From an uncultured Gammaproteobacteria bacterium (GTDB lineage: Bacteria; Pseudomonadota; Gammaproteobacteria; JACCXJ01), in the NCBI GenBank assembly GCA_963764725.1, contig CAVXTM010000013.1, positions 22,919 to 86,918 of the forward strand: DNA of 64,000 nucleotides, in the 5' to 3' direction. The notes below the pieces were generated by a model. That model saw only the letters and a list, made by a program, of their open reading frames with translations. It was not told where the DNA came from and did no database searches. Numbering within the stretch: position 1 is the first letter of the stretch; the number at the start of each line of letters is the position of its first letter. Below, piece after piece: positions 1 to 64,000 of the stretch. A program made the position numbers and the translations under genes.

Positions 1-178
1 GGCGTCTCGCGATCGCATTGATGTCGATTTCGTGTTCGGCCGGAGTTGCCGAAGCGCCGCAGCACCCGCCCCCCCTCCCCGCCTTTGCCCGGCGCCCGCG
101 GCGAAAACGGCGCACGCTAAGCAAACCCACGATGCCGACCAAAGCTAACGCTAGAAGCTCTTGCAGTTCCGCGTTCAT
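1..178 (-). CDS. FeoB-associated Cys-rich small membrane protein (runs off window edge)
   Basis: Manual translation MNAELQELLALALVGIVGLLSVRRFRRGRRAKAGRGGGCCGAS: one TM helix, basic stretch and GCC motif, directly after feoB. Confidence 0.7.
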   Translation of the reverse strand, partial: MNAELQELLALALVGIVGLLSVRRFRRGRRAKAGRGGGCCGASATPAEHEIDINAIARR

Positions 179-189
179 TGCCAGATTCG

Positions 190-2382
190 TCAGGCTACAC
201 TGGTCCCGAACTGAAAACACATGAATGCGCTTAGGTAACCGATTGTGGTCATGTACACCCACGCAAAGCCCGCCCAACGCCACGAGTTGGTCTCGCGTTT
301 GATTATAGCCACCGTCGCGGCGCATTGCAGGCAGAAGGCATAGAACAGCATCAGCCCCAAGGCCATGGAAAAAGAAAAAACCTTGCGCCCGTCCGGCCAG
401 GAGGCGTTCTGCAACCGACTACTCAAGCTGTTGTCGGCGGGGTCAACGTCCGAACCCACCGCATAAATCGTCCCGAGGACTGCGATCACGACCTCGCGCG
501 CGGGAAACGAAGCGATCACAGCCGCCGCGACCTTCCAGTCCCATCCGAGAGGACTGAAAAGCGGTTCCACGGTCTTGCCGATGCGGCCGAGCGCACTTTG
601 TTCAAGAAACGCCGCGGCTTCCTGGTTATCGATCTCCCGGCGTTGTTTTGTGAGCGCATCGCCGTCCAGCTTGGCGGCGGCCTCCAGGCGCTGGCGTTCG
701 TGGTTCTGATGGATGATGCTCGGATGCGGGAAGTACGCGAGCGCCCAGACGATTACGGCCACCGTGAAGATGATGCCACCGGCGCGCACCAAAAACACCC
801 GCATGCGCTCCGCAAGGCGCAGCACGACTGAGCGCGGTCGGGGCCAACGGTAGGGCGGCAACTCCATCAGGAAGGTCGGTGCCGGCCCTCTCAGAACCGT
901 GCGCTTAAGGAGCAACGCAGTAGCCACACCGCCCAAGATCCCGATCAGATAGAGGCCGAGCAATACCAGTCCCTGGAGGCTCAGCAGACCATACGCAAAC
1001 AATTTGTCCGGCACGAACGCCGAGATCAAGAGCGTATAAACCGGCAGTCTTGCCGAGCAGGTCATAAACGGCGCGGCGAGAATCGTCGCTAAACGATCGC
1101 GCGGATCGGCGATCACGCGGGTCGCCATAATCCCTGGCACCGCACAGGCGAAGCTCGATAGCATCGGGATAAAGGATTGGCCCGACAAGCCACAAAAGCG
1201 CATCAAGCGGTCCATGAGGAACGCGGCCCGTGCCATGTACCCCGTGTCTTCCAGTAAGATAATGAACACCGACAAGATTAGGATCTGAGGAAGAAACACG
1301 ACGACACTCCCGACGCCTGCGATCATGCCATCGACGATGAGACTCGCTAGCGCCCCCTTGGGAAGCTGTCGCGAAACAAATTCTCCGAGATGACGCATCA
1401 GCGCGTCGATCCCGTCCACCATTGGCGTCGCCCAAGAAAATACGGCCTGAAACACAAGCGCCATGACGCCTAAAAACAGCGCCGTCCCGAGCAAGGGATG
1501 GCTCACCAGCCGATCAATGCGATCGGACCAACCCCGGCGTCTATCAGACCGCGTCTCCGCCTGGGCGAGGATACGGTTTATCCATTCGTAGCGACAACGC
1601 GCATCCGCGGCGGCCAGCGATTCGGTCGCAAACGCGAGTTCCGCGCGCACCTCGCTTAAGCGCTCCGCCACCTCCGCGCCTGCCGCCGCGCGCAGCCGCT
1701 CAAGCACCAGCCCGCCCTCGTCAATTAAGGCACGCTCAATGTCATGCGGGACGATGGCGCACCCAAGTGGACCGAATTCATCCGCGAGCTTGCCGGCGGC
1801 CTCCTTGATGGCGGGCATCAGCGCCAGGCGAGCGGCGCGAGGGTGACGCAGGGTCCGCTCCAAGGCCGACCGCAACGCCTCAATGCCCTCCGATCGAGAC
1901 GCAACCACAGGCATCAGAGCGCACTGAAGCTCATGCTCTAAGTAGTTGACGTTTAGAGCGATCCCTCGCGATCGCGCGACGTCCATCATATTTAGCGCGA
2001 CCAGGACCGGCAACCCAAGCTCTAGGATCTGGCTGACCAAGAAAAGGTTACGCCTGAGATTAGACGCGTCGGCGACTATTAGTACCGCATCGGGTGTTCC
2101 CAGATCCGGGATCCGGCCCAGTAAAACGTCCATGGCGACCATCTCATCCGGCGACTGCGCGGACAAGGAATACATCCCCGGAAGATCGACCAGATGGACC
2201 TCTCCGTGGTCGAGACTCAGGATCCCAACGCGGCGTTCTACCGTGACACCGGGATAATTGGCTATTTTTTGGCGTAAACCCGTGAGGGCGTTGAAAACCG
2301 TGCTCTTACCGACGTTCGGGTTTCCAACAACCACGATCGTAGCTCGATTTCGCTCCGCCCGGTTCGAAGACAATGGGTCCAC
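190..2382 (-). CDS. feoB: Ferrous iron transport protein B
   Basis: GNPNVGKS, NYPGVTVE, DLPG and NMMD GTPase motifs followed by a polytopic membrane domain. Confidence 0.97.
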   Translation of the reverse strand: MDPLSSNRAERNRATIVVVGNPNVGKSTVFNALTGLRQKIANYPGVTVERRVGILSLDHGEVHLVDLPGMYSLSAQSPDEMVAMDVLLGRIPDLGTPDAVLIVADASNLRRNLFLVSQILELGLPVLVALNMMDVARSRGIALNVNYLEHELQCALMPVVASRSEGIEALRSALERTLRHPRAARLALMPAIKEAAGKLADEFGPLGCAIVPHDIERALIDEGGLVLERLRAAAGAEVAERLSEVRAELAFATESLAAADARCRYEWINRILAQAETRSDRRRGWSDRIDRLVSHPLLGTALFLGVMALVFQAVFSWATPMVDGIDALMRHLGEFVSRQLPKGALASLIVDGMIAGVGSVVVFLPQILILSVFIILLEDTGYMARAAFLMDRLMRFCGLSGQSFIPMLSSFACAVPGIMATRVIADPRDRLATILAAPFMTCSARLPVYTLLISAFVPDKLFAYGLLSLQGLVLLGLYLIGILGGVATALLLKRTVLRGPAPTFLMELPPYRWPRPRSVVLRLAERMRVFLVRAGGIIFTVAVIVWALAYFPHPSIIHQNHERQRLEAAAKLDGDALTKQRREIDNQEAAAFLEQSALGRIGKTVEPLFSPLGWDWKVAAAVIASFPAREVVIAVLGTIYAVGSDVDPADNSLSSRLQNASWPDGRKVFSFSMALGLMLFYAFCLQCAATVAIIKRETNSWRWAGFAWVYMTTIGYLSAFMCFQFGTSVA

Positions 2383-2407
2383 GCCATTTCTCGGGCAAAC
2401 GGGACGA

Positions 2408-2740
2408 CTACGCGACGTCTTCGACTAAAATCATGCGGGCCTCGCTCTTTCGCAAGGACAGCGAATATCCGAACACATTGATTTCTATCGGATCTCCGGC
2501 AGGGGCCGCGCGCACGAAGGTCAACATTGTGCCGGCGATCAGCCCAAGCTGCATAATGCGCTGCGCCAAGGGATTCGACTCCGCGAACGCGACGACTATC
2601 GCCCGCTGGCCGGGCTTGAGGTCGGCAAGAGTGCGTTCCTGCGCCGACGCGGGCTGGAACCTCCGATCGCTTAGCCGAGACAAGGCGCCTCGATCACGGA
2701 CACCTCGATATGATCCGCGTGCTCTTTGCTCATTGCCCAA
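2408..2740 (-). CDS. feoA: Ferrous iron transport protein A (true start probably further downstream)
   Basis: TLADLKPGQRAIV...LGLIAG...APAGDPIEI...LSLRKSEA is a FeoA signature; upstream of feoB. Confidence 0.9.
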   Translation of the reverse strand: MGNEQRARGSYRGVRDRGALSRLSDRRFQPASAQERTLADLKPGQRAIVVAFAESNPLAQRIMQLGLIAGTMLTFVRAAPAGDPIEINVFGYSLSLRKSEARMILVEDVA

Positions 2741-2907
2741 CGCGTTTCCTCCAAGGCGACTGCTATAGGGTCACCATGGCGCAAAACCGAGATCTGCGCC
2801 CCAGGGTGTATTCCCCGAGCCGCGAGTTGGTCGACTAGCGCCGCGGATCGAGACCGCACCTTCACCACAATCGCAACGTCACCGGCGGCAAGGTTTCCCA
2901 GGTTCAT
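2671..2907 (-). CDS. feoA: Second FeoA-family protein
   Basis: MNLGNLAAGDVAIV...LAARGIHPGAQISVLRHGDPIAV, FeoA SH3-like pattern. Confidence 0.8.
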   Translation of the reverse strand: MNLGNLAAGDVAIVVKVRSRSAALVDQLAARGIHPGAQISVLRHGDPIAVALEETRWAMSKEHADHIEVSVIEAPCLG

Positions 2908-2949
2908 ACGTTCATTACCGTTTTTGGGTATGGGACATATTGTATCATA

Positions 2950-2976
2950 GATGATAACGATGTCGATTCGCATTTA
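2950..2976 (-). promoter_or_regulatory. Putative Fur box upstream of the feo operon
   Basis: Minus-strand AAATGCGAATCGACATCGTTATCATC resembles Fur GATAAT-type repeats, upstream of iron-uptake genes. Confidence 0.5.
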
Positions 2977-3019
2977 CACTGCCTATGCGTTCGCCTTGTA
3001 TTCAATGAATTCAGGCCTC

Positions 3020-3898
3020 TTATTCAGCTTGCGAGCGCCGTTTCATCAAACGCTCGAGAACGGGTGTAATAATGAATTCGATAGCTAGAATTTTTTTTCC
3101 TGCCGGCACTACAATCGTGTCATGCCGCGACATGAAGGCGCCATCCAGCACCTCGATTAAATAGCGGAAATCGACTTGCAGCTTCTTGAGATTTCGAACA
3201 TGGATGATGACAAAGCTCTCTTCATCGCCTGGGATTTCCTCGGCGGCGAAGGGGTTCGAGGTATCCACGGTCGACACGCGTTGAAAGTTGATATCCGTGC
3301 GCGAAAATTGCGGGGTGATATAGTAGACATAATCGTGCATGCGATTGAGGATCATGCGCGTTGCCGAGGCGGTCGTGTAGCCCCTCACGACCCGGTCCCT
3401 GTGGATTTTTTGGATCCATTCAAGATTAATAATCGGTACGACGCCGATACATAAATCAATATAGCGGAGAACATTCACCGAATCGGCTATTAATGCCCCG
3501 TGGAGTCCTTCATAAAACAACAAATCGGTGTCCGGCGGCAAGTCTTCCCACGCCGTGAAGGTTCCCGGCGGTTGATGGTGGCGAGCCGCCTGCTCTTCGT
3601 TATGGACGTAATAGCGGCGCCGCCCACAGCCGGTGTCTGCGTAGCGCTTAAAAAGCCATTCGAGCTCCTCGAAAAAGTTACCTTCCGGGCCGAAATGGGT
3701 TAAATGGCGGCCTTCCCGCTCCGCCTGTTCCGCCGCGGTTTGCATCTCGGAACGATCGTAACGATGAAAACAATCTCCTTCGATGATGGCGGGTTGGAGT
3801 TGCTCGCGCCGAAACAGATGCAAAAAGGCACGCCGCATATAGGTCGTCCCGGCGCCCGATGAACCCGTCACGGCGATGATCGGATGTTTTATCGACAC
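3020..3898 (-). CDS. prkB: Phosphoribulokinase (proteobacterial type)
   Basis: MSIKHPIIAVTGSSGAGTT, LFYEGLHG, NLEWIQKIHRD, QFSRTDINFQRV. Confidence 0.93.
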   Translation of the reverse strand: MSIKHPIIAVTGSSGAGTTYMRRAFLHLFRREQLQPAIIEGDCFHRYDRSEMQTAAEQAEREGRHLTHFGPEGNFFEELEWLFKRYADTGCGRRRYYVHNEEQAARHHQPPGTFTAWEDLPPDTDLLFYEGLHGALIADSVNVLRYIDLCIGVVPIINLEWIQKIHRDRVVRGYTTASATRMILNRMHDYVYYITPQFSRTDINFQRVSTVDTSNPFAAEEIPGDEESFVIIHVRNLKKLQVDFRYLIEVLDGAFMSRHDTIVVPAGKKILAIEFIITPVLERLMKRRSQAE

Positions 3899-4052
3899 GC
3901 AGACATTGCCTAATTCCGAACTTAGAACGTATATACTGCCCGCTTGCGACGTTTCTTTCTAGAGTCGACCCGGGGTGCAGGGAATGCGAGCGGAGACTAC
4001 GGGGGCAGGGAGCGGTTCACGCTCGGGCAGCAAATCCTCGAGAGGTACCCCT

Positions 4053-5873
4053 ATGGCGGATGCCGCTGTGATCGATAGCCGAACGCTCTACCTCCGCCTT
4101 CTGCGATATGTCCATCCCTACCGGCGTACGTTCGCGATCTCCCTCCTCAGCATGGTCCTGCTGGCATGCACCGAACCCCTCTTGCCGGCCTTGCTCAAGC
4201 CCCTGCTAGACGGCAGCTTCATCGAGCAGGACGCCGGCGCGCGGCTGACGGTACCCGGTCTCCTCGTCTTACTCTTCTTATTTCGCGGGGGGATTACCTA
4301 TGCCAGCCACGTGTCCGCGAACTGGGTCGCGCAGAAAGTCGTGCTCGATCTTCGCCAGCAGATGTTTCGCAACCTGGTGATGCTGCCCTCAGCTTACTTC
4401 GACACAACCAATTCCAGCGTCTTGATCTCTAAGCTGAGCTTCGACGTGGCGCAGGTGGCGCAAGCCGCAACGCACGGCGTGACCGTGCTGGTCAAAGATT
4501 CACTCGCGGTGCTCGGCTTATTCTGTTACATGCTGTACCTGAACTGGATGTTGTCGTTGACGGTGCTCATCGTCGCGCCAGTAGTCGGTTTGGTGATCTT
4601 AGGCGCGAGCCGACGTTTGCGCGTGATGAGTCAGAAAGTGCAACACTCCATGGGCACCATCACCGAAGTGGCCCAAGAAGCGATCGATTGCCATAAGGCG
4701 GTCAAGATCTATGACGGGCGAGATCACGAAACTGGGCGCTTCTACCGGGCGGCGGATGAAAATCGAAAGTTCACGATGAAGATCGTGACAGTTTCCGCCG
4801 CCAATGTCCCGATCATCCAAGCGCTGATGGCGGTGGTTTTAGCCGCGGTCACCTACCTGGCGGCCACGCTATCCGTGGCCGGCGAGCTGACCATCGGTGA
4901 TTTTGTCGCTTTTTTTACCGCGATGACTTTACTGTTACCGCCCATTAAGCGCATCACCGGGATCAACGAGCATCTGCAACGCGGTTTGGCGGCAGCGCAA
5001 AGCGTGTTCAGCCTGATTGATGAAGCGCCGGAACCAGACAACGGAGCGAGGGATTGCCAACGGGCACACGGGAACGTCGAATATGAAAACGTCAGCCTCG
5101 TCTACGAGCCGCGCCTCCGTCCCGCGCTGCACGGGATCTCTGTCAAGATCGAAGCGGGCGAGACCATAGCGTTGGTGGGCCCCTCGGGCAGCGGGAAGTC
5201 AAGCTTCGCCAATCTGCTGCCGCGGTTTTATCACCCGAGCCGGGGACGCATCCTGCTCGATGGCGTGGACATTGCCGATCTGAGCTTGCACGCTCTCAGA
5301 GGGAATATCGCCCTCGTGACCCAAGAGGTGCTGTTATTCAACGACACGGTCCGCAACAACATCGCCTACGGCGCTATGCGCGACGCGAGCGCGGCGGCGA
5401 TCCTCAGGGCGGTCGAGGCGGCGCATGTTAGCGACTTCATCGCGACGATGCCGGAGGGGCTGGACACCTTGATCGGCGAAAATGGTGTCCGGCTCTCCGG
5501 CGGCCAACGCCAGCGGCTTGCCATCGCGCGCGCCATTCTCAAGGATGCCCCCCTCTTGATCCTGGATGAAGCAACATCCTCGTTGGATTCCATCTCCGAG
5601 CAGCACATCCAGGCAGCACTGGATACCCTGCGCCGGGGACGCACGTGCATCATCATCGCGCACCGTTTATCGACGATAGAAAACGCGGATCGCATCATCG
5701 TGCTGAAGCACGGAAAAATTGAAGAGATCGGCACCCACGACGAGCTCCTCCGGCGCCACGGAACCTATGCCAGGCTATACCGGCTCCAGTTCAGGTCGCA
5801 TGCCGCGGCCATTGAGATGCACCCACGTCGCGGGCAAGAGACCGCGAAGAACAAAAAAACTGTGCAAGAATAA
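4053..5873 (+). CDS. msbA: Lipid A export ABC permease/ATPase
   Basis: Six-TM domain plus GPSGSGKS, LSGGQRQR and ILDEATS motifs. Confidence 0.88.
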   Translation: MADAAVIDSRTLYLRLLRYVHPYRRTFAISLLSMVLLACTEPLLPALLKPLLDGSFIEQDAGARLTVPGLLVLLFLFRGGITYASHVSANWVAQKVVLDLRQQMFRNLVMLPSAYFDTTNSSVLISKLSFDVAQVAQAATHGVTVLVKDSLAVLGLFCYMLYLNWMLSLTVLIVAPVVGLVILGASRRLRVMSQKVQHSMGTITEVAQEAIDCHKAVKIYDGRDHETGRFYRAADENRKFTMKIVTVSAANVPIIQALMAVVLAAVTYLAATLSVAGELTIGDFVAFFTAMTLLLPPIKRITGINEHLQRGLAAAQSVFSLIDEAPEPDNGARDCQRAHGNVEYENVSLVYEPRLRPALHGISVKIEAGETIALVGPSGSGKSSFANLLPRFYHPSRGRILLDGVDIADLSLHALRGNIALVTQEVLLFNDTVRNNIAYGAMRDASAAAILRAVEAAHVSDFIATMPEGLDTLIGENGVRLSGGQRQRLAIARAILKDAPLLILDEATSSLDSISEQHIQAALDTLRRGRTCIIIAHRLSTIENADRIIVLKHGKIEEIGTHDELLRRHGTYARLYRLQFRSHAAAIEMHPRRGQETAKNKKTVQE

Positions 5874-5901
5874 ACTCCAGTCGCGTTTGACAGCACGCCC
5901 C

Positions 5902-6441
5902 ATGGCAAAGAAAACCAGCGCCCTCGCCGAGCCGTATCCCGGCCCGGCCGATCCGCCGATCCGCGTCGGGTGGCGGGAGTGGGTCGCGTTTCCCGATCTC
6001 CGCCTCCCCGCCATCAAGGCCAAGATGGACAGCGGCGCACGCACCTCGGCGTTGCATACGTTCAAACTGCACACCTATGAGACCGCTGGACACCTCAAGA
6101 TTGAATTCTGGCTCCATCCCTTGCAATGCCGTACCGATATCACGCGGGTGTGCACCGCGGACGTCGTGGATAGTCGCACCGTGTGCGATTCGGGAGGACA
6201 CCGCGAGCAACGCTTTGTCATTCGCTCCATCGTGCGCTTCATGGACAGAGCCTGGCCGATAGAAATCACGCTCACCAATCGCGAGGACATGCTATTCCGT
6301 CTGCTGCTTGGGCGCACGGCGATGGCAGCCGGGGGACTGATCGTGGATCCCGGGAAATCTTTCACCGGCGGCCGCGCCTTACGCCGTGTTTATCTCCTAT
6401 CGAGCCAGCAGGGCTTACCGGCTGTCGAGCCGCCCCCATGA
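5902..6441 (+). CDS. RimK-associated putative aspartic/'ATP-dependent zinc' protease
   Basis: VGWREWV...[15 protein letters not shown]...LLLGRTAM; overlaps the rimK start. Confidence 0.88.
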
Positions 6442-7343
6442 AGATTGCTATTCTGTCGCGCAATCCTAAACTCTACTCCACGCGCCGGCTCGTGGAAGCC
6501 GCCAAGCTACGCCACCATGAAGTGCGGACCCTCGATGTACTGCGCTGCTACATGAATATCACCTCCCATCGCCCGAGCATCCACTACAAGGGACGGCGCC
6601 ATGAAGAGTTCGATGCGGTGATCCCTCGTATCGGCGCGTCCGTAACCTCCTACGGCACGGCGGTATTGCGGCAGTTTGAAATGATGGGTGTTTACCCGCT
6701 CAACGAATCGGTCGCCATCAGCCGCTCCCGGGATAAACTGCGCGCCTTGCAGTTGCTCTCGCGCAAGGGTATCGGCCTACCGGTCACGGGATTTGCGCAT
6801 AAACCCGACGATATCGAGGATCTGATCCAGATGGTCGGCGGCCCACCGCTTGTCATCAAGCTCCTCGAAGGCACCCAAGGCATGGGGGTTGTGCTTGCGG
6901 AAACGCATAATGCTGCGAAAAGCGTGATCGAGTCGTTTTTAGGATTGAAGGTAAGCGTTTTGGTACAGGAGTACATCAAGGAGGCCGGGGGCAGCGATCT
7001 ACGCTGTATGGTGATTGGCGACAAGGTGGTCACGGCAATGAAACGCCAAAGCCGCGGCGGCGACTTCCGCTCCAACCTACACCGGGGCGGGGCGGCCAGC
7101 TTGATCAAGATCACACCCGAGGAACGTTCCACGGCCGTTCGCGCCGCGCAAACAATGGGTCTGAACGTCGCGGGGGTGGATATCCTGCGCTCTGATCATG
7201 GTCCGCTGGTGCTCGAAGTGAACTCCTCCCCCGGACTCGAAGGCATCGAAGTTGCGACCGGTAACGACATCGCGGGCGCGATCATCGAGTTCATCGAGAA
7301 AAACGCCCGCAGCGGACGGACCCGCACCCGAGGCAGCGGGTAA
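6438..7343 (+). CDS. rimK: Ribosomal protein S6--L-glutamate ligase
   Basis: [43 protein letters not shown]-grasp motifs. Confidence 0.95.
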
Positions 7344-7346
7344 GTC

Positions 7347-8357
7347 ATGCCACAAGCACCCATCCGTTGCGGCGGAATCGAGGTGGCCGCCGGTCAGCGC
7401 CAGATCATCGATCTGCCGATCCCGCGTCTCTATACCCATACCGCCCTGACGATTCCGGTCCGGGTCATCCACGGCCGCCAAAGCGGTCCCAGCCTCTTCG
7501 TGTGCGCGGCGATCCATGGGGACGAGATCAACGGCGTGGAGATCATCCGGCGGATCCTGGACGTTCCAGACCTGATGCACTTGAAAGGAACCCTGCTGGC
7601 CGTGCCCGTCGTGAACATCTATGGGTTCATCAATCAATCGCGTTACCTGCCGGATCGACGGGATCTCAACCGTTGTTTTCCGGGTTCGGAGCAGGGATCC
7701 TTGGCGGCGCGGCTCGCCGATGTCTTTTTCCGCGAAATCGCCGCGCTATGCACCCACGGTATCGATCTCCACACCGGGGCCATTCACCGTGATAACCTCC
7801 CGCAAATTCGCGCTTGTATCGGCGATCCTGAAACCTTGCGGATGGCGCGCGCCTTTGCATCGCCGGTCATCGTTAATACGGCTCTGGTGGAAGGCTCCAT
7901 GCGTAAGGCCCTGGCGCAGCGCGGGATCCCGGTCATCGTGTACGAAGCAGGCGAAGCGTTGCGCTTCGACGAGACCGCGATCCAAACGGGATTTGAAGGC
8001 GTGCTCGCCGTGATGCGCGCTCTCGGTATGTTATCCGGGCGGCGTCAAGGCGGCCGTCGGCCAAAGCAGTACACGGCCCAATCAAGCGTCTGGGTGCGCG
8101 CGCCCCAGAGCGGTATTCTGCGTAACGTGGCCTGTCTCGGCGCGCGTGTCAAAAAGAATCAGCATCTCGGGATCGTGGCCGATCCCTTCGGTGAGCGCGA
8201 AGCCGCGGTTAAAACACCCGCTGTCGGCATCATTGTGGGGTGCACCAAATTACCGCTTGTCAACGAAGGCGAGGCGCTGTTTCATATCGCCCGCTTGGAG
8301 CCAACGGCCGGACAGGGTCGCGCCATTCGGGCACCTGCTAGGATGCGTTACGCATAG
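7347..8357 (+). CDS. Succinylglutamate desuccinylase/aspartoacylase family protein
   Basis: AAIHGDEING, DRRDLNRCFPG, IDLHTG, YEAGE; typical rimK neighbour. Confidence 0.9.
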   Translation: MPQAPIRCGGIEVAAGQRQIIDLPIPRLYTHTALTIPVRVIHGRQSGPSLFVCAAIHGDEINGVEIIRRILDVPDLMHLKGTLLAVPVVNIYGFINQSRYLPDRRDLNRCFPGSEQGSLAARLADVFFREIAALCTHGIDLHTGAIHRDNLPQIRACIGDPETLRMARAFASPVIVNTALVEGSMRKALAQRGIPVIVYEAGEALRFDETAIQTGFEGVLAVMRALGMLSGRRQGGRRPKQYTAQSSVWVRAPQSGILRNVACLGARVKKNQHLGIVADPFGEREAAVKTPAVGIIVGCTKLPLVNEGEALFHIARLEPTAGQGRAIRAPARMRYA

Positions 8358-8366
8358 GCTGCAACG

Positions 8367-8891
8367 ATGACCGCCATCGAGGCCGTTACCGCCGACATCA
8401 CCACCCTCAAGGTGGATGTCATTGTCAATGCGGCCAATACCTCGCTCCTCGGCGGCGGCGGTGTGGACGGGGCTATTCACCGGGCGGCGGGACCCGAGTT
8501 GCTCGCCGAGTGCCGTACCCTCGGGGGATGCGCAGCCGGCTCGGCCAAGATCACCCGGGCTTACCGCTTGCCGGCGCGTTTCGTTATTCACACCGTCGGG
8601 CCAGTCTGGCGAGGCGGTCACCACGGCGAGGCGGACTTATTAGCTTCGTGCTACCAGCAGAGCCTCGATCTCGCCGCCCAGCACCGCCTTGCCACGATCG
8701 CGTTTCCCGCGATCAGCTGCGGCGTCTACCGGTATCCGATATGTGAGGCCGCCGCGATCGCCGTACGCGAGATCAGGAGCTTCTTAGGCGGCTCCGATGC
8801 CGTGCGCAAGGTCTACGTTGCCTGCTTCGATGCAGCCATCCACCAAGCCTACCTCGAGACACTCGCCGCCACGATCGGCGCCCCCGAATAA
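8367..8891 (+). CDS. Macro-domain O-acetyl-ADP-ribose deacetylase (YmdB-like)
   Basis: IVNAANTSLLGGGGVDGAIHRAAG, IHTVGP, AFPAISCGVY. Confidence 0.93.
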   Translation: MTAIEAVTADITTLKVDVIVNAANTSLLGGGGVDGAIHRAAGPELLAECRTLGGCAAGSAKITRAYRLPARFVIHTVGPVWRGGHHGEADLLASCYQQSLDLAAQHRLATIAFPAISCGVYRYPICEAAAIAVREIRSFLGGSDAVRKVYVACFDAAIHQAYLETLAATIGAPE

Positions 8892-8915
8892 ACTCCTCTT
8901 GATGAGGTGCCCGTC

Positions 8916-9392
8916 TCAACCCTTCTCAATGGCTTTTGCCTCCACTTCGGCGCTCCATACCCGATAACGCACTTCGACTCCTTCAGGCGCATACACCACG
9001 ATGGGCAATCGACTGTTGTATCGAATCAAATAGGGTTCGCCGCCAACCGTGATAAAGCGGTTCACCTTCGGCGCGTTCGGATTGATCGCCATTAGCGTGC
9101 CCGCCATCGGCCCGAGCTTGCCGAGAATGTAGCGTGGAAATCCCCAGCCGCTGATTGTTTTCTCCTCGATCTTGCCGGTGAAGAAGTATCTATTCGCTTC
9201 GTCGACCTCGACGGTCTTACCGGCAATCAGTTCTACCTTGAAAGCGGATTCATTAACCTGTTCCGGCAGCTGTAGGACATATCGAACCATACCCTCATCG
9301 GCTCGCGGAAACGCCTTCATGTTGTCCGCCGCCTGACCAGGTAGCACTGCAGAAAGAAGCAATAGGGCAGTAGTTGGACAAAGCTTCTTCAT
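8916..9392 (-). CDS. eco: Ecotin (serine protease inhibitor), last cassette
   Basis: Signal peptide, KVELIAGKT, GWGFPRY, RYNSRLPIVVYAPEGVEVRYRVW. Confidence 0.9.
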   Translation of the reverse strand: MKKLCPTTALLLLSAVLPGQAADNMKAFPRADEGMVRYVLQLPEQVNESAFKVELIAGKTVEVDEANRYFFTGKIEEKTISGWGFPRYILGKLGPMAGTLMAINPNAPKVNRFITVGGEPYLIRYNSRLPIVVYAPEGVEVRYRVWSAEVEAKAIEKG

Positions 9393-9405
9393 AATCTCTC
9401 CTTAT

Positions 9406-9491
9406 GCAGAACGCCCAAGCTCAGCCGCGGCAAAATCGCGTAGTGGTTAAACAGCAATGCGGCCCCGCCCAGGTGCAGCACCTGGTTCGGC
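9406..9491 (-). other. attC site
   Basis: Minus strand GCCGAAC...GTTCTGC with imperfect internal palindrome. Confidence 0.8.
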
Positions 9492-9540
9492 GGTGACTAC
9501 GGCACGGACTGCAAATCGTCTGCCGTTCATTCACCTCAGC

Positions 9541-10224
9541 TCAAACAAAGCGAAGCAGCTTCAGCAACTCTTCCGCTCCGGGTCCCGAAGAGGCCGGGTT
9601 CTGGCCAGTCAGCAGCTTGCCATCTACTTGGACGTAGGGGACCCAGTTGGCAGCTTGGCTGTAGATGCCACCCCGTTCCTTTAGCCGGTCTTCCAACAGG
9701 AAAGGCACGACCGCGGTCAAGCCCACCGCTTCTTCTTCTGCATTCGTGAACCCGGTCACGCGCTTGCCTTTAACCAGATACTGGCCGTCTTTTCCGCGCA
9801 CATTGATCAACGCGACCGGCGCGTGACACACTGCACCGACTGGCTTGTCGGCCCTCACGAAGGCTTCGATCAACGCGATGGATGTCGCGTTGTCGGGCAT
9901 GTCCCACATCGGGCCATGTCCGCCGGGGTAGAAGACTGCGTCGAAATCGTCCGCGGACACGTCGGCTAGCTTCTTCGTGTTGGCAAGTTCAGTCTGTGCA
10001 GCGGTGTCTGTGCGGAAGCGCTCCGTTAATTTGGTCTGGTTTTCGGGTAGATCGCTTATCGGATCGAGCGGCGGCTGGCCGCCCTTCGGCGAGGCTAGCG
10101 TGATCGCCGCTCCGGCATCCTTCAGCACGTAATAGGGAGCGGCAAACTCTTCCAGCCAGAAACCAGTTTTCTTTCCGGTGTCGCCGAGTTGGTCATGAGA
10201 CGTGAGAACAATGAGAATCTTCAT
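9541..10224 (-). CDS. DJ-1/PfpI (type 1 glutamine amidotransferase-like) protein, cassette
   Basis: TGFWLEEFAAPYY, FYPGGHGPMWD, AVCHAP, TGQNPAS. Confidence 0.92.
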   Translation of the reverse strand: MKILIVLTSHDQLGDTGKKTGFWLEEFAAPYYVLKDAGAAITLASPKGGQPPLDPISDLPENQTKLTERFRTDTAAQTELANTKKLADVSADDFDAVFYPGGHGPMWDMPDNATSIALIEAFVRADKPVGAVCHAPVALINVRGKDGQYLVKGKRVTGFTNAEEEAVGLTAVVPFLLEDRLKERGGIYSQAANWVPYVQVDGKLLTGQNPASSGPGAEELLKLLRFV

Positions 10225-10308
10225 AGTAAATCTTCTTCTGTTTGAGAACTCATGTTGAAACTCCAGTGTACCGCCCCTCCGTGACCTGACTCATTCGCTT
10301 CTTGCTCC

Positions 10309-10327
10309 GCCGAACGCCTTGTTGGGC
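10309..10327 (-). other. Collapsed attC (R'' and R' boxes only)
   Basis: Minus strand GCCCAAC-aaggc-GTTCGGC just after the VOC stop codon. Confidence 0.6.
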
Positions 10328-10334
10328 ACCAAGC

Positions 10335-10715
10335 TCATACCGGCTTACCAGAAACGTGGCTTGAGAAAAATGTGATTACATGCCCGGCTGGCTCGCGGAC
10401 AGTAAAAACCTCGTGATCGATAGCTGGCCGGGCCTCGATCGGTGATGGGACAAGCCCCAGAGACGTAAATCGCTGATGGATTGCATGCAGGTCATCAACC
10501 ATGAGGTCGAACGGGGCATTACCCACAACGATTTTGCTTTTTAGCATCAGGATCAAGTGCGTCCCGCCACGCAGTTCGTAGACGGAGACCTCCGGCCCCT
10601 GAAATATGGGGCGCATGCCAATTGTCCGCATGAAGTGAGCAGATTCCTCCATGCGGTCTGTCTCCAGAACGACGTGCGCCACGCCTAGCGGAGGGCGCTG
10701 ATCATGTTCGCTCAT
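10335..10715 (-). CDS. VOC/glyoxalase family protein, cassette
   Basis: VAHVVLETDRMEESAHF...FDLMVDDL...FTVREPAGHVITF. Confidence 0.85.
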   Translation of the reverse strand: MSEHDQRPPLGVAHVVLETDRMEESAHFMRTIGMRPIFQGPEVSVYELRGGTHLILMLKSKIVVGNAPFDLMVDDLHAIHQRFTSLGLVPSPIEARPAIDHEVFTVREPAGHVITFFSSHVSGKPV

Positions 10716-10724
10716 TTTCTTGGT

Positions 10725-10795
10725 GCCCAAACGCCTAGGTTAAGCCGACCGCGCGGGCTTCTTAGCGCGGGTAGGCTTTGAACCGATGGTTGGGG
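10725..10795 (-). other. attC site
   Basis: CCCCAAC...GTTTGGGC with ccgcgc/gcgcgg stem. Confidence 0.8.
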
Positions 10796-10799
10796 GCGG

Positions 10800-10937
10800 T
10801 CATTTGGGCTCAAGAGCGCCAGAAAGAACTACAGCCGCAAGAAATAAACCGAGAAGCATTACCGCTGCAGAAGCGATGAACCACTTCACCGTTTTACCGT
10901 ACTCTTGCTCGCTGTCGTCAGCATATTCATTCACACC
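10800..10937 (-). pseudogene. 3' remnant of a membrane-protein cassette
   Basis: ...EYGKTVKWFIASAAVMLLGLFLAAVVLSGALEPK* ends at the attC; 5' part appears lost. Confidence 0.45.
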
Positions 10938-10951
10938 TTACGAGATTTCGT

Positions 10952-11090
10952 ATGGGTTATAGAGGACCCCGGCTACTGGATCAGGTGGGGGATAAGTGTC
11001 GTCGGAAGAACTATAGCATCCGCACGGAACAAGCGTATATGGAATGGGTGAAGCGCTTTGTACTGCCCAGTACAAGGTACATCCAACCGG
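10952..11090 (+). pseudogene. intI: 5' fragment of an integron integrase
   Basis: [33 protein letters not shown] aligns with [33 protein letters not shown] of the 29931 intI. Confidence 0.85.
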
Positions 11091-11352
11091 CAGGCCAGAC
11101 GAGAGTGCTGGCTTAGCCCCCCTACCCCGCCTTGCGTGCCTTGGTCGAACGCGTTTCTGCCAATGTAACGCGCAACAGACTCGCAACAGCACCTGCGTGA
11201 TGCGTCACGGAACATTCAGGTCTCGCGCACCCGCGACCTGGCGTGGTACGATTGTTGAGCTTCCTAAAAAGAGGCGAGCAGCGTATCAACCGGAAACACG
11301 ACGAGCCGCCCCGAATATTGTTGCACCAGTACTAAAAGCACGGAGACCCGGC

Positions 11353-12846
11353 ATGGCTACCGATCCTCACATTACCGCTCCAACCCGTTCCTCGATGCCT
11401 GAGCAGGAGGTCGCCACGACCGTTGTGACGACACTCAAGAGTGAAAGCGCGTTGGCCGCGATGCTCAACCGGCAACGCGCCGCTTTCCTGCGCGACGGTT
11501 CGCCATCGCTCGCGCAGCGGCGCAGCGACTTGATGAAGCTCAAGCGGGCTCTGCAGGAGCGTAGGGAAGATTTCGTCGCCGCTATTAACGCCGACTTCGG
11601 CCACAGGTCGCGCCAGGAAACGTCGCTTCTCGAGATAGCGACTGTCGTCGACGGGGTTAAGTATCTCCACCGTAATCTCGCCCGATGGATGCGTCCCGAA
11701 AAACGGCGCGTGGCCTTGCAGTTCTTGCCGGGTTCAGCGCGCGTCGTCTATCAGCCGCTCGGTGTGGTCGGCATCATATCGCCGTGGAACTATCCCGCTG
11801 CCCTTGCGCTGATGCCGCTCGCCACGGCGCTCGCAGCCGGCAACCGCGCCATGATCAAGCCGTCGGAATTCACGCCGACCACGGCTGAACTAATGACATC
11901 GATGCTGGCTGACGTGTTCCAGCAAGATCAGGTGGCAGTCGTGACCGGCGACACGAGTGTCGGGGTGGCGTTCTCGAAGCTCGCGTTCGATCACCTCCTG
12001 TTTACGGGAAGCACGCCGGTGGGTCGCGCTGTCATGCACGCGGCCAGCGAAAACCTGGTGCCGGTGACTTTAGAGCTCGGCGGGAAATCGCCCGTTATCG
12101 TCGAGCAAGGCTCTTCCCTTCGGATAGCTGCACGGCGCATCGCATACGGTAAGCTGACCAACGCCGGCCAGACCTGTATCGCACCCGACTATGTGCTGGT
12201 GGCCGAGCAAGAGGTCGAGGATTTCGTTGCCGCGTATACGGGCGAGATCGCGAAGCTCTATCCCGATATAGTTGCGAATCCCGACTACACGTCGATCGTC
12301 AATGACCGCCACCATGCGCGGCTGTTGGATTTGCTGGATGATGCCCGCGCGAAGGGTGGTCGCGTCATAGAGATCGGCGCGGAAGCAGACGACGGCGCTA
12401 GCGTGCACCGGCGCACGATGGCACCGGCGGTCGTGCTCGATGTGACCGACGAGATGAGCGTGATGAAGGATGAGATCTTCGGTCCGATCCTGCCGGTGGT
12501 GCCCTATCGCAAGCTCGAAGACGCCGTCGCCTACGTCAACGCACGACCGAGGCCATTGGCGCTGTACTTTTTCGGACCGGACGGCCCCGGCCGCAGGCTA
12601 GTTCTCGAACGCACGACGTCCGGCGGCGTCGCGATCAACGAGACCATTCTGCACTATGCGGTGGACGATATTCCGTTCGGTGGCGTAGGCGCCAGCGGAA
12701 TGGGTGCGTACCACGGGCACGAGGGCTTCAAGACCATGAGCCACGCTAAGGGTATCTTCGAACAGGCAAGGCTCAATTTCACCGACGTCATACGCCCGCC
12801 TTTCGGTAGGTTATTCGAACGCATTGTCGATTTCCTGCTGCGCTGA
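11353..12846 (+). CDS. Coniferyl-aldehyde-type aldehyde dehydrogenase
   Basis: ISPWNYP, FTGST, LELGGKSP, NAGQTCIAPDY, EIFGP, PFGGVGASGMG. Confidence 0.9.
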   Translation: MATDPHITAPTRSSMPEQEVATTVVTTLKSESALAAMLNRQRAAFLRDGSPSLAQRRSDLMKLKRALQERREDFVAAINADFGHRSRQETSLLEIATVVDGVKYLHRNLARWMRPEKRRVALQFLPGSARVVYQPLGVVGIISPWNYPAALALMPLATALAAGNRAMIKPSEFTPTTAELMTSMLADVFQQDQVAVVTGDTSVGVAFSKLAFDHLLFTGSTPVGRAVMHAASENLVPVTLELGGKSPVIVEQGSSLRIAARRIAYGKLTNAGQTCIAPDYVLVAEQEVEDFVAAYTGEIAKLYPDIVANPDYTSIVNDRHHARLLDLLDDARAKGGRVIEIGAEADDGASVHRRTMAPAVVLDVTDEMSVMKDEIFGPILPVVPYRKLEDAVAYVNARPRPLALYFFGPDGPGRRLVLERTTSGGVAINETILHYAVDDIPFGGVGASGMGAYHGHEGFKTMSHAKGIFEQARLNFTDVIRPPFGRLFERIVDFLLR

Positions 12847-12857
12847 TTGCCGGCCCC

Positions 12858-12923
12858 GTTGACCTGCCGGCCCAGCGGGCGCAGCCCGCTCGCGAAGGTC
12901 GACGTCGAACGGGTGTTTATGCC
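12858..12923 (-). other. Degenerate attC of the TIR cassette
   Basis: GGCATAAAC-acccgttcgac...ggtcaac arms present; R' box not clear. Confidence 0.45.
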
Positions 12924-13705
12924 CCAGCATCTGGCCTCAATGCCGTGCGTCGAAGTATCTCCGTCTCAACTTCACTCGCGATACGTCGCTCGAGCTCGCG
13001 GGGATGCGGTCTGGCGCTTTCAATTAATCTCCCACGCTCCGAACGCCGTCGCAACAACCAAGCGAGGCATGCCGCTACGGCCACAAGTAAGGCTAGCGGA
13101 AGTAGGAGGTTTTTCCTGAGCAGCAGATCGAATACCTCTGGGCGCGCTGGAGAAGGGAGAGGTGTCGGTACCGGTGGTCCGGGTGTTGGGGTTGGTGTAG
13201 GGAGCTGCGGGGCGTCCAGGGTGAACAGGCTCAGGGCCACAGCAGCAACGAAAACCGCCGCGAGTCCAGCAAATGATAGCCAACGACCGGACTTCGCCGA
13301 CGGTGGCGCGCTTGCCCTAACGTCGTTAGGCGACGAAACGATTGAGCTGTGGTTGGGGCCCACCGTTCCTCGAAAGTCGATCCACTGAAATTCACCCAAC
13401 TCTGGGGGTAAAGGAGTGGCATCCAGTAGCAGGGGCAAAAGATCCTTTTCTTGCTCAATGGCCGCTTTCCACTCCTTTGATACCTCGCCGGATCGACTCG
13501 CGTGATCGCACCAAAATACAACGACCAAATGGGATTCAGCTAGGCCTCTGGCAATTTCGCTTCGCCACCTCTTGCCCGGCTGAATGCCATCAATGTCCTG
13601 GAAGACGAGGGATTTGTTAACGCGGAGGAGTTTCACTACCGGAGCAACCAGCGACTCGTCAGCATGGCTATAGGACACGAAGACGTTTGTGCTCTGGCTA
13701 GGCAT
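12917..13705 (-). CDS. TIR domain protein with two C-terminal TM helices, cassette
   Basis: VFVSYSHAD...FQDIDGIQPGKRW...SGEVSKEW...QWIDFR, then two hydrophobic helices separated by a Pro/Thr linker. Confidence 0.85.
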   Translation of the reverse strand: MPSQSTNVFVSYSHADESLVAPVVKLLRVNKSLVFQDIDGIQPGKRWRSEIARGLAESHLVVVFWCDHASRSGEVSKEWKAAIEQEKDLLPLLLDATPLPPELGEFQWIDFRGTVGPNHSSIVSSPNDVRASAPPSAKSGRWLSFAGLAAVFVAAVALSLFTLDAPQLPTPTPTPGPPVPTPLPSPARPEVFDLLLRKNLLLPLALLVAVAACLAWLLRRRSERGRLIESARPHPRELERRIASEVETEILRRTALRPDAGA

Positions 13706-13752
13706 CGTCAAGCCAAATGCTGGTTGGACCGGTGCATGAATCTAGTTCAGGG

Positions 13753-13848
13753 TCATAACGTTTCAGGTGAGCGGGCGCCGCGGCGCGAAGCGAAGCGGGA
13801 ACCCAACAGCAACGCTGTTGGGCGCTCCGCTCGACCTGATGGTTCAAT
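13753..13848 (-). other. attC site
   Basis: ATTGAAC...GTTATGA; arms caggtcgagcgg / ccgctcacctg; overlaps the SMR stop. Confidence 0.85.
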
Positions 13849-14170
13849 GTTTTGCCCCACTGAGATTGAGGCCCACCACACCAGCGACGATTAACAGAAT
13901 GCTGATGAGTTTGAGAACAGTAGCCGCTTCGCGAAAATACAGAATTCCGATTGCCGCGATAAGGGCGGTACCGACACCAGCCCACACGGCGTACGCGACA
14001 CTAACCTCGATCTTTTCCAGTGCGAAGGTGAGCGCCACAAACGACGCCGCATAAAGCGCGAACAGCAGCACTGAAGGAACAAGCTTGGTAAAGCCCTCGG
14101 AGAGTTTCATTGAGATAGTGCCCGCTACCTCAAGGGCGATAGCACCAGCAAGAAAGAACCAGTGTTGCAT
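13844..14170 (-). CDS. SMR family multidrug efflux transporter, cassette
   Basis: WFFLAGAIALEVAGTISMKLSEGF, AYAVWAGVGT; 108 aa, four TM. Confidence 0.93.
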   Translation of the reverse strand: MQHWFFLAGAIALEVAGTISMKLSEGFTKLVPSVLLFALYAASFVALTFALEKIEVSVAYAVWAGVGTALIAAIGILYFREAATVLKLISILLIVAGVVGLNLSGAKH

Positions 14171-14198
14171 TGAAGACCCCCCTGGTTTGGCTTAACCA

Positions 14199-14265
14199 GC
14201 ATAACGATAGAGTTAACCGGCGCGCGCCGCTTTTACGCGCGTTCGGGTTGAACGACGGGTTAGCT
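14199..14265 (-). other. attC site
   Basis: AGCTAAC...GTTATGC with cgcgcg stem. Confidence 0.85.
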
Positions 14266-14316
14266 TCTGGAATGTTAGACCCGACCTCATTTTTCCGTGA
14301 TTGTAAACAAAACTGG

Positions 14317-14814
14317 CTAGTTGGGTTCGCAGGGCTTGTTCTCATATTGATGTCGCTGCAACACATATTCGCTGCCATTCCAACGCTCAACTGGAAAACA
14401 GAAGCCTGGGGCCCCAATTTCGATGTCTGGCCAACCACCAATCCCCTTAGTGGGAAGGAAATTGGGGATGCCTGTACCGCTGGTGATCAGTTTCCAACCA
14501 CCATTGGCCTGCTTGCTGACGAGGCTGTAACCGGTACCGGTATTGCCGTAGCAATATGTGCCACCTTCGGTGACGACCGCCTCTAAGCGTCCGTCACCAT
14601 TGAGGTCACGCACTTCCTCAATCGTCCCCGGCGTATACGAAGGCGTGCCAGGGTCGCCGCAGTCGCTCCGCCATTGTTTACCCTTGAGGGTGTAACCGGC
14701 CGCCTTGAATGCGGCGGCCTCGTCAGTGGGTGAAAGCTGCGCTGGCGAGGCGGGCGCGGGAGTACTAATAAATAACATTATCGACACGCTTATAAACAAG
14801 ATGCTTGGTTTCAT
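14317..14814 (-). CDS. Secreted hypothetical protein with a DLNGDG (FG-GAP-like) loop
   Basis: Signal peptide, VRDLNGDGRLEAVV, four Cys. Confidence 0.7.
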   Translation of the reverse strand: MKPSILFISVSIMLFISTPAPASPAQLSPTDEAAAFKAAGYTLKGKQWRSDCGDPGTPSYTPGTIEEVRDLNGDGRLEAVVTEGGTYCYGNTGTGYSLVSKQANGGWKLITSGTGIPNFLPTKGIGGWPDIEIGAPGFCFPVERWNGSEYVLQRHQYENKPCEPN

Positions 14815-14859
14815 TTAGGTTTCTTCCTTTTTATTTTGGGTAGTACGTCGGCTTTTGAC

Positions 14860-14989
14860 GCACACAGGGGGGCGCACCGTAGTATCCTGCGGCAAGAGTG
14901 GGACGGTTCAGGAGGTCCATTATAGCTATAAAAGGATTACAAAAAATGGGAATCGTTCTTGGTTGGAAAGGCGGCCAGGAGCAAGTTGC
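14860..14989. repeat. Diverged copy of the intI upstream region and first codons
   Basis: Colinear with 29845-29974 (gcacacagggg...cattatagcta...atgggaatcgttcttggttggaaag...ggagcaagttgc). Confidence 0.9.
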
Positions 14990-15069
14990 CAGCGCAACTG
15001 CTGCGAAGCATAGACAAATATATCGTGGTCTGTCCTAATTCCCGCGGCGCTTTTCATGCAGCCTTGCCC

Positions 15070-16083
15070 TCATTTGGCACAGTCCTCGGACTGGTAAAAC
15101 AGTCTGAGTCCCTCGACCAACCGCGCGAACATTCGCTCGAAAAGGACTGGATCCTCCCACCCACGAAAGGGGAGGACGCTGTACTTGGCGATTTGAGTCC
15201 GAAGCTTCTGGGACCAGTCGCAGTCCTGCCACGTGTCGTCGAGTGCGATCGGACAAAGGACGTGACGGCGGAGCTCCTTCTCAAGTGTTCGAGCGCGATT
15301 TGCTTCGTCCTCAACCCAATCACTCTGCACAGACTTGCGTGATAGAACCAGCAAGACCGTCGGGTTCAGCCGCATTGCCCGGTCGACGATCTTGTCAAGA
15401 GGGCCTGCGGTAACGTCGTGAATATCACGCCAGAATCTAATTCGTTTTTCATCGAGCCGCTTAGCGAGTGCATCGACGAATTTCCGGTCAGCATGGGTGT
15501 ACGAGATGAATAGTGAGCTGACTTGGATTGGGCTTCCCGCGCGGAGATCGAACACCCGTTGCTGAATGTCGATGATTCCTGCCGGTGAAAGGCCAGGGTC
15601 GTATAGCTTGGCCGCCTCGATTTCCCAATCGCTGAGACCACATCCGCGCAGAAATACCGCGGAGATATTTCCCTTCGACTTAAGCAGTGTGCTGACGCTG
15701 ATAGTGCTGGGGCCTTCATGGCCTACAGAGTCAAGGCCCTTCGTCTCCTATAGGTCAACGTCCGCAAAAATGGCATGACCGCACAAGGCTTCCTTTAGAT
15801 CCGTCCCAACCAAGTCTGTCCCGTGCAGAAGTGTCTTGGGTCCGAGCATTGCGGCCCGAAGGTTTGCCCGACGCAGGTCCGCCCGGGTCAGATCTGCTCC
15901 GTTGAACTCCACGCCGGTCAGGTTGGCTCCACGAAGATCCGCACCGCTCAAGTCCATGCCCCGGAGGCTCCATTCCACCCTTGCATCCTGTAACTCGAGC
16001 TGCGCATGCGGGTGAAGTGTTTTCCATTCAGCGAGCGCTCTGGCGCCGCGCTTGAGGAGTTCCACGTGTTCCGGGTTGGCCAT
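15070..16083 (-). pseudogene. Pentapeptide-repeat-TIR protein with one in-frame TAG
   Basis: One 338-codon frame: ANPEH, ADLRGANL repeats, TAG at 15748-15750, ETKGLDSVGHEGPSTI, then TIR LFISYTHAD...SDWVEDE. Confidence 0.88.
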
Positions 16084-16123
16084 GCGAGTTTCCTATCGAA
16101 ATCGTCTACCCTTCGGCTCATAC

Positions 16124-16190
16124 GCCGAACGCTCACGTTGACCGGCCGCGGCGAGCGAAGGCGAGCCAGCGGTCCGGTCGAACGTGCTGT
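16124..16190 (-). other. attC site split by a group II intron (remaining R'' bases at 16658-16662)
   Basis: Removing 16191-16657 restores GT|TGGGC; arms ttgaccgg / ccggtcgaa. Confidence 0.88.
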
Positions 16191-16657
16191 GTACGCCCGA
16201 CATGGGCATGAACTGATGGGGTGAAAGTCCTCTGTAGGAGTACAAAATGTCCACGTGGTGGACGACTATAACTACTAGCCGACGGCAAGGGCAAAGCCCG
16301 CGAGGGATTGTCTGAAGGAAGCCCGAGCGCAAAGGTGCGAGCCGACGGACAGAAATCGCATAGAAGGCTCAGTCTCCGGGCGCAAGGCCTATTGGCACTT
16401 GTCGTCGAAGACCTTGGCGACACAAACTGGGATGACAATCGCCTGGCGACCCGCCAGGGCTTGATATCCGTGCGTGCGCTTTGGATGCGCTGATGTTCTC
16501 GTGTGCTCCACTTTTGTGACCGTTCCGCCAGGAGCGGAACGGGACGCTTTAGCGCCCGCAGAGTGCGCACCATCGATGGCGGGCATCAGGCCCCGGTGCG
16601 GACCCGCGTGCCGTGGTGGTGTGGGGACTGGGGGCTAAACACCCCCGGTTACCCGAT
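16191..16657 (+). mobile_element. Internally deleted group IIC-attC intron
   Basis: 5' GTACGCCCGACATGGGC...GGGGTGAAAGTCC; DV/DVI 3' end ggccccggtgcggacccgcgtgccgtggtggtgtgggg...ttacccgAT; short maturase tail (KTLATQTGMT, QGLISVRALW). Confidence 0.9.
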
Positions 16658-16663
16658 TGGGCA

Positions 16664-17212
16664 TCAAAACGCACTTAGTGGACACAGGGCCAGTAGGGCA
16701 AGTCCAGACTGGCCAACGAAACCGTAATAACCGCGACGAGCGGCAGTAACTCGCCGACTACCTGTCCCGTGCCCACCGAAGCTGAACTCCATATCTCCGG
16801 CGAAGAAATTCGCGTGTGCAAACTGCTCTACTGTTTGAAGCGGTAGCCCGGCGCCTTTCATGAAAACGCCCGCAAGACAATCAGCCTGCAACTCTGCCGC
16901 AGTGCCACTGACCTTGCCCTGAACCATATGGCCCCACTCATGAGCGAGAATTCCGGTCGCAGCCCATGAGCCAAAGGTGGCGGCTATTTCATCGAGCCAT
17001 CCCTGATCTGCCCATACAATGCCTCGCTGTCTGTCAGCGAATGCATTGTTTGACCCTGGGGGAATTTGGCAAATTGGTATGCCCGTGCCCCAGAACGAGT
17101 TCAGCGCTTGAAGATCATCATACGCATGATCTACTGGAATGCACTGTGCGTATGAAGGGGGAGCAAACGCGGAAAAGCCGAGAAGCAGCAATAGACAACA
17201 AGCGTTCTTCAT
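16664..17212 (-). CDS. Secreted neutral zinc metallopeptidase, cassette
   Basis: Signal peptide, LAHEWGH, ELQADCLAG, HGT. Confidence 0.85.
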   Translation of the reverse strand: MKNACCLLLLLGFSAFAPPSYAQCIPVDHAYDDLQALNSFWGTGIPICQIPPGSNNAFADRQRGIVWADQGWLDEIAATFGSWAATGILAHEWGHMVQGKVSGTAAELQADCLAGVFMKGAGLPLQTVEQFAHANFFAGDMEFSFGGHGTGSRRVTAARRGYYGFVGQSGLALLALCPLSAF

Positions 17213-17253
17213 GTCAATGCCTCCCTTCAGTATGAATTCGCAACTACCGTGAG

Positions 17254-17347
17254 GCCCAAACGTTGGGCATAACCGGGCGCCGGCGCGCGAAGCGCGACGG
17301 GTACCAAACAGCGCTGTTTGGCGCTCCGGTTCACGCCGGGGTTAGGC
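17254..17347 (-). other. attC site
   Basis: GCCTAAC...GTTTGGGC, arms accggagcgcc / ggcgcccggtt. Confidence 0.85.
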
Positions 17348-17399
17348 GCCCCCTTCGCTTACCGGTCTCTAGCTCGGTCTCGCGGTGCCGGTAACACCC

Positions 17400-17638
17400 T
17401 CAGTCCAGCTTACGAACCAAGCGATAGACAGCAATTAGAACTCCGAATCCGAAGTACATCCCCAACAACGCAACAAGCATTAGTATCCCCATCTCGAAGC
17501 TTATTATTTTCGTTTGCGACAGAAAAATAATCGTGCCAACGAGACCAGCAAACGAAGCAGCGATGACAGCGACAGCCTTTAGCGTTCTATTTTTTTCATA
17601 GGTTATGCGGGACGCCCAATGGATGAGCCTGAGCATCC
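17400..17638 (-). pseudogene. Small two-TM membrane protein cassette, disrupted at its 5' side
   Basis: Two hydrophobic helices ending before the attC; upstream sequence is an IS remnant. Confidence 0.55.
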
Positions 17639-17806
17639 TGAACCGCCCGGGATCTCCGGAGACTGTTTGATTTGAGTCAAGCCGCCATGGCCGACTCTTC
17701 CGATTGACGATAGTACACCTCTTCGAGATCTTCGAGCCGATCGACAACATCGCTGCCCATTGCGATTCGTATTCGGCCTCGTGCTCGAAGACCATCCGAA
17801 CCGCCC
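17639..17806 (-). mobile_element. IS3-family (IS51/IS629-like) deletion remnant
   Basis: Terminal TGAACCGCCCGGGATCTCCGGAG and OrfA fragment RAVRMVFEHEAEYESQWAAMLSIGSKI. Confidence 0.75.
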
Positions 17807-17913
17807 GTCCGCCCTCCTACACCACCGGGCATACGGATCACGTACAGGGCCCGACCGCTCATTCATTCGGGATTAAGCCGGGAGGTTGGCAGCATATCAA
17901 GCTTACCCTTGAC

Positions 17914-17986
17914 GCCCAACGTGCGAATTCAGCGGACGGCAAAAAGCGCAGCTTTTTGGCGCGTCCGGTGGAGCGCCTTGTTCGGC
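17914..17986 (-). other. attC site
   Basis: GCCGAAC...GTTGGGC with aaaaagc/gcttttt stem. Confidence 0.85.
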
Positions 17987-18005
17987 CAATGGAGCATCGA
18001 TGATG

Positions 18006-18353
18006 CTACGCCGCCTGCAGGACGAACTCGACCTTCACTACCTGGAACGGGAACTCGACGCTACCATCAGCGGTGCGGTTGAGCACACCGGCATTTAGCA
18101 GCGCTGTCACATCTCTATGCACGGCCTTCACATCGCGCCCCACGCGCCGCGCCGCCTCGCGGATCGACACCGGGCCCGCGCCAGACAGAACCTTGAGCAG
18201 TTCCCATCGCTTGGCCGTGAGCACCTGCCACAACAACTCGGGCGTCGCAAAGCTTATGCGCGCCTCGCGCTCGGCGCGACCCGTCTTCATCGCCCGCGCT
18301 GCATCGGCCAGCGTCCCGGCCAGAGACCGCACCTCAAGGACGACCGTGTTCAT
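18006..18353 (-). CDS. HTH antitoxin (HVO_A0114-like/TumA-like)
   Basis: ISFATPELLWQVLTAKRWELL...SIREAARRVGRDVKAVHRDV; overlaps the upstream toxin. Confidence 0.8.
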   Translation of the reverse strand: MNTVVLEVRSLAGTLADAARAMKTGRAEREARISFATPELLWQVLTAKRWELLKVLSGAGPVSIREAARRVGRDVKAVHRDVTALLNAGVLNRTADGSVEFPFQVVKVEFVLQAA

Positions 18354-18630
18354 GATTCCACCTCGCAATGTCGGCATTGAAGTCCGTCATCAGTTGATCT
18401 GGCGTTGAAAAGACGTAAGGCGCTTCCACCGTGCCGACGTGCCGGTGATCGCCTTTGCCGCGTTCGTTGTCGTAACGCAGCACGCACTGGCCGGCCACCA
18501 CATACGCGAGCCGATACTTGAAGCCATGTCTGAAGGGCGACACCGGCCGCGATACGCGCCATATCGCCACTTCGGCGAACGCGTCCTCGGCGAGCACGAC
18601 ACGGCGGCGTATCAGTGCGACGGCTTTCAT
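18334..18630 (-). CDS. DUF6516/TumE-family toxin
   Basis: HGFKYRLAY...VLRYDNERGKGDHRH. Confidence 0.8.
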   Translation of the reverse strand: MKAVALIRRRVVLAEDAFAEVAIWRVSRPVSPFRHGFKYRLAYVVAGQCVLRYDNERGKGDHRHVGTVEAPYVFSTPDQLMTDFNADIARWNHEHGRP

Positions 18631-18637
18631 GTTGGAG

Positions 18638-18666
18638 AAGATAACAACACATGCGATTGTTGTCAA
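18638..18666 (-). promoter_or_regulatory. Sigma70 promoter of the TA cassette
   Basis: TTGACA-17 bp-TATCTT, 7 nt before the ATG, overlapped by inverted repeat ACAACA/TGTTGT. Confidence 0.7.
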
Positions 18667-18700
18667 TTACTCCAACGCTCTGGAAGAACTGGGTCGTGGA

Positions 18701-18784
18701 GCCGAACGCTCAAGCTCACCCGCGGCTCTGCCGGAGCGGTGAAGCCGCGCAGGCAGAGCCGTCGAGTGGAGCGCCTGGTTGGGC
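18701..18784 (-). other. attC site
   Basis: GCCCAAC...GTTCGGC, stem ggctctgcc/ggcagagcc. Confidence 0.88.
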
Positions 18785-18818
18785 GTCAGCCCGTAGACAG
18801 AAGGGAGCAACTGGTCTC

Positions 18819-19283
18819 TCATCGTGCCCGTGCCGCCCAGCCAGCACTCCATTGACCACGCCGGGTGTAGAAGTACACCGCCATACACCAGTCGTATGCG
18901 GCACAGAAAACCCCATAAGCCAGCGGTATCTCGGCCATGGTACTTGTGCCGACGATCTCTATGCCTGCGTGTACATGAAGCTCATGGAGTAGATCCCAAA
19001 GGCCGTGTAAGACGTACCCAAGCATAAGCACGACAGGTATTCGAATGCCGAGAATGCCAAGAACCGCGAAAACGATCACGGCGCTGGCTTCGAGTCGCCA
19101 TGCCTCTTCATTGCCAAAGTGTGCCGTGAACGCTAGGTAGAAACCCGCGATTGGAGCGAGGAGCAGACCGAAGAAAATCTGCTCCGCTTTCGCGGAGAGT
19201 AGCTTCCTCGAAATGGCGATGGACCCGGCCGCTGACATCAGTCCAATGCCCACGTACAGGATGATGATCACGAACAGCGCCAC
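18819..19283 (-). CDS. Multi-pass membrane protein (DUF6010-like), cassette
   Basis: Hydrophobic ORF with LHGLWDLLH and YGVFCAAYDW; GTG start after a G/A-rich RBS. Confidence 0.7.
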   Translation of the reverse strand: MALFVIIILYVGIGLMSAAGSIAISRKLLSAKAEQIFFGLLLAPIAGFYLAFTAHFGNEEAWRLEASAVIVFAVLGILGIRIPVVLMLGYVLHGLWDLLHELHVHAGIEIVGTSTMAEIPLAYGVFCAAYDWCMAVYFYTRRGQWSAGWAARAR

Positions 19284-19334
19284 GTCTGCTCCCTCCCCGC
19301 TTAACGCCTGCCTTCCGTCACTGCCCCGTCTGAC

Positions 19335-19547
19335 GCCCAACGGAGCGCGGGTTGAGCGGCGCCCCTTGACGGGGGAGGAAAGCGCAGCTTTCCGACCGAG
19401 TCATAGGGGCGAAGCCGCAAGCGCAGCGCCGCGGTGCCGCTCGAACGAGAGTTGGACGGCGCGCTTGACCGGGCGCCGGCGCGCGCAGCGCGACGGGTAC
19501 CCAAGAGCGACGCTCTTGGGCGCTCCGGTCGAAGCGCTGGTTCGGCG
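19335..19547 (-). other. Two fused attC sites with no intervening cassette body
   Basis: GCCGAAC...ggtcaagcgcgcc runs directly into GTCCAAC...GTTGGGC. Confidence 0.8.
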
Positions 19548-19733
19548 TCATAGCATCGGAATCTGGAGATCTCAGCAGATCTTTCGAGCGAGGAAATCGT
19601 TGATCTCTCGATGACGCGGGACGGTCGACGATTTCCCAGTTGCGCGGTTTACGTAGACCGAGTGTCGCGCACCCTCACGCAATAGCGCACAACCACGTTG
19701 TTCAAGATGGCGGATAAGATCAAGGCGCTTCAT
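19548..19733 (-). pseudogene. hicA: HicA toxin with premature TGA
   Basis: MKRLDLIRHLEQRGCALLREGARHSVY...TVPRHREINDFLARKIC*DLQIPML*; first stop at 19572-19574. Confidence 0.82.
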
Positions 19734-19948
19734 TCGGTCGCAATGACCAGCGGCTCTCGAATGACTTCCTTGCCTTGCATCGATTCTTCGGACAACGCGC
19801 GGTTTGCTTCCAGAACTAGCTCGACGGCCTCCGAAAGACTCTCGCGAGCCTCCTCGAGAGTTGGGGCTTGAGTATTCGCCCCCGGCAGTTCCTCAACAAA
19901 CCCAATGTAACCTTCAGGGACTTTTTGAAATACCGCGGTGAGTTTCAC
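19730..19948 (-). CDS. hicB: HicB antitoxin
   Basis: GYIGFVEELPGANTQAPTLEEARESLSEAVELVL. Confidence 0.88.
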   Translation of the reverse strand: MKLTAVFQKVPEGYIGFVEELPGANTQAPTLEEARESLSEAVELVLEANRALSEESMQGKEVIREPLVIATE

Positions 19949-20005
19949 AGTTGACCTCGACTCCTGGTTCAGTGGCCCAAAGTATACCGCCGCACCTTCC
20001 CTGAC

Positions 20006-20078
20006 GCCGAACGTTTAAGTTCACCCGCTTGCGGAAGCGGGCGAAGCCCGCTGTAGCGAGTCCGGTGCAACGAAGGGT
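20006..20078 (-). other. attC site interrupted by a group II intron
   Basis: Plus strand GCCGAAC...ccggtgcaacgaaggGT is followed immediately by the intron 5' end. Confidence 0.8.
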
Positions 20079-20500
20079 GTACGCCCGACATGGGCATGAA
20101 CTAATGGGGTGAAAGTCCCCTGTAGGAGTACCTGTAATGTCCACGTTGTGGACGAATATAACTACTAGCCGACGGCAAGGGCAAGCCCGCGAGGGCTGGT
20201 CTGAAGGAAGCCCGAGCGCAAAGGTGCGAGCCGACGAACAGAAACCGCATAGAAGGCTCAGTCTCCGGGCGAGTCAGCACAAGATGACGAAGCCTACCGG
20301 GTACGGGAGATGGGGTAAATGCGGCGGTTGTGCACCGATAGTGGATGCGCGCCGTCCGTGGCGCGCCCCCTTCGGGCGTGCTTCGCACGTCCCGTTTCTT
20401 TCCCGAAGAAACGGTCATGTTCTTATTCGGGGAGATCTGCCTGGCATGCGGCCGGGAGGGGGAGCCGCACTTATCTCAGCATGGGCGGTGCCGGTGACCA
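20079..20500 (+). mobile_element. 5' part of a second group IIC-attC intron
   Basis: Near-identical to 16191-16382 and continues to gttcttattcggggagatct; no ORF or DV; right limit approximate. Confidence 0.85.
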
Positions 20501-21451
20501 CTCAGCGCGATAGCCACGCCACAGCCAACGCATCGCGTCAGGGAAGATCGCCGCACCATGGCGACCACTGTGGGTGCCTTCGCCCATCACTAACTGGTAG
20601 TCGTATCCCTGCATTGCCAGGGCAGCAGACATCGCTCGGTTTCCCTCTGGCCAGTTGAGGCCCGTGAAAGGGCCGGCGAGTTCATCGTTGACACCGTCTT
20701 GCAGGAATACGCGCAAGGGCTTGCGTGGGTTCTGCCGGATGATGTCAGGATAGGCACCGCCACCGCGAATGTTCACAAAGCTGCCGTTGGCGGAGAAGAC
20801 CTTTCGAAACTGATCCGGTCGATGCCAGGCGACGGTGAACGCGCAAATGCCCCCACTACTGCGGCCGGCGATTCCCCGGCCCTCCGGATTGTCGGTGATC
20901 CGCACGCGCCGCTTCACTTCCGGAAGAATCTCGGATAGGAGAAACCGGGCGTACTCGTCACTCACCGTATCGTATTCGTAGGATCGTTGCTCACTCGGCA
21001 GTGCTGTGGGCCGAATGGGTTGTCCGGGGTTGACAAACACCGCCGCCATCACTGGCAGTTCCTTTCGGTGGATCAGATTGTCCAGAACGACGGGGACGCG
21101 CCACTCGCCGTCGGACTGCACGAACCGCAAGTAGCCCCCGTCCTGAAACACCATCAAGGCGATTGGCGTCTTCCCGTCGTACTGCGCTGGCACGTACAGC
21201 CACCACTTGTGCGAGTAGCCCGGATACGTCTTCGAATCTGAAAGGATGAACTCGGACACAGTTCCGACCGGGACACCCGCCTGCGACAAGGAGTCAGGGC
21301 CGAGAACGTATCGATCGTCGGGCGACGGCGCCTTGGACGACGGCGCGGTTTGCGCCAGACCAGCCGGCGGCATGGTGATGATCCACGCACAGGCGAACAG
21401 CATGGCGAGGAACGGGAGTGTGACGGGCCTGGTGATAGACGTCTTGCCCAT
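20471..21451 (-). CDS. Secreted alpha/beta hydrolase (enterochelin-esterase-like), cassette
   Basis: LMVFQDG, GRSSGG nucleophile elbow, GEGTHSG, FPDAMRWLW. Confidence 0.85.
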   Translation of the reverse strand: MGKTSITRPVTLPFLAMLFACAWIITMPPAGLAQTAPSSKAPSPDDRYVLGPDSLSQAGVPVGTVSEFILSDSKTYPGYSHKWWLYVPAQYDGKTPIALMVFQDGGYLRFVQSDGEWRVPVVLDNLIHRKELPVMAAVFVNPGQPIRPTALPSEQRSYEYDTVSDEYARFLLSEILPEVKRRVRITDNPEGRGIAGRSSGGICAFTVAWHRPDQFRKVFSANGSFVNIRGGGAYPDIIRQNPRKPLRVFLQDGVNDELAGPFTGLNWPEGNRAMSAALAMQGYDYQLVMGEGTHSGRHGAAIFPDAMRWLWRGYRAEWSPAPPMLR

Positions 21452-21524
21452 GTGGACAGCCTCCGTGGCATCCGAGTGTGGTGTCCGTCGCAGCATTCGG
21501 ACATCAGCCCGTCAGCCGTTGTCC

Positions 21525-22045
21525 GCCCAACGAATAAGCATTTATCCGTTGTGCGCAGGCGAGATACGCGAAACCGGCTCGGGCGCTAGCGCGCATGACG
21601 GATAAATGTCTGTTGGACTAAACCGCGACGGCACCGGGATTGTCAGTCTGGATCAGTTTGCTTATATAAGGGGATTGTATTCCCGGATAGGGAGTTTGTG
21701 GAAGTCGCAGGCGTGTAGGACGGATGGGTGGGTGGCCTCGGGCGGGAAAGCAGTTGCGTTTTGGCCGGTTCGTGCGGGCAATTTGCGTGCGTGATCGTGG
21801 CTTTCTTACGGTCAAGGCGAGCGCATTCCCAGACCGCTCGGGGCCTGTCGAAAAGCCGGCTTTGTGTGCGCTTGGGCTGGTCAGGTGTCAGTGGTCAGCC
21901 TCCGTCAAAGCGTTTCGGCGCCAGGTGAGCGGTGATCCGCAGGTGGCCCTTCCGGCACAGCGGACAGGGGTAGCCGTCGAAAGGGGCTTGGCGTTCGCCA
22001 CTGGCGGTCGGCTCGGGGGGCTGCTGCGCAGCGCTGGACATGCAA
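21525..22045 (-). mobile_element. 3' remnant of IS91-like element with terminal attC-like hairpin (21525-21618)
   Basis: Colinear with 27931-28440; encodes PFDGYPCPLCRKGHLRITAHLAPKRFDGG*. Confidence 0.88.
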
Positions 22046-22059
22046 ACACCCGCTTCACT

Positions 22060-22383
22060 TTACCGTTGCTCACCCCGAGAGATGCCTAATAAACTACCCC
22101 CTCTCGAATACCCAGACCGCTTTGAGCTCCGCTACGTCAGCCACAATGGCGGTATCCGCTGGAATCACCAGTGGGTCAATGTTTCCATTACCTGCGCCGG
22201 AGAATACGTAGGCCTCGAAGAGATCGATGAGGGCGTCTGGAACGTGTATTTCGGACCGCTCAAACTCGGACGCCTACTCGAAAGACACATGCGCATCGAG
22301 GATGCCTTCGGACGGCTTTCACGACATAATGTCGTAACCCATGTCTCCGGACTTTTCTGTTACCTATCTCCCCGACCGCTCAG
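22060..22383 (+). mobile_element. IS481-family 3' remnant
   Basis: EYPDRFELRYVSHNGGIRW...GEYVGLEEIDEGVWNVYFGPLKLG, then repeated end motifs gtaacccatgtctccgga / tgttacctatctccccga. Confidence 0.75.
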
Positions 22384-23135
22384 CGCCGACCCCTGCTTCT
22401 TTGATTCTGCGAGCCCGCGAAGTCTCTGCTCCAAACGGTCCTTGAGCTCCTTCGACCCTCGAAAAACGATGACAGTGTAGTCCTTTAGGTCGAATTCAAG
22501 CTTCGTACCTTCACGAGCATGTAGCTGGGCGTCTCTTGAGCCCTTGCGCGTAACCAGCTTCAAGAAGACGTTGGGACCGCCCCCGTGAGATCTGCGATCA
22601 CATATTCGGCTCTTCGGATCGACTCAAGGATTCGATCGGTGATGCGCTCATTCGATTGAGGCTCATCGACCCGCTCAGCATGTATTCCGCAACGTTTCGC
22701 TGCCTCCTTGATCGCGTGAGAACGTCACCCATGAGGGTCACCGACGACAATTGGCATAGCGATGAAGGCGTAGCCCTTTCGCACATCGGCATCGACCTCA
22801 ACCTTGGGCTCGACCTCCGCCGGCTCTCTGGAGCCAGACTGAAGCTGTCCGATCGTCTCATCGATCACGTCCGTGATGATGGGAACCATGCTCCTGAGAT
22901 ACGGCGGATCGAAGATCATGTCGAAAGGATCGACGTTTCGCATAACGAGACCACCAACAGCGGGCGGTGGCGAAATCGTGAGAGTCTTGAAGCACCCGGC
23001 CTCGATCACCTCGCGGCGAACCCATGCTTTGGTCTGATTAATTTGCCTCCGATCATCTTGCTCGTGATGTTTCTGCCAGGCCATGAGCAGCGCCCTAAAC
23101 TGCTCGAGCCGCGCGATCTTTTCGTCAATGTCCAC
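22384..23135 (-). pseudogene. Frameshifted cassette gene with C-terminal nucleoside-deoxyribosyltransferase-like domain
   Basis: Across frames: YAFIAMPI / AERVDEPQSNERITDRILESIRRAEYVIADLTG..EAGYAQG / EGTKLEFDLKDY. Confidence 0.72.
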
Positions 23136-23153
23136 GATGACGGTTCCAGTGGG

Positions 23154-23216
23154 GCCTAACGACCAAGCTCACCGGGCGCGACCATAGGAGCGCTCCGGTG
23201 CAGCGCCTTGTTAGCC
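23154..23216 (-). other. attC site
   Basis: GGCTAAC...GTTAGGC, canonical short attC. Confidence 0.9.
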
Positions 23217-23226
23217 TCTTTGTTGG

Positions 23227-23679
23227 TTATGTCCACACCAAAACACCAAGCCATAGGCTTGCAACGAAAAGTGGAAATAAGAACAGGAGCGACGTTTGCC
23301 TGAAGTGAAGGAAGCTCTTACGAACAGAAACCTCGAAATCAAACCCTTGCCGAAGAAATTTATCCTTTACTCGTTCCTCCACGGTAGTTGTTCTCTTTCC
23401 GTGCTTCCTCATTGAAACGTAATCTTCCGCCCCCATTAATGCCCAAATACCAGCTACTACTACACCGACGATTGGGACTCCGTAAGCCAAGAACGGTTGT
23501 GTTGCTATTTTTTCGATTTGGCTAAGAAAGAAACCAAGAATTGCGATCTGTAATGTCAGAAACCAATTAAATCTATTCCATACGCGGTCTGAATACTCGC
23601 TCAGAGCCGTCATTCGGACTTCATAGTAATGAATGAGGTCGCTAAGCGCGGCCTCGTTCTCTGTTTCCTGGTTATCCAC
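23227..23679 (-). CDS. Small three-TM membrane protein (RipA/Rip1-like pattern), cassette
   Basis: Amphipathic N-helix, WNRFNWFLTLQIAILGFF, second TM, coiled segment, C-terminal TM; lower GC. Confidence 0.6.
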   Translation of the reverse strand: MDNQETENEAALSDLIHYYEVRMTALSEYSDRVWNRFNWFLTLQIAILGFFLSQIEKIATQPFLAYGVPIVGVVVAGIWALMGAEDYVSMRKHGKRTTTVEERVKDKFLRQGFDFEVSVRKSFLHFRQTSLLFLFPLFVASLWLGVLVWT

Positions 23680-23697
23680 TTTCTTGCATCTTTGTGA

Positions 23698-23822
23698 GGC
23701 TAACGGAGCGCGAGTTGAGCGGCGGCGGCCCTTGACGGGGGAGGAAAGCGCAGCTTTCCGACCGAGTCATAGGGCGAAGCCGCAAGCGCAGCGCCGCGGT
23801 GCCGCTCGAACGAGAGTTGGAC
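23698..23822 (-). other. Long attC (family repeated at 19335 and 24650)
   Basis: GTCCAAC-tctc-gttcgagcggc...gccgctcaac-tcgcgctcc-GTTAGCC. Confidence 0.85.
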
Positions 23823-23979
23823 GGCGCACAGCGCCGGACAACTTGACGTGAGACAACTCGCGCTCCGTTGGTTGGCGCGCGCTTAGCGCCGTCGCGATCG
23901 CGGTTATCAAGGCCTGTGATCCTATCCACGCTCATCTCCCGTTCTAAAGGCTGTGGCCCCGGCGCTGCGCGCCGACCAA
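23823..23979 (-). other. Gene-less cassette body
   Basis: About 157 bp between two attC sites, no convincing ORF, long terminal inverted repeats. Confidence 0.7.
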
Positions 23980-24037
23980 CGAATAAGCTCACCGGCGCGC
24001 CGCTTTTTGGCGCGTCCGGTGGAGCGCTTTGTTGGGC
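23974..24037 (-). other. attC site
   Basis: GCCCAAC...GTTGGTC, arms ccaccggacgcgcc / ggcgcgccggtg. Confidence 0.88.
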
Positions 24038-24165
24038 GTTCTGGCTTGAACTTTAGAAAAGAAGGCGACAATCTCCGCAGGAGACTTGCCGGCTAAGATA
24101 CGAGCTTGCTCGTCGCGAACCTTGCGAAAAAATGCAACCGAATGAAATTCAGTTTTCCGTGGCAT
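23989..24165 (-). CDS. Small putative antitoxin partner of the PIN protein
   Basis: MPRKTEFHSVAFFRKVRDEQARILAGKSPAEIVAFF; overlaps the PIN stop and reads into the attC. Confidence 0.6.
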   Translation of the reverse strand: MPRKTEFHSVAFFRKVRDEQARILAGKSPAEIVAFFSKVQARTPNKALHRTRQKAARR

Positions 24166-24619
24166 GGCTGATGACCTCCCGCGGGGAGTAAATGGTAAGT
24201 GGTTTGTAACCCTGTTCGATATTGACCGCGTTAAACGAGCGAATTTTATCGAGGCGCACGATATGCTTGAAATTCCAACTGACGAGTACATCGACCTCCG
24301 CAATAGTGGCCAACGCGATGTGCAGCATGTCGTTGATGAATCTTTGTCCCAGGACGCTGCGCTCCACGTAACCTTGAACCAGAGACACGGCTTCTTCGTT
24401 GACGCGGATTAGCTCGCTAGGCAAGCCGAGCAATTCCTGGTGCAGAGATCTCACAAAATCAGGAGCAGGGATGACTTCTGCGGCGGTAACGTCGGAGACC
24501 ACCGCGACATATCGACCCTGCCGGAAATCTTCCATCAAGCTTTCCGACCAAACCCGGAACTCGGGATCAAAGCATCCGCCAATCACGGAGGTGTCAAGGT
24601 AAATGCGTAGCTTTTTCAC
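24149..24619 (-). CDS. PIN-domain (VapC-like) protein, cassette
   Basis: IYLDTSVIGGCFDPEF, DMLHIALAT, LVSWNFKHIV. Confidence 0.88.
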   Translation of the reverse strand: MKKLRIYLDTSVIGGCFDPEFRVWSESLMEDFRQGRYVAVVSDVTAAEVIPAPDFVRSLHQELLGLPSELIRVNEEAVSLVQGYVERSVLGQRFINDMLHIALATIAEVDVLVSWNFKHIVRLDKIRSFNAVNIEQGYKPLTIYSPREVISHATEN

Positions 24620-24649
24620 CCGAGCAGTCTAGCATCGGGCAGGCTCGAC

Positions 24650-24780
24650 GCCCAACGGAGCGCGAGTTGAGCGGCGGCCCTTGACGGGGAAGGAAAGCGC
24701 AGCTTTCCGACCGAGTCATAGGGGCGAAGCCGCAAGCGCAGCGCGGCTGTTTGGGCGTCTGGTTCAGCGTGTTGTTGGGC
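24650..24780 (-). other. Chimeric attC
   Basis: 24650-24744 matches the long attC family; the other arm (GCCCAAC-aacacgctgaaccagacgccc) is unrelated and not complementary. Confidence 0.75.
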
Positions 24781-24854
24781 GGCTTCACGGTCCGCTGATG
24801 GAGGATACCCGCCCACCCGGAACAAAACCGCGCGCTCATGCACTCCCTCGAAGA

Positions 24855-25658
24855 CCTGGCAGCAGGACTGGAACGTCAACTGCCAGGCCGTCCCCCGTGC
24901 CGAGGTTTCGATCGCCTATCTCGCTCCCTCCGTCTTCAAGGTGGCTATCTCGGATCACCGCATCCTCAAGGTCGAGGACGGACGGGTCTCCTTCTCCTAC
25001 AAAAAAACCGGTAGCGCTCGGTCGCGGACCCTGACCCTCGACGCCTTGGAGTTCATCCGCCGTTTCCTACACCACGTGTTGCCCAAAGGCTTTATGAAAG
25101 TCCGCTATTACGGCTTCCTCTCGCCCACCGCCAAGGTGCCCTTGGAGGACATCAAGGCCCTGGTCGAACTGGCCCATGGCTTCACCGTGACCGTGCCCGA
25201 GATTCGAGCTACCACCTTGGCCACAACCGACCTGTCAGGACTGCGGGGGACCACTCCGCTTCCACAGCTCACGGCGCATCCGCCGCCGCCCATTGATGCC
25301 ACAAACGTCGGACCACCCGGCTCGACACGATCTCCAGCCCATGTGTAGCCCATAGCAACTTGCAAACGCCCGCGCTGCCGCCCGGTGTCTTCTTCGGGTC
25401 ACGGCCTCCCTTTGCCTGCTACCCCTAATTCGCACCCTGAAAGGCATTATTAACAGGTCCCTAAATCCGATTACGATACCCAACACCCAGATCCGACCGC
25501 CCTCTACTTCGGCTATCTCCAGCTCCCGATGCCCATAGCCACCACATCGCCCACCCTTCACCGAAGCAATCCCTTAATAAAGAACCCACCCAACACCGGG
25601 CTTCTTGAACATTGGATTGAAACGACCATCCATGGTCGTCTCAATCCTTACTGGTTAG
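24855..25658 (+). mobile_element. 3' remnant of a second IS91-like element, inverted relative to the array, with terminal hairpin 25604-25658
   Basis: WQQDWNVNCQ...YLAPSVFKVAISDHRI...EFIRRFLHHVLPKGFMKVRYYGFLS; CTTGAAC-att-GGATTGAAACGACCAT/ATGGTCGTCTCAATCC-ttactg-GTTAG. Confidence 0.85.
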
Positions 25659-27296
25659 TCCCTTATCCATGAAATCTTGTGCAAAAAAGCAAAGAGTGTC
25701 ATGCGGTAGCGGTATTGAGAGCAGGCATGACTACATACTCTCGGATAGCGAGTGCGGTGCTGAGCACACGGCGACCGAATGTCGTGAGATAGTACTTGTA
25801 GCGATGTCCGATCTTTCTTGATGAGGCCATGGGTGCGCAAGCGTTTCAGCCAGTAGGAGGCACGGCCGGTGGAGAGATCCCGGAGATGGGCTCGGAGATC
25901 GGAGGCACGAAAGCCGCTGATGTTCCACTCCCCGCGGGCGAGGGTGATAAAAAGGCTATGGTCTTCACGGAGGAACAGATTGAAGCCCCGATAGGAGCGG
26001 TCTTTCTCGTACGGGTTTGGCCCTTTTGTCGATGGCGTGCAGAGCTGCATTGGGGTTATCGATGCTGGCCATGAAGCTGAGATAGCGTTCATTGGCAGCA
26101 TGCATCAGCTCTCGCAGATCGGGGAGGCTATAGATGTTTTTTCGCAGGGGTGCGAGTTTGAATTGCTTGCGCCCATTGCGTTGTTCCACCCAACGGTGGT
26201 GTTTGAAGAAGGAGACATCGTTGGCGGTGCATTCCACCCGTGCCATGAGACCGAATTTATCGTAGAGCTTGAGGCTAGCTGGTCCCATATGGTGGCGGAT
26301 GCGTGTACCCTGAATGCGGGTGTGAAAATCATTACCGGCCTCCCCGGTGAAGGCCGAGGTGAGTTTGCGTCCCAAGAAGGTGGCGACGTGTTCTGCCTTG
26401 ATGGCCTGGCACGGCGGTACGCACGATGGCTTGATAGAGGGGTTGGAAATCGGCCTGGCGACGGAAGATGACATCGGTCGAGAACTCCACCTGCATGAAG
26501 CTCCAGTGATAACCAGCGCGAAACTGACCCAAGATAGGACAGAAGCTTTTCGCCCATCTGTCCAAACGCCGATGCAAGCCTTTGGGATCGAGGCTATCGG
26601 CAAGCGCCTGAGCCTGTTGGGGATCGCCGATGGACAAGAAGGCATTATCGGCTCGCTCAAAGGCGATCCCCGCCTTTGCCAGTCGGTGGGCCAACCAGTG
26701 ATGGCCGTTCAAGTAGACCTGCAGGCGAAACGGTGCCCAGGTGGGTACTCGGACATAACAGAGCCCGAAGATCTCATCGATGAAATAGAAGTAATAATGC
26801 AAACACTTGCCCGGGGTAGACTTCAAACGGGTCGTATGCTGAAGCTTGTCATGCCAGGGGCGATACGAAGGACAGGCCTCCATCGCCGAGAAGATATGCA
26901 CCAGCCCCGGGTGCTCACCGCGCAAAGCCAAAATCGCTTTGATCCGTTCTTCTTTACGAAACGCCTTGTAATGACGGATGAATTCAATTTCCAAACACGC
27001 CTCAGCGGCCAGCCGCTCGGCATGGGTCCGAAGCTCCTCGCGCAGCGGTCTGCCCAGCGGGGGTAGTCAAACAGACGGATCCCCCGAGTACTCAGGTACC
27101 GGGCCATGGCCTCGGCATGGGCGATCTCCGGAAGCGTGCCGGTGATCACGATACGGTCAAAGCAACTCAGCACCGCGGCGATCTTCTCTTGATGGCGTTC
27201 AACAAAGGGATTCATGGCGACGACCCATCTCAGTTTTTATTGCCCATCCGCCAGAATAGTACATTCAACACTTTGGTTCCGGCTATGCCGGGTTAG
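25659..27296 (-). mobile_element. Unclassified IS-like element flanked by GGTTAG repeats; frameshifted putative transposase 25699-27215
   Basis: Overlapping ORF pieces join into one ~500 aa protein (CFDRIVITGTL, CLHYYFYFID, LKLYDKFGLMARVE, C-terminal wHTH-like LKRLRTHGLIKK); GGTTAG at 25653-25658 and 27291-27296; no TIR. Confidence 0.75.
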
Positions 27297-27906
27297 GGCA
27301 CACTACACTCGAAGTAGCCATTGCGTTGGGTGCTTGTTGGGCACCAAGTTGCCATGTTGACTACGTACGAACTGGGTCGCACAGACCGCGCTTTTCCTAG
27401 CCCGTCCTCGGCCTCGGCCCGAGACACATAGACCATAACGCTTCGGAACGAACCAGCTCGACGGAAGATCTCGCCGGGTCCAATGCCCATGCGCTCAGCC
27501 GTCTTGGTGGCTTCATGCTGAGCGGCTTCCAACGATGTATCACCGCCAAAGACGACACCCAAGTGCCTGCTGGATCTACAGTCGGAGGCTGCGATGGCGT
27601 GGCTGATGCGACGGCCGGGAGTGCTGTGCTCTGCACGAGAGCCTCGGCCGTCTCCTTGGGCATTGGAACTCCGGAAAACCTGTCGATTACGGCGACCGCC
27701 CACCTTCGTAGGTTCTTGGAGTCCGCGCTTTGGTTCGTACCTGGCTCCTTCGTGAGGATGGTGGTGGCCAACTCGACGAACTTTGTTTCGCTTTCTCGTT
27801 GCTTGTTGGCGGTGGCAACCTGATTGCCCAAATAGGCAACGGCGAGCGGGATCATGACCGCTGCGACAACTTTGCTGGCGACTTCAAGCTTTTGCCAACC
27901 GTCCAT
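27293..27906 (-). pseudogene. Membrane-anchored protein with C-terminal SPOR-like domain, frameshift near 27558, cassette
   Basis: MDGWQKLEVASKVVAAVMIPLAVAYLG...AGTW continues in another frame as GVVFGGDTSLEAA...; stop lies in CCCTAAC. Confidence 0.65.
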
Positions 27907-27930
27907 TCGTGAACCCCTGGGGATTGTGCG

Positions 27931-29699
27931 CCCTAACAAATAAGCATTTATCCGTCGTGCGCAGGCGATATACGCGAAACCGGCTCTGACGGTAGGGCGC
28001 ATGACGGATAAATGTCTGTTGGACTAAACCGCGACGGCACCGGGGTTGCTGGTCTGGATCAGGTGTCCTTATTTTAGGGGATTGTATTCCTTGGGAGGGA
28101 GCCGATGGAAGTCATGGGCGGTAGGAGGCGGTGCGTGGGGTGATCTGGAGCGAGCAAGCAGCGGCGTTTCGGTCCCGTGGGAGGGGGTGATTTTCATGAG
28201 GATCCTTGGCTTTTCTTAGGGACAAGGCGAGCGTATTCCCAGACCGCTCGGGGCCTGTCGAAACGCCGGCTTGGTGTGCGCTTGGGCTGGTCAGATGTCG
28301 GTGGTCAGCCTCCGTTAAAGCGTTTCGGCGCCAGGTAAGCGGTGACGCGCAGGTGGCCTTGGCGGCACTTCGGACAAGGGTAGCCGTCGAAGGGGACAGA
28401 AACTTGGGCGGTCGTCTCGGGTGGTTGCGCGGCGTTGATGGCTGCGCGTATAAAATCGAGGCGCTGAGCACGGCAGCGGTTAGCGAGAAAGCCGAAGTGG
28501 CGGATGCGCATGAAGCCCAAGGGCAGGACATGGAGCAGGAAGCGGCGCAGGAGCTCCTCGCCCGCGAGGGCCAACACCTTGTGGCGGTTACTGTCGCGGT
28601 AGTCCTTGTAGTCGAGCCGCACCTGATCGCCCTCCAAAGCGAGGATACGTGCATCGGTCAAGGCGATCCGGTGAGTGTAGCGGGCCAAATAGTTCACCAC
28701 CGAGCCGGTATGAGTCAGCGATGGTTTGGAGTAGACCACCCAGTCGGTGGCCATCAGGGTATCGAGCACCGCACCGATCTGCGCCGGATCGCTAAGACGC
28801 GGAAGTTTGCCGTCCTCGATCTCTTGGCGCAGGCGGCTGACGAAGCCGCCGCGGACATGGCGCGAGAGTGCCCGCACCGGAAACAGGTAGGTGCTCTTAG
28901 CCGGATGCCATCGGCCCTGGGGTGAGAAGGCACCTCCCGGGACCAAGCAATGCAGATGCACGTGCTGGCTCAAGGTCTGTCCCCAGGTGTGTAGCACCGC
29001 GGTCATCCCGAGCTCGCCGCCGAGGCGTTTAGGATCGGCGCCGAAGCGAGATAACGTGGCCCACACCGTCTGGAACAGGAGCCCGTAGATCACCTCGGGG
29101 TGGAGTTGTACCCAGGGGTTCAGCTCATGCGGCAGGGTGATCACCAGATGATGGTAGGTGACCGGCAGCACGGCCGCTTGTTGCCGCTCGCACCAGGCTT
29201 GTGAAGCCCGGCGTTGGCAGCGCGGACAGTGCCGGTCGCGGGGGTTGGTGCAGGCGCTGAGGATCCGCCCGACCTCGGCGCGAGTCAGCAACTCCGGGAT
29301 GCGCTGGGCCTTCTTCGGGATCGGGATGTCAACAGCGAAGGCCGGCCAGTCAAGTACCTGCAGATACAAAAAACGGATACCGTGCAGAAACACCCGGCAG
29401 CTTGCACCCGACAAAGACCGCTCGGTGGCCAGGTACTCGAAATAGCCACGGATCTCGTCAATCCCAATCTTATCCGGGGAGCGGTGGACATGGCGTGCCA
29501 GATCCGTCACAGCGGCCAAGTAGCTTTCGTGAGTTCGGACCGAGAAGCCACGCACCTGCATGGCTTTGATCATCTGCGCGCGTAATGGGGTCATCGTTCG
29601 TCTCCTCTGAAAAAGACCCGAATGGGCCTCTCGGGAGTTTGAACGATGCAACTACGAAGGGAGAATCAGATAAGGCTCCGCGAAGCGGTTTAGTTCAAC
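27931..29699 (-). mobile_element. Tyrosine recombinase/IS91-like element with terminal attC-like hairpin (27931-28024), first position of the array
   Basis: Begins GTTGAACTAAACCGC and ends GCGGTTTAGTCCAAC + CATTTATCCGTC/GACGGATAAATG hairpin + GTTAGGG. Confidence 0.85.
28305..29594 (-). CDS. In-frame fusion of tyrosine-recombinase N-terminal domain and IS91-family (HUH Y2) transposase
   Basis: MTPLRAQMIKAMQVRGFSVRTHESYL...IPELLTRAEV joined near 29240 to RDRHCPRC, LHTWG...HVHLH, YLARY, RRFLLHVLP. Confidence 0.88.
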   Translation of the reverse strand: MTPLRAQMIKAMQVRGFSVRTHESYLAAVTDLARHVHRSPDKIGIDEIRGYFEYLATERSLSGASCRVFLHGIRFLYLQVLDWPAFAVDIPIPKKAQRIPELLTRAEVGRILSACTNPRDRHCPRCQRRASQAWCERQQAAVLPVTYHHLVITLPHELNPWVQLHPEVIYGLLFQTVWATLSRFGADPKRLGGELGMTAVLHTWGQTLSQHVHLHCLVPGGAFSPQGRWHPAKSTYLFPVRALSRHVRGGFVSRLRQEIEDGKLPRLSDPAQIGAVLDTLMATDWVVYSKPSLTHTGSVVNYLARYTHRIALTDARILALEGDQVRLDYKDYRDSNRHKVLALAGEELLRRFLLHVLPLGFMRIRHFGFLANRCRAQRLDFIRAAINAAQPPETTAQVSVPFDGYPCPKCRQGHLRVTAYLAPKRFNGG

Positions 29700-29735
29700 A
29701 TGTAATGGGCGGCCGATCTGCCGCCTTGTTTTGCG
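29693..29735 (-). other. Putative attI crossover region
   Basis: First GTTRRRY (GTTGAAC) of the array, upstream of intI, not preceded by an attC palindrome. Confidence 0.5.
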
Positions 29736-29930
29736 GCGCGGCCCCTCTACTCGCCACCCAATATACAGCTCCGTCAATCGCGTGCAGTCCGATCATGAGG
29801 GAGTCGTGAGGAGAGCTAGGCGGCGGTAGCGATCGACTGTTGAGGCACACAGGGGCGCGCCGTAGTATTCTGCGGCAAGAGCGGGACGGTTCAGGGGGTC
29901 CATTATAGCTATCAAAGGATTACAAAAAAA

Positions 29931-30785
29931 ATGGGAATCGTTCTTGGTTGGAAAGACGGCGAGGAGCAAGTTGCGGTCAAATCGCCAGCGCCTCGGCCCC
30001 GACTGCTTGATCAGGTTCGCGATGTCGTTCGTCGGAGACATTACAGCATACGCACCGAGCAAGCCTACATACATTGGATTAAACGCTTTATATTATTCCA
30101 CGGCAAGCGCCATCCACGCCAGATGGGTGCCCGCGAGGTCGAAGCCTTCCTCACACACTTGGCCGTGGCGCAGAAGGTCTCGGCTTCGACGCAGAATCAG
30201 GCCCTCAACGCGCTCGTATTTCTCTACCACCATGTGCTCCTGCAAGAGCTCGGTACCATTGAGAATGTGGAACGCGCCAAACGGCCCGTGCGTTTGCCGG
30301 TGGTCCTGACGGTGGAGGAGGTGCGGGCGGTGCTCGGTGAGCTTAAGGGCGGCGTCTGGCTGATGGCAGGGCTGCTCTACGGCAGCGGACTTCGGCTCAT
30401 GGAGTGCCTTCGGCTGCGCATCAAGGATCTCGATTTCGCGATGCGTCAGATCGTCGTGCGCGACGGCAAGGGTGCGAAGGACCGCATCACCATGCTGCCC
30501 GCCCAGCTCGTCGAACCGCTAAGAACGCATCTCTCCAAAGTCAAGCGTCTGCACGAGCGGGATCTCTCCGAGAGCTTCGGCACCGTCTACCTGCCCTATG
30601 CGCTGGAGCGCAAGTACCCAAAGCCAACCGCGAATGGGGATGGCAGTATATCTCAGGGCGGCTACGACATACGAACGGTACAGGAGCTACTCGGCCACGC
30701 GGATGTCTCCACGACAATGATCTATACCCACGTGCTCAACCGGGGCGGGCGCGGGGTGGTCAGTCCGCTGGATGTCTCGCTTTGA
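29931..30785 (+). pseudogene. intI: Integron integrase with internal deletion of box II
   Basis: [66 protein letters not shown]; HxLRHSFATH segment absent. Confidence 0.93.
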
Positions 30786-30859
30786 TCCCGTGGGTTTCGA
30801 ACATGCACGAGGTATACGGTTCAGGTATGTGGTGTCTGTCTGACTCCATTTATCCGGGG

Positions 30860-30886
30860 GGCGTCCGCGTTGGGCGGCTGGTTAGC
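30860..30886 (-). other. Half attC (R'' arm) after the DUF5615 gene
   Basis: GGCTAAC-cagccgcccaacgcggacgcc about 11 nt after the stop; no partner arm. Confidence 0.45.
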
Positions 30887-30897
30887 CTCTGCCTGCT

Positions 30898-31248
30898 TCA
30901 CAGGGGAAGAACGCTTATGCGGTTTACCCATGCTTCTGCTTCTGTTGCTGACCAAATCAAGATCAGTTCCTCGACCGCTGCCGCAACTGAAAGCGATTGC
31001 GGAATCACTAACAGCCCGGAGCTGGTCTCGCGGGCGATGAATTCAGCAAAATGCCGCGGCATGGTTTTTCGATCATGGGTAACGAGCACTCGACCGTCTG
31101 TTGCAGCTCTTGCCAATACCTCCGGATCGGCAAGCCCGGGCAAACCCGCTGTCATCGCGGTTTGAAAATCGATGGCCGGCTCCCGTCGTATTGTCGCCAG
31201 CAGGATGATCTGGTTGAGATCGGCATCCGCTTGAAAGCGCACTTTCAC
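30898..31248 (-). CDS. DUF5615 PIN-like toxin
   Basis: FQADADL...DPEVLARAATDGRVLVTHDRKTMPRHF. Confidence 0.85.
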   Translation of the reverse strand: MKVRFQADADLNQIILLATIRREPAIDFQTAMTAGLPGLADPEVLARAATDGRVLVTHDRKTMPRHFAEFIARETSSGLLVIPQSLSVAAAVEELILIWSATEAEAWVNRISVLPL

Positions 31249-31260
31249 GGGCGGGCGGGC

Positions 31261-31566
31261 TCATGCCGCCCGCCGGCGTGCATCTGCAAGCTTTTGATAA
31301 AACATCGGGTCTTGCTCACGGGCAGCCTGCCGCATCGCCTCGAACTCCGTTTCGGCTGCTTTGAGATAGGCATCTATTTCTGATTTATTGGCAAGATAGA
31401 ACGTCAAGGCGCCGTACACGTGCTCCAGGGTCAGCACCGGGAAGGACTGCGCAATGCTCTCGGCCGTCTGGCCGCGCCAAAAAGCGTAAACGATCGAATC
31501 CAGCGACACGCGCGTACCGGCTAGTCGGTAAACACTGTCTATGTTTTCAACGTACTGCTTGTTCAT
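31261..31566 (-). CDS. DUF433 antitoxin
   Basis: LAGTRVSLDSIV...ESIAQSFPVLTLEHVYGALTFYLAN. Confidence 0.85.
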   Translation of the reverse strand: MNKQYVENIDSVYRLAGTRVSLDSIVYAFWRGQTAESIAQSFPVLTLEHVYGALTFYLANKSEIDAYLKAAETEFEAMRQAAREQDPMFYQKLADARRRAA

Positions 31567-31663
31567 GGGCTTTTCTCTCCGCCAGCGTGCCAATTTATTC
31601 TACCACCTGCGGCTGCGCCTCAGAGAGGGATCTGCCAAACTAAGAGCATCCCGCACCGGTTAA

Positions 31664-32830
31664 TCACGCATACCGCAACGCTTCGGCGATCTGTAGCCTG
31701 GCGGCGCGCAATGCGGGTAACAATCCGCCGACGAGGCCCATCACGAGGGCGAAAACCAAGGATTCCATCACGATGGCCCGCGTCAAGGTAAAGTCGAACG
31801 CCAACTCGGCGAAGGTCTGCCAGTTCATGGTGGAGACGCTCACTGTCTGCATCAAGGAGGCCAGCAGGATCCCCAGCGTGCCTCCGACGAGACCGAGGAG
31901 ACACGACTCGGTGATAAACGCCGACAAGATATCGCGCCGATGAAACCCCAAAGCCCGCAGGGTGGCGATCTCTGAGGTGCGCTCGGCCACCGAACTGTAC
32001 ATGGTGATCATCGCTCCGAGCACGGCGCCGATCGCAAAGGTTATACTCAGCGTGGTCCCCAATATACTTAAGAAATTGGACATCACCTCCGACTGTTCGG
32101 CATAGAACTCGATCTCCGGCTTGGCTTCGAGCGTCAAGCGCGGGTCCTCACTGATCCTTAGCTGTACGGATTCTAAGGTATGCCGGTCGGCCAGCCGGAA
32201 AATCACCGAGGAGTATGCGTTGCGGCGAAACGCCTGCATCAACTGATCGGCATCGCCCCAGATCTCCGAGCTGAAGCCGCTCTGCCCCGCATCGAAGAGC
32301 CCGACCACGGTCCACTCCCGGCCGCCCAATCGGATCCGCTCCCCGAGGCCGGTCCCGGCAAAGCCCTCCGCAATCTTGACGCCGGTGATGATTTCCGCGG
32401 TTCCCGGTCGGAACATCCGGCCTTGAACCATGCGAACCTGCGGCCGCAACCACAAGCCCGGCGTCGATAGCCCGCGAATGGTGACATTCGAAGGCTTCCC
32501 GCTCCCGCGCTTCGCGAGCACGAGGAGCACCAAGGTTTCCTTCGAAGCGAAGCGCTCTCCCGCCGCCCCATGCGCGATGTGCGGCAGACTCTCGATGATC
32601 GCCGCCTGCTCGCGATCCACGCTGCTTTGCACTTCAGTTTCCGCCGAACGGCGAATGACGATGACATTGTCGCCACGGCCGGTACCCACCAAGGTTTGCT
32701 TGATTCCTTCGGCAAGCATACGCATGGTCGCGAAAACAAATACCACCAAGGCCATTCCCCCGATGGTCAAGAGTGTCGTTACCCGGCGTGCCCGGAGATT
32801 GCGATGAATATAATAGAACGGAACGGCCAC
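31664..32830 (-). CDS. ABC transporter permease (MacB/FtsX family)
   Basis: ERTSEIATLRALGF, four-TM FtsX layout. Confidence 0.92.
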   Translation of the reverse strand: MAVPFYYIHRNLRARRVTTLLTIGGMALVVFVFATMRMLAEGIKQTLVGTGRGDNVIVIRRSAETEVQSSVDREQAAIIESLPHIAHGAAGERFASKETLVLLVLAKRGSGKPSNVTIRGLSTPGLWLRPQVRMVQGRMFRPGTAEIITGVKIAEGFAGTGLGERIRLGGREWTVVGLFDAGQSGFSSEIWGDADQLMQAFRRNAYSSVIFRLADRHTLESVQLRISEDPRLTLEAKPEIEFYAEQSEVMSNFLSILGTTLSITFAIGAVLGAMITMYSSVAERTSEIATLRALGFHRRDILSAFITESCLLGLVGGTLGILLASLMQTVSVSTMNWQTFAELAFDFTLTRAIVMESLVFALVMGLVGGLLPALRAARLQIAEALRYA

Positions 32831-32834
32831 TCGT

Positions 32835-32961
32835 CCTACTGTGTCACAAGTCGATCAAGGGATGCCATGCGAGGCGGAATAGTTTACACGCCAGTAAATG
32901 AGCATTTCGAGCCACATTCCAACGAAGCAGAGCGCCCTTCAGCGGGTTGTGACACAGTAGG
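32835..32961. repeat. Palindromic MITE-like element, copy 1
   Basis: TIR CCTACTGTGTCACAA/TTGTGACACAGTAGG; related copy at 42553-42692. Confidence 0.85.
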
Positions 32962-32962
32962 A

Positions 32963-34129
32963 CTAGGGGGCGTCTCTGAGCGCCGAGGCGATGGACTCCT
33001 TGGCGCCGATGGCCGCGAACAACCCGGCCAAAAGCCCCACGAGCCCGGCCGCCCCGAACGCCAACGCAATGGTCGTCGTGGAGACCGTGAAAATCGGAAA
33101 CAGGGTCCCGACGCGGGCGGCGAAGACCTTTGCGACCGGGAAGGTCAGGGCGATCCCGAGCAGGCCCCCCGAGCAGGACAGGAACAAGGATTCTCCCACG
33201 ATGAGGCCGAGCACATGTTTGGAACCGAAGCCCAAAGCCTGCAACGTGGCGTACTCGCGCCTCCGTTCCCGCACGGCCATTGTCATCGTGTTCGCCGCCA
33301 CGGCGAGGATGATGGCGATCACGAACAGCGATACTATTTGAACCACCACCAAGATCGCCTCCGTCATGGCGACGAACCCGAGTTGAAAGGCCTTCTCGGT
33401 CTCAGTCAGCGTCTCCGCCATCGAGTTTTTGAAAAGCGCATCGATGTCCCGGGACACCCGGGCCGCCTCAGCCGCGCGGTGCAACCCAATGACGTAGATG
33501 CCGACGCGGTCCTGGCGTCCACCGGGCCGCTTCTTCTGCTCCTCATTGAGATAGTTCCAATGGAAGAACAGATTCGTCTCGTCGATTTTCGGCTCGGCGC
33601 CGACATAAATCCCGCGCAGCACAAACCGCCACTCCCCGGGATAAATCGTACCCCGTAACGGGACGACGTCGCCGACCTTCCAGCCGTATTGCTCGGCGAG
33701 CCTGCGGCCGGCAACGGCGCCGCCTTGGTCTTTGAGAAATGCGCTCAACGCATCCGGCGGCAGGATGAATTCCGGATATAAGGTCAAGTAGCTCTTCGGC
33801 TCGATAGCGAATTGCGGGAAGAAATTCTTTTCATCGATATAAACTCCCGCGAACCAATTGGCGTAGCTCACCGTGGCTACCCCGGCGACTTGGCGAATGC
33901 GATTGAGATAGCTGATGGGCAGCGGGAAGACGAGCGAAATCGCGTTACGGGTGATGAGCCGCTTGGCGGAAGTCGCCTCGGCGCCCGCATACCAGGCATC
34001 GACCACGGTGCGCAGAAGCCCGAAAGCCACGATGGCGATCATGATGCCAGCCAAGGTTAATGCCGAACGCAAGCGGTGTCGCAGGAGGTTCCGCGCTATC
34101 CATCCGACAAAAAACACCAGGCCCGACAT
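32963..34129 (-). CDS. ABC transporter permease (MacB/FtsX family)
   Basis: RNLLRHRLRSALT, AVRERRREYATLQALGF. Confidence 0.92.
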   Translation of the reverse strand: MSGLVFFVGWIARNLLRHRLRSALTLAGIMIAIVAFGLLRTVVDAWYAGAEATSAKRLITRNAISLVFPLPISYLNRIRQVAGVATVSYANWFAGVYIDEKNFFPQFAIEPKSYLTLYPEFILPPDALSAFLKDQGGAVAGRRLAEQYGWKVGDVVPLRGTIYPGEWRFVLRGIYVGAEPKIDETNLFFHWNYLNEEQKKRPGGRQDRVGIYVIGLHRAAEAARVSRDIDALFKNSMAETLTETEKAFQLGFVAMTEAILVVVQIVSLFVIAIILAVAANTMTMAVRERRREYATLQALGFGSKHVLGLIVGESLFLSCSGGLLGIALTFPVAKVFAARVGTLFPIFTVSTTTIALAFGAAGLVGLLAGLFAAIGAKESIASALRDAP

Positions 34130-34177
34130 GCTTAGAGCTTGTGAAAAAATCTACTGCGACGATTTTTTCACAACCTC

Positions 34178-34882
34178 TCACTCGATGCGAACGCTCGAAT
34201 CCGGAGTTTCCTTGATGAGCTCCCCTTTATCCAACTGCATGATCGCATGCGCGGAAGCAGCGGCAAGGTGGTCGTGGGTCACCAAGATGATGGTCTTGCC
34301 CAAGTCGCGGTTCAGCCGCCCGAGCAAGTCCAACACCCCGCGGGCCGAGTTACGGTCCAGATCGCCCGTCGGTTCATCGGCGACGATGAGCGCCGGATCC
34401 GTAACCACCGCGCGCGCAATCGCAACCCGTTGCTGCTCGCCCCCAGAAAGCTGCCCCGGGTAATGGTCCTTGCGTTCCTCGAGATCCACCATGCGTAAGA
34501 CCAACCCGACATGCTCGCGCCGTTCGCGCTTCGTGAGCCGCGTGAGCAGTAGCGGCAGCTCGACGTTCTCATACGCGGTTAAGACCGGTAATAGATTGTA
34601 GAACTGAAACACAAAGCCTACATTCGCCGCGCGCCAGCCCGCCAGCGCCGATTCGTCCAGGCGGCTGATATCGACACCGCCCACGCGGATAGCCCCCGCA
34701 TCGGGATGATCGATCCCCGCGATCAGGTTCAGCAAGGTGCTCTTACCGGATCCGGAGGGTCCCATGAGCGCAACGAAATCCCCTCCATCGACGGTAAGAC
34801 TAATCTTGGTGAGCACCGGGATCCGCCGATCGCCGCGGCGGTAGGACTTGGAAACATCGACCACCTCGACCATCGTTCCCAT
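34178..34882 (-). CDS. ABC transporter ATP-binding protein
   Basis: GPSGSGKST, LSGGEQQR, ADEPTGDLD. Confidence 0.95.
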   Translation of the reverse strand: MGTMVEVVDVSKSYRRGDRRIPVLTKISLTVDGGDFVALMGPSGSGKSTLLNLIAGIDHPDAGAIRVGGVDISRLDESALAGWRAANVGFVFQFYNLLPVLTAYENVELPLLLTRLTKRERREHVGLVLRMVDLEERKDHYPGQLSGGEQQRVAIARAVVTDPALIVADEPTGDLDRNSARGVLDLLGRLNRDLGKTIILVTHDHLAAASAHAIMQLDKGELIKETPDSSVRIE

Positions 34883-34889
34883 CGGCCAC

Positions 34890-36107
34890 TCACAAAGGTT
34901 CGATGCGCACCCTGGCGCCGTCGCTGAGAGGCGGCGCGGGATCGATCACGACCTGATCGCCTTCCCGCAACTCCTCGGACACGATGAGCCTGTCGCCCAA
35001 GGCTTGCGCGGACCCGATGACCACCTCCTGCGCGCGCTCGCCGTGCACGCGAAATACCACTTGTTGCTGATGGCGGCGGACCACCGCTTCTCGCGGGATT
35101 GTCAATACGGGGCGGGTCTCATCGGCGGACAATTCCCGCGACAAGAAAGCCACCTTCGCGCTCATCTCCGGCAAGATGCGTGGGTCGGGATTGAGAAATC
35201 CAATCTTAACCAGCACCGTGGCCTTACTCCTATCCACGGTCGGTACGATGCTCCGCACGACTGCCGCCAGCCGGAGATCGGGTAAGGCGTCCAACTGCAC
35301 CTCGCACGGCTGCCCCACGCGCACGCTCGGAAAATTGGACTCGGCCACGTCGGCCTCAACCTGCAGTGAACCCATATCGGCCAGGGAAACCACGGCCCCC
35401 TTCGACTGATCGGTTGATGCCAAGGGCGCCACGATGTCGCCGAGATCTGCGTACTTTCTAAGAATCACGCCGTCGAAAGGAGCGCGGATCGAGGTGTACT
35501 CCACGGCCACTTCGGTCTCTTGCAGGGCGCTTTCCGCCGCCACGACGGCGGCCTGGGTACTCGCAAGCGCGGCTTGGGCTTTTTTTAATCGCGCCTGCGC
35601 GGCGTCGTAGTCTTCCCGCGTGGCGAATTGCTTCCTTACCAGCTTAGCGGTTCGTTCAAACATCAAACGCGATTCATCGAGCGCCGCCGCAGCCTCGTTG
35701 ACTTGCGCGCGTGCCACGTCCACATTCGCCGCCGCGCGGTTTCTGCTCGCGAGGAGATCGCGGTTCTCCAAACGTGCAAGCACTTGTCCCGCTTTTACCC
35801 GGCTGCCCTCCTCGACGTGCAAGGACTCCAAGCGTCCGGTCGCCTTGGATGCGACATCCGCCTTGCGCTGCGGAACCACGTAACCGGTTGCATTGAAGAG
35901 CGTGTGCACTTGCGCCGGAAAGGTGTTCGACACCATGGCGACCTTGACGCTGACCGCCCCGTCCAGCCACGCCTTACCCATCAGAGTCGCTAAAATCGCG
36001 ATGATAATCGCACCCCCCGCCAGGTACATTGACTTAACCGGCTTGCGTAGCGCATGCGCACCTGGTTTGGCGCCGGGGTCGATACGGAGCTTGGAATAAT
36101 CTTCCAT
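34890..36107 (-). CDS. Efflux periplasmic adaptor subunit
   Basis: N-terminal anchor, VEEGSRVKAGQVLARL, helical hairpin, IRAPFDG. Confidence 0.92.
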   Translation of the reverse strand: MEDYSKLRIDPGAKPGAHALRKPVKSMYLAGGAIIIAILATLMGKAWLDGAVSVKVAMVSNTFPAQVHTLFNATGYVVPQRKADVASKATGRLESLHVEEGSRVKAGQVLARLENRDLLASRNRAAANVDVARAQVNEAAAALDESRLMFERTAKLVRKQFATREDYDAAQARLKKAQAALASTQAAVVAAESALQETEVAVEYTSIRAPFDGVILRKYADLGDIVAPLASTDQSKGAVVSLADMGSLQVEADVAESNFPSVRVGQPCEVQLDALPDLRLAAVVRSIVPTVDRSKATVLVKIGFLNPDPRILPEMSAKVAFLSRELSADETRPVLTIPREAVVRRHQQQVVFRVHGERAQEVVIGSAQALGDRLIVSEELREGDQVVIDPAPPLSDGARVRIEPL

Positions 36108-36109
36108 TT

Positions 36110-36219
36110 ATACCCCGCGGTCTTGCCGCGGGTGCCTCAGCGATGGGGATTCCAAAGGGGAGAAGCGTAGCTCTCCTCTTGGGTCAAGGGCGGGGTTCAT
36201 GCCCCGCCCGCGAAGTATA
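36110..36219 (-). repeat. ~110 bp structured intergenic repeat, copy 1
   Basis: Reverse complement of 45575-45682 and 49558-49670. Confidence 0.85.
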
Positions 36220-36223
36220 TTGA

Positions 36224-36661
36224 TTATTCCACGTTAGACCGCGAGATGCGCGCGCGCGCCGCTTGAATCACCTTGAGGTTACCCGTGAGGAGCCGGCGGT
36301 GATCGCGCGCGAGCAGGCTGGATTTTTTCGCCAGCTCGGCCGACCGCTCCCAGTAACCTTGTTGCAGCCTCAACACCGCGAGCCGGTGCCAAAGCCATGG
36401 GTTACGAGGTTCGATCCGAAGCGCCCGCTCGAGCGTCGCTGCCGCTTGCTCGCCATGACCGGCTTCGGCCTTTGAGCGGGCTAAGCGCAGTAAGGCCGCG
36501 ACCGCTGGACTCGCCGCGGACGACGCGGCCGGCGCCACGGCGATCCCAGCGCCTTCGCTTGCAGCGGCGGCGGTTGAAGCATTCCAGGGCTGGATCGCCG
36601 CGCCGACATCAACCAAGGCCGCCGCCAAAACGGTCCCCAGAAATCGACGCCGAAGTTTCAT
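36224..36661 (-). CDS. TPR protein downstream of PBP1B (LpoP-like position)
   Basis: AAATLERALRIEPRNPWLWHRLAVLRLQQG; start overlaps the mrcB stop. Confidence 0.75.
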   Translation of the reverse strand: MKLRRRFLGTVLAAALVDVGAAIQPWNASTAAAASEGAGIAVAPAASSAASPAVAALLRLARSKAEAGHGEQAAATLERALRIEPRNPWLWHRLAVLRLQQGYWERSAELAKKSSLLARDHRRLLTGNLKVIQAARARISRSNVE

Positions 36662-38973
36662 CAGAACAATCCTCGCGGGGCCGGCGCATAACCGCTCTGT
36701 TCGTGCCAATCGCAGGGTGTCTGCCTGGAAGGAATAAACGGCGTGATGAAGGGATAGCGCCGGGATCCGGGGCAGGACGGAGTGGTGCGCGCCATCCCCA
36801 GGGTGTCCACCCACTGCCACTCCACGCCACGCGGTGCTGCCAGATCGAGCGGGGCCGGAGGGTGTTCCTTCATCAGCTCGTACCATACTCGCATGGCACC
36901 CGACGCGCCCGTCAATCCGATCGGCCGATTGTCATCGGCTCCCAGCCAAACCGCGGCCAGCACATCCGATCCGAAGCCGACGAACCAGCTATCTCTTAAG
37001 CCGTCGGTGGTGCCGGTCTTACCCGCGAGCGGCATAGCCTGCGGCAGCTTGGCGCCGAGTGAGGACGCGGTACCTGAACGCACGACTTGTGCGAGGGCGT
37101 AGTTGATTAAATACGCGGGCGCCGCCGGGAACACTTGCTTCACCGTCAATCCATAGCGTTGCAGAGGCTGCCCGTCCTTGGTAAGAACGTCGCGGATGGC
37201 GCGCAAGGCGCTGTAGAACCCGCCGCTCGAGAGAGTCTGATACATCTGCGCTACTTCGAGAGGCGACATTTCGATCGCGCCAAGAAAGGTGGACGGATAA
37301 GGCGGCACCTCCCCGCTCACGCCTAGTCGAGCCAAGGTCCGCCGGAGTTTGTCGATGCCGAGATCGATCCCCAAGCGCACCGTGGCAACGTTGTTGGACT
37401 CCGCTAAGGCCAGCATCAAAGGCATATGGCCCCGATAGCGCTTGTCGTAGTTTTGCGGGGTCCACGGGGCGCGGCTACGCTCGCGCAGCACAATGGGGCT
37501 GTCGTACAAAGGCGTGATCAGATTATAGCGGGAGGGTTGTGAGAGCGCGGCGAGATACACGGCCGGTTTCACCAAGGAACCCACCGGGCGCTTGGCGTCG
37601 AGCGCGCGGTTAAATCCCGCATAGTGCGGATCGCGGCCTCCGGCCAGCGCCAGCACTTCGCCCGTGTCGCTGGCTGCGGCGACCACCGCTCCCTGCAGAC
37701 GCCCCGCCGGCATTCGCTTTTGCTTCTCAAGGTCGCTAAGACTTGCGCGTAAGGCCTGCTCGGCTCGCCGTTGGATTTGAGGATCGAGGGTAGTGAAGAT
37801 CTGTAAGCCCTCGTTGCGCAGATCGTCCTCACCATAAATGGTGCCGAGCTGGCGGCGCACCAGATCGACAAACGCGGGATGATTGGACGTGGCCGATCGA
37901 TTTTTCTTACTCAGGGTAAGAGGCAGTTTCATCAATGCACCACCCACCTCGGGGGAAAGCACACCGCGATTGATCATGAGCGCCAGGACCTGATTCCTCC
38001 GCTCAAGCGCGCGTTTCGGGTGGCGCCGCGGATCGTAATAGGAAGCGCCGCGAACCAACCCAACGAGCAACGCCAGCTCATGCACTTCGAGCTCACGCAA
38101 CGGACGGCCGAAATAGAAACGCGCGCCGAGGCCGAAGCCGTGGATCGCCCTAAAACCGTCTTGACCGAGGAAGATTTCGTTGATATAGGCTTCGAGGATC
38201 TCAGCCTTGCTGTAATGCCATTCCAAGAGAACCGCCATTACCGCCTCGTTGATCTTGCGCCAGAGAGTACGCTCCGAGCTCAAAAACAGGTTTTTAACCA
38301 GTTGCTGCGTTAAGGTGCTACCCCCCTGCCGCACTTCACCCGCGCGCAAATTCTCGATGAAAGCACGTCCAATGGCGAGCGGGTCGATTCCGAAGTGATG
38401 CGGGTAGGCTTTGTCCTCGGCCGCGATCAAGCCCTGGACTAGCATAGACGGCACGTCGTCAATCTTGGCGAGAATACGATCTTCATTATGGTGAGGGTAA
38501 ATCCTCGCGATTTCCAAAGGCTCCAAGCGCATGAGCGCCACCTGCGTCCGGCTGCGTCTATCGATGATCGCCTGCACCCGTCCCCGGTGCAGCCGGATCT
38601 CTACCACACGCGAGGATTCCTCACCATCCCAAAACCGGTAGCCGTGCGAGAAAAGCCGCACGGCGTTTGACGTTTGTTGATATTGGCCCGGTCTCCGGAT
38701 GAGGGGCGCCTCTTGATAGCCCAAGGCCCCGAGCTCGCCGATGATTTCTGCTCTATCCAGGGGACGCCCCGGGTACAGTTCGAATGGACGCGCGTAGACG
38801 CGCGCCGGCAGCGACCAGCGGTGCCCATCGAATTGCACGCGGAGCCGGTGATCAACCCACGATACCCAGGCGCAAGATATCACCAGACAGACCAAACCGA
38901 GCCGGAACCAGCAAGCGCGCAGCCGCCGATACAGAGATCGCGACCCTTCTCCCTTGTGCTTGCGACGCGGCAC
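36661..38973 (-). CDS. mrcB: Penicillin-binding protein 1B
   Basis: UB2H region, QGGSTLTQQLVKN, GSLVKP, SNN, AGKTGTT. Confidence 0.95.
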   Translation of the reverse strand: MPRRKHKGEGSRSLYRRLRACWFRLGLVCLVISCAWVSWVDHRLRVQFDGHRWSLPARVYARPFELYPGRPLDRAEIIGELGALGYQEAPLIRRPGQYQQTSNAVRLFSHGYRFWDGEESSRVVEIRLHRGRVQAIIDRRSRTQVALMRLEPLEIARIYPHHNEDRILAKIDDVPSMLVQGLIAAEDKAYPHHFGIDPLAIGRAFIENLRAGEVRQGGSTLTQQLVKNLFLSSERTLWRKINEAVMAVLLEWHYSKAEILEAYINEIFLGQDGFRAIHGFGLGARFYFGRPLRELEVHELALLVGLVRGASYYDPRRHPKRALERRNQVLALMINRGVLSPEVGGALMKLPLTLSKKNRSATSNHPAFVDLVRRQLGTIYGEDDLRNEGLQIFTTLDPQIQRRAEQALRASLSDLEKQKRMPAGRLQGAVVAAASDTGEVLALAGGRDPHYAGFNRALDAKRPVGSLVKPAVYLAALSQPSRYNLITPLYDSPIVLRERSRAPWTPQNYDKRYRGHMPLMLALAESNNVATVRLGIDLGIDKLRRTLARLGVSGEVPPYPSTFLGAIEMSPLEVAQMYQTLSSGGFYSALRAIRDVLTKDGQPLQRYGLTVKQVFPAAPAYLINYALAQVVRSGTASSLGAKLPQAMPLAGKTGTTDGLRDSWFVGFGSDVLAAVWLGADDNRPIGLTGASGAMRVWYELMKEHPPAPLDLAAPRGVEWQWVDTLGMARTTPSCPGSRRYPFITPFIPSRQTPCDWHEQSGYAPAPRGLF

Positions 38974-39366
38974 GGAAGCAACTACCGATAGACTTGCGGT
39001 CCGCGGATCACGCGCCTAGTGAGATGTTAGAAGATCGGGGGCCGGGGTGAGTGTCGGTAAGAACCTTGCTCCAGAAGCATCCGCTTCGGAGTCGGAAAAT
39101 AAAGAGGCGCAGTTGTTCACGACGCCTCTAAACGTGATTACAGTTCGCGCTAACGCTCTAGCTACCTAATCGAAACCCGCGCGTTCGTAGCTGTTACACA
39201 TTTACGATTATCGAGCCTGCAGTGGCGTACCTCTCCCAAAATACGCCCTCTTATGCGGCGCTTACGCCCTGCATATCGGCCCAGCGCGATCTGCACGTCT
39301 AAAGCCCGCGCCGGCTAAAGCTGAATGCCGGCGCGTAGAGTCACGCCGATGCGCGCGGGTATTACG

Positions 39367-39504
39367 CTACTTCTTCTTCGCGGGCGCTTTCTTTGCCGGC
39401 GCTTTTTTGCTGGCCATGGGCTTCTTAGCCGCAGACGCCTTCGACGGAGCCGCCTTTTTCTTCATCACTGGTTTTTTAGCAAGTGCCTTCTTTGTTGCTG
39501 CCAT
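39367..39504 (-). CDS. 45-aa Lys/Ala-rich histone H1-like peptide
   Basis: MAATKKALAKKPVMKKKAAPSKASAAKKPMASKKAPAKKAPAKKK*, upstream GGGGA RBS. Confidence 0.7.
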   Translation of the reverse strand: MAATKKALAKKPVMKKKAAPSKASAAKKPMASKKAPAKKAPAKKK

Positions 39505-39693
39505 AAGTTCATCCCCATGTGATAGTTGACGAATAATCTTGATAACGAACTCAAGACTACGACGCTATATACATCACAATTTTGCACTATGCAATAGTTT
39601 TGTCATCATCGAATAAAAAGTATTCGTGGACTAAGTGCGGTCGCTATGCATAGATCCAGTAAACGTGCAAACTTTTTCTTGGCGGGATCGGTG

Positions 39694-40524
<831 letters not shown>

Positions 40525-40632
40525 CTAGCGGCCAAGGCGGAACCCCCGGCTCCGCCCACATGCCTTTGTAAGGATGCGCAAGCCTTCGCGAGGGCAACAA
40601 CGAAAGCCTTACTAGAAAGTTCAGGATACACC

Positions 40633-41326
40633 ATGAGGATAAGACATTTAGCGACGTTGGCCTGTATTTGTGTCGTGTCATCGAACGTGTCCGCCGAAGA
40701 AGCGGTAAAACTCGATACAGATCGCAAAAAGTTGAGTTACGCCATTGGAGTACAAGTGGCTCAGAGTCTCGCCCGTCAGGAAGTTCGACCTCGACCCGCG
40801 CGCGTTTTCGCTGGCGGTCGAGGATATGATTGCCGGCCGCGAACCGCGGATCCCGCGCGAGGAATTCCAGGCCCTGCTGGAAAAACAACGGGCCACCATG
40901 CTGAAAGCACAGCAAGAAAAATCCAATAAGAACTTGGAAGCGAGTAAGGCGTTTCTAACGGAGAATCGCAAGAAGGAAGGCGTCAAGGAGTTACCCAGCG
41001 GTTTGCAATACCGGGTCGTTAAGGACGGCTCCGGGGCCCAGCCCAAATCCACCGATACGGTATCGGTACACTACCGCGGTACGCTCCTCGACGGGCGTGA
41101 ATTCGATAGCTCCGCGCGCGCCGGCAAACCGGCGGTTTTCCAGGTGAACGGCGTGATCAAGGGATGGCAGGAGGCCTTGCCGTTGATGAAAACAGGCGCC
41201 AAATGGCAGTTGTTTGTTCCACCCGAGCTCGCCTATGGAGAGCGTGGCGCCGGCGGTGCGATTGGGCCGAACGAGACTTTGATCTTCGACATCGATTTGC
41301 TCGCCGTCAATCCTGCTAAAAAGTGA
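40633..41326 (+). pseudogene. FKBP-type PPIase (Mip/FklB-like) with frameshift near 40780
   Basis: Signal peptide + KKLSYAIG in one frame; FDLDPRAFS...VHYRGTLLDGREFDSS...VIKGWQEAL in another. Confidence 0.85.
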
Positions 41327-41343
41327 ATCGTTTTTTAAGCGCC

Positions 41344-42505
41344 TAGTGTAATGCTTCTGAATTGATGGAACTATATGCCTTCCGGTCGATCTGATCTGGA
41401 GATCGAACGAGGAGGCGAACATGCGAACAGCCGGTGTAATTGAGCTTACAGATGAACAACGGCAACAACTGCAACGATGGACCCGGTCGAGCACGGTCAG
41501 CGTGCGTCTGGCGCGGCGGGCACGGATAATCCTGTTGGCGGCCGAAGGTATGGACAACCACCAGATCGCAGGAGAGGTAAGCGTTGGGCGAATTCAAGTG
41601 GGTCGTTGGCGCAAGCGCTTTGCGCAAAGCGGGCTTGCAGGCATTGAAGCCGATTTGCCGCGTAGCGGCCGCAAGCGCCGCATCAACGCTGCCAAGGTCG
41701 TGCGCCTGACCACCCAGAGCACACCGCAAGGCGCCACCCACTGGAGCACGCGCACGCTGGCGGCAAGGGTCGGGATCAGCGACAGCAGCGTGCTGCGGAT
41801 CTGGCGCGCCAATGGGCTCAAGCCGCATTTGGTCGAGACCTTCAAGGTCTCGCGCGACCCGCAATTTGTCGAGAAGCTCGAAGACATCGTCGGACTGTAT
41901 TTGTCGCCGCCTGAACATGCGCTGGTGCTCTGCTGCGACGAGAAGAGTCAAGTGCAGGCCCTGGACCGTACCCAGCCTGGGTTGCCGTTGAAGAGGGGCC
42001 GCGCGGGTACGCTGACCCACGACTACAAACGTCATGGCACCACGACGCTGTTTGCCGCGCTGAACACGCTCGATGGCTCGGTCATCGCTCGCTGTAATAA
42101 TCGCCACCGTCACCAAGAATGGCTGACCTTCTTGCGCCAGATTGATCGGGAAACCCCAAAGGGCAAAGCCCTGCATCTGATTTGCGACAACTACGCCACG
42201 CATAAGCATCCCACGGTCCGGGCGTGGCTCGCGAAACATCCGCGTTTCCAGGTGCATTTCACCCCGACCTCGGCCTCTTGGCTCAATATGGTCGAACGGT
42301 TTTTCCGCGACATCACGACCGAACGCCTGCGCCGCGGTGTATTCCGCAGCCTCCCCGAACTTATCAGCGCCATCCAGGACTATATCGCCGTGCATAACCA
42401 TGACCCCAAGCCCTTCGTCTGGACCGCCAAGGCCAACGACATTCTGCAAAAGGTCATTCGTGCCAATCACCGCTTAAGTTCCAAGAAAAACGAAGCACTA
42501 CACTA
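41344..42505 (+). mobile_element. IS630-family insertion sequence, apparently intact
   Basis: TIR TAGTGTAATGCTTC/GAAGCACTACACTA in CTAG context. Confidence 0.92.
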
Positions 42506-42506
42506 G
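41421..42506 (+). CDS. IS630 transposase
   Basis: HTH, CCDEKSQ, HDYKRHGT, ICDNYATHK, SWLNMVERFF. Confidence 0.95.
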   Translation: MRTAGVIELTDEQRQQLQRWTRSSTVSVRLARRARIILLAAEGMDNHQIAGEVSVGRIQVGRWRKRFAQSGLAGIEADLPRSGRKRRINAAKVVRLTTQSTPQGATHWSTRTLAARVGISDSSVLRIWRANGLKPHLVETFKVSRDPQFVEKLEDIVGLYLSPPEHALVLCCDEKSQVQALDRTQPGLPLKRGRAGTLTHDYKRHGTTTLFAALNTLDGSVIARCNNRHRHQEWLTFLRQIDRETPKGKALHLICDNYATHKHPTVRAWLAKHPRFQVHFTPTSASWLNMVERFFRDITTERLRRGVFRSLPELISAIQDYIAVHNHDPKPFVWTAKANDILQKVIRANHRLSSKKNEALH

Positions 42507-42552
42507 CGGTCTGGCCTACGGCGTCAACGCGGGAAGCCTCGGGACCTTATTG

Positions 42553-42692
42553 CTACTGTGTCACAAGTTGATCAAGTGATGCCGTGCAAGGCGGAATCGG
42601 GCGAGAAGGCGGAGTTTACACGACAGTAAATGAGCATTTCGAGCCCGACTCTAACGACCCACGGCGCCCTTCGGCGACTTGTGAAACAGTAG
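42553..42692. repeat. Palindromic MITE-like element, copy 2
   Basis: CTACTGTGTCACAAG...CTTGTGAAACAGTAG; shares agtttacacg.cagtaaatgagcatttcgagcc with copy 1. Confidence 0.85.
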
Positions 42693-42738
42693 GATTATCC
42701 TGCTCCTCCAACCGCGGCAAGGGTTGAGGAGCGCTTAC

Positions 42739-45570
42739 ATGTTAAACGCGCGTCCATCAGAGGGTAACCCAGCCGCGCGCCTGCTCAGGCTCGTTGAAGA
42801 GCTTGCCGCAGAGATCCACGCCCATCCCTCCGGCCGGCGTACCTTCACGCTCGACAGCGTGCTCGATCGTGATGTCGGCCTCGATAGTTTGGCGCGCGTG
42901 GAGCTATTCGCGCGTATGGAACGGGAATTCGGCGTCGCGTTTTCAGAGCGCCTGTTTAGCGAGGTCCAGACGATTCACGATCTGCTGTTGGCGTTGTCCG
43001 ATAAACCGCCGGCCAGGGAGTCAACTGCGGATCTCCGAGCACCTCTGGAGGCGCCCTCCCCCTCGCACGCCGCGCCGCACGGCGCCCGAACGCTTACCGA
43101 GGCGCTCGCATGGCATGCGGTCATCCATCCCGATCGCAAGCACATCACGCTCCTCGGGCAAACCGGCGATGAAGAGATCCTCACCTACGGTGATCTCTAC
43201 GCGGAAGCCAAGGCGATCGGCGGGAGCCTGCAACGGCGAGGGTTGCAACCGCGCGAGGCCGTGGTCCTCATGCTCCCTACGGGTCGCGACTATTTTCGCT
43301 GCTTCATGGGCGTGCTGCTCGCCGGCGGGATCCCGGTGCCCGTCTACCCCCCTACCCGTCAGAGTCAGCTCGATGATCACGTGCGGCGCTATCGTGCGAT
43401 TCTGGGCAATTGCCAAGCCGCCGCACTGATCACGGTTCCCGAAGGACGCGCACTCGCGCTGTTGTTTATGGCGCAAACCGACACCCTGCGCTTCGTCGCG
43501 ACCGCCGGTGAGTTTTACCTGGCCGCGGACGACATCGATGTCCCCGCCATTCATGCCGACGACACGGCGTTTCTTCAGTACACCTCGGGCAGCACGGGGG
43601 TTCCAAAAGGCGTGTTGCTTACCCATGGGAATCTTCTTGCGAATATACGGGCCGCGGGCGCGGCCCTGCGGGCACAACCGACTGACGTCTTCGTCAGTTG
43701 GTTACCGCTCTATCATGATATGGGGCTCATCGGTGCGTGGTTCGGCACCTTGTACCATGCGACGCCCCTCGTCATCATGTCACCCTTGAGCTTTCTCGCG
43801 CGCCCCCAGCGCTGGCTTTGGGCCGTTCATCACTACCGGGGAACGCTCTCGGCGGCGCCGAACTTCGCCTATGATCTGTGCGCCCGCCGTATCAATGATG
43901 CAGACCTCGAGGGCTTGGATCTGGGCTCCTGGCGTGCGGCCTTGAATGGAGCGGAACCGGTCAACGCAGCCACCCTGCGACGCTTCAACGCACGTTTCAG
44001 CCGTTACGGATTTCGCCCTGAAACCATGGCGCCGGTCTACGGTCTTGCCGAGGCCTCGCTCGCGCTCACGATGCCGCCGCTCGATCGCGGCCCGCTCATC
44101 GATCGAATTGATCGCAAAGCCTTCGCGGAGCGCGGGATCGCTATCCCGGCCGCGGAGACCGATTCCTCCGCGATTGAGTTCGTTGCCTGCGGCCAGCCGA
44201 TCTCCGGGCACGAAGTCCGGATTGTCGATGAGGGCGGTCGCGAGCTGCCCGATCGCCATCAAGGTCATCTGCAGTTTCGCGGTCCCTCGGCGACCCGAGG
44301 TTATTATCGAAACCCCGATGCCACCCGCGATCTCATCAAGGGCGAGTGGCTCGATCCCGGCGATCTTGCCTACATCGCTCAGGGCGACATCTACATTACG
44401 GGCCGCACTAAGGACCTGGTGATCCGCGCGGGACGAAATATCCATCCACATGAATTGGAAGATGCCATCGGGCATATCCACGGCGTGCGTAAGCATCGGA
44501 TCGCGGTCTTCGGTAGCCCGGATCCGCAAACCGGCACCGAACGGCTGATTGTGGTAGCCGAATCACGCGAATCACGCCTCGATAAACGCGAGCAGATCCT
44601 GGCCCGAATCAACGAAATCGTCACCGATCTCGCCGGCGGTCCACCTGACACTGTGATATTAGCGCCACCCGGCACCGTACTCAGAACCTCAAGCGGCAAG
44701 ATCCGCCGCAGCGCCAGCCGCGATCTTTATGAACGCGGGCAGATCGGTCAGCGTTCACCACCCTTTTGGCGGCAACTTGGACGCCTTGTCTCAGCCAGCG
44801 TTGCGCCGCTCATCAGACGGGTTGGTAGGGCGCTGCGCGCGCATGCCTACGGGGTCTATGCATGGACCGTGATCGGACTCATGACACCCCTGGTGTGGAC
44901 GGCCGTCGTGCTGCTGCCACGCCTCGAATGGCGCTGGAGAGCCGCAAGCGGCGCGGCGCGCTTCCTCGCCGGTTCCGTCCGCATTCCCTGTGCCCTCAAA
45001 GGGTTGGAAAACTTACCGCCCGTGGACCAGCCGACAGTCTTCATCGCGAATCACGCAAGCTATCTAGACTCGTACTTTCTGGTGGGTTATCTGCCGCGCA
45101 TCCCGAGGTTCGTCGCGAAGGCCGAGTTAGCGCGAAAATTTACAGCGCGGGTATTTCTATCGCGGCTCGCGACCGAGTTCGTGGAACGCTTTGATAAAGA
45201 AAAGGGCTTGGCCGACGCACGAAGGATCGCCGGCGCCTTGCGCAGTGGCCGCTCGCTGCTGTTCTTCCCAGAGGGGACCTTCAGCCGCGTTCCGGGACTG
45301 CTCCCATTCCACATGGGCGCCTTCATCGCGGCCGCCGAGACGGCGACGCCGGTCGTCCCAATAGCCATTCAGGGTACGCGCAGCATCCTGCGAGCAGGGA
45401 ACTGGGCGCCTTTCCGCGGCAAGGTCACGATCACGATCGGACCCGCGATCGATACTTCCAGGCTGGCGGCGGCCAACCGACACGACCTATGGAAGACCGC
45501 ACTCGAACTGCGCGCCGCCGCGCGTGACTTTATCCAGGCTCATTGCCATGAACCCGATCAGAGGTTCTGA
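42739..45570 (+). CDS. ACP-fatty acyl-AMP ligase-PlsC acyltransferase fusion
   Basis: GLDSL carrier site, FLQYTSGSTGVPKG, SWLPLYHDMGLIG, NHASYLD, FFPEGT. Confidence 0.9.
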   Translation: MLNARPSEGNPAARLLRLVEELAAEIHAHPSGRRTFTLDSVLDRDVGLDSLARVELFARMEREFGVAFSERLFSEVQTIHDLLLALSDKPPARESTADLRAPLEAPSPSHAAPHGARTLTEALAWHAVIHPDRKHITLLGQTGDEEILTYGDLYAEAKAIGGSLQRRGLQPREAVVLMLPTGRDYFRCFMGVLLAGGIPVPVYPPTRQSQLDDHVRRYRAILGNCQAAALITVPEGRALALLFMAQTDTLRFVATAGEFYLAADDIDVPAIHADDTAFLQYTSGSTGVPKGVLLTHGNLLANIRAAGAALRAQPTDVFVSWLPLYHDMGLIGAWFGTLYHATPLVIMSPLSFLARPQRWLWAVHHYRGTLSAAPNFAYDLCARRINDADLEGLDLGSWRAALNGAEPVNAATLRRFNARFSRYGFRPETMAPVYGLAEASLALTMPPLDRGPLIDRIDRKAFAERGIAIPAAETDSSAIEFVACGQPISGHEVRIVDEGGRELPDRHQGHLQFRGPSATRGYYRNPDATRDLIKGEWLDPGDLAYIAQGDIYITGRTKDLVIRAGRNIHPHELEDAIGHIHGVRKHRIAVFGSPDPQTGTERLIVVAESRESRLDKREQILARINEIVTDLAGGPPDTVILAPPGTVLRTSSGKIRRSASRDLYERGQIGQRSPPFWRQLGRLVSASVAPLIRRVGRALRAHAYGVYAWTVIGLMTPLVWTAVVLLPRLEWRWRAASGAARFLAGSVRIPCALKGLENLPPVDQPTVFIANHASYLDSYFLVGYLPRIPRFVAKAELARKFTARVFLSRLATEFVERFDKEKGLADARRIAGALRSGRSLLFFPEGTFSRVPGLLPFHMGAFIAAAETATPVVPIAIQGTRSILRAGNWAPFRGKVTITIGPAIDTSRLAAANRHDLWKTALELRAAARDFIQAHCHEPDQRF

Positions 45571-45574
45571 GTAG

Positions 45575-45682
45575 ATATACTTCGCGGGCGGGGTGCGAAC
45601 CCCGCTCTTGACCAAAGGGGAGAGCTGCGCGTCTCCCCTTTGGAAACCCCATCGCTAAGCTACCCGCGGCAAGACCGGGGGT
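45575..45682 (+). repeat. ~110 bp structured intergenic repeat, copy 2
   Basis: gcggggtgcgaaccccgc, ccaaagggg...cccctttgg, cccgcggcaagacc hairpins. Confidence 0.85.
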
Positions 45683-45730
45683 GTGCGTTTAACAAAATCT
45701 GCTGCGCGTCCCGATCTCGGCGCGCCTGGT

Positions 45731-45886
45731 TCAGACGACCGTTTTCTCATTGTCCGGCGGCTGCGGCGGACGCTCTTGGGACGGGTCTTGACTTGCTCCA
45801 GTCTTCCGTTGCCGCTTCTCTTCTTTTTTCTGTTTCTTGGCTATATCTCTCTGACGCTTCGCGAACGCATAGTTGGGTTTGGGCAT
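45731..45886 (-). CDS. 51-aa basic hypothetical protein
   Basis: MPKPNYAFAKRQRDIAKKQKKEEKRQRK...; RBS-like AAGAG upstream. Confidence 0.65.
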   Translation of the reverse strand: MPKPNYAFAKRQRDIAKKQKKEEKRQRKTGASQDPSQERPPQPPDNEKTVV

Positions 45887-46099
45887 TTGTGATCTCTTAG
45901 GAATAATGGGGTCGTAGTGGTTTATTTCCGTGCAGCGACAGGCTTGGGCGGGTGCCCGCGCTACCGCTTGGCAGATAAAGCCATTCTTTCACGTCATCAG
46001 TAATAATAATAGCCACCTAGCCGAACATGCGCTACCAACTGACGTCAACCGGGAGACCGCATCCGCCACGCATCGGTAACGCAGGAGCCCCGATTTCGG

Positions 46100-47038
46100 T
46101 CAGCAGACGATGCACTCCGTCTCCGACGCCCGCGCCTCAATAGGGGTCGATTTCACGACCAAGACATCGCAGCTCAGATCATCAAGCACCCGCTCCGCGG
46201 TGTTACCGATAAACAGCAACTCCAAGGTTCCTTTGGACACGGCGCCCATCACCACCAAGCTCGCTTTCAGCGCGCGCGCGAATTCGGGCAGGGTGTCGGC
46301 GGGCCTGCCGACGGCATAATGCACCCGCTGGTACCCGATCCCGAAGCGTCTGATCAGATCTTCTACCAAATTTCGATGTTCCTCCGCGACCGTTCTGCCG
46401 TAGTCGACGTAGCTGGAATCGGGATGCAGAACGCGGAACGCCGCCTCCGTCAAGATCTCAATGGAATGGAAGATATGCAGCTCGCCGCGCAGCCGGTAAG
46501 CGAGCATTTGCGCGTTTTCGATGATGACGTCATCTAAGGTTTCGGCCTGGCTGTGAACATGTGCGGGATCGACGCATGCGATGATCCGCCGAGTCTCCCA
46601 ATGATCTGGGCCTTTCACCAGCATTAACGGCGAGGGACAGGTGCGAATGAGGTGCCAATCCGAATAGTTAAATAAGGTACGCTTCAGAGCACTGTCATGA
46701 CGCGCCGTCTTGACCACAATATCCGGCCGGGTTTCACACACCCTGTGCATGATGGCTTCGACCGGATGCCGGCACCAGAGAACATCAGCGGCAACGGTTA
46801 GTTGCTCCTGCCGGACAAGAGCTTCCGCGATCGCCTGCATTCGCGCTTGCGTCGCTTGCAAATCAGCCCCTGAGGACGCCCCGACGGAGTGAGGCAGGAA
46901 GGATGCGTGATCGCTCACGAAAAGATCGAGCGTGGCATTCATCTCGCGCGCAAAGAACACGGCGCGCGCCAGCGCCGGCTCGGGCTGAGAATCCAATTCA
47001 CCGGGATTCATGAGTACCAACATCCGGTATCGCTTCAT
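46100..47038 (-). CDS. Tandem-domain universal stress protein (UspE-like)
   Basis: DWHLIRTCPSPLMLVK, VVMGAV...FIGNTAERVLDDLSCDVLVVK. Confidence 0.9.
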   Translation of the reverse strand: MKRYRMLVLMNPGELDSQPEPALARAVFFAREMNATLDLFVSDHASFLPHSVGASSGADLQATQARMQAIAEALVRQEQLTVAADVLWCRHPVEAIMHRVCETRPDIVVKTARHDSALKRTLFNYSDWHLIRTCPSPLMLVKGPDHWETRRIIACVDPAHVHSQAETLDDVIIENAQMLAYRLRGELHIFHSIEILTEAAFRVLHPDSSYVDYGRTVAEEHRNLVEDLIRRFGIGYQRVHYAVGRPADTLPEFARALKASLVVMGAVSKGTLELLFIGNTAERVLDDLSCDVLVVKSTPIEARASETECIVC

Positions 47039-47268
47039 GATGCGCCGCCTGCCGCGGTTAACGCCCTCTTAACGTTATCCTAACCTTCCTCCTATGGGAA
47101 TACCAAACAATTACGAACCAGCGCACAAGTCCGGACTCGGCGCATACGGACGCAATAGCACGCCAATGCCCCCACAAGGCCATCTCAGCAGACGGCTGAT
47201 ATTTCTGATAGAATACGCTGGCGGGCATTCCCCGCCGGAAATTTATTGACTGAAAAGGAGTATTCGCT

Positions 47269-47556
47269 ATGAAAACGAGATTCATCTTGTCCCTCGCCGC
47301 CGCTCTATTGAGCCTAGGACTCACACAGCCGGCGCGGTCGATTACGCCGGATAGCGTCGTGATCGTGCAATGCGTTGTCACCGGCCCGTCGATCGTAACA
47401 ACAGCGGGCAGCGAGAGCCGCAACGTCCGCAAAGTGCGCACCCGTCAGAAGTGCGCCGAGGAACTGGAACTCTTTTTTATCGACGGCTTTACGATCAAAA
47501 CTATCCTAGGCGGGCCTACCATAACTTATACGCTGATCCCGCTGACCGTTCCGTAA
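47269..47556 (+). CDS. Small secreted hypothetical protein
   Basis: AAGGAG RBS, signal peptide, two Cys. Confidence 0.7.
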   Translation: MKTRFILSLAAALLSLGLTQPARSITPDSVVIVQCVVTGPSIVTTAGSESRNVRKVRTRQKCAEELELFFIDGFTIKTILGGPTITYTLIPLTVP

Positions 47557-47575
47557 CGGCACCCGTGAACCCGCG

Positions 47576-48583
47576 GTGACGGAAACAAGCGCTACGGATC
47601 CGCCGGCCTTTCGCTTCCAGAGCCTAACCACGTTACCGAGCCTCGGGATCATCCGGGTGACCGGTCCCGAGGCGCGAAGTTTCCTCACCGCGCAGTTCAC
47701 GAACGACGTAGGGGCGCTGCCCAAATCGCGTAGCCAATTAGGTGCCTGGTGCAATGCGCAAGGCCGTGTCTTGGTGGTGTTTAGGTTGCTAAGCCACGAC
47801 GCCTCGTATGTGCTCGTGCTGCCCCACGAGATGATCGGCTCGACACTCGAGCGTCTCAAAAAGTTTGTTCTGCGCGCCAAATTAACCCTCGAGGAGCCGA
47901 GCGATGAGTTGCGGGTTCTCGCCGCTTTCGGCGCCCAGACCCTGGCCGGCCACGAGACGCGTCTACCGCCCATCCTCGAGCAGGAAAATACGGTCGCGCA
48001 CCGGGACGGCGTCTCGGTAATCCGCGTTCCAGGAACGCTGCCCCGTTGGCTCATCATCGGCGCAAGCGAGCCCCTCGCCGCCCTGAGCGCCAAAGAGCCC
48101 TTGGCGGACGTCTCGGACACGGCGTGGCGGCTAGAGGACATCCTCGCCGGAATACCCATGGTGGGCGCGGCGACCACGGAAGCCTTTCTTCCCCAGATGC
48201 TGAACCTCGATGCGTTGGGAGGCGTGAGTTTCACCAAGGGCTGTTATCCCGGGCAAGAGGTGATCGCGAGACTCCAGTACCGGGGCCATCTCAAGCGCAG
48301 AATGTATCTCGCGCTGGTCGAGGACGCGGCGGCCCCCCGCGCCGGCGATCCGGTCTATCCCCACGCTCACCTCGGCTTGCAACCCGCGGGACAAATCGTC
48401 GCCGCCGCGCCTCGGGACGGCAAGTGTTTCGCACTGCTTGCCGTGGTCGATAACGAAGCCGCGCACGCCTCGAGCATCCATCTGCGGCACCCCGACGGCC
48501 CCCCGCTCGTTTTCCAGCCGCTGCCCTACCCCATCGATGAAACCGGTGATCTCTCATCCCGCGAAGTACCTCGACCTCAATGA
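47576..48583 (+). CDS. ygfZ: Folate-binding Fe-S/tRNA-modification protein
   Basis: FLPQMLNL...VSFTKGCYPGQEVIAR. Confidence 0.92.
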   Translation: MTETSATDPPAFRFQSLTTLPSLGIIRVTGPEARSFLTAQFTNDVGALPKSRSQLGAWCNAQGRVLVVFRLLSHDASYVLVLPHEMIGSTLERLKKFVLRAKLTLEEPSDELRVLAAFGAQTLAGHETRLPPILEQENTVAHRDGVSVIRVPGTLPRWLIIGASEPLAALSAKEPLADVSDTAWRLEDILAGIPMVGAATTEAFLPQMLNLDALGGVSFTKGCYPGQEVIARLQYRGHLKRRMYLALVEDAAAPRAGDPVYPHAHLGLQPAGQIVAAAPRDGKCFALLAVVDNEAAHASSIHLRHPDGPPLVFQPLPYPIDETGDLSSREVPRPQ

Positions 48584-49539
48584 CAAGCTTTAGACCGGCG
48601 TGGTGGCTACCGGGACCGCATGCTCAAACGCTTTGGGGAGCGTTATGTGGTCGCAGAGTCAAGCTGATCTTGCGGCGCGAACGGCTGGAGATCCCCGATG
48701 GGGATTTTATCGATCTGGACTGGCACGACAAGGGCGCTGGGCCCATCGTCGTGATCCTCCACGGACTCGAAGGCTCGGGCCAGTCCCGTTATGTCAAGGG
48801 GTTACTGGCCGCGCTGGGGGCGCGCGGCTGGCGCGCTGTGGTCATGCACTTCCGTGGTTGCAGCGGGCTCAATAACCGCCTTGCGCGTAGCTACCATTCG
48901 GGTGACACGGGGGACTTCAGTTATCTCATCACCACGCTACGGCATCGCTATCGCGGCGTGCGCCTCGCCGCCGTCGGTTTTTCTCTCGGGGGGAACGTGC
49001 TCTTAAAATTCCTCGGCGAGGCGCAAGACCGGGCGCCGCTTGCGGCGGCGGTTGCGGTCTCGGTGCCGTTCAAACTCGACAACGCGGCCGAGCGGCTCGA
49101 GCGCGGCTTTTCGCGTACCTACCAATGGTGGTTATTACGAAGCCTGCGGACCAAGACCAGGAACAAATTTACCCACCTGCCGAGCCCCATCGATCTTAGC
49201 CGCCTCGATAAGCTACGGTCGTTCTGGAGGTTCGATCACGAAGTCACCGCGCCCCTCCACGGTTTTACCGGCGTGGACGATTACTATGCGCGCAGCAGCA
49301 GCCGCCAGTATCTCCCGGGAATCACGGTACCCACGCTCATCGTCCATGCCCGCGACGATCCTTTCATGACCCCGGCCGCGGTCCCCGGCGCCAATGAATT
49401 ATCATCGAGCACACGCTTGGAGCTCACGGCGCGCGGGGGGCATAACGGATTCGTCGCCGGCCCCTTCCCAGGCTGTCATTACTATTGGCTGGATCGCCGT
49501 ATTCCGGAATTTCTCGCGCCTTACCTCAGAGAATCCTAA
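48580..49539 (+). CDS. YheT-family alpha/beta hydrolase
   Basis: LHGLEGS, HFRGCSG, GFSLGG, DDPFM, GGHNGF. Confidence 0.9.
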   Translation: MTSFRPAWWLPGPHAQTLWGALCGRRVKLILRRERLEIPDGDFIDLDWHDKGAGPIVVILHGLEGSGQSRYVKGLLAALGARGWRAVVMHFRGCSGLNNRLARSYHSGDTGDFSYLITTLRHRYRGVRLAAVGFSLGGNVLLKFLGEAQDRAPLAAAVAVSVPFKLDNAAERLERGFSRTYQWWLLRSLRTKTRNKFTHLPSPIDLSRLDKLRSFWRFDHEVTAPLHGFTGVDDYYARSSSRQYLPGITVPTLIVHARDDPFMTPAAVPGANELSSSTRLELTARGGHNGFVAGPFPGCHYYWLDRRIPEFLAPYLRES

Positions 49540-49557
49540 ATGCGGGCGAATCAATTT

Positions 49558-49670
49558 GATTTCGCCGCCACGGGGTATGAACCCCGTGGGGCGACCAAAG
49601 GGGGGAGCTGCGCCTCTGCCCTTTGGAAACCCCATGGCTAAGGATCCCGCGGCAAGACCGCGGGGAATAA
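49558..49670 (+). repeat. ~110 bp structured intergenic repeat, copy 3
   Basis: acggggtatgaaccccgt, ccaaaggg...ccctttggaaacccc, cccgcggcaagaccgcgggg. Confidence 0.85.
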
Positions 49671-50041
49671 ATCTAGAATACGAGCGTCGTGCAGCCTTCA
49701 TCCCGGCACGGCCTCGGCAGTCCGCGGCCGCATGTACGGGAACAAGAACACATCGCTGATAGAGGGTGTGTCGAGCCACAGAGCAAATGAGTCGGCAACG
49801 CTAGTCCGAACTATTTCGTGCGTTTTTTTTGCAACTCCCGTATTCTTTAGAATTGTTCCAACTTACCGCGAGGCGCTGGAGCTGCCAGCCCAGACACGAA
49901 GCGACCTTCTGCGACAGAGCCTGTCCATGTATCAGCAGGCAAGCCGCACCGCGATGTTGTTCGGCGACCGGACGGGAGCGCAGCGGCTCGAAGACCTCTT
50001 CCTTGGAATGACCACCTGAGCGGGTGATCGAGGAGCGCTCC

Positions 50042-51379
50042 ATGCAAAAACCGCTTTGCTTCATCCTGATGCCGTTCGGCACCAAACCGGGCTCGGGCGG
50101 CGCCATGATCGACTTCGACGCCGTCTACAATGAGCTGATCAAGCCTGCGGTCGAGGCCGCGCGGCTCATCCCGGTTCGCGCCGACGAGGAGCAGGCCGGC
50201 GGCATCATCCACAAGCCGATGTTCGAGCGGCTCATCCTGTGCGAGTACGCGGTGGCGGATCTGACAACGGCCAATGCCAACGTCTTCTACGAGCTGGGCG
50301 TTCGTCACGCCGTGAAGCCAGCGACGACGATCCTGCTGTTCGCCGCCGACGGCACGCGGTTGCCGTTCGACGTCGCGCCGCTTCGCGCGCTGCCCTATCA
50401 GCTCGGCTCGGACGGCAAGCCGTCGGCTATCGAGGCGGACCGCGCCAAGCTGGCCGAGCTGCTCGAGGCAGCGAAAGCCGAGGCGGTAGACAGCCCCGTC
50501 TACCAACTCGTCGACGGCTTTCCGGACATCCAGCACATCAAGACCGATGTCTTCCGCGAGCGGGTCGAATACGCGGCCACGGTTAAGGAGCAGTTGCAGA
50601 CGGCGCGCAGGCAAGGTGTCGACGCGATCCGCGCCATCGAGCAGACCCTTGGGCCGCTCGACCGCTCCGAGGCGGGCGTGCTCGTCGACCTGCTGTTATC
50701 GTATCGCGCCGTGAGCGCGTGGGCGGAGATGATCCGCATCGCGGGCGCGCTGCCGGAACCGCTGCGCCGAACGCCGCTCGTTCAGGAGCAGCTTGCCTTC
50801 GCGCTGAACCGCGCCGGACGCGGCGAGGAAGCCGAGCGTGTCCTGCTTGCGCTGCTCGCCGGGCGCGGACCGAGCAGCGAGACCCACGGCCTCCTCGGAC
50901 GGGTGTACAAGGACCGCTGGGAGGCCGCGCTCAAGAAGGGCGACAAGATCCTCGCACGCGGGCTTCTGGACAAGGCCATCGACGCCTACCTCAAGGGTTT
51001 CGAGGCCGACTGGCGCGATGCCTATCCGGGCATCAACGCCGTCACCCTCATGAATCTGAAGACGCCGCCCGACCCCCGCGCCGAGCGGCTTCTTCCGGCC
51101 GTGCGCTACGCGGTCGAGCGCAAGATCGCGTCCGGCAAGCCCGACTACTGGGACCACGCGACGCTCGTCGAGCTTGCGGTGCTCGCGAAAGACGAGAACG
51201 CCGCCCTAGACGCCCTTGCGGCGGCGCTGCCGGTGATTCGCGAACGTTGGGCACCCGAGACGACCGCACGCAATCTGCGCCTGATCCACGAGGCGCGCGC
51301 GGCGCGTGGGGAAAGCGTCCCGTGGGCCAAGGAAATCGAGGACGAGCTGGGACGTAAAACAACGGTCGCTGAGCCTTAG
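50042..51379 (+). CDS. DUF4071/TRAF-binding-type protein: NDT-like domain plus TPR-like helices
   Basis: CFILMPFG...VRADEE...ADLTTANANVFYELGVRHA; ETHGLLGRVYKD, YPGINAVTL, DYWDHAT. Confidence 0.82.
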   Translation: MQKPLCFILMPFGTKPGSGGAMIDFDAVYNELIKPAVEAARLIPVRADEEQAGGIIHKPMFERLILCEYAVADLTTANANVFYELGVRHAVKPATTILLFAADGTRLPFDVAPLRALPYQLGSDGKPSAIEADRAKLAELLEAAKAEAVDSPVYQLVDGFPDIQHIKTDVFRERVEYAATVKEQLQTARRQGVDAIRAIEQTLGPLDRSEAGVLVDLLLSYRAVSAWAEMIRIAGALPEPLRRTPLVQEQLAFALNRAGRGEEAERVLLALLAGRGPSSETHGLLGRVYKDRWEAALKKGDKILARGLLDKAIDAYLKGFEADWRDAYPGINAVTLMNLKTPPDPRAERLLPAVRYAVERKIASGKPDYWDHATLVELAVLAKDENAALDALAAALPVIRERWAPETTARNLRLIHEARAARGESVPWAKEIEDELGRKTTVAEP

Positions 51380-51642
51380 TCGTCCTTGCGACGATTCAGC
51401 GTGAAGGGGCCAGTCGATTAACTTACCCCGGCCATAGCGGGTATCCGCCTAGCCCTGAGTCAAGGTTAAGCGCTGGGTAACGCCCGGTTCATAGATACAA
51501 TAGAGCGTATGACTGGCAGCGACGCGAGTCTAAGCCCCGCGGCAGGCCGAGGGCGCAGAGACCAGAGACCGGGGATTCGGATGGTCAAGTGCAGGTTGAA
51601 TTGTGAGACAAAATAAAGTGACCCTGGCCTCTTTTGCCCTAA

Positions 51643-52431
51643 GTGCCTCAACCGCCCGTGCTGAGCGGGCCGGTGAGGCGCATGCCTTACTCAGCTATAA
51701 TTCCCGGACGCAGGGCTGCCAAGAAACCGAGAAGCAACGCTCATGAAATCCACCGCGAAAGCGCGACTTGTTGGAAGCAGGCCAAGAGACTGACCAAGAT
51801 CGCTGGGTGCTCGTTTATTGGCCACGCGACCACCGAGGATTGCCTCGAAGCCCTTGAAGACCTGAAGAATCCTCAGGAATTTGAGGCCGACTGCGCCTTC
51901 TCACGTATCAAGCGCCAGATCATTCTCGGCCGGCGGCGGTCAGACGGCTGGGACTACGAGGGGTTCCTAAAGGATGTCGAAGGGAACCTCGACGATATTT
52001 GCGCTCATTTCAGCACCCGCTGGCTTGTATCCCTGACTGACACCTATGCCGATTACGGTCTGCCGATCGAGAGGAGCAATGCGTCGATCATCGCACTCTT
52101 GGTGAACTGGGAGAAGCTGGCCCGAACAGATCGGCTCTTGCACGAGCCCCGGGCCCGCCCTCCGGAGGACTTGACCCGGTACTGCACTCCACAGCCGCTT
52201 TGGGACGGGGTCACCAGCCTTGTTATGGATGAGCGCGCGGACATGATCAAAAACCTGTTCGCACGCGTCCGAGAGCAAATGGCTGAGACGCCGATCCTTT
52301 CCCGTATCCTTAAGACCGTCCTCGAACGGGCCTCAAAGGAACCGGAATTCACGCTCGCGCGCCTAGGCAGGCTGCATCCTCGCCCGCTCATGAATGACGC
52401 CTTGGGCCTACAAGCTCCAGAAGACATATAA
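51643..52431 (+). CDS. Hypothetical protein (start uncertain)
   Basis: Long ORF directly upstream of the methyltransferase; RWLVSLTDTYADYG. Confidence 0.5.
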   Translation: MPQPPVLSGPVRRMPYSAIIPGRRAAKKPRSNAHEIHRESATCWKQAKRLTKIAGCSFIGHATTEDCLEALEDLKNPQEFEADCAFSRIKRQIILGRRRSDGWDYEGFLKDVEGNLDDICAHFSTRWLVSLTDTYADYGLPIERSNASIIALLVNWEKLARTDRLLHEPRARPPEDLTRYCTPQPLWDGVTSLVMDERADMIKNLFARVREQMAETPILSRILKTVLERASKEPEFTLARLGRLHPRPLMNDALGLQAPEDI

Positions 52432-52432
52432 C

Positions 52433-53056
52433 ATGGACCCAACATCCTTACACGAAAAGAACAAGTACGAGACGATGTATGCCATCGAGGACTATCGCAA
52501 GAACGTCCGCTCCGTGGACAGAGTTTGTCGAGCGCGCCGGGATTTCCGCCGGCTCATCGATCATCGACTTTGGCTGCGGTCCAGGATACGGCAGTCTCGC
52601 GTTGCAGGATGTAGGGATGAAGGTGCTAGCGATCGACATTGCCGAAAATGCGATGGATCCGGAGCACAAGGCTAGCTCACTTACCTGATCGGCTCGCTCT
52701 GGGAGCTGCCGGTCAACCTTTCGGCAGAGTACGGCTTCTGCACGGATGTCATGGAGCACATCCCGCCGGATCGTGTCAACGCCGTCCTGGACGTGATCAA
52801 GCGCTCGGTACGGAGGGCGGCTCTCTTCGAGATCAACCTCAAGGTGGATTGGCGCGGCGACCTCATTGGCAACCGGCTGCATCTGTCCGTGCATCCTGCT
52901 GACTGGTGGCAGGCCACTCGCTCGCGGTTTTGGCGCAACGTCCAGCTCGTCCGCGAGGAAAAGCGCGGTAGTGCGACCTTTATCGTGCGCAACGAAACTG
53001 GCGGCGCCGGTCTGTTGCATAAGCTCGCGAAGAAATTTGGCGCGCCGTCCGACTAA
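52433..53056 (+). pseudogene. Class I SAM methyltransferase with two frameshifts
   Basis: IIDFGCGPG, LAIDIA and FCTDVMEHIP lie in different frames. Confidence 0.8.
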
Positions 53057-53067
53057 GGCTCCGACCC

Positions 53068-53464
53068 ATGAATTTCGAGGAATTGGCTTGGCTGTTTAGC
53101 TGCGACAACCGCAACCGCGGGATCTTGCGAATGAACTTCGACGAGGCTGCGCTGCTTTGGAAAGCGGTGCGCGCCAGCTCAGGGCCGATGCTTGAAGTGG
53201 GTAGTCGGTTTGGAGATTCCGCTGTTCTTATGCTCAGCGCGGCGCCGGATCGCGCCCTTTTTTCAATCGATCTCTCCCGTCCTATCCGGAGCCGGTAACG
53301 CGGATCCTGAGTGGGCCTCAGTTTAAGGAGCGCCACCAGGTTCATATAGGAGACTCGAGAAAGCCGCTCGCAGGCCGGAGCTTTGGCTTCGCCCTTATAG
53401 ACGGCGACCACACTTTTAAGGGCGTTTTGCTCGATACGGCTGCCCATTGGGATGAAGTCAACCC
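53068..53464 (+). pseudogene. SAM methyltransferase (Methyltransf_24-like), disrupted
   Basis: MLEVGSRFGDS...FSIDL, stop, then IGDSRK...LIDGDHTFKG. Confidence 0.7.
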
Positions 53465-53659
53465 TCACGAGGGTGACCCCGCCCTTATCGCGTTCCTGAA
53501 CGCCAGAACGACGACCACTACCACGCCGCCCATTACGCTGATGAGCTTTTGAGTCACAAGTGACATTTCAGGGGTAAGTACGTCCCAAAACGGCAAGAAG
53601 AGGAGATTGAAGCCGACGAAAATCGCGAGGTAGGAGGCGACTCGCAATGCGATCCGCAT
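53465..53659 (-). CDS. Small two-TM protein
   Basis: 64-aa hydrophobic ORF 10 nt downstream of the SLATT gene. Confidence 0.55.
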   Translation of the reverse strand: MRIALRVASYLAIFVGFNLLFLPFWDVLTPEMSLVTQKLISVMGGVVVVVVLAFRNAIRAGSPS

Positions 53660-53668
53660 CGTCCGACG

Positions 53669-54199
53669 CTATGCGCCTTGGTCAGGTTCTTTCGGTGGTT
53701 CCTGCTGGGCGCCACCCTTGGCTTGAGACTGCCAGAATAGTTGCTGTTCTTCGGCGATAAGGATTTCGACCCGGTCAACGAGGAGGCGATAGGCGCTGGC
53801 CTCGTCCTGCGCGGCGGCGTACGCATCCGCGTTTTGGAGATACAGGCGGTATTCGCGTTTCATGCCTTCGGCGGCCTTGCGGTAGGCCTGCCAGGTCTCT
53901 GCGGGGCGCAGCAAGGTATCCACCGCCCGGCTGATGGTGACGGCGGCACCTAACGCGGCGGTAAGATAGGGCACCCAATCCGCTTCCAGCACTTGGAGCA
54001 CCGAAATCAGTGCACCCAGGACGATGACGCAGATGGCGAATGCCAAATAGCGGCGCTTTTGTTTCCCTGCGCTTTTGTCGTACCACTCGCCCTGGCCGTC
54101 CAGGACAGTTCGGAAATAGTAGTCGGCACGTGCCTGGCGCGTTTCGATGGGCGACATCCAGGCGGGTTTGACAGGTGGGACATTGTTATCTGACGGCAT
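53669..54199 (-). CDS. DUF4231/SLATT-domain membrane protein
   Basis: QGEWYDKSAGKQKRRY, two TM, ETWQAYRKAAEGMKREYRLY, LVDRVEILIAEE..FW; GGGGAG RBS. Confidence 0.85.
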   Translation of the reverse strand: MPSDNNVPPVKPAWMSPIETRQARADYYFRTVLDGQGEWYDKSAGKQKRRYLAFAICVIVLGALISVLQVLEADWVPYLTAALGAAVTISRAVDTLLRPAETWQAYRKAAEGMKREYRLYLQNADAYAAAQDEASAYRLLVDRVEILIAEEQQLFWQSQAKGGAQQEPPKEPDQGA

Positions 54200-54219
54200 C
54201 CGCGACTCCCCTTTTATTT

Positions 54220-55602
54220 GGCTCATCGTGAAAGTGAGTGGGTAGAAAATGGTGTTTTCACAGTACCGGCAGCATGCAGGTAAGCACCTTGAGGCGCAGG
54301 TAATCCTCGTCGCGGAGTCCGTAGGCGCGGCGCTGGATGACGCGGATCTTGTTGTTGAGTCCTTCGACGAATCCGAGAGAGATCTTGTTCTCTGGTTTGC
54401 AATAAGCAGCGATCCCATCCCAATGGCGCTCGATCATCTCGGCGAATTTCTCGTACGGTTTCAGACGCTGCCATTTAAGCGCGTTACGCCAGTTCTCGAA
54501 GAAACGTCGCGCCCACGCTTCACGCTCGTAGCTCCACAATTGGCCGAAAGATTCCTTGAGCAGATAAGCAGTGTTCAGCCGCTTGTTGGCGGCGAGGAGC
54601 CTCTTCAAGGCAGCTCGACCATCGAGGGTCAGATTCTCCCGCCGGGAGAGCAGGGTATATTTTTGGCCCTTGATGTAGGTACGTTTCTCGCCGCTGAGTC
54701 GGGCGTACTCCCCCTTGCGGACCTTATCGAGCGCTTCGCCCAGATGACGCGTCACGTGAAATTTGTCGAACAGGATAGCCGCCTGGGGCGCTTGTTCTCT
54801 GGTGCTGTTGCGAAACGGCTTCCACATATCCATCACAGCCAAGCGCACCCCCTTGGTTTTACGCGGCCCCAGCCATTTGAAGAATTCGTCCATGCTGGCC
54901 TGAGAGCGGTCAGTCCCGCCAAACCAGATCGGTCGGCCACGGAGGAGATCGCTGACCACGATGCGATAGGTGTGACCTTTGCGGATGGCGATCTCATCGA
55001 TGCCGATAACCGCAGGTCCTGGCCGGCCAGCCCGTGCAAGCTGCGCACCCATGTATTGCTTGTCCAACTCCTTGACCGTCTGCCAGTCGAGATCCAACTC
55101 ATCGGCCACCGCTTTGATGGTGCTCGTGCGCCAGCGCCGCCCGACGTAGAAAGCAAAGCGCTTGGTGTAGAAAGGGTTGTCGGCCAGAAAGTCCAGACGC
55201 TCGCGCTTCACCTTGCCGCACTGCCGGCAATCCACACGCCGGACCTCCAACTCCAGCCGCACGTGCGTATCCCCGCAGGAGAGATCTCGAACCTGCCGCA
55301 GCTTCTTGTCGTACCAACCGCGATGCAACGTACCGCAGACTCCACAGCGTGTTTTTTTGAGCGTCGTACAACCGTGACGATGCGCACCTTCGGTTCCCCG
55401 AAAACCCCGCGTACCGTTGCTTGTGGACGAAAGCCGTCAAAGGCGTATGTGTCGGTGAGACGACGAGAGCGTTTGCGTTGGGTAGCCATCGCCACAGCAT
55501 GCCAGAAATTACCGTCCCTTCAACCGGGCGTAATCCCTTGCGGAGCAAGCCTTGCAGCGTGATCATGGAAACAAAATTACCCACACGTTTTCACGAAGAC
55601 CC
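54220..55602 (-). mobile_element. ISL3-family insertion sequence
   Basis: TIR GGCTCATCGTGAAAGTGAGTGGGTA / GGGTCTTCGTGAAAACGTGTGGGTA; TATTT on both flanks. Confidence 0.9.
54258..55489 (-). CDS. ISL3 transposase, split at an A7 slippery site near 55355
   Basis: IGIDE, MDMWKPF, FDKFHV, VEGLNNKI; N-terminal ORF ...RRSKK joins KTRCGVCG by a -1 shift. Confidence 0.85.
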
Positions 55603-55800
55603 TATTTAAATTTCGGTTGATCACTGCCACGCTACGGGCCGATCTAAGCTGACCACGGGCTCTTAGGTGCGAAACCGATAGTCCTGGTTCTCATTGCCGA
55701 CCTCTCTCCTCTAACACATTCTCACAGAAAGTAATCGATAAGCGCTTCCGGGGATTTGAACCGACACGCTTCCTGCAGGCCATGGCGATGCCGGTGCCCT

Positions 55801-57306
55801 TCATCCCGGCATCGCCTCGGCCGTCCGCGGCCGCATATGCGGGAACAAGAGCACATCGCGGATAGAGCGAGAATCGGTCAATAGCATCACCAGCCGGTCG
55901 ATCCCGATGCCTTCACCGGCCGTCGGCGGCAACCCGTACTCAAGCGCTAAGACATAGTCGGCATCGTAGTGCATCGCCTCTTCGTGACCGGCTTCCTTCT
56001 CTTCGGCCTGGCGCCGAAAACGTTCGGCTTGATCCTCGGGATCGTTGAGCTCCGAGAATCCGTTCGCGATCTCCTGTCCGGCGATGAAAAACTCGAACCG
56101 ATCCGTGACCGATGGGTCCTCCGCGTTACGGCGCGCGAGCGGTGACACCTCCGTCGGATAGGCGATGATAAAGCAAGGTGCACGGAGCTTTTCTTCGACG
56201 GTCTTCTCGAAGATCTCAAGCTGGATTTTACCGAGCCCAAAACCCTCTTCGATGGCGATCCCGAGCTGCTTGGCATAGGCGCGCGCGAAATCTAAACGCT
56301 CCAGGGTCTCGGCTGCGAGTCCAGGATTGAATTGCACGATCGCCTCTTTGAGAGTCATACGCGCAAACGGCCGCGACAAGTCGAACTCCTCGTCTTGATA
56401 TCTGAGCGTGGTGTTCCCGAGGACCGCTAGCGCGAGCTTGCGGATGAGATCTTCGGTGAGATCCATGAGATCCCCGTAGTCCGCGTATGCCTCGTAGAAC
56501 TCGAGCATGGTGAATTCCGGGTTGTGACGGGTCGAGAGCCCTTCGTTGCGGAAATTACGGTTGATCTCGAACACCTTTTCCAGGCCACCGATGACCAGCC
56601 GCTTGAGGAACAGCTCCGGGGCGATGCGCAGATAGAGTTGCATATCGAGCGCGTGGTGGTGGGTGACGAAGGGCCGCGCCGCCGCCCCACCCGGAAGCAC
56701 TTGCATCATCGGCGTCTCGACCTCGACGTAACCCCGGCCTTTCAAGTAATCACGAATAAAATCGATGATCGCCGAACGCCGCTCGAAGACCCGCCGGCTC
56801 GTCTCGTTCATGATGAGATCGAGATAGCGCTGGCGGTAACGGGTCTCGACATCGGTGAGCCCGTGAAATTTCTCCGGCAAGGCATACAAGCACTTCGCAA
56901 GCAGACGCACGCTTTGCACCGCGACCGACAATTCGCCGGTCTTGGTTTTAAACAAGCTCCCCGTGACGCCGATGACATCACCGATGTCCCAGTCTTTGAA
57001 GGCTTTGTAATAGCCTTCCCCAAGCTCGTCACGGCGCAGATAGAGTTGTATGCGGCCGCTCATATCCTGGAGATGGGCGAAGGCGGCCTTGCCCATGATG
57101 CGCCGGGTCATCATGCGGCCGGCGATCGTGACCGCCATCGGCGCCCCTTCGAGCGCCGTGTGCTCTCGATCCGCAAAGCGCCGTTGCAAATCGGCCGCGA
57201 GCGCGTCGCGTTTGAAGTCATTGGGATAGGGATCTCCCTCGGCCCGCAGTTGCGCGAGCTTGGCGCGCCGCTGTGCGGATTGATCGGTACTATCTTGGTT
57301 TGACAT
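55801..57306 (-). CDS. lysS: Lysine--tRNA ligase
   Basis: [40 protein letters not shown]. Confidence 0.98.
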
Positions 57307-57314
57307 ACGCGCCC

Positions 57315-58413
57315 TCACACCCCGAGCTTCAGGCTCGCCTCGATGAAGCGATCGAGATCGCCATCGAGCACCGCCTGCGGATTACCGCTCTCTACCCCAG
57401 TGCGCAGGTCCTTGATGCGGGATTGATCGAGCACGTAGGAGCGGATCTGACTGCCCCAACCGATTTCTGCCTTCGATTCCTCGAGCGCCTGTTTTTCCGC
57501 GTTGCGTTTCTTCATCTCCGTTTCGTAGAGCTTGGCGCGCAGCATCTTCATGGCTTGCGCCCGGTTCTTATGCTGCGAGCGCTCGTTTTGACACTGGACC
57601 ACGCTGCCCGTGGGCAGGTGCGTGATGCGGATCGCCGAATCCGTTTTGTTGACGTGCTGGCCGCCGGCGCCGCTGGCGCGATAGGTGTCGACTCTAAGAT
57701 CGGCGGGATTGATCACGATGTCCACGCTGTCATCGATCTCAGGCGACACGAAAACCGAAGCGAAAGAGGTGTGGCGGCGGTTACCCGAATCGAAGGGCGA
57801 CTTGCGCACCAAGCGGTGCACCCCGGTCTCGGTCCGGAGCCACCCAAAGGCATACTCACCTTGAAAGTAAACCGTGGCGCTCTTGATCCCGGCGACCTCG
57901 CCGGGCGAGACCTCGATCAATTCACATTTGTAGCCGCGCCGGTCGCCCCACTTTAGATACATACGCAGCAGCATTTCCGCCCAATCCTGGGCTTCAGTGC
58001 CACCCGCCCCCGCCTGGACATCGAGGAAGGCGGAGTTGGGATCCATTTCGCCCGAGAACATGCGCTGAAACTCGAGCGCGCCGAGGCGCTCGTCGATCGC
58101 GCTCACGTCCTCTGCCACGCCCTGCACGGCTGCCGCATCGTCCTCGGCCGCCGCCAGTTCGAGCAGCTCCGCGGCTTCCGTCAGGCCGCGATCGAGGCTG
58201 TCGATCGCGCCCACCTCCCGTTCCAGCGCGGCGCGCTCCTTACCGAGCGCCTGCACCCGATCGCGATTCTCCCAGAGCGCCGGGTCTTCGAGCGCCTGGA
58301 CCAACTCGCTCAGGCGGGCGTGCTTCCGGTCGTAGTCAAAGATACCCCCGTAGCGCGCCGAGTCGTTGCCGCGATTCCTGGATCTGATTCAAAATTAGAC
58401 TGAGCTCAAGCAT
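57315..58413 (-). CDS. prfB: Peptide chain release factor 2 with programmed +1 frameshift
   Basis: MLELS...LRGYL, CTT TGA C at 58335-58341 after internal GGGGG; SPF and GGQ motifs. Confidence 0.97.
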
Positions 58414-58452
58414 GAGTATGGGTGCAGCCGTGATGTTCGTGCACCGATCGTA

Positions 58453-58509
58453 CTATAAGTCCGAGTGTAGGTGCAGGAAGGCGCCAGAATGGGGGAAACC
58501 ACCGGCGCC
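58453..58509 (+). repeat. Imperfect direct repeat, copy 1
   Basis: ctataagtccg...taggtgc.ggaag.cgccagaat.gggg.aa.ccaccggcgcc recurs at 59698-59753. Confidence 0.8.
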
Positions 58510-58744
58510 GGGTCCCGGGGCTCCCGGCCGGCTGGTTGCAGCCCGCGGTCAGCGCCCGAGGATTTCAGCGAATAAGTACAAAGCTATTTGTGCCCGGCAT
58601 CCTCACCGGTTCTTGCGGTCGCGCGCGTACTTCGAGCGCGCGCCTCCCGCGAAATTAAACTACCGTGCACCACCAAACTACCGGCCCGTCCGACGCAACA
58701 GTACCGGTCGCAAAACCGCGTTGAAATTCCTATGCTCATCCTAT

Positions 58745-58865
58745 CCTCCGATCCAACTCCGAAGCTCGCTCGGCACATGGAACGAATCAGTCAGTTTCCG
58801 CGCGCTAGGTAGCGCTTCGTGATCGAAATGCTCGACACGCTGCTCGCCCAGGCGCGCCGCTCAAG
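58745..58865 (+). pseudogene. 3' remnant of an XRE-type regulator
   Basis: PTPKLARHMERISQFPRAR*RFVIEMLDTLLAQ. Confidence 0.5.
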
Positions 58866-58874
58866 AGGTGCCCC

Positions 58875-59132
58875 ATGAACCAGCGTGCCGAAGACGTACT
58901 CCTCGCGAAGATCCGGCAACTGCCGGCCGAGCGGTTTGCTCAGATTGCGGATTTCGTGGATTTTCTCGCGACCCAGGAACGCCGCCGCGAAGCTATCGAG
59001 CGACTGCAGGCGCTACGGGATCAGCTGCCGCCCGCGGAGATCACCGAGGGCGAGATGCAGGAGATCGTAGACACGGTACGAGAGGTCCGCGCGCAGAATC
59101 GCGCCGAGCGCGAGCGCGCAGGCCGTTCTTGA
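58875..59132 (+). CDS. Putative antitoxin followed by a PIN toxin stub
   Basis: LLAKIRQLPAERFAQIADFVDFL; overlapping frame VLDTNIAVAGLLWRG breaks off near 59170. Confidence 0.65.
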   Translation: MNQRAEDVLLAKIRQLPAERFAQIADFVDFLATQERRREAIERLQALRDQLPPAEITEGEMQEIVDTVREVRAQNRAERERAGRS

Positions 59133-59199
59133 TACCAACATCGCGGTCGCGGGCCTGCTCTGGCGCGGCACGAATTGCCGCCACCGCCCGAGCGGACGC

Positions 59200-59350
59200 T
59201 CACATGCAGGCCGACACGGTGATCATGCCGTTTACGCTTATGGAAGCCGCCGCCAACCTCTTGACCAACGAAGCGCTCGATCCGTACGGGAAGATCCCCG
59301 AGTTCAAGTACCGCGCCGTTAAGATCAAGGCCGGTATTTTAATCCCCTGA
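59200..59350 (+). pseudogene. 3' fragment of formate dehydrogenase alpha subunit
   Basis: MPF..EAAANLLTNEALDPYGKIPEFKY.AVKI. Confidence 0.75.
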
Positions 59351-59653
59351 TGTTCCTGGTGATCACTGCGGCGCTTCAGTGTTTCTGACTCATGAATACG
59401 GATCCCCCTGGGCGATGATGCTGACGCGACGTGTGCGCAAGCTGCAAGACGCGTACTTGGCGACGTTAGCCGCGGATAAGTAGGGAGCTGTGCATGGATC
59501 GACGCAGCTTCGGCGTGCCCGCTGTTACGATCAAAGCCGCCCAGCAGACACGTCCGAAGGATCCGAATTGGCGAGCGCTTAACCTTATATCCGCGCCAGA
59601 TCCAGCATGCCCGCTTCCGCCACATAGGCTTTGTCCAAGCAACCGCTCACATT

Positions 59654-59693
59654 CGGCGGATTACGCCGCTGGGCGCGGCTTATCCGCCCTACT
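59654..59693 (-). repeat. GTAG-type REP palindrome
   Basis: GTAGGGCGGATAAGCCGCGCCCAGCGGCGTAATCCGCCG. Confidence 0.7.
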
Positions 59694-59697
59694 CGGG

Positions 59698-59753
59698 CTA
59701 TAAGTCCGGGTAGGTGCGTGAAGACGCCAGAATAGGGGGAAGCCACCGGCGCC
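59698..59753 (+). repeat. Imperfect direct repeat, copy 2
   Basis: Matches 58453-58509. Confidence 0.8.
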
Positions 59754-59862
59754 TGAGAAATCCAAAAACATTTCTCCGTGCAGGCGCCGTTGCCTATGCG
59801 CCAGCGCCGCCGTGCGATGGACCGCGAAAACGCGGTGCCCTCAAGTTATTTTGAAATGAGCG

Positions 59863-62334
59863 TTATTCTCGCAAATGTTGCTTGATCCTCTGATAGACTT
59901 TCTCCGTCAAGGCGTCGTAGCTGAGATCTTCAGGAAAGATCGGCGGGAGGAAAGCCACCTGGATCGCTTGCCGGAGTTTCGGGAACACTTTCCGGTTGAG
60001 TATCGCGGCATACGCGCCTTGCAGGACAACCGGGACAATCGGAATATTCAGTTCCCGGCTGAGAATAGCAAAGGTCTTCTTAAATTCGGCCAATTTCCCG
60101 TCCCGCGTACGCGTGCCTTCCGGGAAAATGACCATATTGCTCCCGCGTTGCAGGACCGCCGCCATCTTCTGGAGCGAGAGTTTCAGTTGGTGGTTAATGT
60201 CCACGATAATCACATTGTGCTTTTCCGCGAAAAGTCGCTGCCAAGGCCTGCGAAAGTGGCGTTCATTGGCGTAAAAATAACTCTTTTTCACCAGATTCGC
60301 GCTAAGAAAGCGGGTGATGATCAAGGCATCCAGATAACTTTGATGATTGGCGGCCAAAATGCACGGCGTCCGCGGCAGATACTCCAAACCGGTGACGGTG
60401 AGTTTGAAATATCCGTTGAGCAGGAATTTTAGTAACTTGACGGCCGGAGTATGGACGGGTGAGCTGGTTGGCAGGGTCACCTGCACCGGTTCATGGAGAA
60501 TCGTGTGCCAGTTCACCTCTTCACTCTCCATCTTGACCTTCTTTTCCTGGATATACGCCGCGATTCTCTCGACGGTCAGACGCTGGTTGATCTCCTCATT
60601 CGACATCTCAACGCCAAACGCGGTGTGTAAGAAGGTCTGCAGGCTCACTTTGTCGAGGGAATCCAGGCCAAGATCAATTTCTAAGTGTTGACCCGCGTAA
60701 ATGGCTTTCCCGGTCTGCTCATTGAGAAACTGTTTAATCATCTGATATTCAGGATAGTCCGGTTCCGGCTGAGGCGTCCTGTCGCTGACATCGGCGACCG
60801 CCAGAGCGGGCAGTTGAAACCGTCGGAGCTTGCCCAGGCGCGTTTTAGAGAGTTCTTGCTCGACGACGGTAAAATTGGCGATTTTTTTCGCGGGCGAAGC
60901 GGCACGATTGTATTTATCAATCACATCCCAGCGAATATAGTCGCCAATTTGATGCGCCCCCTGGGTATCCAGTTTTTTAAAATCCGGATAGATCACTGCT
61001 TGCAAGATGCCTTCGTGCATAAACACGCCGATTTCCCGAATCGTCTCGAACTGTTTGAGGATTTTAAACTCGATTTCCTCTGGATTGATATTTTTCCCGT
61101 TCGGCAAAACAATAATGTCCTTTCCCCGCCCGGTCACAAAAAGTACGCCCTCTTCATCGAGATACCCTAGATCGCCGGTGTGCAGCCAGCCGTCTTGTAT
61201 CAGCGCCGCGGTTTCCTCCGGGCGGTGATAATACCCTTGCATGACATTGCGGCCTTTAGCAACGATCTCCTCAGCCACGATTTTGACCTCGTTTTTGGGC
61301 AAGGGATGCCCGCTCGCGCCGATTTTCAGCGTCCCCGGGCGGGTAAAGGAAATCATGGGCGCGGCCTCGGTCATCCCATACCCGGTCAGCACATCGAACC
61401 CCAGGGTTTTGAAATCACGCGCCACTTCGTTCTGGATCGCGGCGCCGCCGCAAACCAGATATTGAATCTTCCCGCCGAATTTCTGATGCACGGTTTTGAA
61501 CAGCAGCTTTGAGAACGCCGGAGAATCAACATATTCGGCGAGTTTAAACAACGTCCGCGCCAGCGCGTGGCTCTCGATTTTGGTTTTTATGCCTTTGTGG
61601 AAAAGATTGTAAAGCCGGGGCACGCCGATAATCATGGTCACGCCGTAGTTTTGCAGCGCCGCCAGAATATCCTCGGCCGCCATCGAGGACGAAAATACCA
61701 CGGTTGCCCCGACCGCAAGCGGGATCACGATCGTCCCCAACAAAGGAAAAACATGGTGCAGGGGCAGCAGGGCCAGCACTCGTTGCGCGGCGGTATAGAT
61801 TGGGACATCTTGCGACACCCCTTCCACATTCACCAGAATGTTGTCAAAGGAAAGCATCGCACCTTTCGGGCTTCCAGTGGTTCCGGAGGTGTAGATAATC
61901 ACGGCGGTATCCATATTGTCGCGCTCCGGAAAATCAGCATCCTGTGGAACCGCCGCCGAACGCAGCGTTTCCGCTAGCGCTTCAAACACCAGGAGTTTCG
62001 GCGTGTACGAAAGTGCTTGCAAGGCGGCCTGCGCATCGGCCGCTTTTTCCTGCGAACAGAAGATAATCTCCGGCTTGCAATCCTCCAGGATATACGCCAC
62101 TTCCTCAGCCGTTGCCATAAAATCAACGGGGACCGCCATACCGTGATTGCGCCAGGCCGCATAAAAGGCGTAGATCCATTCCGGGCGGTTTTCGGAATAA
62201 ATCGCCGCTTTCTCAAAGGTATCCGCCTGAAAGAGCGCGGCATACTGAGAAATATTTACCAATAATTGGTTGTAGCTAACCTGCTGATCTTTCCAGATCA
62301 GCGCGGGTTTATCATGTTGTTGTAGACTTTTCAT
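59863..62334 (-). CDS. Long-chain acyl-CoA synthetase-ACP-PlsC acyltransferase fusion
   Basis: IYTSGTTGSPKG, GYGMTE, HTGDLG, LGLDSL, NHQSYLD, IFPEGTR. Confidence 0.9.
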   Translation of the reverse strand: MKSLQQHDKPALIWKDQQVSYNQLLVNISQYAALFQADTFEKAAIYSENRPEWIYAFYAAWRNHGMAVPVDFMATAEEVAYILEDCKPEIIFCSQEKAADAQAALQALSYTPKLLVFEALAETLRSAAVPQDADFPERDNMDTAVIIYTSGTTGSPKGAMLSFDNILVNVEGVSQDVPIYTAAQRVLALLPLHHVFPLLGTIVIPLAVGATVVFSSSMAAEDILAALQNYGVTMIIGVPRLYNLFHKGIKTKIESHALARTLFKLAEYVDSPAFSKLLFKTVHQKFGGKIQYLVCGGAAIQNEVARDFKTLGFDVLTGYGMTEAAPMISFTRPGTLKIGASGHPLPKNEVKIVAEEIVAKGRNVMQGYYHRPEETAALIQDGWLHTGDLGYLDEEGVLFVTGRGKDIIVLPNGKNINPEEIEFKILKQFETIREIGVFMHEGILQAVIYPDFKKLDTQGAHQIGDYIRWDVIDKYNRAASPAKKIANFTVVEQELSKTRLGKLRRFQLPALAVADVSDRTPQPEPDYPEYQMIKQFLNEQTGKAIYAGQHLEIDLGLDSLDKVSLQTFLHTAFGVEMSNEEINQRLTVERIAAYIQEKKVKMESEEVNWHTILHEPVQVTLPTSSPVHTPAVKLLKFLLNGYFKLTVTGLEYLPRTPCILAANHQSYLDALIITRFLSANLVKKSYFYANERHFRRPWQRLFAEKHNVIIVDINHQLKLSLQKMAAVLQRGSNMVIFPEGTRTRDGKLAEFKKTFAILSRELNIPIVPVVLQGAYAAILNRKVFPKLRQAIQVAFLPPIFPEDLSYDALTEKVYQRIKQHLRE

Positions 62335-62478
62335 CTCGCCACCTTAGAGCTAACGGAGAAACTCTTCCCCGTCCCCCTTTGCTTCCGATGGGGTCTATCG
62401 CATAACGGAAGGTGCGCTGCTGCGTAGCACAACTTCGGCGTATAATGGCGCACTTTTTGTGATTTGCGTACCGCCAGC

Positions 62479-64000
62479 ATGAATTCACTCGATAAACTCC
62501 GCAATATCGCCATCGTCGCCCATGTCGATCACGGCAAGACGACCTTGGTGGACCGCCTGCTGCAGCAATCCGGGACGCTCGGTGATCGCGCGGCGGCGCC
62601 CGAACGGATCATGGACAGCAACGATCTCGAGCGCGAGCGAGGGATCACCATCCTCGCGAAGAACACTGCCCTGCGCTGGCGCGGCTACCGGATCAACATC
62701 GTCGATACGCCGGGCCACGCCGATTTCGGGGGGGAGGTCGAGCGCATCCTGTCGATGGTCGACGCCGTGTTGCTCTTGGTCGATGCCGTGGACGGACCGA
62801 TGCCGCAGACCCGGTTCGTGACCCAAAAGGCGTTCGCGCGCGGCCTCAAACCGATCGTGGTCATCAACAAGGTGGACCGGCCCGGCGCCCGCGCGCACTG
62901 GGCGTTGGATCAGACCTTCGAGCTCTTCGATCGCCTGGGCGCCACGGACGAGCAACTCGACTTCCCCGTGGTTTATTGCTCGGCGTTCCACGGTTACGCC
63001 GGCCTCGCGAGCGAGGACATCGATCCCGCGGGCGACATGACGCCCCTTTTTGAGACGATTGTTAAATTCGTGCCGTCGCCGAACGTCAATCGCGCGGGTC
63101 CGTTCCAGATGCAGATTAGCTCGCTCGCTTATTCGAGCTACGTGGGCGCCATCGGGGTGGGTCGGATCGCCCGAGGCACGGTCAAGCCGAATACCTCGGT
63201 CGTGGTCGTCGATCGCCACGGCGGGCGCCGCAACGGGCGGATCTTGCAAGTGCTCGGTTTTCACGGCTTGCAGCGGATCGAGATGGATGAAGCGAGCGCC
63301 GGCGACATCATCGCCATCACCGGTGTCGAACCCTTAACCATTTCCGACACGATTTGTGATCCGAAGACCGTGGAGGCTTTAGCTCCCCTGGCCATCGATG
63401 AGCCCACGGTCCGCATGAGCTTCCAGGTGTCGAACTCGCCCTTCGCGGGACGCGCCGGAAAGTTTGTCACCAGCCGCCAGATCCGCGAGCGGCTGCAGCG
63501 GGAGCTCATCCACAACGTCGCGCTGCGCGTCGAGGATACCGGGGACCCGGATAAATTCCTGGTCTCGGGCCGCGGCGAGTTGCACCTCTCGATTTTGATC
63601 GAAAACATGCGCCGCGAGGGTTATGAGCTGTCGGTCGGGCGGCCCCAAGTCATCGTCAAGGAGATCGATGGCCGGCTCTGCGAGCCTTATGAGCAACTCG
63701 CCGTCGATGTGCCGGTCGAGGGTCAGGGCGCGGTCATGGAACGGCTGGGTATGCGTAAAGGAGATCTGACGAACATGCAGCCCGACGGCCGGGGCCGGGT
63801 GCGGCTCGATTATCGTATCCCATCGCGGGGGCTTTTCGGGTTTCGCACGGAGTTTCTGTCCGTGACCTCCGGGACCGGCCTCTTGTATCACACCTTCGAG
63901 AGCTACGCGCCGGTGAAGCCGGGCGACTTGGGCCAGCGCACCAACGGGGTATTGATCTCGATCGGCGAAGGAAAAGCGCTCGCCTACGCGCTGTTCAATC
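62479..64000 (+). CDS. typA: Translational GTPase TypA/BipA (runs off window edge)
   Basis: Manual translation [60 protein letters not shown]. Confidence 0.96.

Follow-up and report, generated by a model that had tools for sequence, protein, structure and literature searches.

The window, the whole stretch of 64,000 nt analysed here, comes from an uncultured gammaproteobacterium and carries a chromosomal integron. The integrase gene of the array is:

29931..30785, plus strand: integron integrase gene, matching TIGR02249 with 360 bits in two stretches and divergent from the cassettes

This gene covers only model positions 1-208 and 274-313, in a single frame, so the integrase seems to be without about 65 model positions and may be inactive. 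Elsewhere in the genome are one intact integron integrase gene (C15:164702-165643), one with a single stop (C7) and a fragment (C12). On the minus strand, attC-like hairpins and small cassette ORFs continue down to about 10.7 kb. The cassette ORFs at 12917-13711, 13844-14170, 15070-15555 and 18006-18666 (all minus strand) include two TIR-domain proteins, a small multidrug resistance protein and a TumE-toxin/HVO_A0114 pair, and the array thus holds defence-type and toxin-antitoxin-type cargo. An IS91-like gene (28305-29651, minus strand) with a Y2_Tnp domain, a zinc-binding domain and an N-terminal phage-integrase SAM-like domain follows intI. The group II intron D1-D4 model RF02001 matches the array at 20183-20350 (plus strand, 130 bits) and 16294-16418 (plus strand, 42 bits), on the strand opposite the cassettes, which we take to be the orientation of group IIC-attC introns. 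The plus-strand ORFs scanned at 20137-23159 have no Pfam match, and hence a reverse transcriptase was not seen there. In a search of the organism's own genome, the IS91-like genes and the group II intron matches of the window had no similarity to the cassette described below.

That cassette is read on the minus strand, from the T at 23979, which directly follows G23980 of the upstream attC's R' box, to the G at 23704 in its own R' box; in this copy both ends fall at the integrase crossover G|TT inside R' boxes. The features of the cassette are as follows:

23704..23979, minus strand: gene-free cassette of 276 nt, bounded by the first T past the upstream crossover and the G of its R' box
23974..24037, minus strand: attC of the upstream cassette, a 64-nt hairpin with paired R boxes, whose R' box gives G23980
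23698..23822, minus strand: canonical inner attC, assigned by inspection, with R'', spacer, L'', a long central part, L', spacer and R'
23822..23816, minus strand: inner R'' box, GTCCAAC
23815..23812, minus strand: 4-nt spacer of the inner attC
23811..23801, minus strand: inner L'', which pairs with L' and has one extra C (a bulged base)
23723..23714, minus strand: inner L'
23713..23705, minus strand: spacer of 9 nt between L' and R', an unusual length
23704..23698, minus strand: R' box, GTTAGCC
23704..23717, minus strand: last 14 nt of the cassette, made up of the end of L', the 9-nt spacer and the crossover G; partner of the internal copy's 3' half
23959..23980, minus strand: cassette start with the upstream crossover G; its first 13 nt pair with the internal copy's 5' half
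23816..23837, minus strand: inner R'' with the 15 nt that precede it, a complement of the cassette start, with which it pairs once the internal copy is blocked
23854..23880, no strand assigned: internal inverted copy of the circle joint, here also called the arm or outer half-site, matching the joint at 26/27

By inspection, the inner site shows the marks of an attC, namely R'' (..AAC) and R' (GTT..) cores, L''/L' pairing, a bulged base and an unpaired spacer. Near-identical attCs stand behind gene cassettes at 19457..19335 and 24780..24650, which makes this an established attC type of the genome. Beside the first of these, the sequence at 19540-19457 (minus strand) resembles another attC type, with its 5' half and the greater part of its 3' half, and ends exactly where the R'' of the sibling attC starts; nested or fused sites may occur here a second time.

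A preliminary description of this DNA had called the cassette gene-less, and we agree, with the caveat that a 106-aa ORF spans it (23672..23992, minus strand). This ORF has no Pfam match. In an alignment of 35 unique family sequences, indels of 1-2 nt occur at 10 places, so the frame is not kept between family copies, and the variants at codon positions 1, 2 and 3 number 62, 24 and 34, without concentration at the third. The missing Pfam match, the missing third-position bias and the frequent 1-2 nt indels argue against a coding cassette. Another reading frame with a milder excess of variation was also rejected, as it rests on 5/10 variable columns and lacks a start codon.

The same description claimed that the cassette contains an inverted copy of its own circle junction, that is, of a sequence contiguous only after excision, and this claim held up. 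The reverse complement of the cassette's last 14 and first 13 nt agrees with 23854-23880 at 26/27, and the sole mismatch becomes a G.T wobble on the plus (bottom) strand, where all 27 positions can pair. The 27-mer at 23854-23880 (plus strand) is exact, has no other site within 3 mismatches and found 0 matches in shuffles. The joint copy exceeds ordinary attC palindromy: by the identical measure the upstream neighbour reaches 16/27 and the downstream neighbour 14/27, both of these best matches sit in the neighbour's own R''-L'' region, and interior shuffles reach a maximum of 18-19. The segments 23702-23717 and 23854-23869 form a perfect 16-nt inverted repeat pair. Inverted repeats of about 22 nt at the ends of the cassette body had also been reported; we find them as 22-nt arms at 23816-23837 (containing the inner R'', 23816-23822) and 23959-23980 with 91% complementarity, and all 22 nt of the latter can pair with the former, which in the circle lengthens the inner R box.

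On the minus strand the copy reads GCGCGCC, then AACCAAC, a 9-nt spacer and GTTG, with a spacer and flanks that complement the L'-spacer-R' half of the attC exactly. An almost identical GC-rich heptamer precedes the inner R''; both 5' half-sites are therefore complementary to the first bases of the cassette, and part of the copy's complementarity to the cassette start is common to the inner half-site. From this layout we read the internal copy as better described as a putative second, outer R''-L''-like half-site nested around the canonical attC, so that one 3' half-site would be served by two alternative 5' half-sites. The cassette is made almost entirely of recombination-site DNA. The helix formed by the outer half-site is continuous, without bulge or bubble, and it lacks the bulged bases, the unpaired central spacer and the short R-L spacing of a canonical attC (9 nt; inner site, 4 nt; the two neighbouring attCs, 5 nt).

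We predicted folds with DNA parameters at 37 C for DNA free of proteins, a model that ignores SSB, integrase and the duplex context. On both strands, linear or circular, the predicted minimum-energy fold is two back-to-back hairpins, one pairing the cassette start with the copy's 5' half and the other pairing the copy's 3' half with the last 14-16 nt. The last 14 nt form a stem of 14-16 bp with the internal copy in every predicted fold. The bottom-strand DNA has z = -6.2, and 0/200 shuffles fold as well. In the circle both helices fuse across the joint, with bottom-strand pair probabilities of 0.87-1.0. The description's two mutually exclusive folds were recovered as well, in that the copy and the canonical 5' half compete for one 3' half. 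When the circle was rotated, the internal copy blocked from pairing and the cost compared, blocking cost 24.8 (top strand) and 29.1 (bottom strand) kcal/mol; in the array context it cost 20.8 (top) and 22.8 (bottom) kcal/mol. What had been termed the 'anti-attC' pairing is thus the predicted winner in the circle (25-29 kcal/mol) and in the array (21-23 kcal/mol), and overall the outer pairing is predicted to dominate over the inner by 21-29 kcal/mol. With the copy blocked, the best remaining fold of the top-strand circle is the inner attC with a 15-bp extension. With the copy blocked in the array, the cassette's own R box, whose match to the downstream bases is only 5/7, still does not form in the predicted fold.

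The energetic effect of circle closure was obtained by swapping the downstream flank for the cassette's own start and comparing the energy of the site region. Closure is predicted to stabilise the site region of the window cassette by about 18 kcal/mol, the inner half-site alone by 12-15 kcal/mol, and that of 25 family copies by 8.0 to 19.1 kcal/mol (bottom strand). The corresponding change for the two neighbouring attCs is +2.0 to -5.3 kcal/mol; for the other two control attCs (19457 and 24780) the cassette start is uncertain or arbitrary, and they serve as unrelated-sequence controls only. The model predicts a site stem that is complete only in the circle.

Using the 159-nt body upstream of the attC as query, we find 6 near-full copies of the element in its own 4.2-Mb genome at 91-100% identity (C13, two in C10, C7, C2 and C18), along with 5 partial copies. 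The genome also holds five recombinase-like genes, similar to the IS91-like gene of the window, with weak matches to the integrase model (C10:132129-132926, C10:138177-138974, C7:104036-104833, C9:8485-9282 and C15:170351-171124), three of which sit just upstream of gene-free cassette copies. Among 60 other genomes, a family match is present in 8/8 of the genus and in 1/5 and 1/1 of two sister genera, that is, in 10/14 other genomes of the taxonomic family as compared with 0/46 genomes from the other families of the class. Six of these genomes are unpublished (G001, G002, G005, G007, G008 and G010), namely five of the eight from the genus and the single genome of the second sister genus; with them excluded, the counts are 3/3 for the genus and 1/5 for the sister genus. 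A metagenome scan anchored on 20 bases outside the internal copy gave 50 loci, of which those from related samples are non-independent. A scan with a 15-base pattern gave at least 117 loci, mostly by chance, of which 5 matched the cassette by BLAST. The named public records with the family are three, titled as Chromatiales MAGs. By sequence comparison, the window cassette belongs to a multi-copy family of gene-free integron cassettes that, among the genomes sampled, is restricted to one lineage. The element combines no conserved ORF and no Pfam match with paralogues in the genome and homologues in a single lineage, the marks of a paralogous non-coding cassette.

The preliminary description had held that a one-off inversion would leave homologues without the copy. 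Of 72 pooled copies, 65 were long enough to judge, with presence set at within 4 edits, and the internal copy is kept in 52/65, so the outcome named as refuting did not occur. Among the 13 members without it, 11 are deletion derivatives in which the attC is gone and the element has fused with the cassette that follows; the remaining two retain the attC, one with part of the copy deleted (L232) and one with a diverged copy (L055). Some deletions stop at short GC-rich repeats. In several metagenome variants, exactly the hairpin made of the copy's 3' half and the attC's 3' half is deleted, and such hairpin-exact deletions may be an in-vivo footprint of the kind expected for an extruded palindrome. 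At C15:171436-171540 the element is cut down to its first 105 nt, which run into an apparently frameshifted gene (L007 1666-2240) that matches an IS200-like Y1 transposase at 19 bits, below the cutoff; this locus appears to be a truncated copy fused to the next cassette. Other variants keep the copy and have lost the inner R'' or the entire inner half-site.

The pooled copies lie behind 53 distinct upstream 25-mers, 47 of which end in the crossover G, and these upstream contexts are mostly the 3' halves of unrelated attCs. Two recurrent contexts are non-palindromic and attI-like. At 6/7 attI-like loci tested, an opposite-strand ORF just upstream matches the integron integrase from model position 1, which places the element there as the first cassette; one of these six loci (L046) is from an unpublished genome. 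Family members also occur in metatranscriptome contigs (runs X15-X18, from four studies), where DNA carry-over is possible and strand and ends are unreadable, and one X15 contig, likewise from an RNA library with possible DNA carry-over, passes from an attI-like context into the element. The diversity of contexts is the pattern expected of many integrase insertions, some apparently recent. A selfish non-coding cassette, one of the options raised at the outset, fits both the copy number and the 53 insertion contexts, and the family is probably selfish.

Do these copies testify to selection on the pairing of arm and joint? Among 22 distinct complete cassettes, joint and copy agree at 26/27 positions in ten, at 25 in five, 24 in two, 23 in one, 22 in three and 17 in one. 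Compensatory changes are absent from these 22: every change in copy or joint is uncompensated, which leaves selection on the pairing unsupported. A fold of the alignment of 35 unique sequences, on both strands, yielded no covarying pairs and only one-sided changes. In four fused variants the pairing with the start is perfect, in two by an altered copy and in two by an altered start, and none of the four retains the whole copy. The covariation of copy and junction for which a test had been suggested is absent, and with no compensatory change in the 22 complete cassettes the proposal of a regulated structural switch is unsupported.

These findings speak for a reading in which the arm is a passive fossil, one that arose once in a founder, through a template switch at a quasi-palindrome or an inversion spanning a tandem pair, and has been carried along without a role while the inner attC spreads the cassette. 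The family is closely related, at about 90-97% identity, and retention of the copy may simply reflect its youth; the inner site by itself looks canonical, and deletions that remove the arm are common, which suggests a burden. Against it, none of the copies examined is arm-free and clearly spread: the 11 of 13 arm-less copies noted above are also without attC and fused, and L232 and L055 have a partly deleted and a diverged arm, respectively. The arm and its partners are also less variable than the stretch between them, with mean column identities in the 35 unique sequences of 97.8% for the copy and 98.0% for the cassette start against 92.9% for the intervening 78 nt, figures that are biased, all three being inflated by the manner in which the copies were gathered. 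On balance we regard the fossil explanation as unlikely.

The variants also bear on whether the outer helix might itself be the real recombination site, so that a hairpin of about 180 nt is recombined and the inner R''-L'' is a relic in a variable region. A normal G|TT boundary persists in variants without the inner R'' or inner half-site that keep the arm, for example C10:133197 in the window's own genome and several loci from metagenomes. In the sections of Nivina 2016 available to us (PMC5027507), attC mutants that lack extrahelical bases can recombine efficiently, and on both strands. The helix in question, however, has its 9-nt spacer paired throughout and carries no bulged base, with the spacing of the inner and neighbouring sites at 4 and 5 nt. 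A symmetric site should moreover insert both ways, and strand assignments and upstream contexts contain no copy whose body or attC is inverted between the repeats, or whose body is inverted relative to attC or flanks. The outer-only variants, finally, were not seen in clearly independent contexts. That the outer helix is the working site is, in our estimation, improbable.

A role in expression has somewhat more in its favour. The element might act as a promoter, leader hairpin, insulator or small RNA affecting downstream cassettes: it is often first after attI, in fused variants its 5' part stands upstream of unrelated ORFs, its sense RNA folds strongly (z = -3.75), and gene-less Vibrionaceae cassettes tested were mostly promoter-active on the sense strand, according to part of the main text of PMC11014356. 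Against this, a scan of 23400-24300 with consensus sequences, from which host promoters may differ, found 0 sigma-70-like sites on either strand. The cassette contains no terminator. An Rfam search gave nothing at the gathering threshold and only chance-level hits (E 7-9) at relaxed settings. Together with the lack of covarying pairs, and with attC deletions accounting for the fused variants, these results make an expression element quite unlikely.

The same negative results weigh on the junction-guiding RNA of the preliminary description, in which a transcript or strand of the copy would act as a splint and template the joining of the cassette ends. The geometry agrees with it, in that the copy holds both ends side by side in the predicted folds. 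Integron recombination needs no guide, though, and we know of no guide mechanism of this kind for tyrosine recombinases. With no Rfam match, no promoter or terminator signal and no covarying pairs found for the cassette, we give this idea almost no credence.

We instead propose, at roughly even odds (a probability of about 0.5), that in this mobile gene-free cassette family the extra arm would bias recombination toward insertion and retention. In an integrated copy exposed as single-stranded DNA, the arm would clamp both cassette ends into two back-to-back hairpins, and the clamped R' box would be withheld from the inner R''. With R' withheld and the cassette's own R box weak, its pairing reaching only 5/7 in the array, integrated copies would be expected to leave rarely. 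In the excised circle, the cassette start would rejoin R', and the crossover stem would gain 7 bp through the outer arm or 15 bp through the inner arm; with this growth, only the circle would carry the complete site. The net effect would probably be a bias to insertion and retention, a selfish ratchet, and such a ratchet would explain both the amplification of the family and its frequent first-slot position. Excision is resolved by replication and one daughter retains the copy, according to the portions consulted of PMC5027507 and PMC4792948, so an insertion bias would amplify the cassette.

A fuller version of the proposed bias, in which a 'circle-completed' site makes the element a selfish integron parasite whose circles insert well, whose integrated copies are clamped and rarely leave, and whose ratchet both amplifies it and brings it to the first slot, is tentative and in our view doubtful. 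An outer helix that masks the site in the circle as well should hinder insertion, which speaks against a ratchet. The absence of bulges, bubble and the usual R-L spacing from the outer helix likewise counts against the main reading.

How attC folding relates to the balance of excision and insertion, and why non-coding cassettes are the most amplified in chromosomal integrons, are both active questions. The family is a natural construct in which one 3' half-site meets two competing 5' half-sites and the stem is completed in the circle. It also brings dozens of natural deletion variants and many independent insertions, a variant set that makes the relation of folding to recombination testable. 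If the arm biases recombination, it would be a simple sequence-encoded form of selfishness and a principle on which synthetic attC sites could be designed; should the arm be idle, the family is one more paralogous non-coding cassette.

Several known systems resemble parts of this one. Fused cassettes arise by attC loss and are known from resistance integrons. The truncated members of the present family likewise run straight into the ORF of the next cassette, but here the breakpoints lie at the base of the extra hairpin or at short GC-rich repeats, and the deletions are apparently driven by the palindromes of the element itself. The inner site shares with a canonical attC the R''/R' and L''/L' boxes, the bulged base, the unpaired spacer and the crossover G|TT. 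As in canonical sites, a G.T pair stabilises the bottom strand, which such pairs typically favour in the available part of Nivina 2016 (PMC5027507), and there are alternative conformations, competition among which alters recombination frequency in the corresponding part of Mukhortava 2018 (PMC6393395). Unlike in canonical attC folds, the competitor here is a separate arm of 27 nt, perfectly complementary and outside the site, and the first 13-21 nt of the cassette itself lengthen the stem, in the circle only.

Paralogous, conserved, lineage-restricted non-coding cassettes are known in Vibrio chromosomal integrons (Boucher 2006, PMC1382264; text seen in part). Our family is like them in having no conserved ORF, several copies per genome and homologues more than 80% identical within one lineage, and the question whether such cassettes are selfish or carry promoters was posed in that text. 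It differs in lineage, the named public records here being Chromatiales MAGs, and in architecture, since the consulted portion of that paper does not describe a joint-complementary arm or nested 5' half-sites for the Vibrio cassettes. The promoter cassettes of Vibrionaceae superintegrons (Blanco 2024, PMC11014356) are, in the sections at hand, similarly gene-free, equipped with their own attC and interspersed among gene cassettes. Those cassettes have measured sense-strand promoters, whereas the consensus scan detected none in the present family, and the conserved parts here are helix-forming arms with no promoter-like stretch. A joint-complementary arm was not found in the literature searched (main texts in part). 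The general kind of element is already known, and what appears to be new is its architecture, a nested pair of 5' half-sites combined with complementarity to a joint that exists only in the circle.

What the first reader, a model, noticed from the sequence alone, without database searches (positions are those of the whole stretch)
27931..29699. Candidate self-mobilising integron cassette: tyrosine recombinase + HUH transposase + own attC-like end
Seen: the first array position holds an element starting GTTGAACTAAACCGC and ending GCGGTTTAGTCCAAC, a long hairpin and GTT. It encodes a recombinase N-domain and an IS91-type HUH/Y2 enzyme. A CAATCCC(C/T)TA-like motif lies 30-60 nt before the hairpin in all three copies (28075-28084, 21667-21677, 25567-25576). 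Established: IntI recombines folded single-stranded attC, HUH enzymes generate ssDNA, and integrase-IS91 gene pairs are known from annotations. Inference: the HUH enzyme nicks at the oriIS-like motif to make ssDNA and the recombinase (own or host IntI) integrates the folded end at GTT sites. I do not know of this mechanism having been described.
Basis: partly seen in the sequence, partly recalled or inferred. Interest (0 to 1): 0.85.

Follow-up and report, generated by a model that had tools for sequence, protein, structure and literature searches.

The report
Integron-homing IS91 element mimicking a cassette
A broken copy of a jumping gene that is built like an integron gene cassette, with its own hairpin recombination site, sits exactly at the integron's capture site; the family is widespread, but how it moves has not been described.

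Summary
Window 27937-29699 (minus strand) is one mobile unit. It starts at G|TTGAACTAAACCGC and ends at GCGGTTTAGTCCAAC, an 80-nt hairpin and G|TT. It lies exactly at the attI crossover point of a decayed integron.

It belongs to a large IS91 subgroup that pairs an IntI-like tyrosine recombinase with a Y2 HUH transposase. When the two ends are joined they form an attC-like stem. A second family in the same genome (transposase about 35-40% identical) and relatives in other phyla keep this pairing with different letters.

Copies insert at the GTT of attI or attC sites. There are five near-identical copies in this genome and at least 13 in one Desulfobacterium chromosome. One public contig closes on itself through the predicted hairpin-G|TTCAAG junction.

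The window copy is dead. A deletion fuses the recombinase N-domain to a truncated transposase, and the neighbouring intI is a pseudogene.

An HUH-only IS91 route fits the same junctions.

The published trace I found is one passing remark. This scan has noted the same kind of element on other genomes.

The parts
29685..29699 (-). Left terminal box GTTGAAC+TAAACCGC (R'-like core plus extension). The small palindrome CCGC-TTC-GCGG runs on to 29678 and resembles a terIS palindrome.
   Evidence: six left junctions all start here; attI homology of three copies stops at ...ACATGTT.
29244..29597 (-). Remnant of the tyrosine recombinase gene: N-terminal SAM-like domain only, about 118 aa. The catalytic domain is deleted.
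   Evidence: Phage_int_SAM_4, aa 5-83. (TIGR02249 profile positions 4-116 only).
28305..29240 (-). IS91-family Y2 HUH transposase lacking about the first 58 profile positions, fused in frame to the recombinase remnant. HUH motif HVHLH and Y2 motif YLARY are present.
   Evidence: NF033538 profile positions 59-355, 346 bits.
28075..28084 (-). Conserved CAATCCCCTA motif downstream of the transposase (oriIS-like; function not tested).
   Evidence: kept in families A and B and in relatives.
28018..28032 (-). Subterminal box GCGGTTTA+GTCCAAC (R''-like), complementary to the left terminal box.
27938..28017 (-). Terminal imperfect hairpin: about 19-bp stem, structured loop, 4-nt bulge on the 3' arm.
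   Evidence: z = -4.3.
27935..27937 (-). GTT at the right junction. The element's last base is the G at 27937. TTAGGG begins the next cassette.
   Evidence: 13 right junctions diverge after GTT; one copy reads G|AT.
29700..29930 (-). attI region of the integron, 94% identical to two other attI copies in the genome.
29931..30785 (+). intI pseudogene. An internal deletion removes about aa 222-289, including box II (HxxR).
21526..21985 (-). Second, truncated family-A copy: hairpin, box, motif and transposase 3' end.
24845..25656 (+). Truncated family-B copy, backward relative to the cassettes: transposase C-terminus, motif 25567-25576, CTTGAAC 25604-25610, hairpin, GTT 25654-25656.

Best explanation
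What it is. This is a dead copy of an insertion sequence of the IS91 family, from the subgroup that carries an IntI-like tyrosine recombinase gene translationally coupled to a Y2 HUH transposase gene. Its termini are built so that, joined head to tail, they form an attC-like folded site: box, hairpin, G|TT, complementary box. The unit therefore has the anatomy of an integron cassette, and it sits as first cassette exactly at the attI crossover point. These points are shown.

How it most likely moves (inferred). The HUH transposase makes a single-stranded or circular copy. The folded junction is then recombined at G|TT (AA|C on the other strand) with attI or a folded attC. The enzyme would be a tyrosine recombinase: the element's own, and for this forward-oriented family possibly also host IntI.

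Consequence. Insertion splits or extends attC sites and creates new cassette boundaries.
For: - Identity. IS91 transposase and recombinase domains are present.
- Ends of family A. Six left and 13 right junctions are set against different flanks.
- Ends of family B. Four independent sites in the own genome define them. Other flanks at exactly the same bases appear in contigs of four other runs. Ten complete copies of equal length lie in one public chromosome.
- attI. Homology of three attI copies stops at ...ACAT GTT. It is followed by the element here and by ordinary cassettes elsewhere.
- Folding. The joined ends fold at -42 kcal/mol (A) and -26 kcal/mol (B).
- Covariation. The pairing is kept with other letters: GTTGAAC/GTCCAAC against GTTCAAG/CTTGAAC. 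The best left/right 14-mer complementarity is at least 13/14 in 22 of 65 loci, against 1 of 65 in a reversed control.
- Gene linkage. The recombinase gene lies directly upstream of the transposase gene in 73 of 80 relatives.
- Catalytic motifs. All three recombinase motif patterns match in 49 of 57 full-length recombinases. HUH and Y2 match in 69 of 77 transposases.
- Junction. One public contig (L072) closes on itself with a 141-nt overlap, unit 2604 bp, through hairpin-G|TTCAAG.
- Integron context. IntI is present above cut-off in 4 of 5 host genomes tested; the fifth has only a remnant.
Against: - The window copy has no recombinase catalytic domain and a truncated transposase, and intI beside it is a pseudogene. 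No step can be active here.
- The hairpin has no canonical extrahelical bases in its stem.
- The element's recombinase scores 179 bits against the 265-bit IntI cut-off and lacks the roughly 31-aa stretch that aligns to a gap against IntI.
- IS91 TnpA alone inserts a single-stranded circle (PMC13181058, passages read). The antisense strand of these elements reads YAAC|hairpin ... GTTCAAC| or CTTGAAC|, which fits the IS91 tetranucleotide rule. A recombinase is therefore not required by the junctions.
- Family B and the Desulfobacterium copies insert backwards, at the GTT on the R'' side of attC. This holds for 7 of 7 evaluable targets and for the C7 copy.
- No circle joint was seen in contigs of 4 runs.
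- Only 1 of 160 surveyed loci closes on itself, and that could be a tandem pair.
Confidence: 0.55

Rival explanations
1. Pure IS91-type rolling-circle or single-strand transposition. The HUH transposase does all the DNA chemistry and cuts 3' of (Y/S)AAC on the antisense strand. The hairpin is the family's oriIS subterminal palindrome. The small left-end palindrome is terIS. attC and attI are hit because their core boxes offer YAAC beside a hairpin. The recombinase is a regulator, a targeting factor or a resolvase.
For: - The ends read TAAC or CAAC|hairpin ... GTTCAAC| (A) and ... CTTGAAC| (B) on the antisense strand.
- A CCGC-NNN-GCGG palindrome abuts the left end.
- IS91 relatives have subterminal palindromes, GTTC/CTTG tetranucleotides, and TnpA-only insertion of a single-stranded circle (PMC13181058, passages read).
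- One right junction reads CTT instead of GTT (L038), and one target reads G|AT (L143). Both are easier to explain if the G belongs to the target.
- Insertion occurs on either strand of attC.
- The box-plus-hairpin layout also occurs in groups whose boxes are not GTT/AAC.
Against: - The recombinase's catalytic residues are conserved across phyla, and it is coupled to the transposase in 73 of 80 loci.
- The conserved oriIS-like motif lies 90-150 nt inside the end, not at it.
- Family A sits exactly at attI, a site normally used by IntI.
Confidence: 0.3
2. A passive integron cassette. The hairpin is a true attC, and host IntI alone moves the unit. The two genes are cargo.
For: - First position at the attI crossover, in forward orientation.
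- Right flanks are mostly GTT plus a purine (12 of 13), followed by co-directional ORFs.
- The 3' spacer GC-TTATT(C/T)-GTT resembles native attCs of the array.
Against: - There are five near-identical copies in one genome and at least 13 in another. That is IS-like spread.
- The sister family inserts backwards at R''.
- The same end architecture holds across the whole recombinase-IS91 subgroup. This includes Alphaproteobacteria, which as I recall lack integrons (Cury 2016, not read).
- The hairpin has no extrahelical bases.
Confidence: 0.1
3. An ordinary IS91 that landed inside a pre-existing cassette. On this reading the hairpin belongs to that cassette and the end complementarity is chance.
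For: Only the local picture in the window supports this. The literature treats such cases this way (PMC9229058, passage read).
Against: - The hairpin travels with the element in every copy, against different flanks.
- Complementarity covaries between families and beats the control.
Confidence: 0.03

Closest known systems
IS91 family insertion sequences (IS91, IS801, IS1294); ISfinder members with an upstream integrase gene such as ISShvi3 and ISWz1 (that these two carry an integrase is recalled, not from a call)
   Same: - Y2 HUH transposase (NF033538).
- Distinct ends, each with a subterminal palindrome.
- No target duplication.
- A conserved motif downstream of the transposase.
- Circular forms.
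- An upstream gene overlapping the transposase start.
   Different: - The upstream gene is a catalytically intact IntI-like tyrosine recombinase, not Orf121.
- The termini pair with each other into an attC-like site.
- Targets are the GTT/AAC of integron core sites rather than GTTC/CTTG.
Integron gene cassettes and attC sites
   Same: - Unit bounded by G|TT.
- R''/R'-type complementary boxes around an imperfect hairpin.
- Located at the attI crossover point and at attC sites.
   Different: - 2.5 kb with two mobility genes.
- No canonical extrahelical bases.
- Box pairing extends to about 15 bp and is conserved in sequence across phyla.
- The sister family inserts at the R'' side in reverse.
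- Many copies per genome.
IS1111-attC elements and group IIC-attC introns (other attC-targeting mobile elements; recalled, and mentioned in the PMC9229058 passage)
   Same: They home to attC sites in a fixed orientation and parasitise cassette arrays. Group II intron remnants lie in this same array.
   Different: The enzymes are unrelated (DEDD transposase; reverse transcriptase). Neither carries an attC mimic.
IS200/IS605 family (Y1 HUH, single-strand 'peel and paste')
   Same: HUH chemistry on folded single strands, subterminal hairpins and no duplication.
   Different: Y1 rather than Y2, no recombinase partner, and different targets.

Membership tests
IS91 family (Y2 HUH transposons) | Transposase matches the family model | tested here: met
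   NF033538 scores 346 bits for the window copy and 367 bits for family B, against a cut-off of 125. Pfam Y2_Tnp E = 2.8e-56.
IS91 family (Y2 HUH transposons) | HUH motif and two catalytic tyrosines | tested here: met
   HVHLH and YLARY in the window ORF. HPHIH and YLAPY in family B. 69 of 77 relatives match both patterns.
IS91 family (Y2 HUH transposons) | No target-site duplication; two different ends with subterminal palindromes | tested here: met
   Ten complete copies show no repeat beyond the shared G/TT. There is a small palindrome at the left end and a large one at the right.
IS91 family (Y2 HUH transposons) | Target tetranucleotide GTTC/CTTG next to oriIS | tested here: inconclusive
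   The flank next to the hairpin end is TAAC or CAAC on the antisense strand. The left end finishes GTTCAAC or CTTGAAC. This is similar in form but not the same letters.
IS91 family (Y2 HUH transposons) | Rolling-circle or single-strand transposition by TnpA | not testable with these tools
   The only related evidence is one self-closing contig.
Integron gene cassette with attC | R''(RYYYAAC)...R'(GTTRRRY) complementary boxes around an imperfect palindrome | tested here: met
   GTCCAAC ... G|TTGAAC once the ends are joined.
Integron gene cassette with attC | Extrahelical bases in the L'' arm that set strand choice | tested here: not met
   The stem has mismatches but no bulged bases on the 5' arm. 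Native attCs of the array have two.
Integron gene cassette with attC | Inserted at G|TT of attI or attC | tested here: met
   The attI comparison of three copies and the flanks.
Integron gene cassette with attC | Movement depends on IntI | not testable with these tools
   IntI co-occurs in 4 of 5 host genomes. Reverse insertions at R'' argue that IntI is not the only route.
Integron integrase IntI (the element's recombinase) | Scores above the TIGR02249 cut-off | tested here: not met
   179 bits against 265. It is still the best NCBIfam hit, and is 31% identical to the genome's IntI.
Integron integrase IntI (the element's recombinase) | IntI-specific additional domain of about 30 aa (that this domain defines IntI is recalled) | tested here: not met
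   The 31 aa of IntI following residue 211 (YLPFALEKKYQNAAREWGW...) align to a gap.
Integron integrase IntI (the element's recombinase) | R-H-R-Y catalytic residues | tested here: met
   Met in intact relatives: 49 of 57 match strict patterns, and most of the rest are spelling variants. The window copy lacks the whole catalytic domain.

The most novel reading that the evidence does not exclude
The recombinase-IS91 elements are a second hairpin-recombination system that runs alongside integrons. In it, an IntI-like recombinase without the extrahelical-base-binding insert works together with an HUH enzyme that supplies single strands. It recombines folded sites at the mirror position of IntI, the GTT beside the arm that bears the extrahelical bases. 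By splitting attC sites it creates, reshuffles and perhaps mobilises cassettes. It could be an evolutionary relative of the IntI/attC system itself.
Probability: 0.3. Interest if true: 0.85.

Novelty: new variant of a known kind. Interest (0 to 1): 0.72.

Why it matters
Integrons are held to be moved by one enzyme, IntI, acting on folded attC sites. Here a widespread transposon family carries an IntI relative, an HUH single-strand enzyme and an attC mimic. It homes to integron sites and multiplies there.

If the recombinase acts on the folded end, this is a new way to make and integrate cassette-like DNA. It would also be a new force shaping cassette arrays and the attC clusters that lack an integrase (CALINs).

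It also gives a function to test for the unexplained integrase gene of IS91-family members. Some of these, such as ISWz1, sit in resistance regions.

Tried and rejected
- Circle junction in public runs. All 19 holder runs are kept only as Logan contigs. The four laid showed no right-to-left joint. Contigs drop rare forms, so this says nothing either way.
- attI in relatives. None was found in 14 relatives, only within the own genome.
- First end-finder. It required GTT/AAC plus at least 11/14 complementarity and found 17 of 61 loci. Some of those were spurious and some right ends were overshot. It was replaced by the controlled 14-mer test.
- L171. A script flagged it as head-to-tail. It is in fact two diverged copies tail to tail sharing one hairpin, so it is not circle evidence.
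- Strand polarity from spacer asymmetry at the hairpin base. Abandoned, because native attCs show the same 3'-side excess. Only bulged bases within the stem were used.
- Rfam. It has nothing for the hairpin, only group II intron hits.
- L091. This is a tandem repeat with 2 kb of extra DNA, and its ends could not be set.
- Literature. Five searches found no description of the mechanism. Figure S2 of PMC9229058 and the supplementary tables of PMC13181058 may bear on targets and ends.

Full report
**1. What is in the window.**

- intI lies at 29931-30785 on the plus strand. The cassette array therefore runs leftwards, with cassette ORFs on the minus strand.
- Read on the minus strand, the stretch 29699 to 27937 consists of these parts in order:
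  - GTTGAACTAAACCGC at 29699-29685;
  - one ORF at 29597-28305;
  - the motif CAATCCCCTA at 28084-28075;
  - GCGGTTTAGTCCAAC at 28032-28018;
  - an 80-nt imperfect hairpin at 28017-27938;
  - GTT at 27937-27935.
- The hairpin is more stable than all 200 shuffles, z = -4.3.
- The ORF is a fusion.
  - Its first ~118 residues are the N-terminal SAM-like domain of a tyrosine recombinase.
  - The rest is an IS91-family Y2 HUH transposase that starts inside its zinc domain (Pfam; NCBIfam NF033538 profile positions 59-355).
  - A deletion has therefore removed the whole recombinase catalytic domain and the start of the transposase.
- The neighbouring intI is also dead. It lacks about residues 222-289, including box II.
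- A truncated duplicate of the element's right part lies at 21526-21985.

**2. Where the mobile unit ends (family A, the window's family).**

- Six left junctions all begin flank|GTTGAACTAAACCGC. They are the window, G000:C12, three contig ends of G008 and one of G005.
- Thirteen distinct right junctions keep the motif, a ~50-nt spacer, the box and the hairpin, and diverge after GTT (once CTT). The next base is a purine in 12 of 13.
- The junctions from G001, G002, G005 and G008 rest on genomes flagged as unpublished.
- Without them there remain the window twice, G000:C9, G000:C18, G003 and G006 for the right end, and the window and G000:C12 for the left end.
- The left end is fixed independently.
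  - The 231-bp attI region occurs three times in this genome at 94% identity.
  - The three copies agree up to ...CCCATTACAT GTT. After that comes the element in the window, and ordinary cassettes with a ribosome site and ATG in C15 and C4.
  - The element thus occupies the first cassette position exactly at the attI crossover point, in cassette orientation.

**3. A second family shows the same design with other letters (family B).**

- The genome holds five copies of a 2.5-kb element, about 90-99.9% identical to one another. Two of them are part of a segmental duplication, so there are four independent sites.
- Its transposase is about 35-40% identical to the window's.
- Its genes are intact: a recombinase with R, HxxR and Y motifs, and a transposase with HPHIH and YLAPY.
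- Its ends read flank|GTTCAAGTAAGCCGC ... CAATCCCCTTAATAAAG ... GGGCTTCTTGAAC-hairpin-CTGGTTA|flank.
- The box pair has changed on both sides (GTTGAAC/GTCCAAC against GTTCAAG/CTTGAAC), and the hairpin sequence is unrelated.
- Contigs from four other public runs stop matching at exactly the same two bases and continue into other flanks.
- The joined ends fold into one long stem in both families.

**4. The family at large.**

- Of the 80 best transposase relatives in public genomes, 73 have the recombinase gene directly upstream. The hosts span many phyla.
- The best complementarity between the region upstream of the recombinase gene and the region downstream of the transposase gene is at least 13 of 14 in 22 of 65 analysable loci. 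In a control with the left region reversed it is 1 of 65.
- By eye, about 18 of those 22 right boxes are followed at once by a hairpin. This includes proteobacterial groups whose boxes are not GTT/AAC.
- The left motif GTT(C/G)(A/G)A(G/C)(T/A)AA(A/G)CCG recurs in distant hosts.
- All three recombinase catalytic motif patterns match in 49 of 57 full-length proteins. Most of the other eight are spelling variants, one is frameshifted, and one has His replaced by Gln.
- HUH and Y2 match in 69 of 77 transposases.
- The element's recombinase hits the integron-integrase model best, but below its cut-off (179 against 265 bits). It is 31% identical to this genome's IntI and lacks the ~31 residues that align to a gap.

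**5. Targets and orientation.**

- The own genome has two intact intI genes and three remnants.
- Family B copies in C7, C15 and C9 lie on the strand opposite to the cassettes, as does the window fragment.
- In C7 the element sits between the ORF of cassette 2 and that cassette's hairpin, just after ...GTCCTAAC. That is the R'' box, with the element reversed.
- In a public Desulfobacterium chromosome (OY764894.2):
  - there are at least 13 copies but only two intI genes;
  - ten copies have both ends at identical spacing;
  - their right junctions read ...CTAAAGG followed by TTAGGT, TTAAGC, ATAGTG, TTGTGC, TTAAAC, TTAGAG, TTATGT, TTATAA, TTATAG or TTATGG;
  - most left flanks end in hairpins;
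  - in 7 of 7 that I could judge, the two bulged bases lie on the arm next to the insertion point. That again means reverse insertion at the R'' side.
- Family A, by contrast, lies forward, with co-directional cassette ORFs after it.
- IntI is above cut-off in 4 of 5 host genomes tested. The fifth has only a frameshifted remnant.

**6. A head-to-tail junction.**

- Among 160 surveyed loci, one whole contig has identical first and last 141 bases, matching the k-mer size in its name. It is L072, CAZUIY010000320.1, 2745 nt.
- The unit is 2604 bp. It consists of transposase, right end...TTCTTATTG GTTCAAGAAAGCCGC, left end and recombinase, with no foreign DNA.
- Reads joining the hairpin end to the left end through a single GTT therefore exist.
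- They may come from a circle or from a tandem pair.

**7. Mechanism.**

- *Shown.* The unit, its ends, its target positions, its spread, and the existence of the junction.
- *Inferred.* Which enzyme cuts where. The sequences cannot separate a recombinase cut at G|TT from an HUH cut one base away, because the G is shared.
- *For a recombinase.* Its conserved catalytic residues, its tight coupling to the transposase, its kinship to IntI, and the attI position of family A.
- *For HUH alone.*
  - The antisense strand reads YAAC|hairpin ... (GTTC or CTTG)AAC|, and a small palindrome lies at the left end.
  - IS91 relatives use GTTC/CTTG tetranucleotides and subterminal palindromes, and TnpA alone inserts a single-stranded circle (PMC13181058, passages read).
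  - One junction reads CTT and one target reads G|AT.
- I put the two-enzyme route at 0.55, HUH alone at 0.30, passive carriage by IntI at 0.10, and a chance association at 0.03.

**8. What is known.**

- Five full-text searches and the passages read found no description of this design.
- ISWz1 is reported around tet(X) regions, forming circles, without a mechanism (PMC11322121, passages read).
- That ISfinder lists IS91 members with an upstream integrase is recalled, not from a call.
- Earlier notes of this scan describe the same kind of element on eight other genomes. They agree with what I found here independently.

**9. Verdict.**

- This copy is a fossil of an undescribed variant of the IS91 family that parasitises integrons.

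Noticed in passing
window 16294-16418 and 20183-20350 (+): Two group II intron D1-D4 matches (42 and 130 bits) on the strand opposite to the cassettes. Flanking repeats at 16172-16382 and 20060-20271 are 89-96% alike. They look like attC-associated group II introns or their remnants.
   Followed up: no
window 14863-14989: A second fragment of the intI upstream region plus the first ~16 codons of intI, 92-96% identical to 29846-29974. Homology then breaks off, so this is a remnant of another integron head inside the array.
   Followed up: partly
L004 (G000:C12:259681-259787 and flank): A solo 107-bp family-A left end is joined after 12 nt to a CAATCCCTAG motif, with no hairpin. By my unverified reading of the sequence it lies between a TonB-receptor-like gene and a metE-like gene, outside any array. 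It may be a deletion derivative or a mini-element.
   Followed up: no
L171 (metagenome contig Ga0114938_1006588), about 2330-2440: Two diverged recombinase-IS91 elements lie tail to tail and share one terminal hairpin, flanked by the two complementary boxes.
   Followed up: partly
L063 and L123 right ends: The terminal box-plus-hairpin module is duplicated in tandem (...CTAAAG GTTGAAC-hairpin-CTAAAG GTT...). It looks as if a hairpin-only unit had been inserted at the element's own GTT.
   Followed up: no
L053 (G000:C10, both family-B copies): Both C10 copies, and by the and alignments the C9 copy too, carry a ~42-45-bp insertion inside the transposase gene that the C7 copy lacks. The two C10 copies belong to a ~6-kb segmental duplication with no intI nearby.
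   Followed up: no
window 32836-32965 and 42553-42697: A ~130-bp repeat, 80-91% alike, lies beside long minus-strand ORFs at 31664-32830, 32963-34129 and 41343-42470. It is unrelated to the integron.
   Followed up: no
L003 (G000:C9:111191-111370) and L028 (G001): A short-loop variant of the family-A hairpin, with the loop reduced to TGGACA, occurs in several genomes next to heavily deleted transposase remnants.
   Followed up: no
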